In this document: positions 1 to 22,572 of the stretch, piece after piece
Layout: each line of letters starts with the position of its first letter
Position numbering within the stretch: the first letter of the stretch is position 1
Source: an uncultured Calditrichaceae bacterium
Lineage (GTDB): Bacteria; Zhuqueibacterota; Zhuqueibacteria; Oceanimicrobiales; Oceanimicrobiaceae
Length of the DNA stretch: 22,572 nucleotides
Direction of reading: 5' to 3'
Assembly (NCBI GenBank): GCA_964629935.1
Contig: CAZVSL010000032.1
Coordinates: forward strand, 1-22,572
Position numbers and translations under genes: made by a program
The notes under the pieces: model-generated
Databases searched by the model: none
Told to the model about the DNA's origin: nothing
What the model saw: only the letters and a program-made list of their open reading frames with translations

Positions 1-284
1 GCGGCCAGGCTGCGGGACACTTCGTAGGTGAAATCGACGTGCCCCGGCGTATCGATGAGGTTGAGCGTGACCTGTTTGCCGTCGCCGTACTTGTAGTTCA
101 TGGTTACGCAGTGCGCTTTGATGGTGATGCCGCGCTCCTGCTCCAGCTCCATGTTGTCCAGCATTTGCGCATGCTGAACCTTGGCGAGCGTACCGGTGCG
201 TTCCAGCAGCCGGTCGGCTAAGGTCGACTTGCCGTGGTCGATGTGGGCGATGATACAGAAATTTCGGATGTGCTGCGTTTGCAT
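1..284 (-). CDS. lepA: Elongation factor 4 (LepA), N-terminal part; the gene continues beyond the window start
   Basis: The reverse-complement translation starting at the ATG at 284..282 reads [31 protein letters not shown]...ITIKA...[18 protein letters not shown]. That is the GTP-binding N-terminus typical of LepA (G1 [10 protein letters not shown]3 DTPGH). Confidence 0.9.
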
Positions 285-303
285 AAACTTGGGTTATACG
301 AAA

Positions 304-330
304 AAGCCAGATCATCAGAAGATCTGGCTT
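304..330 (-). other. Perfect 10-bp stem-loop (AAGCCAGATC / GATCTGGCTT, 7-nt loop) followed by a short U-run on the minus strand, 16 nt upstream of the lepA start codon. It could be a leader attenuator or terminator-like structure.
   Basis: Direct reading: aagccagatc-atcagaa-gatctggctt. The minus-strand RNA would be hairpin + UUUCGUAUAACCCAAGUUU-AUG. Confidence 0.4.
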
Positions 331-359
331 CAGTTTCTTGTCACACTATGGTTAAAGCC

Positions 360-394
360 GGATGAATGTAGGCTTTTTTTCACAATTAGTCAAG
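360..394 (-). promoter_or_regulatory. Putative sigma70-type promoter for lepA
   Basis: On the minus strand there is TTGACT (plus 393..388), a 17-nt spacer, then TACATT (plus 370..365), about 80 nt upstream of the lepA ATG. This is a motif match only. Confidence 0.3.
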
Positions 395-860
395 AGTTAA
401 GTCGGGCCAAAGCAGGAACACAATTCAGCGGATGCTTCTGGAATGTTTAGCCTGGATTATTCAAAGAATAAACCCACGAGATTAAGTGTCATTCTCCGAA
501 AAAAACTCGGAGCAGGCCTGAGGAATCTTGGTAACAAACAAATACTTGGCAGGCTGACAAGACTCCTCCCGCCTGCCCCGAGCCATTTTCGGGAGTGACA
601 TAAGAAATTTTGTTGTTTGTGTAATCCTTCGATTACCATCCAAGCCGCGCTCAAAAACCATCCATCCCTTGCCGGACTGAGCTTATATGATGAATGGTAT
701 GCAATATATTGATGAACAAGCGGTTATGGCGTAATGGATTGATGGATTTTGGGGGACTCGCTAAAGGCTGCCCATTATTCCAACAGTCCATTACCCCGGG
801 TGCTTAAGAGATCAATATCAACTTGATGCTCGCGCCATTTCAGACTCACAATGATTCAGG

Positions 861-1655
861 TCAGAACTTGCCGCGCACCCTCTCCTTCGCCGGCAGAATT
901 TCCAGACAGGTCGTCCACCAGCCCGTCAGCACCGTCTCGATGAACTCCTGCGGGATGGCCTCGGTTTGCATTTCCGCCGCCAGGCGCTCATAGTCATATT
1001 CCAACGGCATGAACTCGATGCCCAACTCACCATTGGCGCTCAGGATGGCATACCAGACATTGGTTTTGCCATCATTTTCCGGCCGCCCGATAACACCAAC
1101 ATTGGCGAACAACTTATCATGGTCGATCCTGCGTTGCCAGTGGATGCCCGTATGCGTCGCCAGAATGACATCGACGTCATAGTCGCGAAACAGCTTTTCC
1201 AGAAAATGGTCCGGCGTGGTCGATTCCCACATAAACTCATTGGTTTGCCGCGGCGAGCCATGACACATCAGCACCCGCCTGCCTCCAAACTCCAGCCGAA
1301 TTTCCGGTGGCAACTGTTTCTGATAGCGTTTGAATTCGTCGCTGGTGTGAGCGAAACTGTAATCGTAACTTAACTGCGCAAAATGGTTGTCGCGCGGATC
1401 CGTATAGCCGCACTGGCAATCGCTCAGATTATTGCCGATCGAGTGGTCATAATTGCCCTGCACGACTTTGATGCCATGTTCGCGCAGAATGGGATAAACC
1501 CGATCCGGGTGCGGCCCAAAGGCGCCGAGATCGCCCAGACAGTACAAATCATGGATGCCGCGTTGGCGGGCGTCATCGATCAGCGCTTGCAAGGCGAGAT
1601 AGTTGTTATACACACCGCCGAAGACGGCTATCTTGCGAGATTCAACTTTATTCAT
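861..1655 (-). CDS. Calcineurin-like metallophosphoesterase (YfcE/diadenosine-tetraphosphatase-like fold)
   Basis: 264-aa ORF with metallophosphoesterase motifs in order: GDLG (GD), GNYD (GNHD/E-like), and later GH..TH motifs (LMCHGSP..., ILATHTGIHW). It lies 57 bp downstream of arsM on the same strand. Confidence 0.75.
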   Translation of the reverse strand: MNKVESRKIAVFGGVYNNYLALQALIDDARQRGIHDLYCLGDLGAFGPHPDRVYPILREHGIKVVQGNYDHSIGNNLSDCQCGYTDPRDNHFAQLSYDYSFAHTSDEFKRYQKQLPPEIRLEFGGRRVLMCHGSPRQTNEFMWESTTPDHFLEKLFRDYDVDVILATHTGIHWQRRIDHDKLFANVGVIGRPENDGKTNVWYAILSANGELGIEFMPLEYDYERLAAEMQTEAIPQEFIETVLTGWWTTCLEILPAKERVRGKF

Positions 1656-1712
1656 AAGATAATTCTAAACCTATATGTCCCATTTTCGATTCCGGTTTCC
1701 GACGAGGCAACC

Positions 1713-2900
1713 TCAACAGCAATCCGGTCCACAGGCCGGCCCATCGCTGAGCTCCGTGGCGTTGTATTCCATGCCCTTGGTTTCACGCGGATGCCGGCGC
1801 GCGTTTTTGTTGCACGCGAATTGAACCGCTTCTGCTAGCGGAATTTCCTCGCGCGGCGCAACCGCGATGATGTCTTGCGCGTAAGGCGCCTGCTTGTAGA
1901 TGTTGAACGTTTTGTCACACACGGCCATGCGCTCACCGCGGTACAGTGTATGCCCATCGTCATCGATTACTGCTTTCCACGGACCTTTGTAGATCACGGC
2001 CTGGTTACGCTCCAGGCAGGGGCCTTCTTTACCTTTGTAGGCTGTGATGGTGACGGAACGAAATTCAATACCCTCGACGGTCTGCCACGGCTGCTCGTCG
2101 CGCTTTTCGATTTGGATGCCGTAAAATCCGATGTCGGCAAATGCTTGCAGAAATTCATCCTCCCGCAGTGCGCCGGAAATGCAGCCGCTCCAGAGTTCGG
2201 GATCATTTTTCATGTGCGCGGGGACATCTTCGTCCGACACGATGTCCGAAATGGCGACGCGGCCGCCCCTTTTCAGCACGCGGTGGATTTCCTGAAACAA
2301 CTGCTTTTTCGCTTCATCCTTGACAAGATTGAGCACGCAATTGGATACAACCAGGTCGATGGAGCCGTCCGGGATCAACGGGCGCTTGCTGCGCTGCTCC
2401 TCGATGAACTCTTCGTAGGCAATCAGATCAGAGGCGCTTTTGAGTGGATTCTCACGCAAGTACATATCGACGTTATCCAGGCCGAGCTTCAAATCCTCGA
2501 TTTTGCCGCGCCGAAATTCGATATTGTGATAGCCGATGCGGTCGCCTACTTCCTTCTGATACCTGCGTGCGAGCTGCAACATATCTTCGTTCAGGTCGAC
2601 GCCGATAACCTTGCCGTGCGGTCCCACCATCTGCGACACGATATAACAAATTTTGCCTGTGCCGCTGCCTAAATCGAGCACCGTCTCGCCTTCGCGCACG
2701 TAGCGTGAAGGGTCGCCGCAGCCGTAGTCGCGCTCAATGATCTCGCGCGGTATGACCTCCAGATAGCTGGTGTCATATTCTACCGGGCAACACAAGGCCG
2801 TTTCGCGCGCCTGCGCTCCCTGACCGTAACGCTCGCGCACGGCTTTTGCCACGTTGAGTTTTCTGCCATTTGTTTCGTTCTCTTGAACGACCGTACTCAT
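1713..2900 (-). CDS. arsM: Arsenite S-adenosylmethionine methyltransferase (ArsM/AS3MT family)
   Basis: 395 aa. SAM motif I is VLDLGSGTGKICYIVSQ. The characteristic ArsM signature blocks DLVVSNCVLNLV and WSGCISGAL (conserved As-binding Cys residues) are present, plus N-terminal Cys residues (LCCP, YGCGDP). The C-terminal extension is typical of ArsM. An RBS AGAGGA lies 9 nt upstream of the ATG at 2900. Confidence 0.75.
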   Translation of the reverse strand: MSTVVQENETNGRKLNVAKAVRERYGQGAQARETALCCPVEYDTSYLEVIPREIIERDYGCGDPSRYVREGETVLDLGSGTGKICYIVSQMVGPHGKVIGVDLNEDMLQLARRYQKEVGDRIGYHNIEFRRGKIEDLKLGLDNVDMYLRENPLKSASDLIAYEEFIEEQRSKRPLIPDGSIDLVVSNCVLNLVKDEAKKQLFQEIHRVLKRGGRVAISDIVSDEDVPAHMKNDPELWSGCISGALREDEFLQAFADIGFYGIQIEKRDEQPWQTVEGIEFRSVTITAYKGKEGPCLERNQAVIYKGPWKAVIDDDGHTLYRGERMAVCDKTFNIYKQAPYAQDIIAVAPREEIPLAEAVQFACNKNARRHPRETKGMEYNATELSDGPACGPDCC

Positions 2901-3149
2901 AATCGAAATCCTCTCTTAAGCTTATTATTTCAACTCAGCCACAAAGGCGCCAGGATTCACAAAGACTTATGAAGTCCCAGCCGGCGAAGGCGCAGTGACA
3001 TCGAAATTCGGATATCGAAACCCTGAAAACCGGACATGATGGCAAGTCACGATTTATGGGTTTCGAATTCCAATTTTCGGTTTTCATACTCTCTATACTT
3101 TGTGTCCTTTGGGGACCCTTTGTGACTTGGTGGTAATGAATAAATCAAG

Positions 3150-4118
3150 TTAATTGTTTGAATTTGAAGAACCGGAAAAATTGTGACAGATTGCGCCTGA
3201 GATATAACAGGTATAACAGGCCTGATGCTTCAAGGGATAGGGCTGAAAGGAATCTGCCAGCGTATCCGCAACCTTCGCTTCCGGGTAGTCGATCAGAATG
3301 GGGCAGACGTAGACGCCTTTGTCTGTGACCATGCGACTGTGTGTGCACTGCAGCAGGCCATCGTCAAAGTCCAGCATCATCTCACGCGTGATGTATTCGT
3401 AGTTGTCGTACCCGCGGTCGCGCACTTTTTCCCGCCCGATGCGCAGCGGCGGGATGATTTTGACCCGCGGCCGCGTATAGCCAATGCTGTGCATCAACTC
3501 GACAAAGCCTTTGAAGATGGTTTCCGTCTCCGCATCATCCCAGGTCTGCGCCACAGTGATGATAGGCAGAAAACCATGCTGCACCAGCGTTTCCACACCT
3601 TTCATCGCTTTGTCAAAGCTGCCCTGGCCGCGGATACGGTCATTGGCCTCGGCCGTGAAGCCATCGATACTGACGCGCAATTCCAATGAGTACCTCGAAT
3701 CATCGACAATCTGTTTCAGGCGTCTTGCCACACGCTTGTTGATCAGGATGCCGTTGGTCAGGACCGTTGCCGGACCGATGGCCAGCGTATCTTCCAGGAT
3801 GTCGAGCATGTCGCGGTTCATGAACGGCTCGCCGCCGGTGAAGTAGTACTCCTTGACGCCGATCTGCTGCGACTCGTCCAGGTAGCGTTTCACTTGCTCG
3901 CGTGACATGAAACCGAATTTGTGATTTTCAGGGCTGCAGCTTATAAAGCAGTGCGTGCACCAGAGATTACAGATGGTGCCGCCAACCTGAAACCAGAGTG
4001 CGTCAAGGCTGTGCAGCGGCGCCCAGGCAGTTTCGTCTTCATCCGGTTGAAAGGCGTCCTGTTCTGCGAATTCAATAATGTCATTTGTGTCATGTACTTT
4101 CAATACTTCGAGGCTCAT
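3150..4118 (-). CDS. arsS: Radical SAM enzyme of the ArsS (arsenosugar-biosynthesis) family with a C-terminal Cys-rich tail
   Basis: 322 aa. It has a CxxxCxxC radical-SAM cluster motif (CNLWCTHC) near the N-terminus, a GGEP motif (FTGGEPFM), and a C-terminal Cys-rich segment QACYTCYISGAICHNFSG. The gene sits next to arsM and its stop overlaps the start of the upstream oxidoreductase (ATGA). Confidence 0.7.
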   Translation of the reverse strand: MSLEVLKVHDTNDIIEFAEQDAFQPDEDETAWAPLHSLDALWFQVGGTICNLWCTHCFISCSPENHKFGFMSREQVKRYLDESQQIGVKEYYFTGGEPFMNRDMLDILEDTLAIGPATVLTNGILINKRVARRLKQIVDDSRYSLELRVSIDGFTAEANDRIRGQGSFDKAMKGVETLVQHGFLPIITVAQTWDDAETETIFKGFVELMHSIGYTRPRVKIIPPLRIGREKVRDRGYDNYEYITREMMLDFDDGLLQCTHSRMVTDKGVYVCPILIDYPEAKVADTLADSFQPYPLKHQACYTCYISGAICHNFSGSSNSNN

Positions 4119-5383
4119 ACGCTCACTTTCGAGTCTAATGCTTCGGTTCCTTCATAAAGATTCAGCTTCGGGTCTCCGGTTATCAAAGAGAACACCTCGA
4201 CGATCTGGCTCAGGCCTGTACGCAGCAGAAAAGTCGGATTGCGGCCGTAACTTTTGTTGCCGATGATATAGAAATCAGGCTCGGGATTTTTCAGTGTGTC
4301 GGCGCCCATGCTGCCTTGCGCCAGGCAATCCGCTGAGCCGTCGGCAGCGCCAAGCAATGCGGCCGAGAGTTTCATCGGGCCGCGCGAGGCATAACACTCA
4401 TGCACCTGTAGCTCGCGGTATAACGAGTTGTCCGGGCCGTAACCAACATTGGCGATCACGCGGTCCACGGTGATTGTTTGCGATTGTCCATTGCGTCTGA
4501 GTCCCACGCGAAACCGGTCTTCGGAATCGAGATATTCAACGGTATCTATTGTTGTATTATTCCGGAATTCTATGTGCTTTGCGCCGCCTGCGGCCAGTTC
4601 GTTTGCCTGCGCGGTGAGTGCTGCCCGGCCGGATAAAGCGTCATTTTCGATGATGGGAATGGGCGCCCGGCGGTTATCGCGGATGGTCCAGAGCAATGAG
4701 GCGCCGGTTTCCTCGCGGATGAGCCTGGCAAAATCGCACACAGTGGTGGCTGCCGAATAACCGCCGCCCACCAGCAAGGTCTTCTTGCCGGCAAACCGCG
4801 ACCGATGTGCACCACATACATCGCGCAGATGATAATCGATGTGCGGCCGGCTGCGGCGCTCCCCGAGCGCCGGGATGCCGCCTTCGCCCAGATGGTTGGG
4901 CGTGTCATAGACGCCGGAGGCATCCAGCACACAATCGGCAAAATAGACGCGTTCGCGCCCTTCCGAATTCGTTGTGAGGATGCGAAATTGGAAATCGGAA
5001 CGCCCGGCATCACCGATCAAATCGCCTTTCAGAATATTGGTGCGTCCGATTGATTCGACTTTGACGCCGGTATGGATTCGCCCCTGCAACGCAGGCAAAC
5101 TGCTCAGAGGCTTGAGGTAGCTGCCGACAAATTCGTTGCCTGTCTGAATCGCGTCTGCTTCCGGTTCCTGCCAGTCATGAATATGCTGTCTTAGCTTTGC
5201 CGCCGCCAGCGCAGAGCGGTTCATGCTCCAGGGAGAGAACAGGCGAACATGCCCCCAGCGGGAAATGTTCTCTCCTACCAGCCCTTTTTCGAAAACATCG
5301 ATGTCAAATCCAAGCTCAGAAGCGTAAAGCGCGGCCTCCAGGCCTGCCGGACCGGCGCCAATTATGGCGATGCGTTTTTTCAT
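4115..5383 (-). CDS. FAD/NAD(P)-binding oxidoreductase (two dinucleotide-binding motifs; flavin monooxygenase / pyridine-nucleotide-disulfide oxidoreductase-like)
   Basis: 422 aa. It has an N-terminal Rossmann motif IAIIGAGPAGL and a second motif LLVGGGYSAATTV. A strong RBS GGAGGA lies 4 nt before the ATG at 5383. The 4-bp overlap with arsS indicates translational coupling. Confidence 0.75.
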   Translation of the reverse strand: MKKRIAIIGAGPAGLEAALYASELGFDIDVFEKGLVGENISRWGHVRLFSPWSMNRSALAAAKLRQHIHDWQEPEADAIQTGNEFVGSYLKPLSSLPALQGRIHTGVKVESIGRTNILKGDLIGDAGRSDFQFRILTTNSEGRERVYFADCVLDASGVYDTPNHLGEGGIPALGERRSRPHIDYHLRDVCGAHRSRFAGKKTLLVGGGYSAATTVCDFARLIREETGASLLWTIRDNRRAPIPIIENDALSGRAALTAQANELAAGGAKHIEFRNNTTIDTVEYLDSEDRFRVGLRRNGQSQTITVDRVIANVGYGPDNSLYRELQVHECYASRGPMKLSAALLGAADGSADCLAQGSMGADTLKNPEPDFYIIGNKSYGRNPTFLLRTGLSQIVEVFSLITGDPKLNLYEGTEALDSKVSV

Positions 5384-5410
5384 GAGTCCTCCATCTACGT
5401 GCTTTGTTCC

Positions 5411-5434
5411 AAATATGCACGAGTATGCATATTT
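5411..5434. promoter_or_regulatory. Palindromic candidate operator AAATATGCA-N6-TGCATATTT in the promoter region of the FAD-oxidoreductase/arsS/arsM operon
   Basis: Perfect 9-bp inverted arms separated by 6 bp, located 28-51 bp upstream of the operon's first start codon. The half-site TGCATATTT(AGGA) recurs at 6081..6094. Confidence 0.4.
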
Positions 5435-5611
5435 AGGATGCTAAACAGTCCATCGAGCGCGAATATTCCACAGAATATTTCGATTTTAATAATGCCCGGG
5501 TTGATAATTTAACGGGAGAGCATGAAGGAGAAATACAGTATTAGTCAGGGATTAAATAGCCGCAGGATTTGTCCCATGTCGCAGACGACATGGGATTTCA
5601 GACTTCGCGCT

Positions 5612-5827
5612 TCAGAGTTTTGCAAAAATTTCTGCATGGTCCGGGAATCGGCCAAGTTCTTTTTTGGAAAAAATGAGCTTGCCGTCCTTTTTCACTTCGA
5701 ACACCCCGCCAGAGCCTTCAATCAGAGTGACGTCAATATCAGGATGTCGGTTTTCGATGTCTGCCTTCAAACTGGAGGCTTTCGGAAGGTAGTTTCACAT
5801 AACACAGTATTCAATCGAAACGTGCAT
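5612..5827 (-). CDS. SelW/Rdx-family selenoprotein (CxxU motif; in-frame UGA at 5797..5795 read as selenocysteine)
   Basis: Minus-strand translation from the ATG at 5827 (RBS GAGGAGA 6 nt upstream) gives MHVSIEYCVM-U-NYLPKASSLKADIENRHPDIDVTLIEGSGGVFEVKKDGKLIFSKKELGRFPDHAEIFAKL*. The hallmark Rdx features are present: IEYC-xx-U at the N-terminus, GGxFEV and GRFP blocks, and a length of about 71 aa. A hairpin (CCUUC...GAAGG) starts 5 nt after the UGA. The gene was missed by the ORF track because of the UGA. Confidence 0.8.
5764..5789 (-). other. Candidate bacterial SECIS element (stem-loop immediately 3' of the Sec-UGA of the SelW-like gene)
   Basis: On the mRNA: UGA-AACUA-CCUUC-CGAAAGCCUCCAGUUU-GAAGG. 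There is a 5-bp G/C-rich basal stem with additional internal A-U pairs. It lies at the position expected for a bSECIS, within about 10-35 nt downstream of the UGA. Confidence 0.45.
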
Positions 5828-6078
5828 TTCGGTTCTCCTCATGATAAGCACTTTTCCGGATTTTGTCCTTCATGAAAGGTAAGAAGTTTGCGTAAACATG
5901 CAAGCAAATTTCAGGCTTCAGGCGAGCAGGTTCTGAATTCAACCGGCTGGCGATAGCCAGAGAAGAAAGCGCATGCAAAGGAATACCAAATTCCAAACAA
6001 ATTGCGCTTTCGCGCCGGAGGTTAGCTTGGTGGTTCCGCATCAAGCTATCATCTTACGAAGCAGTTTGTAAAGTTTGG

Positions 6079-6107
6079 TTGCATATTTAGGACTAAAGCG
6101 CTATATT
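6079..6107 (+). promoter_or_regulatory. Putative sigma70 promoter for the nfeD-SPFH operon (TTGCAT-17-TATATT)
   Basis: TTGCAT at 6079..6084, an exact 17-nt spacer, then TATATT at 6102..6107. It overlaps the recurrent TGCATATTTAGGA motif. Confidence 0.4.
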
Positions 6108-6346
6108 TTTTCGCCTTGTCGGATCGATCCAGCCTTTGGTCTTGATTATTCACAAACTGGTATTTTATGCTCCAAATCGAAATTCTGAGTGTTAAGAGGG
6201 TATGATCGGTGTTGGCGCTTCAGCGTGTCCTCTTCGCTGACTTGTGGCATCACAGACCGCCAGTCCGACCTGCAGCCCGGCAAGAGAGATTCTGAAAACT
6301 AGGTTAATCATCGTAACTGAAACCGTCGTCTGTGGAGGAGAGGAGT

Positions 6347-6799
6347 ATGGATTTTCAACTTGATTATTGGCACTGGCTGGTACTTGGTATGGCGCTGGTC
6401 CTTGCCGAGCTATTCGTGCCGAGTTTTACCATATTCTGGTTTGGCCTGGCGGCGTTTATTGTGGCCGGGTTTATCTGGCTTATGCCTGTGCTTGCCCTGC
6501 CCTGGCAGATTTTTTTGTGGGCCATCACATCGGCCGGGCTCACGGTCGTGTGGTTAAAGGTCTTCAAGCCCAGACTGGGCGACAGGAGAGAGCTCTCCAG
6601 AGAGGCTGTTTTGGGGGAAAGCGGCCATGTTATCCAAACCCAGGTGGAAGACAAGCCCGGTATTGTACGCTTCACAACCCCGCTTCTTGGCTCTGATGAA
6701 TGGCCATTTGTATGTGAGCAAAAGGTTGCCGCCGGCGAACGCGTCTTCGTCAAGGACATCGCCGGCACCACCCTGATTGTGGAAAGCCGAAGTAGCTGA
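6347..6799 (+). CDS. NfeD-family membrane protein (short form, C-terminal OB-fold), partner of an SPFH protein
   Basis: Two or three N-terminal TM helices (LVLGMALVLAELFVPSFTIFWFGLAAFIVAGFIWLMPVLALPW...) are followed by a soluble beta-rich C-terminal domain. A strong RBS GGAGGAGAGGAG precedes the ATG at 6347 (the ORF track starts at an upstream GTG at 6332). It lies immediately upstream of the SPFH gene. Confidence 0.8.
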   Translation: MDFQLDYWHWLVLGMALVLAELFVPSFTIFWFGLAAFIVAGFIWLMPVLALPWQIFLWAITSAGLTVVWLKVFKPRLGDRRELSREAVLGESGHVIQTQVEDKPGIVRFTTPLLGSDEWPFVCEQKVAAGERVFVKDIAGTTLIVESRSS

Positions 6800-6846
6800 T
6801 TCGTTGTATCCAAACTAACAACAAACGTTAAATCCGGAGGGAGTCC

Positions 6847-7701
6847 ATGCAGGGTTATATTCTGGTCACCGTGTTTTTTATTCTTATCGTGGTTACCATC
6901 GCTCTGGGCGTACGCATCGTGCCACAGGGCAGCAAGCATATTGTCCAGCGTCTTGGCCGTTATCACCGCACCCTTGGCCCGGGGCTAAACATCGTTATCC
7001 CATATCTCGATTCCATTGCAGAAAAAGTCACAACCAAGGATATCGTGCTCGACATCCCTTCGCAGGAGGTGATTACGCGCGACAATGCCGTAATCATTGC
7101 CAACGCGGTAGCGTATATCAATATCGTATCGCCGGCGAAATCTGTCTATGGCGTGGAGGACTACCGCGTTGCTATCACTAACCTGGTGCAAACCTCACTG
7201 CGTTCCATTATCGGCGAAATGGATTTGGATGACGCGCTTTCCTCACGCGACAAGATTAAGACCCGGCTCATTGCTGAAACCGCCGATGACATCTCGGACT
7301 GGGGTATCTCGCTCAAAACCGTGGAAATTCAGGACATCAACCCCTCTGAGACCATGCAGCGGGCGATGGAGGAGCAGGCCGCGGCTGAACGTGCACGCCG
7401 GGCCCTGGTGACCCGCGCCGGCGGAGAAAAAGAGGCTGCCATTCTGCAGGCCGAGGGCCGCCTGGAAGCCTCGAAACGCGACGCCCAGGCGCAAGTGGTT
7501 CTGGCCGAAGCCAGTCAGCGTGCCATCCAAAAGGTCACCGAAGCCATTCAGACCAACGAGCTGCCGGTTATGTTTCTGCTTGGCGAAAAGTATCTCGAGG
7601 CCGTGAAGAACGTTGCCAGCTCTGACAACGCAAAGGTTGTTGTGCTGCCAGCAGACATCCAGGCTGCCGTACGGGGCATATTCAGCGCTATAGGTAAATA
7701 G
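6847..7701 (+). CDS. SPFH/band-7 (stomatin/paraslipin-like) family protein
   Basis: 284 aa. It has an N-terminal TM helix, then the SPFH core (IVPQGSKHIVQRLGRYHRTLGPGLNIVIPYLD...), and a C-terminal coiled-coil/Ala-Glu-rich region typical of band-7 proteins. RBS GGAGGGAG. Confidence 0.85.
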   Translation: MQGYILVTVFFILIVVTIALGVRIVPQGSKHIVQRLGRYHRTLGPGLNIVIPYLDSIAEKVTTKDIVLDIPSQEVITRDNAVIIANAVAYINIVSPAKSVYGVEDYRVAITNLVQTSLRSIIGEMDLDDALSSRDKIKTRLIAETADDISDWGISLKTVEIQDINPSETMQRAMEEQAAAERARRALVTRAGGEKEAAILQAEGRLEASKRDAQAQVVLAEASQRAIQKVTEAIQTNELPVMFLLGEKYLEAVKNVASSDNAKVVVLPADIQAAVRGIFSAIGK

Positions 7702-7774
7702 ATTACGTCTCGGTACGGCCACTTTCTATTTATGGCTAAAAATGGTTGAGACAGATGTAAACAGGTGTATTTGA

Positions 7775-7836
7775 ATAAGCAAGGTTCTTGAGAACAAAGT
7801 CAATTACGATTGCAATATACTTCAAGAACTGCTTAT
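7775..7836. promoter_or_regulatory. Imperfect 17-bp inverted repeat (ATAAGCAAGGTTCTTGAG ... CTTCAAGAACTGCTTAT) overlapping a TTGCAA-17-TTATAT promoter directly in front of the methyltransferase gene. It is a candidate autoregulatory operator.
   Basis: Direct reading. The right arm occupies the spacer/-10 of the putative promoter (-35 at 7810..7815, -10 at 7833..7838). Confidence 0.35.
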
Positions 7837-7841
7837 ATTAG

Positions 7842-9044
7842 ATGCAGCTAACGAAAGTTGTAGTTCTAACCATAACTAATCTTAGACTAATAATGCGTTT
7901 CGAGAAAGGTTCTGTCAGAAAAGCTAAGACGTTGACAACAGAATGGATTGCGAATCACTTGTCCCAACATTCTAAATTCATTTCGGTCGGGCTGCCAGAA
8001 TATGACGATAGGCATAATACATGGCGGGTGCCTTTGAATCTTGACAAAGAAAAATCCGTCCTCGTTGGTCAGTTGCAAATCGACCGAGATATATCTCGGA
8101 TCATTGATTCGACCGAAATCCGATTAATCCGGCAAAGAATCGAGAAGAATAAGAACATCAAGACAACTAAGAACTCTACCGCTAAAGGGCTCTTTTATCC
8201 TGCTGCCATACCTAATAAGGTCATTCTTGGGAACTGCATTGATGTATTGGATGAGTTCCCGCCAGATACGGCACAATTGGTTTTTACGTCTCCCCCGTAT
8301 TACAATGCGAAACCTGAGTATTCAGAATATGTCGATTATCAGGAATATCTGGATTTCATGCGGAAATTGATCATAAGAGTTCACGCTATTTTGTCTGAAG
8401 GGCGATTTTTTGTAATCAATATCTCACCTGTGCTGATCAGAAGGACATCTCGTGCAGCATCGAGTAGAAGAATCCCTATTCCTTTTGACTTGCACCGAAT
8501 TTTCGATAGCGTTGGTTTTGATTATATCGATGACATAATCTGGATAAAGCCAGAAGGCGCCGGATGGAATTTGGGTCGTGGCAGAAGGTTCAAGGCGGAT
8601 AGGCAACCTTTGCAATACAAACCCGTTCCGGTAACCGAGTATATCCTTGTTTATAGAAAAAGAACGGACAAACTGATAGATTGGAACATCCGAAAGCACC
8701 ATGACCCTTCGCTCGTTGAAGAGTCTAAGATCACAGGTGATTATGATGTGACAAATGTCTGGCAGATACATCCTGCGTACTCAAGGGTGCATCCGGCAGT
8801 GTTTCCTGAAGAGTTAGCAAGAAGGATAATAATGTATTATTCTTTCAAAGATGATCTGGTCTTGGATCCGTTTGCAGGTATCGGTACAGTTGGCAATGTC
8901 GCATATAGACTGGATAGAAGGTTTTTGCTTGTAGATAACGAGGTCAAGTATTACAGGTATATGAAAGAGACGTTGAGCAACCTCATCCCAATCAACGTTC
9001 GCGTCGATTTTGACATTCATGAGAAATTTAAGAAGAATTCATGA
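7842..9044 (+). CDS. Beta-class DNA amino-methyltransferase (N4-cytosine/N6-adenine; the SPPY motif favours N4mC) with an N-terminal extension of about 110 aa
   Basis: Motif IV TSPPYY comes before the C-terminal motif I DPFAGIGTVG, which is the beta-class order. The typical N-terminal block KVILGNCIDVLDEFPPDTAQLVFTSPPY starts only at about residue 125. The gene is low-GC. An alternative start is the ATG at 7893, and no SD is obvious for either start. Confidence 0.8.
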   Translation: MQLTKVVVLTITNLRLIMRFEKGSVRKAKTLTTEWIANHLSQHSKFISVGLPEYDDRHNTWRVPLNLDKEKSVLVGQLQIDRDISRIIDSTEIRLIRQRIEKNKNIKTTKNSTAKGLFYPAAIPNKVILGNCIDVLDEFPPDTAQLVFTSPPYYNAKPEYSEYVDYQEYLDFMRKLIIRVHAILSEGRFFVINISPVLIRRTSRAASSRRIPIPFDLHRIFDSVGFDYIDDIIWIKPEGAGWNLGRGRRFKADRQPLQYKPVPVTEYILVYRKRTDKLIDWNIRKHHDPSLVEESKITGDYDVTNVWQIHPAYSRVHPAVFPEELARRIIMYYSFKDDLVLDPFAGIGTVGNVAYRLDRRFLLVDNEVKYYRYMKETLSNLIPINVRVDFDIHEKFKKNS

Positions 9045-9985
9045 AGATTGATTACCAGATTGACAGATATCGAGAATGGCTGAATAATAACATAACCTTA
9101 ACCAGCTTATTCTCGCCCGATGCTCTGCGGAAACTTACATACCACCTGTTAATGGGCAGAAATTATCGATTATTGACTGAACCAAATACAAAGGGGCAGC
9201 TTCTAGCCACATTTGTATGGCTCTCAGATATCCAAGAACAGGCAAAAGCCAAGTATAGCTCCGATTGGCTTAAGGCTCTGTTTGACGATATCTATTCAGA
9301 AAAGAGAAAACCGAAAGAGTTACAGAATCTGCTTTTTTGGACTATGGGGTTAACTCAAAAGACGGCAATCAACTTGGGATTGCAAAAAGATGACTATCCC
9401 GAGATACTGGATGAGACAATAGAGTACTTTGGAAAACTGCTCAAGAGTGTCGACAGGGAAGATTTCAAAGACAGTGCATGGTTGCTCTTGATGGCTGGCT
9501 CAGCAACACTGAACATCAGGGGCTCCCAGAAGTCGAAGGTAGGAAAGCAGTTTGAAAGGACCTTCTTGCGGGCTTTGTTGTGCATTCTTGGTTTTGAGGA
9601 AGATACTAACTTCTGGATGAACGTTGGGCGCGACATCGAAGTTGAGAGAGAAGCTGACGCGGAAGTCGAATCCAAGCGGGGCAGAATAAGGATTGAGGTC
9701 GGTTTGATATCATCTGGCAATCAGGAGGTGATAGAAGACAAAATAACACGAGTTGGCCGCAACGGCGTCGTACTGTTCGACAAATTAGGGGCTAAAAGCA
9801 GAGTCTATCAGACCGCGGATAACTATGGGGTTAAATTGGTGCAAATCAGAAACGGCAATCCGTTGTTGGATGTTTTTCGCCATTTGGGACCGCTCGCAAG
9901 GTTTGAATTGAATGTGCCACCAAATACCTCGGAGGAATTGCAGGAAATAGTCAATACACTGCCAGAACAGATATTCACTCTTTAA
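9041..9985 (+). CDS. Putative type II restriction endonuclease partnered with the methyltransferase
   Basis: 314-aa ORF overlapping the methyltransferase stop by 4 bp (ATGA), with the same low GC. A possible PD-(D/E)xK-like segment is GRDIEVEREADAEVESK. The call is by context only; no family was recognised. Confidence 0.45.
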   Translation: MKIDYQIDRYREWLNNNITLTSLFSPDALRKLTYHLLMGRNYRLLTEPNTKGQLLATFVWLSDIQEQAKAKYSSDWLKALFDDIYSEKRKPKELQNLLFWTMGLTQKTAINLGLQKDDYPEILDETIEYFGKLLKSVDREDFKDSAWLLLMAGSATLNIRGSQKSKVGKQFERTFLRALLCILGFEEDTNFWMNVGRDIEVEREADAEVESKRGRIRIEVGLISSGNQEVIEDKITRVGRNGVVLFDKLGAKSRVYQTADNYGVKLVQIRNGNPLLDVFRHLGPLARFELNVPPNTSEELQEIVNTLPEQIFTL

Positions 9986-10009
9986 CTTAGCGATAGCCAA
10001 AACATCAGG

Positions 10010-10375
10010 TCAATGCCCATCGATCTCCACAATATCTATGCCAGAAATCGCGCAGCTCAATAGATGCAGACCGTGAGCATGCCAAAACAGAAACCACTTC
10101 GCTATTTTCTGTCGCAATCTCGAAAAACTTCCCTCTCCGGAGGGACAGCTTTGGGTTCGTCCAGAGTCCAAAGCAGGGTGGGTCAACACCGGCTGCCATT
10201 CACAATGATCAGGCCATTTCGACGATAGCATAAAGGAAACGAAGCTGCCTCCGACGTGCTACGGCTACAGAAACCGATGCGCTAATTTCTGTCGTAATCA
10301 TCAGAATCGACCCATCCATAATTGTAACGGTATCGAGTTTTCCTACTTCGACATCATCGAGATTGATGGCGGACA
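10010..10375. repeat. Structured non-coding element at the island boundary. It has two ~33-bp direct repeats, each an internal hairpin (ACAGAAACC-N-CGCTA-TTTCTGTCG-AATC), at 10087..10119 and 10267..10299. It is bounded by imperfect ~24-bp terminal inverted repeats (10015..10042 / 10347..10373).
   Basis: Direct sequence comparison. Repeat 1 is ACAGAAACCACTTCGCTATTTTCTGTCGCAATC and repeat 2 is ACAGAAACCGATGCGCTAATTTCTGTCGTAATC. The ends are cccATCGATCTCcacaatatctatg versus rc(ttcgacatcatcGAGATTGATGGcg), matching at about 17 of 24 positions. An additional hairpin CCCTCTCCGGAGGG lies at 10130..10143. Confidence 0.35.
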
Positions 10376-10381
10376 GAAATG

Positions 10382-12094
10382 TCACCGTATGAACAGCATC
10401 TTGCGGCTGGCGCTCAGTTGGTTGCTTTCCAGTTTATAGAGATATAAGCCTGATGCAACGCGCAGCCCGCGTTGATCGCGGCCATCCCACACCACCGTGT
10501 GCAGGCCGGCGGATTCATCTCCGTTTACCAATTCCACTACAAGCTGTCCGGTCAGATTGAAAATGACGAGCCGCACCTGTCCGGCGCGCGGTAGCGTGTA
10601 GCGAATCGTGGTCCGTGGATTAAACGGATTCGGATAGTTCTGCATCAGCGCGAATCCTGACGGAATTTCCGCGGGCACATCATCGATGGCAGTCGTAATT
10701 CCGGGCGACAGCTCGTTGAGATACTCTTCGATGTTGGTGTAGCCGTCACCGTTGCGATCTGCACTGGCATCGGTTGGGTCTGCGGGGTCGAGGCCGCGGG
10801 CGCTCTCCCAGTCGTCCGGCATGCCATCCCGGTCGGTGTCGGCAAGGGGGGCGCCGGTTTCCGGGGGCGATACGGTGATCTGCGCCTGCGACAATGTGTC
10901 GGCTCCCAGGTTACCTGTAAAATTTTGGTAATCGCTGATGAATTTCTCATCAGCCGGATCGTGCGGCAGCGCCCCGGCGTTCTCCAGCATGTACGCTTCG
11001 AGATTCGGGATGTCGGTGATCGCAGGCGCAGTGAACGCGGTGTCGATCACTTCCGCAAGCATGCCTCTGGCTGCGAAAACGAGCTCAGACTGCTCTTCGG
11101 GACACACAACCACGTCGACATCATTTTGGCGCGTCATCCAGCAATTATCCTGCAGGAAAACTCGCGTTCCGGTAGAATCGCGGTCCACGGCTTCCAGCGG
11201 CAGATTCCCTTTGGTTTGCGGTCCCTGGCGCACCAGGTTGCCGACAATGTTGGTCTGCGCGCCGCGTCCGAACTGAATACCCTTTTCTCCGAAGTTGTAC
11301 ACCAGATTGAAGCGCACATCTGTGACCGGAAAATCCGAGGCGCCCAGCTCGCTGTTGCCGGCGAGACTGGGATTGCGGCGATTGTTGGAGATCATGAAAT
11401 TGTGGTGCATCGAGACGCGAAAGGTGCCGTCGGAGGCGATCATGCCGCGACTGTGCGGGCCGCCGGAGGGATGCCCGCCGTTGAGCAGTCCTTCTGCGAT
11501 CAGACAGTGCTGCACGGTGATATCGTGGTTCATGCGCGTGTTGGTGCTCTCCAGACTGACGCCCTCGTCCGCAAACCAGGAGAAGGAGCAGTGGTCGACC
11601 ACCACGTCATAACACCCCGCGAACTCGATGCCATCGCCAATGCTGCCGAGGCGGCCGTCAACCAGCGTTTTGCGCACCCGCAGATGGCGGATGATGACGT
11701 CGTGCACATCATTGCGCAGGGAAACCGGGAAATTGGTCAGGAGGATGCCGCCGCCCGGCGCGCTCTGGCCGGCGATGGTCACATAGGAGTACGGATTGTC
11801 GCCGCTGAACGAGGCATTGCGTGGCCCACCGATGGCGAGCGGCTCGCGAAGCTCGATGATGCCGCTGACCCGGAAGACGATGATTCTGGGGAACTGCTGC
11901 TCGACCGCCCAGCGCAGGGTGCCCTCGCTGCCGTCATCGCTGAGCTTGTCGACGATGAGCACGGTGCCGCCACGACCGCCGGGCGTGGTCGCGCCCCAGC
12001 CTTCGGCGCCGGGAAAGGCGGGAAGTTGGGCTGTGACTGGCGACACGGGCATAGATAAACAGAGAAGAATAGCTGAAAAGGACAGGTTCTTCAT
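10382..12094 (-). CDS. Secreted right-handed beta-helix (pectate-lyase-like) protein with Ca-binding thrombospondin-type-3-like repeats and a T9SS (Por) C-terminal sorting domain
   Basis: Signal peptide MKNLSFSAILLCLSMPVSPVTAQ (start at the ATG at 12094 with RBS AGGAG; the ORF track's longer start is unlikely). Beta-helix repeats are rich in G/N/D/H/S. Asp-rich repeats are DTDRDGMPDDWE and DADRNGDGYTNIEEY. The C-terminus NYPNPFNPRTTIRYTLP...LYLYKL is typical of T9SS type-A CTDs. Confidence 0.75.
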   Translation of the reverse strand: MKNLSFSAILLCLSMPVSPVTAQLPAFPGAEGWGATTPGGRGGTVLIVDKLSDDGSEGTLRWAVEQQFPRIIVFRVSGIIELREPLAIGGPRNASFSGDNPYSYVTIAGQSAPGGGILLTNFPVSLRNDVHDVIIRHLRVRKTLVDGRLGSIGDGIEFAGCYDVVVDHCSFSWFADEGVSLESTNTRMNHDITVQHCLIAEGLLNGGHPSGGPHSRGMIASDGTFRVSMHHNFMISNNRRNPSLAGNSELGASDFPVTDVRFNLVYNFGEKGIQFGRGAQTNIVGNLVRQGPQTKGNLPLEAVDRDSTGTRVFLQDNCWMTRQNDVDVVVCPEEQSELVFAARGMLAEVIDTAFTAPAITDIPNLEAYMLENAGALPHDPADEKFISDYQNFTGNLGADTLSQAQITVSPPETGAPLADTDRDGMPDDWESARGLDPADPTDASADRNGDGYTNIEEYLNELSPGITTAIDDVPAEIPSGFALMQNYPNPFNPRTTIRYTLPRAGQVRLVIFNLTGQLVVELVNGDESAGLHTVVWDGRDQRGLRVASGLYLYKLESNQLSASRKMLFIR

Positions 12095-12426
12095 GGTAGA
12101 GGTCTCCTGATTTTTCCCATGGCGGCAAAGCCGCATGAGGTTATGCTGATTGTCAAGCCTACTTATGCAACCACCATGCCGGATAACTATGCTCTATATA
12201 TCGGCAAAATAGGCTGATCTTAATCGATCAGGAAAGGATGGATTGTTGATCTCGGTGGCAAGGTGTACCTCCTTGCGCAGCTTCGCTGCACTAAGAAGGA
12301 CACGTACACGAGATTCGAAGGCCAGAAATGTCAAAGGTGTGTTCTGCAATCTCCGGCGGCGCTGGCGAATTTGACTTGCTTGCGTCTGCAATAACTTCAG
12401 TTCTTGCAGTTTGCAAGGCACATACA

Positions 12427-12948
12427 TTACGATTGCAGCTTGTCAACAGCCGCCGACGCCGCCTCATAATCCGGTTGGCTACCAACCTCAGGCACGTATT
12501 CCACATACTGTACGACATCGTCGGCATCGATCAGGAAGACGGCCCGACTGAGCTGACGAATCTCCTTGATATGGGTGCCGTACGCATCGCCAAAGCTGAG
12601 CGTGCGGTGGTCCGAGAGCGCCCTGATGCGTTCAGCCTGAGTGGTCGCACACCAGCGGTTCAACGCCGTCGGCAGGTCACAACTTATGGCGTAGATCACG
12701 ACTTGCTCCGGAAACCTGGCTGCCATATCGTTGAAGCGCTTTGCCTCGGCATCGCATACGGGCGTGTCCAGTGACGGCAAAGATAGAATCAGACGATGTT
12801 TGCCAACATCCGTTCTCAGCGTTACTTCCGAATAATCTGTTGCGATCACGCTGAAGTTGGGCGCTTTATCCCCGACTTTTATTTGAGGGCCCATAAGTGT
12901 CAGGGGTCTGCCGTCCAACGTTACGCCGCCTGCTTGTTCTATGGCCAT
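12427..12948 (-). CDS. tpx: Thiol peroxidase (atypical 2-Cys peroxiredoxin, Tpx)
   Basis: 173 aa with the Tpx signature LSLPSLDTPVCDAE (peroxidatic Cys) and a resolving Cys in AISCDLPTA. RBS AGGAGTAGG. Confidence 0.85.
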   Translation of the reverse strand: MAIEQAGGVTLDGRPLTLMGPQIKVGDKAPNFSVIATDYSEVTLRTDVGKHRLILSLPSLDTPVCDAEAKRFNDMAARFPEQVVIYAISCDLPTALNRWCATTQAERIRALSDHRTLSFGDAYGTHIKEIRQLSRAVFLIDADDVVQYVEYVPEVGSQPDYEAASAAVDKLQS

Positions 12949-13052
12949 ATTCCTACTCCTGCTTTTGTGGTTGGGTGCTTTCCGTTTTCACAGTTTCTCT
13001 TTGAAAGGAATATCGAAGCACGAAAATTCTAATCTAACTCAAATTTCGAAGT

Positions 13053-13520
13053 TCATTCTGAATCAATAATCCTCACATCACAGCTCACCTCACGTTTCAG
13101 CGCATTGACCACAGAGCCAAAAATCAAGCGCGAGAGGTTTGAGCGTTTGCGCCGGCTGATCACGATGAGATCCGGAGCTTCTTCTTTGCTGATCTTGAGG
13201 ATTTCCTGCAGCACTGAGCCGCTGCGCACGATCGAGCGTACGCGGATGTTCTCTTCCTTGGCGCGCTGCTCGATTTCACTGATCCGCAGGCCGGATTGCA
13301 GCTCATATTCTTTGAGCAACGACCGGTAGAGCTGCTCCGACGGCTTGCCGCCGATCCAGCCTTCGTCCGTAAGCTTGGTTACAATTTTATCAGCAAAGTC
13401 AATATCCAGAACGAAGAAAACCACCAGCTCCGCGTCGTTTTCTTTGGCGATGGCAATAGCCTCTTCAACGGATTTCGGGCTATTGCGTAAGAACGACAGG
13501 ATGAGTAAGATTTTTCTCAT
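13053..13520 (-). CDS. Universal stress protein (UspA family)
   Basis: About 155 aa from MRKILLIL with a Usp alpha/beta fold and the ATP-binding-type motif LIFGSVVNALKREVSCDVRII at the C-terminus. RBS GGAG 9 nt upstream of the ATG at 13520. Confidence 0.8.
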   Translation of the reverse strand: MRKILLILSFLRNSPKSVEEAIAIAKENDAELVVFFVLDIDFADKIVTKLTDEGWIGGKPSEQLYRSLLKEYELQSGLRISEIEQRAKEENIRVRSIVRSGSVLQEILKISKEEAPDLIVISRRKRSNLSRLIFGSVVNALKREVSCDVRIIDSE

Positions 13521-13586
13521 TGGTTTTACTCCAAACAGCAAGGTACTATTTTAGCTAAAGCCACTAAATCTGAAACTCGAAAACGC

Positions 13587-13622
13587 AAATCGCAACTTGC
13601 CGGTAGCTCCGGTTTGCGATTT
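13587..13622 (-). terminator. Rho-independent terminator candidate for the DASS permease gene
   Basis: A 9-bp perfect stem AAATCGCAA/TTGCGATTT encloses an internal CCGG-tagct-CCGG stem. On the minus-strand RNA it is followed by GCGUUUUCGAGUUUC. Confidence 0.5.
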
Positions 13623-13670
13623 CCGGGTTCCGGTCTCCCGCCTCCGGCCTCCAGTTTTCAATGCAACACC

Positions 13671-15107
13671 TCACAGCTCAAACCCAATCAAAGGCCAGTA
13701 AAACAAGATGGAAAGAGCAAAGATTATGATGGCGCAGATCTTCAGAATCATGCCGCCAATGACCGTGTCCTTCAGGCGAACAAAGCCGGAAGAATACGCG
13801 ATGGCTGTCGCCGGCGTACCCATCGGCAACTGAAACGCCAGACCGGACGGAATGGTCAGAGCGAGCGTGGTCAAACCGGCATTGATGCCAAAATCAGCCG
13901 TGAGACCGAGCGCTAATGGCATCATCAGGGCGACGACTGCTGTGTTGCTGATCGCTTCCGTCAGAAAGATCGATACGCACACCAGAGTCAGGATAAGCGC
14001 CCATTCGGAAGTGACCAAACTGCCCATAGTCTTTTCTGCTAACCACATGGCTGCTCCGGTCGTTTCCATGGTAAAACCCAGACAGATTGCGCCGCCGTAC
14101 ATCAAAAAAATGCCCCAGTTGACGTCTTCTTCGACTTCTTTCCAATTGAGCAAGCGAAATATGAACGCCACCACCACAGCAGCGATAGCAATATTTGCCA
14201 GACCAAGCGTTTCGCCGACTGCGATCCAGGCGGATATGGTGAGCAGCATCAGACCACCGAGGGCCAGCTCGCGCCGGGTCACCGGGCCCATACTTGCTTG
14301 TTTCTTGTTGAGCGCATCCTTTGCCTGATCGATGTTTTTGATTTCAGATGGGAAGAGTTTTATCAGCACAATATAGGCGATGGGCAGCATGATCAGGACA
14401 GTGGGCAAAGCGGCCAGCGCCCAGTTGAGAAATCCGATGCGCTCACCTGTGGTTTCATACAAAATGCCTACTGCCAGCGGCGCCCGTGCGCCACCGAGAA
14501 AAGTCGTAACGCCGCCGATGATGCAGCCCCAGGTCATAGCCAAAAACAGCAACTTGCCATAGTTGCTTTTGCGCGGCATCAGTTTGAGCGCATCCACAAC
14601 CTCCAGCACGATGGGAAACATCATCGCGGCCACAGCGTGCTCGGACATCCAAAAGGAAAGGAAGGCCGAAAGCAGCAGGAAGCTCAACAGCAGGAATCCG
14701 GGCGATTTGCCAAAATGACGCAATACCAGCAGGGCCAGCCGTGTACTCAGGCCAGAACGCATGATGCCGGAGGCAAGGATAAAGGCGCCCAGAATAAAAA
14801 AGATAGCCTCATTGCCAAACAGGGCATAGGATTGCCGGGTGGTCAGCACGCCGGAGAGTGGAAAAAGTATGATAACAAGCAGACTCGTCACCATCAGGGG
14901 CAGGGCGTGGGATACCCAGAGCGTGATGGCAACGACAAAGATGGCCAGGGTGTATTGCGCCCGCGTCGACAGCCCGTCCAGCTCCGGCAAATTGATGATG
15001 ATCGCGAACAAGACCATCGCCAGCACCAGCACAGCGGGTCTGAATCCCCGATTGAGACGGTCGCGCAATGCGAGTCGGCTGCCGACAGTGGTGGTGCTTT
15101 TTGCCAT
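13671..15107 (-). CDS. DASS/SLC13-family (divalent anion:Na+ symporter / CitT-like) permease
   Basis: 478 aa with about 12-14 TM segments and the characteristic duplicated hairpin-loop regions with Ser/Asn/Thr-rich motifs (EAISNTAVVALMMP ... TIPSGLAF). It starts 17 nt after the mutM stop, so co-transcription is likely. Confidence 0.8.
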   Translation of the reverse strand: MAKSTTTVGSRLALRDRLNRGFRPAVLVLAMVLFAIIINLPELDGLSTRAQYTLAIFVVAITLWVSHALPLMVTSLLVIILFPLSGVLTTRQSYALFGNEAIFFILGAFILASGIMRSGLSTRLALLVLRHFGKSPGFLLLSFLLLSAFLSFWMSEHAVAAMMFPIVLEVVDALKLMPRKSNYGKLLFLAMTWGCIIGGVTTFLGGARAPLAVGILYETTGERIGFLNWALAALPTVLIMLPIAYIVLIKLFPSEIKNIDQAKDALNKKQASMGPVTRRELALGGLMLLTISAWIAVGETLGLANIAIAAVVVAFIFRLLNWKEVEEDVNWGIFLMYGGAICLGFTMETTGAAMWLAEKTMGSLVTSEWALILTLVCVSIFLTEAISNTAVVALMMPLALGLTADFGINAGLTTLALTIPSGLAFQLPMGTPATAIAYSSGFVRLKDTVIGGMILKICAIIIFALSILFYWPLIGFEL

Positions 15108-15124
15108 TTAAGCCAGCGCTTTCG

Positions 15125-15961
15125 CTAGGTCCATGCGATGAATTGCTTACGTTGTGGCGGCTGACAGGCAGGACAGAAGAAGGTGTCGTGCCCCAGAACA
15201 CCCGCACGGCGTATGGTGGCGCCACAGCAGGGACATGGCGTATCTTTCCGGTTCCGCACCCTGAGGTGGTCGCGTACTTTGACTTCGATGGGCTGCCCGG
15301 CTTTCTCGACGGCTGCGATGGCCCAACGCATGACGCTCACGATGCTGTCGTAGAGCTGTTTTATTTGTACGTCCTCTAGCTGGTAGCAAAAGGTCTTCGG
15401 ATGAAGCCGCGCCTCAAACAGAATTTCATCAGCATAGGCATTGCCGATGGCGCTCAAACAGGTTTGATCCATTAGGAAAACGCGGACTTGCTTGCGTTGA
15501 CCGTGAAAAAGACTCTTAAATCGTTCAAGAGTGAATTCCTCACTTAGAATATCGACGCCTTGCTGCAAATAGCGCGGAATCTGTTCATACGCCCCGGCGG
15601 GCACGAGATAGAGCTTGCCCATTTTCTTATCGTCGAGATAGTGCAAACAGGTGTCGTCATGTAGAAGCCAGGTCACACACAGACCGCGACCGCGCTTCGT
15701 TTTGGCCGGCGCCAACCTGAACCTGCCGGCCAGCATGGGATGCACCACCAGCTCGCGTTCATTGTCCAGAGAGAAGCGCAGGAACGGCCCGCGTCGATGC
15801 ACACTCTCGAACGTGGCGTTCGTGAGCGCGGCTTCGATCCCCTCTTCGACCAGCACGCGCAACACGATGGGTTCTTTGATAGTCATCTGAGTTACGCGTT
15901 TGCCAGGCAGGTGCTGACTGAGGTGTTTTTCAATGTAAACCAGATCCGGGAGTTCAGGCAT
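15125..15961 (-). CDS. mutM: Formamidopyrimidine-DNA glycosylase (Fpg/Nei family)
   Basis: N-terminal MPELPDL (catalytic Pro2), an H2TH region, and a C-terminal zinc finger CPCCG...FFCPACQ. 278 aa. Confidence 0.85.
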   Translation of the reverse strand: MPELPDLVYIEKHLSQHLPGKRVTQMTIKEPIVLRVLVEEGIEAALTNATFESVHRRGPFLRFSLDNERELVVHPMLAGRFRLAPAKTKRGRGLCVTWLLHDDTCLHYLDDKKMGKLYLVPAGAYEQIPRYLQQGVDILSEEFTLERFKSLFHGQRKQVRVFLMDQTCLSAIGNAYADEILFEARLHPKTFCYQLEDVQIKQLYDSIVSVMRWAIAAVEKAGQPIEVKVRDHLRVRNRKDTPCPCCGATIRRAGVLGHDTFFCPACQPPQRKQFIAWT

Positions 15962-15988
15962 TTATCAGTCAGGTTCGTTCGTCGTCTT

Positions 15989-16023
15989 TATCCATCCGAT
16001 GGCCTGGAGCCATCGGATGGATA
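15989..16023. other. Perfect 15-bp inverted repeat (TATCCATCCGATGGC-ctgga-GCCATCGGATGGATA), 28 bp upstream of the mutM start. On the plus strand it is followed by a T-rich run.
   Basis: Direct reading. The reverse complement of the right arm is identical to the left arm. The T-tract GGTGCTTATTTTAAAGTTTC is on the plus strand only. Confidence 0.5.
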
Positions 16024-16087
16024 GGTGCTTATTTTAAAGTTTCTTAGTTTCGGTCATGGGGTCATGGCGCTAGCGCTGTGGGCTTTC

Positions 16088-16118
16088 TGCAATACTAATG
16101 CAATACTGAAGTATTGCA
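16088..16118. repeat. Triplicated 9-mer: TGCAATACT-aa-TGCAATACT-ga-AGTATTGCA (two direct copies plus one inverted copy)
   Basis: Direct reading. It is located 16 bp downstream of the amidohydrolase stop and about 130 bp upstream of mutM. Confidence 0.4.
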
Positions 16119-16133
16119 CTCCTGCCCCTCCCG

Positions 16134-17039
16134 TCAATTTAATTTCAGGATGCGCGCGATGTTGCCGCCCAATATCAGCTTCTGCTCGGCGTGCGCCACG
16201 CCCAGCTCATCGAGAATCGCTTTTTGCGTCTCGAATATATCTTTGCGCCAGCCGCGTGGAAATGTGGATGAATCTGTGCCGAACAACAGCCGGCCGGGTC
16301 CGATCTCCTGCAGCGTTTTCGCAAACACATCCTTCAAAGTCAGGGGCGGCTCGATCCAACTGTTGGAGCTGGAAGTATCGAGATAGACGTTTCTATTTGC
16401 AGAGGCAACTTCCAGAGCTTCATCGAACCGGCCGCAGCCAAAGTGCGGGATAATGAAGTTAACATCCCGGAAATCAGAGGCCACCTGTCTCAGATCCAGC
16501 GGATTCGAGTATTCCGGTTTGACGTTGTCGGGCAACCCGATCCTTTGAAAAATCGGGATGCTCAGCTTTCCGAAATGCAAGAACACAGGCGCTTCTGCAG
16601 AAAATGCTTCTTCATAGATGACGTACGCCGCCTCATCATAAGCGTGGAAGTGGTGCATGGCCGGAAACATGAGCACGCCGCGCATTCCGAGGATATTGAT
16701 TGCATACTGCGTCTGCCAGCGCGCTTTCTGCATGTTCGGATCGATCATGACATAGCCGACCAGCCGATTGGGAAAGGCATTGATGGCAGCCGCAACGGAT
16801 TCCGCATCATTGAGTTTGCTGGCAAAAAGGATTTGTTTTGCGACTCCGTATTTGTCCTGTTCGCTGACCCATCTTTTGCCGAGCTCTGCGGGGTCCTTCG
16901 GCGGCATCTCCCAGCCGAGGTGTGCGGCCAGCGCCGCCACGTTTTCAAACCGATCCTGAGCCAGGTGATAGAAATGTTCGAGCCAATTGTAAGAGAAGAA
17001 GTGTGTGTGTGCATCTATGATTTTCGGTGCTTCAGCCAT
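16134..17039 (-). CDS. Amidohydrolase-2 family metal-dependent hydrolase (TIM barrel)
   Basis: The start MAEAPKIIDAHTHF (H-x-H metal motif) has RBS AAGGATGG. Later His/Asp ligands are present (HFGCGRFD..., LFGTDSS). The ORF track's upstream extension lacks an RBS. Confidence 0.75.
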   Translation of the reverse strand: MAEAPKIIDAHTHFFSYNWLEHFYHLAQDRFENVAALAAHLGWEMPPKDPAELGKRWVSEQDKYGVAKQILFASKLNDAESVAAAINAFPNRLVGYVMIDPNMQKARWQTQYAINILGMRGVLMFPAMHHFHAYDEAAYVIYEEAFSAEAPVFLHFGKLSIPIFQRIGLPDNVKPEYSNPLDLRQVASDFRDVNFIIPHFGCGRFDEALEVASANRNVYLDTSSSNSWIEPPLTLKDVFAKTLQEIGPGRLLFGTDSSTFPRGWRKDIFETQKAILDELGVAHAEQKLILGGNIARILKLN

Positions 17040-17133
17040 TTGCCATCCTTGTCTGCATGAGGGCGTAATATAGCGAATTATGGTTTCGGTATCAAGCCCC
17101 GAATGGTGCGAACGTGCCTGCACACGCTGCGGG

Positions 17134-18147
17134 TTATTTGCCCGTTGTCAGACTCCGTGAGTTGAGGGTCTGCCAGAACAAGACGTGCTTTGCCGACAAC
17201 TGCGATTCGCGTCCATGCCGGATCAGCGCGGCGAAGGTTTTTCCGGTATAGGCAGAATCGAGCACCACTTCCGGTTCATGTTCTTTTGCCAGAGAAATGG
17301 CTTGCTGCGCCTGCGGTAGCGGCCGGCTGTAGCCTTTGCCAAAGTAATCATGCTCGATGCGACAGTTCACATTTTGCGAAAAGGTTGCGCCGTGTGCTTG
17401 TAGAATACGTCTGGCGCCGGCTGTCAATCTTCGTAGATTCCAGGAATTCGCTACGATGCGGTCCACCACGCGCACGGCGACCACTTGTGTCGGCCAGCCG
17501 AGCAGGCACAGACCAAGCGCCAGACCAGCCGCTGTGCCGCCGCTGCCAAACGGGCAGTAGATCACATCCGGTCGTGGCATCTCACCATCGGCAACCTGCT
17601 GTCCGAGCTCTATAGCCGCATTTACAAAAGCCAGCAACGTTGTCGCTGAAGTGCCGCCGGGAGGTGTGAGATACACGGAATCACGCCGTCGCGACTGCAA
17701 CAGCTTCCGGAGCATCAGGAACGGAAAGGTCAACGAGGAACGGGCGCAATAGACATGGCGTGCGAGCCCACGTGTCCGCTGCAAATTCCGGTGCTTGATT
17801 TCGTCCATGGGGTACGGCATGTAATAAACGTCGGATTCCAGACCCAGCTTTCCGGCGTAAACCGTACAAGCCAGCGGCCAACTGGAACCGAGAGCGCTGT
17901 AGCTGGCCACCACCTTTGCGCCGCGCTGTATCGCCTGCGCCAGCACGTACTCCAGCGTGCGCACCTTGTTGCCGCCATACAAGTCACCGCTCAGGTCATC
18001 ACGCTTGATCCAGAGAGTATGGAGATCGAGAAGCTGCTCCAGATTATGCAGTCGCTTGAGAGCGGTTGGAAAATTTCCGAGCGGCAGCCACGGTATTGCT
18101 TCTTGCAGGTCGGGGAAACGCTGATGCAGGAGGGGATGTTGCATCAT
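17134..18147 (-). CDS. PLP-dependent enzyme of the ACC deaminase / D-cysteine desulfhydrase family (fold type II)
   Basis: 337 aa. The Lys-containing motif DLSGDLYGGNKVRTLEY (GGNKxRKLE-like) and a glycine-rich PLP phosphate loop CPFGSGGTAAG are present. Confidence 0.8.
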   Translation of the reverse strand: MMQHPLLHQRFPDLQEAIPWLPLGNFPTALKRLHNLEQLLDLHTLWIKRDDLSGDLYGGNKVRTLEYVLAQAIQRGAKVVASYSALGSSWPLACTVYAGKLGLESDVYYMPYPMDEIKHRNLQRTRGLARHVYCARSSLTFPFLMLRKLLQSRRRDSVYLTPPGGTSATTLLAFVNAAIELGQQVADGEMPRPDVIYCPFGSGGTAAGLALGLCLLGWPTQVVAVRVVDRIVANSWNLRRLTAGARRILQAHGATFSQNVNCRIEHDYFGKGYSRPLPQAQQAISLAKEHEPEVVLDSAYTGKTFAALIRHGRESQLSAKHVLFWQTLNSRSLTTGK

Positions 18148-18226
18148 GGTCTCCGCGATTCCGCTCGACCAATGAGAGCTAACATAAGAAAATCCAGGTC
18201 AAAACTACCTTTGAAAAATGAGTTGC

Positions 18227-18282
18227 AATGGCAGTAGCAGTCGATTCTTTTGCACCGATCCATTGCCACTGCTCCTGCCATT
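18227..18282 (-). terminator. Terminator-like long hairpin downstream of the M64 peptidase gene
   Basis: AATGGCAGTAGCAG ... CTGCTCCTGCCATT (13 of 14 complementary). On the minus RNA it is followed by GCAACUCAUUUUUC. Confidence 0.45.
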
Positions 18283-18330
18283 TAGTCGTGTCCCTTGCTG
18301 CGCTTTGTGGCAAAGAAATCCGCGAACAGT

Positions 18331-19770
18331 TTATTCAGAATAAAACCGGAGCACCCGCTCGATGCCCTGCTGACAGACCGCATCAAACGGCGCGGTGCTC
18401 AGAGAAAACATGCGGCAATCCATGGCCGGGCGGTAGAGACCGGTGGCGCTGTAGCCAGCGCCTTCAAAAGCACCGATTTTGTCATAGTAGGGCGAGGCCT
18501 GCATCGTTTCAACCTGCAGGTTACGCAACTTGAGCCATTTTTCATAATAGTCGGGTGCACTGCGGTCCCAGGTTCGGCGCACGGCATCCAGACTGTCATA
18601 CTGCGCCTTGGGCCAGGGTGTGGGCAGCGGTGTGTCTTCTGCCACGAGTTCCTGCCATTTCAAATTGGCGGTGTCGAGCAGAGCTGTAACGTTGGGCGCT
18701 GTGGGCTCTACACCCGAAGGGTAGAAATCGACATAAGAGGTCGCGCTGGAGTAATATTCATCGCCCAGTCCGGCAAACGAGTGGCCGAATTCATGCGTGA
18801 ACATGTAATCGACATGCCAGTCCAAATCCGGATTTTCTACCCCTGTCATGCCGGTAGCATAGAGGTTGTATATACCGCCGCCGCCATAACGCTTGCTGTT
18901 TACGAGAATGTAGATGAAATCATAAGGCGCTGCCGCGGCGATGTCCCGCATTTCGCGATTGGCGTAGGTCAGAATGTAGCGCGGCGAGTCAAAGGAGTTG
19001 TAGGAGCAGCCGAGCGCTGTGTTTTTCCACTTGTTCTGCCGTGGTTCATCGATGCCGGAATCCTGGGAAACAACTTCAATCGCCCGGATGTTGATACGGC
19101 TGGCGTGTTTCTTGAACGGCGCGGTGTTGAGCATCACCTCTTTCCAGCGTTCGGCATCCTTGCGGAATTTGCCCAGCTCCTCTATGGTGTAGCCGTCGCC
19201 GAGCAGAAGATAGTCTACTTTCTTATGCGGCGGGCCGCTTTCGTGCAAAGTCAGTACTTTGAAGTCGCGCCCGCGCTGCTCACGGTTAACAAATCGAGAA
19301 TTCGGCTCGACCACAGTCGAGAAAACGTTGTGGAATCGCATCCATTTGTCGCGCTTGGCAATGATGACTTGCACAGCCCGCCTGGGAAACGGGACGAGCA
19401 CAGATTCGTGAAACGTGCGAAAGTTTTCGTCGATGGCTTCCTGTGTGGTTTCCCACTCGCCGTAGACGCTGGCAAATCCGCGTGAGTAGATAAGCTGATT
19501 GGTAGCCGTGTCGAACACTTTGACCAGGTACTTGCCGAGATTGAGGGTGTCGATCAAATTGACGCGGCTGCCGGCCCAGCCATCCTGCTCATAAGCTTTA
19601 TCCAGGCTGATGTATTCCTGAGTAGCCGTGCCGGTGTGGTAATAATCAACGCGCAGAGTTTTGTCCACAAAGAAGCGGTCGAAGGAGACAGATTGAGCAG
19701 AAGCAGCCTCGATGGGGATAAGGGCTGCCAACAAGCTTAGAACGAAAAAATGCAGAGGTAAGAAAGACAT
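18331..19770 (-). CDS. Secreted M64-family (IgA-peptidase-like) zinc metallopeptidase
   Basis: Signal peptide MSFLPLHFFVLSLLAALIPIEAASAQ from the ATG at 19770. Zinc site HEFGHSFAGLGDEY. 480 aa. Confidence 0.8.
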   Translation of the reverse strand: MSFLPLHFFVLSLLAALIPIEAASAQSVSFDRFFVDKTLRVDYYHTGTATQEYISLDKAYEQDGWAGSRVNLIDTLNLGKYLVKVFDTATNQLIYSRGFASVYGEWETTQEAIDENFRTFHESVLVPFPRRAVQVIIAKRDKWMRFHNVFSTVVEPNSRFVNREQRGRDFKVLTLHESGPPHKKVDYLLLGDGYTIEELGKFRKDAERWKEVMLNTAPFKKHASRINIRAIEVVSQDSGIDEPRQNKWKNTALGCSYNSFDSPRYILTYANREMRDIAAAAPYDFIYILVNSKRYGGGGIYNLYATGMTGVENPDLDWHVDYMFTHEFGHSFAGLGDEYYSSATSYVDFYPSGVEPTAPNVTALLDTANLKWQELVAEDTPLPTPWPKAQYDSLDAVRRTWDRSAPDYYEKWLKLRNLQVETMQASPYYDKIGAFEGAGYSATGLYRPAMDCRMFSLSTAPFDAVCQQGIERVLRFYSE

Positions 19771-19869
19771 GGTTATTTGTTCCTCGATAATGTCGGATAA
19801 TTGTAAAGGACGGCAAAAGATAGGAAAACGTTGGAGAAAAATCAAGCCGTGGAATTCGCGAGACAATAG

Positions 19870-20712
19870 CTATACCATCAAAGCCACAAGATTGAAAAAC
19901 GGTTGTGCCAGAGCCGGATCACCAGAGATCCCGGCATGAGATGCGGCTTCTTCGGCGTCTATTCTTCTGGTTAGCAAACGCCAGGCGGTTGCATCATCCA
20001 ACCGTACCCGATTTCGGATATTCGGATTATGGCCTGAGTAAAGCCGCCATCTGTTTTTGTCTCTGGATAAGGTCCACTGACCTGCGCTATCACCAGTCAC
20101 CACAAACGAAATTTGCGCTCCGGGCTCTGCGTTTGTATCCCGATAGGCGTGCGGCAAAGCTCGTAAGAATGTATCCAGCAAAGGGAACAGCCACTTGCGC
20201 TGTGTGAGGCCAGCCGCACCAATGGCTTCGCGAATTTGCTGCTGGTGATGCCACTTTTCCGTGTATTCGCGCGCGATATCGAACCAATTCGGCGAGCTTT
20301 CATCACCAGCCCAGGCAACCGCAAACATTGCCGGTGCCTCCGGATCGAGATTTCGAAACAGCTTGATTACCGCCGGTCCTGTCAATTGTAACAGCTCAAG
20401 CAAAACGGCAGGACTTAGTCTGCGGGCAGCGCGAATCCACTCGGCGTTCATCTGGTTAAGAAACGCAACCAGGTCCCGGTTGTTTGCAATGCGTTTCTCT
20501 GGCTGCGGCAGCGGCAACTTATCCCGCTGAAAAGAAAGCCGGCGCAGATCGCCATCCAGTAAGTGCGCAACGACATCTTTGACGGTCCAGGCTCCGGACG
20601 AGGTTGGCCTGCGCCAGTCATCTTGGCTCAGGCTCCGCAGCAAGGCCATGAGCTCGTCGTGGAGCTGGCTGAGTTCATCGATGACAAGAATGGGGGCTAC
20701 GGGTTTCATCAT
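19870..20712 (-). CDS. Maleylpyruvate-isomerase-N-terminal (MDMPI/DinB_2) family protein
   Basis: N-terminus ...LSQLHDELMALLRSLSQDDWRRPTSSGAWTVKDVVAHL, typical of TIGR03083/DinB_2. The start is uncertain (ATG at 20712 or 20709, or the TTG at 20766 used by the ORF track). Confidence 0.7.
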   Translation of the reverse strand: MMKPVAPILVIDELSQLHDELMALLRSLSQDDWRRPTSSGAWTVKDVVAHLLDGDLRRLSFQRDKLPLPQPEKRIANNRDLVAFLNQMNAEWIRAARRLSPAVLLELLQLTGPAVIKLFRNLDPEAPAMFAVAWAGDESSPNWFDIAREYTEKWHHQQQIREAIGAAGLTQRKWLFPLLDTFLRALPHAYRDTNAEPGAQISFVVTGDSAGQWTLSRDKNRWRLYSGHNPNIRNRVRLDDATAWRLLTRRIDAEEAASHAGISGDPALAQPFFNLVALMV

Positions 20713-20823
20713 CAGGACGCTCGATTGTGTTGGCTTAACGGAAAGATATTCAGCCGCACGAAACAATCAAGGTAATTGTCAAATATGATCGCGTCGATAC
20801 TCATTGGGGATTGGAATTAGCGG

Positions 20824-20852
20824 TTGCATGTTCTTCGTTTTCATGCTAAATT
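20824..20852 (+). promoter_or_regulatory. Putative promoter TTGCAT-17-TAAATT for the DUF4160/DUF2442 pair
   Basis: Motif match with exact 17-nt spacing, about 40 nt upstream of the first ATG. Confidence 0.35.
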
Positions 20853-20889
20853 ACTCAAAAACAAGTAATGAACTACTTTGCAAAAGATA

Positions 20890-21162
20890 ATGCCACCAGT
20901 TTCTCATCCGTTTAAAAAGGGTGCGCTGGTTATTCTAATGAACTATAACGACCATGAGCCGCCACACTGTCATGTGAAGTATCAGAATGACGTGCGGAGT
21001 TTTCGAATTGAGATCAAAACCAAGAAATGGATGGAACCCGGAAGACCCCTTCCCCCAAAACTGCAGAAGATGGTTGTGAGCTGGGTGGAGGCTCATGAAG
21101 AGGATCTATTAGAACAACCGGATAATGCCCGAAATAATCGACCAGTTTCAATCGTGGGGTGA
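20890..21162 (+). CDS. DUF4160-domain protein
   Basis: Hallmark motif NYNDHEPPHCHVKY (NDHxPPHxHV). About 90 aa. Low GC. Confidence 0.75.
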   Translation: MPPVSHPFKKGALVILMNYNDHEPPHCHVKYQNDVRSFRIEIKTKKWMEPGRPLPPKLQKMVVSWVEAHEEDLLEQPDNARNNRPVSIVG

Positions 21163-21551
21163 CTAATATGAAATGGCAAGAGTGGTCAGAAGTGGCCAGG
21201 AATGAGGCTTTGTGGGAAAACCATGAGGAAAAGGGACTGTTGAAAGCAGAGCATGTAAGGGATTATGTGCTGCGTTTGTGGTTTGAAGAATCAATGGACA
21301 TCTCAATCTATGAACTGGACTTTTATCCCTTGATTCTGAAAGAGAATCCCGGAGAGGCTTTACTTCCGTTAAGAGACAAGAATCGCTTTGAGTTCGTTGA
21401 AGGTGACTATACCTTAATATGGCCTAATCCTCAAACCGGCGCCCACGATGAGGAGGCAATTGATCTCGCTCCAGAATGTGTTCGATTCTTCTGTGAGAAA
21501 TATGGAAAAAAGTTAAAGACCCCTGAAGAACCTGTGGCGAATCACGGTTAA
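21159..21551 (+). CDS. DUF2442-domain protein
   Basis: 130 aa. The segments EHVRDYVLRLWFEESMDISIYELDFYPL and WPNPQTGAHDEEAIDLAPE are characteristic of DUF2442. It overlaps the DUF4160 stop by 4 bp (ATGA), and an alternative start is the ATG at 21168 behind GGGGTGA. Confidence 0.75.
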   Translation: MTNMKWQEWSEVARNEALWENHEEKGLLKAEHVRDYVLRLWFEESMDISIYELDFYPLILKENPGEALLPLRDKNRFEFVEGDYTLIWPNPQTGAHDEEAIDLAPECVRFFCEKYGKKLKTPEEPVANHG

Positions 21552-21613
21552 AGCAGCCGTCAGCCATCTCGTTCCTACAGTCTGAGTGTCTCCACATTAC
21601 GTTTTCCAATTCA

Positions 21614-22572
21614 TCATTCATATCTAAGTGAATCAACCGGATTTGACGTGCTCGCCCGAACGGCATGGAAGCTCACTGTTAGCAGGGCAACGGCCAGCGC
21701 CGCACACGCGGCCAGCACAAAGATATCCACGCCAACAGGCACTTGATAAGAGAAACTCTGCAGCCAACGGGTTGTCGCCAGATACGCGAGCGGCCAGGCT
21801 ACCAAATTGGCGATCAGCACCAGCCTGACAAATTCCTGGGTCAGCAGGTGTACGATGTTCGCCACGGAGGCGCCTAATGCTTTGCGGATGCCGATCTCCT
21901 TTGTGCGCCTTTCGGCCGTAAACGAGGCGAGACCGAACAGGCCCAGGCAGGCGACCAAAATGGATATGCCGGTGAGATAGCCCATCAACTTGCCGAGCCG
22001 GGCTTCGGTGCGATATTGCGCATCCAGTTGCTGGTCGAGAAAGCTGTAATCGAACGGCCACTGCGGCGCCACCTGCTGCCAGGCGTCCTGCAAATAGGCG
22101 ATGGTCTCGTGCAGATTCTGCGGTTGTACCTGCACGACGATTTCCCACAAAAATCGTCCGGGCGGTGCGATGGTGAAGACCGCCGGCTGAATGGTCTCGC
22201 GTAGCGAGCGGAAGTGGAAGTCCTTTATAACCCCAATGACCTTGCCTTGTTTTTTGACCCAGCTTAGCTCGCCCTCCCTTCCGATGGCATTCTCCCAACC
22301 AAATGTCTTCGCGGCCGTGTCATTCACAATAAAAGCTTGCGCGGCGTCCGTCGCAAACTCGCGCGAGAAGCTCCGTCCCGCCAGGACTTCCATGCCCATG
22401 GTTTCGATGAAATCGTAATCGACCGCGAATAGCTTGACTGTCACCCCATCTTTATCATCGTGCCCCTTCGGCAGAAAGCTCGGGTAGCCCCAGGTCGCGG
22501 GCGGCGGGCGGCACGTGCGAAGCCGCAGATACAGCTTTGACGCCGGAGTAGGCGGCGATGGCGCGTTTGAAC
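21614..22572 (-). CDS. ABC-transporter permease, FtsX/MacB-like (C-terminal part; the gene continues past the window end)
   Basis: C-terminal FtsX domain with 3 TM helices (LTGISILVACLGLFGLASFTAERRTKEIGIRKALGAS...). The reading frame stays open to position 22572 (...PKGHDDKDGVTVKLFAVDYDF = MacB-type periplasmic domain). Confidence 0.8.
   Translation of the reverse strand, partial: SNAPSPPTPASKLYLRLRTCRPPPATWGYPSFLPKGHDDKDGVTVKLFAVDYDFIETMGMEVLAGRSFSREFATDAAQAFIVNDTAAKTFGWENAIGREGELSWVKKQGKVIGVIKDFHFRSLRETIQPAVFTIAPPGRFLWEIVVQVQPQNLHETIAYLQDAWQQVAPQWPFDYSFLDQQLDAQYRTEARLGKLMGYLTGISILVACLGLFGLASFTAERRTKEIGIRKALGASVANIVHLLTQEFVRLVLIANLVAWPLAYLATTRWLQSFSYQVPVGVDIFVLAACAALAVALLTVSFHAVRASTSNPVDSLRYE

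Follow-up and report, generated by a model that had tools for sequence, protein, structure and literature searches.

The stretch of DNA analysed here – the window – comprises 22,572 nucleotides from an uncultured Calditrichaceae bacterium. Between positions 861 and 5383 its minus strand carries four co-oriented open reading frames, all present in the ORF calls and translations: a two-Rossmann NAD(P)H/FAD flavoprotein (4115–5383, 422 aa), a radical SAM enzyme (rSAM; 3150–4118, 322 aa), an ArsM-family As(III) SAM methyltransferase (1713–2900, 395 aa) and a metallophosphoesterase-fold protein (861–1655, 264 aa). Pfam assigns them, in that order, to the classes Pyr_redox_2/3, Radical_SAM, Methyltransf_31/25/11 and Metallophos_2. 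The flavoprotein gene ends, and the rSAM gene begins, in an ATGA overlap of stop and start codons that can be read directly in the sequence (4115–4118, minus strand), and 57 bp (1656–1712) separate arsM from the phosphoesterase gene. An earlier reading, made from the sequence alone (the sequence-only reading), had described the four genes, the overlap and the gap, together with the motifs VVSNCVLNL, WSGCISGAL and CNLWCTHC in the translations; all are where it placed them.

A feature missing from that description is a non-coding spacer of 249 bp (2901–3149) that sets arsM apart from the rSAM gene. The spacer is the window's own: in relatives the interval is 10–80 nt (about 10 nt in locus L009). 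It has no match in Rfam, and promoter-like and terminator-like matches within it are no more than expected by chance.

The arrangement of the four genes is not a chance one. The same order was found again in eight further species-level loci whose flanking genes differ, and among 84 related loci the rSAM and phosphoesterase-like genes stand together, co-oriented, in 75. The phosphoesterase-like gene lies directly downstream of the rSAM gene in 62 of the 76 loci with room for it; the flavoprotein, present in about one third of loci, is encoded directly upstream in 26 of 77; and ArsM occurs in 20 of the 84. Because 64 loci are without ArsM but few lack the phosphoesterase-like protein, ArsM and the rSAM do not form the core. 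The core is the rSAM with the phosphoesterase-like protein, and the flavoprotein and ArsM are accessories – the inverse of the sequence-only reading, in which an ArsM–ArsS core was served by two tailoring enzymes. Fusions join the flavoprotein to the rSAM (L010, L014, P0261, P0262 and P0273), the rSAM to ArsM (L016 and L017), and the phosphoesterase-like protein both to an rSAM domain (P0372) and to ArsM (P0452 and P0481). The linkage of flavoprotein and phosphoesterase-fold protein to rSAM and ArsM, which that reading had seen in the window, is therefore supported in other genomes by conserved synteny and by gene fusion.

The constant partner of the rSAM matches Metallophos_2 in Pfam and nothing in NCBIfam. 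It is 30–33% identical (E~1e-32) to metallophosphoesterases encoded in ars operons on Paraclostridium, Hymenobacter and Rubrobacter plasmids. The reference points for these are the arsenate reductase Car1 of Rufibacter tibetensis, in which a Cys-x-Cys is reported to be essential, and Orf1 of the Paraclostridium operon arsR-orf1-acr3-arsM, which is about 40% identical to Car1 and carries the essential cysteines as Cys74 and Cys76 (PMC12124457). A motif survey of 64 representatives showed the window's Cys80-x-Cys82, whose counterparts in the alignment are Cys74/Cys76 of the Paraclostridium protein, to be invariant. The fold and the GD, GNYD and HGS motifs are also shared, and on these grounds we regard the protein as a "type B" relative of the Car1-type arsenate reductases. 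Type B nonetheless differs from the Car1 type in motif I, where GGxYxN replaces SDxHxN and its DxH, in motif V (THTGxH for GHTHxP, with the last His gone), and in a family-specific C-terminal segment, TGWWTTCLE, that contains the conserved Cys250; it was also found not in ars operons but in pairs or fusions with an rSAM or ArsM. The changes in motifs I and V remove the ligands for one of the two metals, so that half of the two-metal site is lost. Lacking the motif-I Asp and His and one motif-V His, type B may therefore not work as does Car1, which is reportedly a binuclear enzyme. The sequence-only reading assigned this protein to downstream phospho-ester processing. That is probably not its role: Car1-type homology and the retained Cys-x-Cys lead us to place it upstream, as a putative supplier of As(III).

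The rSAM (70.7 bits to Pfam Radical_SAM) has its CxxxCxxC motif at C50/C54/C57 (CNLWCTHC) and six more cysteines – C61, C258, C272, C301, C304 and C311 – that are invariant among 63 homologues. The cysteines may simply hold auxiliary Fe-S clusters, which counts against the chemistry proposed below. Its C-terminal extension is twitch/SPASM-like with the tail CYTCYISGAIC, and the AF2 model (pLDDT 83) finds its best folds in BlsE, SkfB, MoaA and anSME. The identification as ArsS made in the sequence-only reading does not survive: the protein scores 57.6 bits against TIGR04167 (cutoff 300) through the N-terminal core alone, the ArsS C-terminal domain is missing (DUF3641 is not matched in Pfam), and no NCBIfam family covers the C-terminal half. 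What it shares with the ArsS system is a Cys-rich C-terminus and genetic coupling to an ArsM-family methyltransferase, whereas the methyltransferase subtype differs (the partner of ArsS is NF038099) and here the constant partner is the Car1-like protein, which the ArsS system as described does not include, ArsM being optional. ArsL of the Burkholderia gladioli arsQML operon has 428 aa, a CX3CX2C motif at 194–201 and an RCCLKC tail (PMC8552651). The window rSAM resembles it in having a Cys-rich tail and in lying next to, or in relatives being fused with, ArsM. It was rejected as an ArsL all the same, being without the RCCLKC tail (PMC8552651; bioRxiv 10.1101/2024.02.01.577332) and the N-terminal domain of about 190 residues.

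The top NCBIfam for the rSAM is the Rv1681 (MoeX) family NF049973, at 111 bits. The rSAM domain of the P0372 fusion, joined to a type-B phosphoesterase-like protein, is Rv1681-like at 267 bits; both scores lie below the family cutoff of 380, the identity of about 30% is confined to the core, and the Rv1681-like domain is without the multi-Cys tail of the window rSAM. The window rSAM is a member of a widespread family without a name, found in at least 582 species-representative genomes and sister to the Rv1681/MoeX family, whose eponym figures in the retrieved literature mainly as a tuberculosis urine antigen and biomarker.

The window ArsM keeps conserved cysteines at 37/38, 61, 188 and 240 and ends in a CGPDCC tail. 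Aligned to the CmArsM structures 4fr0 and 4kw7 it retains the equivalents of Cys72, Cys174 and Cys224, and the catalytic pattern expected by the sequence-only reading is present with all four cysteines. Their spacing, 24/127/52, equals that of Cys30/54/181/233 in BgArsM (PMC8552651) and recurs in 14 of 15 rSAM-linked ArsMs; the As(III)-binding cysteines are kept in all rSAM-linked methyltransferases. At 135 bits to NF038099 (cutoff 400) the arsenosugar type is rejected. With 201 bits to PRK11873 (cutoff 263) and 383 to NF040538, the protein is closest to an arsinothricin-like subtype, a placement to be read with the NF040538 equivalog cutoff of 500 in mind. The ArsMs fused to type-B phosphoesterase-like domains exceed curated arsenite-methyltransferase cutoffs, and that of P0452, at 465 bits (cutoff 400), is a genuine ArsM of the arsenosugar type.

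The flavoprotein (Pfam Pyr_redox_3/2; AF2 model pLDDT 93) has as its best PDB fold the two-Rossmann bacillithiol-disulfide reductase Bdr/YpdA, structure 7a76 (E 5e-22, target-normalised TM 0.86); TrxR-like ferredoxin-NADP+ reductase (FNR) and TrxR come next. Unlike YpdA it is without the active-site Cys (GAGPAG), carries its own invariant Cys330 and Cys353 and about 100 extra residues; its score against TIGR04018 is 45.9 bits (cutoff 339.9).

Further clues come from the neighbours of the core pair in related loci. Families named for arsenosugar biosynthesis – TIGR04282-like, TIGR04283 or TIGR04169 – accompany the window rSAM's relatives in 20 of the 84 loci, as they do ArsS systems. The operon of the sister phosphoesterase–rSAM fusion has, like ArsS systems, a methylthioadenosine (MTA)-phosphorylase-like gene; it also encodes an MFS transporter and members of TIGR04282 (182 bits, cutoff 134) and TIGR04283 (229 bits, cutoff 182). 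On the Roseomonas plasmid p546-1 the order is TIGR04282, DUF547, two rSAM genes, a PhnDEC-like transporter and a type-B phosphoesterase-like gene. These associated families and the phosphorylase belong to relatives and are absent from the window, and the "arsenosugar" names in NCBIfam are themselves derived from context. It is because relatives and the Rv1681-like sister adjoin such genes that an ArsS-like working of the rSAM is plausible despite its failed ArsS membership. Transporters of PiT/CysP-like, Porin_O_P-like and PhnD-like types recur across loci.

We propose, as the probable if far from assured reading, that the four genes constitute an organoarsenical-biosynthesis module built on a two-gene core and unlike both known radical-SAM routes to C–As bonds; a third enzymatic route to such bonds is possible. 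The chemistry we infer would begin with the phosphoesterase-fold protein, which would reduce arsenate to As(III) or, failing that, hold As(III) on its cysteines, and would pass it on. The rSAM would then add a SAM-derived carbon radical – most likely 5′-deoxyadenosyl, as with ArsS – to As(III), and the arsinothricin-type ArsM would methylate the mono-alkyl As(III) product. The YpdA/Bdr-like flavoprotein, with NAD(P)H, would re-reduce the Cys-x-Cys disulfide, or else might act as electron donor for the rSAM cluster. Because the reaction of ArsS is redox-neutral (PMC13598754), the need for a dedicated rSAM reductase is not obvious. In favour of a reductase chain we count the Bdr/YpdA fold and the order rSAM, phosphoesterase, AhpD-like CxxC protein (TIGR04169), flavoprotein in L004, L023 and L025; in favour of the module, the recurrent oxyanion-type transporters as a possible oxyanion supply. 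Against the proposal stand the 64 loci without ArsM, where only Cys-x-Cys homology and the associated families suggest arsenic as the substrate, the arsinothricin-like ArsM subtype, which conflicts with a 5′-deoxyadenosyl group, and the absence of arsR, acr3 and arsC: tblastn with plasmid ars proteins (E≤1e-5) found none of these, and no MIP gene, in the window or any of the 84 loci. The last result agrees with the sequence-only reading, which had noted no arsR, arsB or arsC in the window. That reading emerges as half right: an arsenic-related module of biosynthetic rather than classical resistance character is supported, and its ArsS, its arsenosugar-type ArsM and its choice of core are not.

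On the model of the sequence-only reading, the locus would be a canonical ArsS–ArsM core making 5′-deoxy-5′-dimethylarsinoyl-adenosine (DDMAA), with the other two proteins tailoring its product by arsenic redox or phospho-ester chemistry. The three associated families and the MTA-phosphorylase-like gene near the relatives' rSAM, the four ArsM cysteines and the presence of the Ap4A hydrolase-type enzyme 3qfm among the phosphoesterase-like protein's nearest solved structures would suit this. It is very unlikely given the failed ArsS and arsenosugar-ArsM scores, the dispensability of ArsM beside an almost constant phosphoesterase-like protein, and the latter's loss of two motif-I ligands and one motif-V His with retention of the arsenate-reductase Cys-x-Cys. 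An arsinothricin-like pathway in which a non-homologous enzyme replaces ArsL is unlikely too, if less strikingly so. NF040538 is the best family of the ArsM, whose cysteine spacing is that of BgArsM; rSAM–ArsM fusions exist; the Cys-rich tail of ArsL also binds arsenite (bioRxiv 10.1101/2024.02.01.577332); and in a few loci the core pair is followed by a gene for a small asparaginase-like domain. Yet the ArsL architecture is absent (the rSAM having 322 aa, its motif at 50–57 and a CYTCYISGAIC tail), as is ArsR control; no ArsQ-type permease was seen in the window or related loci, an ArsN-type GNAT occurs in only one of 84, and the relatives, with their glycosyltransferase and MTA-phosphorylase neighbours, better fit a nucleoside or sugar product.

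Two further readings depart from C–As bond formation or from arsenic itself. Car1-type phosphoesterases and ArsM do act jointly in resistance operons such as arsR-orf1-acr3-arsM (PMC12124457), and twitch/SPASM rSAM enzymes often modify proteins or peptides, so that the locus might detoxify or transform arsenic by arsenate reduction and methylation, the rSAM serving, for example, in anaerobic C–As cleavage or partner-protein maturation. We give this little credence: none of the 84 loci has an efflux pump, ArsR or ArsC, the transporters that accompany the pair (PhnD-like, PiT-like, phosphate-type porin) are of uptake type and not exporters, arsenosugar-associated glycosyltransferases co-occur, and rSAM–ArsM fusions argue for successive steps on one small molecule. 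Equally improbable, in our judgement, is that the core pair acts on another element such as antimony, selenium or tellurium, or on phosphite, and was joined by arsenic-type genes in some lineages only. The scarcity of ArsM, transporter annotations that read phosphate, phosphite, phosphonate or sulfate, and the first definition of the ArsS family and its partners as "selenodomain-associated" (model names perox_w_seleSAM and rSAM_SeCys) would accord with it. Arsenic is nevertheless indicated by the invariant Cys-x-Cys, an arsenate-reductase motif, by the fusion of type-B domains to ArsMs scoring above the arsenite-methyltransferase cutoffs, and by the As(III)-binding cysteines of every rSAM-linked methyltransferase.

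The window carries four open reading frames head to tail on the minus strand: a two-Rossmann flavoprotein (422 aa, 4115-5383), a radical SAM protein (rSAM; 322 aa, 3150-4118), an ArsM-like methyltransferase (395 aa, 1713-2900) and a metallophosphoesterase-fold protein (MPE; 264 aa, 861-1655), with all four domain classes borne out by Pfam. A sequence-only reading had described this set as an organoarsenical operon built upon an ArsS–ArsM core, and as an observation the description holds: the reading frames, the quoted motifs, the ATGA in which the flavoprotein stop overlaps the rSAM start, and the 57-bp gap between arsM and the MPE gene are all present. As an interpretation it survives in part: the reading as arsenic biosynthesis still stands, and so does the drawing-in of both flanking genes, while the ArsS and arsenosugar details fall. 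We classify the module as probable radical SAM-dependent organoarsenical biosynthesis, served by a different radical SAM family and by an obligate partner not recognised before, because a literature search for this combination of genes found no description of it, and because neither rSAM nor MPE attains the cutoff of any curated NCBIfam family. The nearest relatives of the module genes are found in KSB1 and Calditrichota, which, taken with the type IX secretion sorting domain of another protein of the window (10382-12136), points to a KSB1-like source organism from the FCB group; in databases the closest carry merely the names 'radical SAM protein', 'metallophosphoesterase family protein' and, for the flavoprotein, 'thioredoxin reductase'.

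In reviews to September 2026, ArsS and ArsL are the sole radical SAM enzymes listed as forming C-As bonds (PMC12159101; PMC13598754), and rSAM is neither. It has the CxxxCxxC core (C50/C54/C57; Pfam Radical_SAM, 70.7 bits), but against TIGR04167, where ArsS membership requires the curated equivalog cutoff of 300 bits over the full model, it scores 57.6 bits; the match is confined to the N-terminal core (residues 37-183, model positions 6-148 of 303), the C-terminal half is unmatched, and Pfam finds no DUF3641, the ArsS-type Cys/Sec-rich C-terminal domain. Identity with ArsL fails on different grounds. ArsL is a protein of 428 aa with its CX3CX2C motif at residues 194-201 (PMC8552651) and a C-terminal arsenite-binding motif, RCCLKC (bioRxiv 10.1101/2024.02.01.577332), whereas rSAM has 322 aa, its motif at 50-57, and a tail (QACYTCYISGAICHNF) that reads CYTCYISGAIC and lacks RCCLKC. 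The top NCBIfam match is the Rv1681 family, at 111 bits, short of the cutoff of 380. For the last 140 residues NCBIfam yields no family even at E<=10, so sequence permits neither a SPASM nor an ArsS-tail assignment. Beyond the cluster motif, six cysteines (C61, C258, C272, C301, C304 and C311) are invariant in 63 homologues. The closest structures to the AlphaFold model (pLDDT 83) are the twitch/SPASM enzymes BlsE, SkfB, MoaA and anSME; given this predicted fold, the Cys-rich C-terminus may be the seat of an auxiliary Fe-S cluster, of arsenic binding, or of both.

Relatives of rSAM occur in at least 582 species-representative genomes from many phyla, including KSB1, Calditrichota, Ignavibacteriota, Gemmatimonadota, Planctomycetota and Acidobacteriota. 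Matches on Marinobacter and Streptantibioticus plasmids are unannotated or apparently degraded. Among 84 non-redundant loci, the four gene types are co-oriented without exception. An MPE gene is present in 75 of the 84 and lies directly downstream of rSAM in 62 of the 76 loci with room for it; the flavoprotein gene is directly upstream in 26 of 77 with room, an ArsM-like gene is present in 20/84, and the exact gene order of the window recurs amid unrelated flanks in eight other loci (for example L003). What is conserved is thus the pairing of rSAM with MPE, not the ArsM–ArsS pair previously taken as the core. Gene fusions tie the parts to one another: flavoprotein to rSAM (loci L010 and L014; proteins P0261, P0262 and P0273), rSAM to ArsM (loci L016 and L017), MPE to rSAM (protein P0372) and MPE to ArsM (P0452 and P0481, both of which clear curated ArsM cutoffs). 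The merging of three families in ORF clustering is the effect of these real fusion proteins. Conserved order and fusions together confirm the proposed linkage of the flanking genes to rSAM and ArsM. The absence of resistance genes was likewise read correctly, and extends beyond the window, which has no ars genes outside the module: arsR, acr3 and arsC are found neither there nor in any of the 84 loci.

P0452 (L091:8001-10022) is a single polypeptide in which a type-B MPE domain – the branch to which the window MPE belongs – is joined to ArsM, and P0481 is a fusion of the same type; their ArsM parts score 465 bits as arsenosugar ArsM and 280 bits as arsenite methyltransferase. A divergently oriented phosphonate-binding-protein ABC transporter adjoins P0452.

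What, then, is the MPE? Its fold is that of a calcineurin-like phosphoesterase (Metallophos_2, 42.7 bits; PDB relatives 1nnw, 3rqz and 3qfm). A tblastn search of plasmids returned 73 records, identical at about 30% of positions (E~1e-32), and all three that were inspected sit within ars operons: arsR-MPE-acr3-arsM in Paraclostridium, arsR-DUF6428-MPE-GNAT-acr3-arsC in Hymenobacter, and arsM-arsR-MPE-arsC-arsC-MIP in Rubrobacter. The first of these is the very operon that has been described as arsR-orf1-acr3-arsM; its Orf1 is reported to share ~40% identity with Car1, an arsenate reductase of metallophosphoesterase type from Rufibacter tibetensis, and to possess the two cysteines, Cys74 and Cys76, that are essential in Car1 (PMC12124457). 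In alignment A2, where the Paraclostridium ars-operon protein stands in for its homologue Car1, the counterparts of its Cys74/Cys76 in the window MPE are Cys80 and Cys82, which are invariant in 58 family members. Compared with the same protein the window MPE retains GD, GNYD and HGS; with GGVYNN as motif I and THTGIH as motif V, its binuclear metal-site set (DxH...GD...GNxD...H...GHxH) is incomplete. These departures are general: unlike Car1-type proteins, rSAM-linked MPEs have GGxYxN in place of the motif I SDxHxN, are without the second His of motif V, and gain a C-terminal TGWWTTCLE segment. The ars-operon setting is also missing, both in the window and in the 84 loci, the link to arsenic being made instead through the ArsM fusions. 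A motif survey of 64 representatives shows that these 'type B' MPEs form a large, coherent branch that keeps the redox cysteines but no longer has the ligands for one metal of the two. The downstream phospho-ester role once suggested for the protein sits poorly with a Car1-like sequence of this kind, and we infer that the type-B MPE may have become specialised for reducing arsenate, or for capturing As(III), by means of its cysteines.

The methyltransferase, by contrast with rSAM, belongs where it had been placed, at least at the level of family. Its catalytic cysteines are Cys37/38, 61, 188 and 240, of which the last three align with Cys72/174/224 of the reference protein CmArsM – the ArsM catalytic pattern that had been anticipated – and all four are conserved in 15/15 rSAM-linked ArsMs. 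The best NCBIfam family is NF040538 (arsinothricin type; 383 bits, cutoff 500), followed by PRK11873 (200.8 bits, cutoff 263) and NF038099 (arsenosugar type; 134.9 bits, cutoff 400). On these profile scores the protein falls clearly within the ArsM family, yet is the equivalog of no named subtype. Its cysteine spacing, 24/127/52, is that of BgArsM, whose cysteines are Cys30/54/181/233 (PMC8552651); CmArsM differs (28/102/50). The spacing, together with a CGPDxCC tail, recurs in 14/15 rSAM-linked ArsMs. Judged by sequence, then, the window ArsM is of an arsinothricin-like type and not of the arsenosugar type supposed earlier.

The flavoprotein model is a confident one (pLDDT 93), and its top structural match is the bacillithiol-disulfide reductase Bdr/YpdA (target-normalised TM 0.86), with TrxR-like ferredoxin reductases next. 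The likeness is restricted to the fold, and membership of the YpdA/Bdr family is rejected: TIGR04018 scores 45.9 bits against a cutoff of 339.9, and the active-site Cys that YpdA carries in its GGGPCG loop is missing from the corresponding GAGPAG. The protein has two invariant cysteines of its own, Cys330 and Cys353. At three loci (L004, L023 and L025) the genes run rSAM, MPE, an AhpD-like CxxC protein (120.2 bits against TIGR04169, cutoff 120) and flavoprotein, an arrangement that resembles a relay of reductases serving the Cys-x-Cys pair of the MPE; the flavoprotein–rSAM fusions keep a role as electron donor to rSAM possible. In some loci a small gene comes right after the MPE gene (L004:9781-10110, L007:9727-10287 and L066:9693-10190): one such gene encodes the AhpD-like CxxC protein that just reaches the TIGR04169 threshold, another a 165-186-aa protein with an asparaginase-N-terminal-like domain.

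Related loci supply further context. Genes like TIGR04282, or belonging to TIGR04283 or TIGR04169 – families named by NCBIfam as associated with arsenosugar biosynthesis – are present in 20/84 loci; from the window they are absent, as is a nucleoside phosphorylase, the further gene expected around ArsS; at locus L076 a TIGR04283–TIGR04282 fusion clears both cutoffs. A sister system forms a tightly coupled operon (L093:3219-10134, JGI 3300031670; also L094 and L095) comprising a methylthioadenosine (MTA)-phosphorylase-like gene, TIGR04282 (182 bits, cutoff 134), TIGR04283 (229 bits, cutoff 182), an MFS transporter, P0372 – a type-B MPE fused to an Rv1681-like radical SAM domain – and a CrtI/CrtO-like flavoprotein. 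Its nucleoside phosphorylase, MFS transporter and CrtI-like genes occur in none of the 84 loci. The operon possibly gives the Rv1681/MoeX family of Mycobacterium tuberculosis an arsenosugar-like context. There is also a cultured carrier, Roseomonas haemaphysalidis 546, whose plasmid p546-1 (NZ_CP061178.1; L096:847-7807) encodes a TIGR04282 glycosyltransferase, DUF547, two radical SAM proteins, a PhnD/E/C-like ABC transporter and a type-B MPE, in that order; its rSAM homologue is 33% identical to that of the window and conserves the C-terminal cysteines. The second radical SAM protein of the cluster has 459 aa. The transporters that recur in related loci are of uptake type (PiT/CysP-like, phosphate-type porin, solute symporter, PhnD-like); efflux pumps and ArsR do not recur. 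In loci L034, L076, L032, L035 and related ones from Ignavibacteriota and Bacteroidota, a phosphate-selective-porin-like gene and a divergent sodium:solute-symporter-like gene precede the rSAM–MPE pair, a ferredoxin-reductase-like flavoprotein often follows it, and glycosyltransferases and DUF547 are nearby, a setting that suggests a larger, lineage-specific pathway.

How the parts might work together can be sketched. Arsenate would enter as a phosphate analogue and be reduced by the type-B MPE through Cys80 and Cys82, or As(III) be captured there; rSAM would add a SAM-derived radical to As(III), ArsM would methylate the mono-alkyl As(III) product, and the flavoprotein would recycle the disulfide or feed the rSAM cluster. 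We infer every chemical step, and consider the picture as a whole to lie slightly on the probable side. Removal of adenine from a 5'-substituted 5'-deoxyadenosine is the job expected of an MTA-family phosphorylase, and the glycosyltransferase and phosphorylase context leads us to favour 5'-deoxyadenosyl as the group transferred. Transfer of a 3-amino-3-carboxypropyl group is nonetheless a live rival, with the arsinothricin-like subtype of the ArsM in its favour.

A broader proposal may be put forward, tentatively and as a joint claim that we regard as possible but somewhat short of probable: that the rSAM family and its sister Rv1681/MoeX constitute a third, evolutionarily independent class of radical SAM enzymes forming C-As bonds, in obligate partnership with an MPE-derived cysteine-based arsenate reductase or As(III) carrier; that the product is an organoarsenical of no assigned gene set (for example a mono-methyl adenosyl-arsenical, an arsenosugar variant); and that the hosts, bacterial lineages numbering in the hundreds and for the most part uncultured, take in arsenate deliberately. 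To our knowledge, genes for the synthesis of arsenosugars and other organoarsenicals are largely unassigned outside cyanobacteria and Burkholderia. If the module does what its context suggests, C-As bond formation would gain a third enzyme family, a large branch of 'metallophosphoesterases' with half the metal site missing would acquire a role, uptake of arsenate for biosynthesis would seem to be deliberate, and the Rv1681/MoeX radical SAM family of M. tuberculosis would have an initial clue to its function. The existence of a cultured carrier of p546-1 makes the question directly testable.

A feature that the sequence-only reading left unmentioned is a non-coding spacer of 249 bp (2901-3149) between the rSAM gene and arsM. 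It is absent in relatives, whose genes at that position are 10-80 nt apart. Rfam has no match in the whole window, and thus no riboswitch explains the spacer; a scan of it for promoters and terminators gave signals at chance level. The spacer could contain an internal promoter or the remnant of an insertion. In the closest complete relative (L003; GCA_029261995.1) the flavoprotein gene is preceded at short distance by a co-oriented gene for an Rrf2-family regulator (L003:7807-8241); the corresponding place in the window is taken not by a regulator but by an ORF of 117 aa (5522-5875), unannotated and oppositely oriented.

The remainder of the window consists of housekeeping genes and a low-GC type II restriction-modification pair, an N6_N4 DNA methylase and a CfrBI-type endonuclease (7842-9985). 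The GC content of the pair, 0.42-0.44 against ~0.52 elsewhere in the window, suggests a horizontally acquired islet beside the module. Divergent from the module is a gene pair for an NfeD-like membrane protein and a Band-7/stomatin (SPFH) protein (6332-7701), and further along, at 10382-12136, is a gene for a 584-aa protein with FlgD-Ig and type IX secretion C-terminal sorting domains.

Follow-up and report, generated by a model that had tools for sequence, protein, structure and literature searches.

The window, by which we mean the whole 22,572-nucleotide stretch of DNA that was analysed, carries on its minus strand a short SelW-like (Rdx family) reading frame together with four further genes, in an order that is conserved among related loci: SelW-like, flavoprotein, radical SAM, ArsM-like, and phosphoesterase (Table 1). 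Read from 5827 to 5612, the minus strand translates as MHVSIEYCVM*NYLPKASSLKADIENRHPDIDVTLIEGSGGVFEVKKDGKLIFSKKELGRFPDHAEIFAKL*, in which the first asterisk marks an internal TGA at 5797..5795. Gene callers have left this stretch empty on identical public contigs, and they would have missed the gene because codon 11 is a UGA that is predicted to be decoded as selenocysteine. An earlier note on this DNA had pointed to an unannotated SelW/Rdx gene with an in-frame UGA, and had stated that the list of open reading frames (ORFs) held only an antisense and an out-of-frame ORF at the locus. Both are present (117 aa at 5522..5875 and 77 aa at 5811..6044, respectively) and neither has a Pfam match, but the list also contains an in-frame C-terminal fragment of 52 aa (5612..5770, with a TTG start at 5770).

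Table 1 Features of the SelW-like locus and of the neighbouring gene cluster in the window.
Feature	Coordinates	Strand	Description
Shine-Dalgarno-like GAGGAGA	5834..5840	-	6 nt 5' of the ATG; direct sequence reading
Predicted SelW-like (Rdx family) selenoprotein CDS	5612..5827	-	71 codons plus TGA stop at 5614..5612
In-frame UGA, codon 11	5795..5797	-	Predicted selenocysteine of the CVMU (CxxU) motif
Conserved SECIS-like hairpin GCCUCCA-GUU-UGAAGGC	5763..5779	-	7-bp stem with one C.A mismatch; loop 5772..5770
10-bp hairpin TCCCATGTCG-TCTG-CGACATGGGA	5572..5595	-	17 nt past the stop; no U-tract
Palindrome ATATGCA-N6-TGCATAT	5413..5432	-	About 30 nt 5' of the flavoprotein gene; putative operator
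NAD(P)H flavoprotein, 422 aa	4115..5383	-	TrxR/YpdA-like fold; Pfam Pyr_redox_2/3
Radical SAM protein, 322 aa	3150..4118	-	CNLWCTHC plus C-terminal Cys cluster
ArsM-like SAM methyltransferase, 395 aa	1713..2900	-	Conserved arsenic-binding cysteines
Metallophosphoesterase, 264 aa	861..1655	-	Pfam Metallophos_2; last gene of the conserved cluster

The hairpin past the stop codon of the SelW-like frame lies in a region with a folding energy of -21.5 kcal/mol (z = -1.6) and is a possible terminator or RNA end; it is not conserved, and post-stop hairpins are not consistently found in relatives. The palindrome 5' of the flavoprotein gene occurs in the equivalent place in eight other loci (L002, L006, L008, L009, L010, L083, L084, and L090); in L083, a gene of the Rrf2 family adjoins the cluster. 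A sigma-70-like match at 5869..5841 was rejected as a promoter, given that such matches occur at chance frequency and that it abuts the ribosome-binding site. No RNA family was detected in the window at the Rfam gathering threshold.

Family assignment and conservation of the in-frame UGA

Family profiles were searched with the read-through protein in which U was replaced by C, and all three models scored above their curated cut-offs over residues 2-70: PF10262 (Rdx) gave 76.5 bits against 22.6, TIGR02174 66.3 against 34.2, and NF041051 102.5 against 88. The protein is thus a member of the Rdx/SelW family, as the earlier note had expected of the 5827 to 5612 read-through, and the other particulars listed there, namely a 71-aa product, the position of the TGA, the motifs CxxU, GSGGVFEV, and GRFP, and a GAGGAGA ribosome-binding site, are likewise present. 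Eight solved chains with the Rdx fold, including 2fa8 (E = 1.2e-8), 2ljk, 3dex, and 2npb, match the SelW-like protein, and because these sequence matches are significant a thioredoxin-like fold is predicted. In the motif C8-V-M-U11, U11 aligns with the second Cys of CTQC (Atu0228, 2fa8) and of CEPC (MIEN1, 2ljk), and the CxxU redox motif sits at the N-terminal strand-helix junction.

TGA occupies the aligned position in all 80 genome loci, which span KSB1, Calditrichota, Gemmatimonadota, Planctomycetota, Marinimicrobia, and Latescibacterota, and likewise in the four loci that were located independently via neighbouring genes (L083, L084, L085, and L089), for a total of 84/84. If the UGA were a real stop, the locus would be a pseudogene or truncated gene that yields at most a 10-residue peptide or a 52-residue C-terminal fragment, a reading in keeping with the mechanical ORF list and the public gene callers, which return the 52-aa fragment or nothing, and with the weakness of the local hairpin. 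The earlier note had named homologs ending at this position as the sign of a pseudogene; instead, the retention of the UGA across several phyla is accompanied by conservation at the protein level on both sides of it. The ten codons that precede the UGA evolve as protein and the start codon is fixed: it lies exactly 10 codons 5' of the UGA in 80 of 81 homologs, a Shine-Dalgarno-like motif occurs at -20..-4 in 52 of the 81, the I, Y, and C that precede the UGA are invariant with synonymous variation, and Ser is encoded by both TCN and AGY codons. Selection acts on the whole read-through frame, with dN/dS values of 0.06-0.17 between the window gene and its relatives. The 52-residue fragment, moreover, would be without the catalytic Cys8, which is invariant (81/81), and the family is a documented selenoprotein family. 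We consider it extremely unlikely that the locus is a pseudogene.

A second alternative is that the UGA is translated without selenium, either through a reassigned code (Trp or Gly) or through near-cognate suppression that would place Trp or Cys at position 11. Many public homologs that are "full-length" in the databases have W at the Sec site, which would fit this alternative, but in these the same UGA was translated under code 4, an artefact of gene prediction on short contigs; Cys-containing close homologs were absent among the best 120 matches. TGA is also the ordinary stop of 12 of the 20 confident genes in the window, including both the SelW-like and the ArsM-like gene. An ordinary UGA stop closes the same mRNA at codon 72, so that any recoding of codon 11 is position-specific. 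In addition, codon 11 corresponds to the second, redox-active Cys/Sec position in the motif of the family, and 3' of it lies a hairpin whose structure is under constraint and whose loop G does not vary. Translation of the UGA without selenium accordingly deserves hardly any credence.

The terminal TGA of the ArsM-like gene was also considered as a C-terminal Sec codon and rejected as a true stop; the relatives of this gene end in TAA or TAG at that place. No convincing second selenoprotein emerged when the window was scanned for further genes that read through a TGA.

A conserved hairpin downstream of the UGA

Folding of the post-UGA region by itself showed no signal relative to shuffled sequence (z = -0.12), so only comparative analysis was informative for a SECIS element. 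Among the homologs, we recovered a conserved and covarying hairpin of 17 nt that starts 15 nt past the UGA, with stem arms at 5779..5773 and 5769..5763. In total, 90.4% of its cells are paired, as opposed to at most 48.6% in slid controls, and it contains 45 double-change cells where shuffles contain 19.4 +/- 2.5. Compensatory changes are found in four of the seven stem pairs, which vary on both sides; pair 25:35, for example, is UA in 35 sequences and GC in 31. The first loop G (alignment column 29) is invariant in 81/81 and is followed by U or G. Within the 17-sequence subgroup to which the window belongs the hairpin is invariant at the nucleotide level, and each of codons 17-21, which lie in it, is represented by a single codon (5/5), compared to 2 of about 40 codons elsewhere.

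The bSECIS consensus specifies an apical loop of 3-9 nt, an upper stem of 4-16 bp, a G in the first or second loop position, 16-37 nt from the UGA to the loop, and a minimum free energy of <= -7.5 kcal/mol (PMC13188914). With its 3-nt loop (GUU) and 7-bp stem, the window hairpin agrees with the loop, stem, and G-position rules, and its UGA-to-loop distance of 22 nt (alignment columns 7-28) is within range. Its energy falls short of the threshold (-5.3 kcal/mol in context and -3.8 kcal/mol for the isolated 17-mer); in relatives whose stems are perfect, it is -8.3 to -12.0 kcal/mol.

The earlier note had proposed a different stem, CUaCCUUC/GAAGGcAG, whose CCUUC lies at 5789..5785 and which starts 5 nt past the UGA. 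Its claim of a SECIS-like hairpin downstream of the UGA was borne out, but by the conserved element and not by the stem that it named. The window sequence slightly favours this other fold, with an AAGC/GUUU helix inside it, over the conserved hairpin (-6.3 vs -5.3 kcal/mol; pair probability 0.78 vs 0.21), yet the fold does no better than shuffled sequence, and only 61% of its cells are paired across the 81 homologs, a level equal to that of shuffled and slid controls. It also depends on one Leu codon choice and competes with the conserved hairpin for the same 3' arm, and we judge it improbable that it is the functional element.

We are thus highly confident that a functional gene for a SelW-like selenoprotein of the Rdx family, 71 residues long, lies on the minus strand from 5827 to 5612. 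Translation would start at the ATG at 5827, after the Shine-Dalgarno site, and the UGA at codon 11 would be decoded as selenocysteine instead of as a stop, with the conserved hairpin and its GUU apical loop recruiting SelB with Sec-tRNA(Sec). The product, of roughly 8 kDa, would be a small thioredoxin-fold oxidoreductase whose Cys8-x-x-Sec11 pair cycles between the selenenylsulfide and the thiol/selenol. We infer both selenocysteine insertion and SelB binding, and comparative evidence suggests that the organism decodes UGA as Sec. Neither selA, selB, selC, selD, nor tRNA-Sec was found within the 22.6-kb window by profile searches and ARAGORN, and ARAGORN detected no tRNA-Sec on 40 loci.

Linkage of the SelW-like gene to an ArsM-like cluster

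The SelW-like gene is on the same strand as, and syntenic with, the ArsM-like gene, which bears out the earlier note, where it shares its strand with an arsenic-methylation cluster. That note had also put the gene directly upstream of a radical SAM gene of the ArsS family. On the first point, the 422-aa flavoprotein gene (5383..4115) lies in between. On the second, the radical SAM protein scored only 57.6 bits on TIGR04167, the ArsS model, against a cut-off of 300, with a match limited to the radical SAM core (residues 37-183), and ArsS was rejected; by comparison, a true ArsS encoded beside a related ArsM reaches 441.7 bits. ArsL was rejected too, as the length, the place of the motif, and the Cys content do not agree (BgArsL has 428 aa, with the motif at residues 194-201; PMC8552651).

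A CxxC motif is absent from the flavoprotein, in which C330 and C353 are invariant. Its AlphaFold model (pLDDT 90.8) best matches Bdr/YpdA (7a76) in the PDB, then TrxR-type FNR and TrxR, and the protein is fused to a radical SAM domain in L002, P0264, P0265, and P0276. We label the methyltransferase ArsM-like because it does not reach the NCBIfam equivalog cut-off (NF040538, 383 vs 500 bits; PRK11873, 200.8 vs 263). It aligns with CmArsM (4kw7) and shows both the SAM-binding fold and the four conserved catalytic cysteines: C37/38, C61 (YGCG), C188 (SNC), and C240 (SGC) do not vary among six homologs, and the tail reads ACGPDCC. Copies of the metallophosphoesterase, 63-75% identical, adjoin the radical SAM gene in both cluster layouts.

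Of the 13 clusters with an ArsM gene, 12 have a SelW-like gene upstream of the one for the flavoprotein, and the genes that precede the SelW-like gene differ in every linked locus. In sister clusters an AhpD-like CPYC protein (TIGR04169, "arsenosugar biosynthesis-associated") is encoded directly upstream of the homologous flavoprotein gene. In the clade of the window, the SelW-like protein probably serves as the small redox carrier for the cluster next to its gene, which would have a promoter of its own: the flavoprotein would keep the carrier reduced with NAD(P)H, and it would hand reducing equivalents to the arsenic-methylating chemistry.

It is about equally probable, in our estimation, that SelW-like is a stand-alone housekeeping redox gene, and that its adjacency to the cluster is inherited synteny without functional coupling. 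Across the family the neighbours of SelW-like genes are diverse (PFK, PAS, UbiA, SIS/CBS, LuxE, and others), and a family-wide link to arsenic genes was rejected on these grounds. Even among syntenic loci, three (L002, L003, and L009) have unrelated genes inserted between the SelW-like and flavoprotein genes, and the linkage is absent in L001, the closest homolog, and in L090. A conserved putative operator, with a putative separate promoter region 5' of the flavoprotein gene, stands between the SelW-like gene and the cluster, and the partner to which the flavoprotein is joined in fusions is the radical SAM enzyme and not SelW, which also argues against a partnership. Co-occurrence may furthermore reflect common descent, because all SelW-linked clusters come from one clade. 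A stand-alone gene is harder to reconcile with linkage that persists while the upstream genes change, with a non-homologous CxxC protein in the same place in sister clusters, and with the existence of ArsM/AhpD-CxxU fusion selenoproteins (NF041537).

A bolder form of the carrier reading is that the SelW-like protein is the dedicated carrier of an undescribed organoarsenical pathway, composed of the flavoprotein, the non-ArsS/ArsL radical SAM protein, the ArsM-type methyltransferase, and the metallophosphoesterase, in which it would replace the AhpD-like TIGR04169 protein non-homologously; we put this forward tentatively and think it rather doubtful. No description of a cluster that combines radical SAM, metallophosphoesterase, and ArsM genes was found in the literature searched.

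Discussion

The window adds a further SelW-like gene to a long-known selenoprotein family, and the link of this gene to the cluster is a testable lead. For annotation, the gene is real, standard callers either overlook it or translate it wrongly, and many public copies either carry Trp at the Sec position or are shortened to 52-53 residues. It also marks an uncultured KSB1/Calditrichota-like bacterium as a probable user of selenocysteine. That such genes recur in front of a flavoprotein/radical SAM/ArsM-like/phosphoesterase cluster provides a biochemically testable hypothesis, as does the CxxC AhpD-like protein in the same place in sister clusters. The cluster, for its part, appears to represent a third type of radical SAM and ArsM pairing, beside those for arsenosugar and arsinothricin. 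To our knowledge, bacterial SelW-like proteins, abundant as they are, have no known function, and their role has been unknown since 2004-2005; if the bolder form of the carrier reading is true, it would provide their first functional context.

Among bacterial selenoproteins, the SelW-like family is long known and abundant, and Cys forms of it are few (PMC1088965, PMC1794560); they are likewise scarce among the close relatives of the window gene, as reported for the family (PMC1794560). Compared to bacterial members of PF10262, TIGR02174, and NF041051 ("SelT/SelW/SelH family (seleno)protein"), the window gene encodes a protein of the same length class with an N-terminal CxxU and the GGxFEV and GRFP motifs, and has a small hairpin after the UGA with a G in the apical loop; nothing essential is different. 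The hairpin itself departs from the family in a conserved C.A mismatch and in a stability under the usual threshold. No description of the family was found in the literature for the uncultured KSB1/Calditrichota-like lineage or for an arsenic-type neighbourhood.

As in the E. coli fdhF-type SECIS and the bSECIS model (Zhang and Gladyshev; PMC13188914), the window hairpin lies within the coding sequence just past the UGA, and it shares the 3-nt loop starting with G-U, the 7-bp stem, and a spacing within range. It differs in its minimum free energy (-5.3 where <= -7.5 kcal/mol is required). In fdhF, the minimal element is spaced 11 nt from the UGA and contains a bulged U; the window has a 15-nt spacer and an internal C.A mismatch instead.

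Small redox modules physically linked to ArsM and radical SAM genes are also found in TIGR04169 ("arsenosugar biosynthesis-associated peroxidase-like protein"; AhpD/CMD, CxxC) and NF041537 (ArsM/AhpD selenoprotein, CxxU). In L086, L088, and L094 the AhpD-like gene is directly upstream of a flavoprotein homolog (38-40% identity), the position of the SelW-like gene in the window. The AhpD fold is all-helical and non-homologous to Rdx, and the analogy is positional and chemical.

Like the ArsS and ArsM pair of arsenosugar synthesis and the ArsL and ArsM pair of arsinothricin synthesis, the window combines a radical SAM protein with a four-cysteine ArsM-type methyltransferase, which is closest to the NF040538 model and whose relatives usually adjoin true ArsS. 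The radical SAM protein of the window, however, fails the ArsS model and differs from BgArsL in its length, the position of its motif, and an extra Cys cluster. Its gene lies upstream of that for ArsM, is translationally coupled or fused to the flavoprotein, and is accompanied by a metallophosphoesterase, unlike in either known pair.

Lastly, genes for thioredoxin and thioredoxin reductase occur in ars operons (arsX/arsT), and ArsM/AS3MT require Trx in vitro. These operons resemble the window in having a protein of thioredoxin fold and a TrxR-like NAD(P)H flavoprotein beside arsenic genes, whereas the flavoprotein of the window has no CxxC and a fold closer to YpdA/Bdr and TrxR-type FNR, and its small protein is a predicted Rdx-family selenoprotein and not a thioredoxin.

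An unannotated SelW-like gene with a recoded UGA

The earlier note had described an unannotated SelW/Rdx reading frame with an internal TGA, and both its translation and the mechanical ORF list, which here holds only a 52-aa in-frame C-terminal fragment, a 117-aa antisense ORF, and a 77-aa out-of-frame ORF (the latter two without a Pfam match), agree with that description. In two public contigs identical to the window (L081 and L082), gene callers place no gene between the NfeD and flavoprotein genes. The proposed HMM check was run on the 71-residue protein with U replaced by C, which scored 76.5 bits against Pfam Rdx (PF10262; curated cut-off 22.6), 66.3 bits against TIGR02174 (curated cut-off 34.2), and 102.5 bits against NCBIfam NF041051 “SelT/SelW/SelH family (seleno)protein” (cut-off 88). 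It also matched eight solved Rdx-fold proteins, including Atu0228 (2fa8, E = 1.2e-8), MIEN1 (2ljk), and mouse SelW (2npb), in which the second Cys of CxxC aligns with the UGA. Judged by its sequence, the protein is a member of the known Rdx/SelW family.

Features of the SelW-like gene, the neighbouring cluster, and comparison loci of relatives (L handles).
Feature	Position	Strand	Remarks
GAGGAGA	5840..5834	minus	6 nt upstream of SelW-like ATG
SelW-like CDS	5827..5612	minus	translation MHVSIEYCVM*NYLPKASSLKADIENRHPDIDVTLIEGSGGVFEVKKDGKLIFSKKELGRFPDHAEIFAKL*
In-frame TGA	5797..5795	minus	internal, codon 11
Conserved hairpin	5779..5763	minus	17 nt, GCCNCCA-GUU-UGGNGGC
Terminal TGA, SelW-like gene	5614..5612	minus
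Palindrome	5432..5413		ATATGCA-N6-TGCATAT; ~30 nt upstream of flavoprotein gene, in every cluster of the window's type
Flavoprotein	5383..4115	minus	422 aa; FAD and NAD(P)H Rossmann motifs
Radical SAM	4118..3150	minus	322 aa; start overlapped by flavoprotein stop
ArsM-like methyltransferase	2900..1713	minus	four catalytic cysteines kept
Metallophosphoesterase	1655..861	minus	last gene of cluster
Palindrome in relatives	L002 5228-5247; L006 8412-8431; L008 2176-2195; L009 4725-4744; L010 4647-4666; L083 6697-6716; L084 6696-6715; L090 6953-6972
AhpD/CMD CPYC genes	L086 9781-10110; L088 9817-10146; L094 1982-2308		sister clusters
ArsM and ArsS pair	L101 6720-7778 and 7956-10207		just downstream of prfB

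A genome scan using one genome per species returned 80 SelW-like loci, spread over KSB1, Calditrichota, Gemmatimonadota, Planctomycetota, Marinimicrobia, Latescibacterota, and Krumholzibacteriia. Every one of the 80 carries TGA at the aligned position with conserved protein sequence on its flanks, and four more loci, found independently via the radical SAM or flavoprotein genes nearby, have the TGA too. The stretch of ten codons ahead of the UGA has the character of coding sequence: across the 81-sequence alignment I5, Y7, and C8 are invariant residues with synonymously varying third bases, Ser4 is encoded by both TCN and AGY codons, and the start codon lies exactly ten codons 5′ of the UGA in 80 of 81 sequences. 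Wherever dS is unsaturated, dN/dS of the read-through frame is 0.06–0.17.

All “full-length” homologs in the protein database have Trp at the Sec site, the remainder being truncations of 52–55 residues; as the Trp-bearing homologs are code 4 gene calls on short contigs, they contain the same UGA. Such public entries (database proteins P0001–P0014 and many others), some of which also read through the terminal TGA, are a systematic mis-annotation of the family caused by code 4 calling of short contigs. In the window, TGA is the ordinary stop of 12 of 20 confident genes, including the SelW-like gene itself and the ArsM-like gene, which means that the organism keeps to the standard code and that codon 11 is a case of position-specific recoding. 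No Cys form was present among the best 120 database matches, which fits the few Cys homologs on record for SelW-like proteins (PMC1794560). Decoding of UGA as selenocysteine by this organism is well supported, if indirectly; no tRNA gene, Rfam match, or selA, selB, or selD gene occurs in the 22,572-nt window, which corresponds to one public contig in its entirety.

A conserved hairpin downstream of the UGA

The hairpin that the earlier note had put forward as a SECIS, beginning 5 nt after the UGA (CUaCCUUC/GAAGGcAG), is what RNAfold predicts for the window sequence. The 66-mer after the UGA folds no better than shuffles (-8.1 kcal/mol, z = -0.12), and only 61% of cells pair across the 81 homologs, the same as in shuffled and slid controls. 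The conserved element is instead a 17-nt hairpin, in which 90.4% of cells pair (every slid register ≤48.6%) and both sides have changed in 45 cells (shuffles, 19.4 ± 2.5). At pair 25:35, 35 sequences have U-A and 31 have G-C; pair 24:36 joins two synonymous third positions and takes six pair types, and in four sequences with a Ser-to-Phe change (UCC to UUC) pairing with the A of AAG is restored. The first loop G is invariant (81/81). Within the window's subgroup of 16–17 sequences the 17 nt are identical save one A/C position, and codons 17–21 use a single codon each, as do only 2 of ~40 conserved degenerate positions elsewhere (hypergeometric estimate ~1.5e-5).

We compared this hairpin with a published bSECIS model (PMC13188914), which specifies an apical loop of 3–9 nt, an upper stem of 4–16 bp, a G within the first two loop positions, 16–37 nt between UGA and loop, and an MFE of -7.5 kcal/mol or lower. 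The window's hairpin has a 3-nt loop (GUU, G first), a 7-bp stem with one C.A mismatch, and a 22-nt distance, but its MFE is only -5.3 kcal/mol; perfect-stem relatives reach -8.3 to -12.0 kcal/mol. The subgroup has kept this mismatch, so it seems to be a feature rather than decay. The fold beginning 5 nt after the UGA is marginally favoured in the window (-6.3 kcal/mol) and competes with the conserved hairpin for its 3′ arm; we regard this thermodynamic edge as a structural caveat, not as evidence of function.

A separate hairpin of 10 perfect base pairs and a TCTG loop (5572..5595, minus strand) follows the SelW-like stop at a distance of 17 nt. It has no U-tract, is not conserved in relatives, and is a candidate terminator, an RNA end, or nothing.

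A four-gene cluster with an ArsM-like methyltransferase

The minus-strand genes at 861..5383 form a conserved cluster that occurs widely among uncultured KSB1, Caldithrix, and Ignavibacteria; this combination of TrxR/YpdA-like flavoprotein, radical SAM, ArsM-like, and metallophosphoesterase genes is apparently undescribed. Its core is the radical SAM-phosphoesterase pair, and the ArsM-like gene is confined to one clade. An ArsS-family radical SAM gene had been claimed directly downstream of the selenoprotein; the next gene in fact encodes the flavoprotein, and the radical SAM protein scores 57.6 bits against an ArsS cut-off of 300. ArsL was likewise rejected, as length, motif position, and Cys content all differ. 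The radical SAM protein has the motif CNLWCTHC and, at its C-terminus, a Cys cluster of SPASM/twitch type. The flavoprotein has no CxxC motif, its C330 and C353 are invariant, and its predicted model (pLDDT 90.8) is nearest to bacillithiol disulfide reductase YpdA/Bdr (TM 0.83 on target), followed by TrxR-type ferredoxin/flavodoxin reductases and thioredoxin reductases. Several independent contigs encode the flavoprotein and radical SAM protein as a fusion of ~730 aa (L002 5286-7511; P0264, P0265, and P0276, with L089 768-2957 and L090 7001-9205), which suggests that the flavoprotein passes electrons to the radical SAM cluster.

NF040538 is the nearest model for the ArsM-like protein, with a score below cut-off. 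A conserved Cys-rich ACGPDCC (1713..1733) immediately precedes its TGA; relatives terminate with TAA or TAG, and a C-terminal Sec was ruled out in favour of a true stop. A metagenome scan with this protein gave 66 loci, none with a SelW-like gene. In most of those long enough, a different radical SAM gene comes after the ArsM-like gene; the one tested, from L101, scores 441.7 bits as a genuine ArsS, the arsenosugar type. The window's cluster therefore joins an arsenosugar/arsinothricin-type ArsM to another radical SAM enzyme, an arrangement for which we found no published description. PHO4/PitA-like transporters (phosphate/sulfate-permease type) in or beside ArsM-containing clusters (L084 9003-10127, L094 3-599) are consistent with oxyanion (arsenate) handling.

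Elsewhere in the window, an overlapping type II restriction-modification pair on the plus strand (7842..9985; N6/N4 DNA methyltransferase 7842..9044, CfrBI-family restriction endonuclease 9041..9985) adjoins the NfeD-Band7 pair (6332..7701). Neither gene has a relative among the 80 genome loci, and the pair may therefore be a mobile insertion. A DUF4160 gene (20878..21162, plus strand) overlaps a 130-aa ORF without a Pfam match (21159..21551), and the two may form a small module.

Linkage of the SelW-like gene to the cluster

On both sides the 80 SelW-like genes have varied neighbours (PFK, PAS, UbiA, SIS/CBS, LuxE, DEAD helicases, and others), and a family-wide linkage to arsenic genes is not meaningful. 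In the clade to which the window belongs, L002, L003, L004, L006, L008, L009, and L010 share the gene order SelW-like, flavoprotein, radical SAM, ArsM-like, phosphoesterase, as do L083, L084, L085, and L089, which were reached via radical SAM or flavoprotein genes; the genes 5′ of the SelW-like gene differ in each syntenic locus. A SelW-like gene accompanies 12 of 13 ArsM-containing clusters examined (the exception is L090) and none of the five without an ArsM-like gene (L086, L087, L088, L091, L092). As the linked loci all fall in one clade, these counts are not independent.

The conserved palindrome probably serves a dimeric regulator as operator and suggests that the four downstream genes have a separate regulated promoter. 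Its half-site resembles NsrR-type Rrf2 sites. An Rrf2-family gene adjoins the cluster in L083; no regulator gene was found within the window. Besides this promoter palindrome and the single clade, unrelated insertions separate the SelW-like and flavoprotein genes in three loci, the closest SelW-like homolog (L001) has no cluster downstream, and the fusions tie the flavoprotein first to the radical SAM enzyme. All of these argue against tight coupling, and we consider a functional partnership of the SelW-like protein with the cluster rather unlikely.

Comparison with known systems

SelW-like CxxU selenoproteins of bacteria have been known since 2004–2005; they were the most abundant selenoprotein family in the Sargasso Sea data, with SECIS elements whose small apical loop includes a G (PMC1088965). 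PMC13188914 still lists their function as unknown. The gene at 5827..5612 was correctly detected in the earlier note, with its SECIS mislocated and its neighbourhood partly misdescribed; it adds to an already known family, and its detection is of value for annotation. Only its conserved place in front of an uncharacterised arsenic-type cluster could open something new. In sister clusters (L086, L088, L094), an AhpD/CMD protein of 108–109 aa with a CPYC motif, matching TIGR04169 “arsenosugar biosynthesis-associated peroxidase-like protein”, is encoded directly 5′ of the flavoprotein gene (38–40% identical), in the position held in the window by the SelW-like gene. NCBIfam further includes selenoproteins in which ArsM and AhpD domains are fused and which have a CxxU motif. 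A small CxxC/CxxU protein beside a TrxR-like flavoprotein therefore recurs in arsenic radical SAM/ArsM clusters, and the SelW-like protein may take the place of the AhpD-like CxxC protein without being homologous to it.
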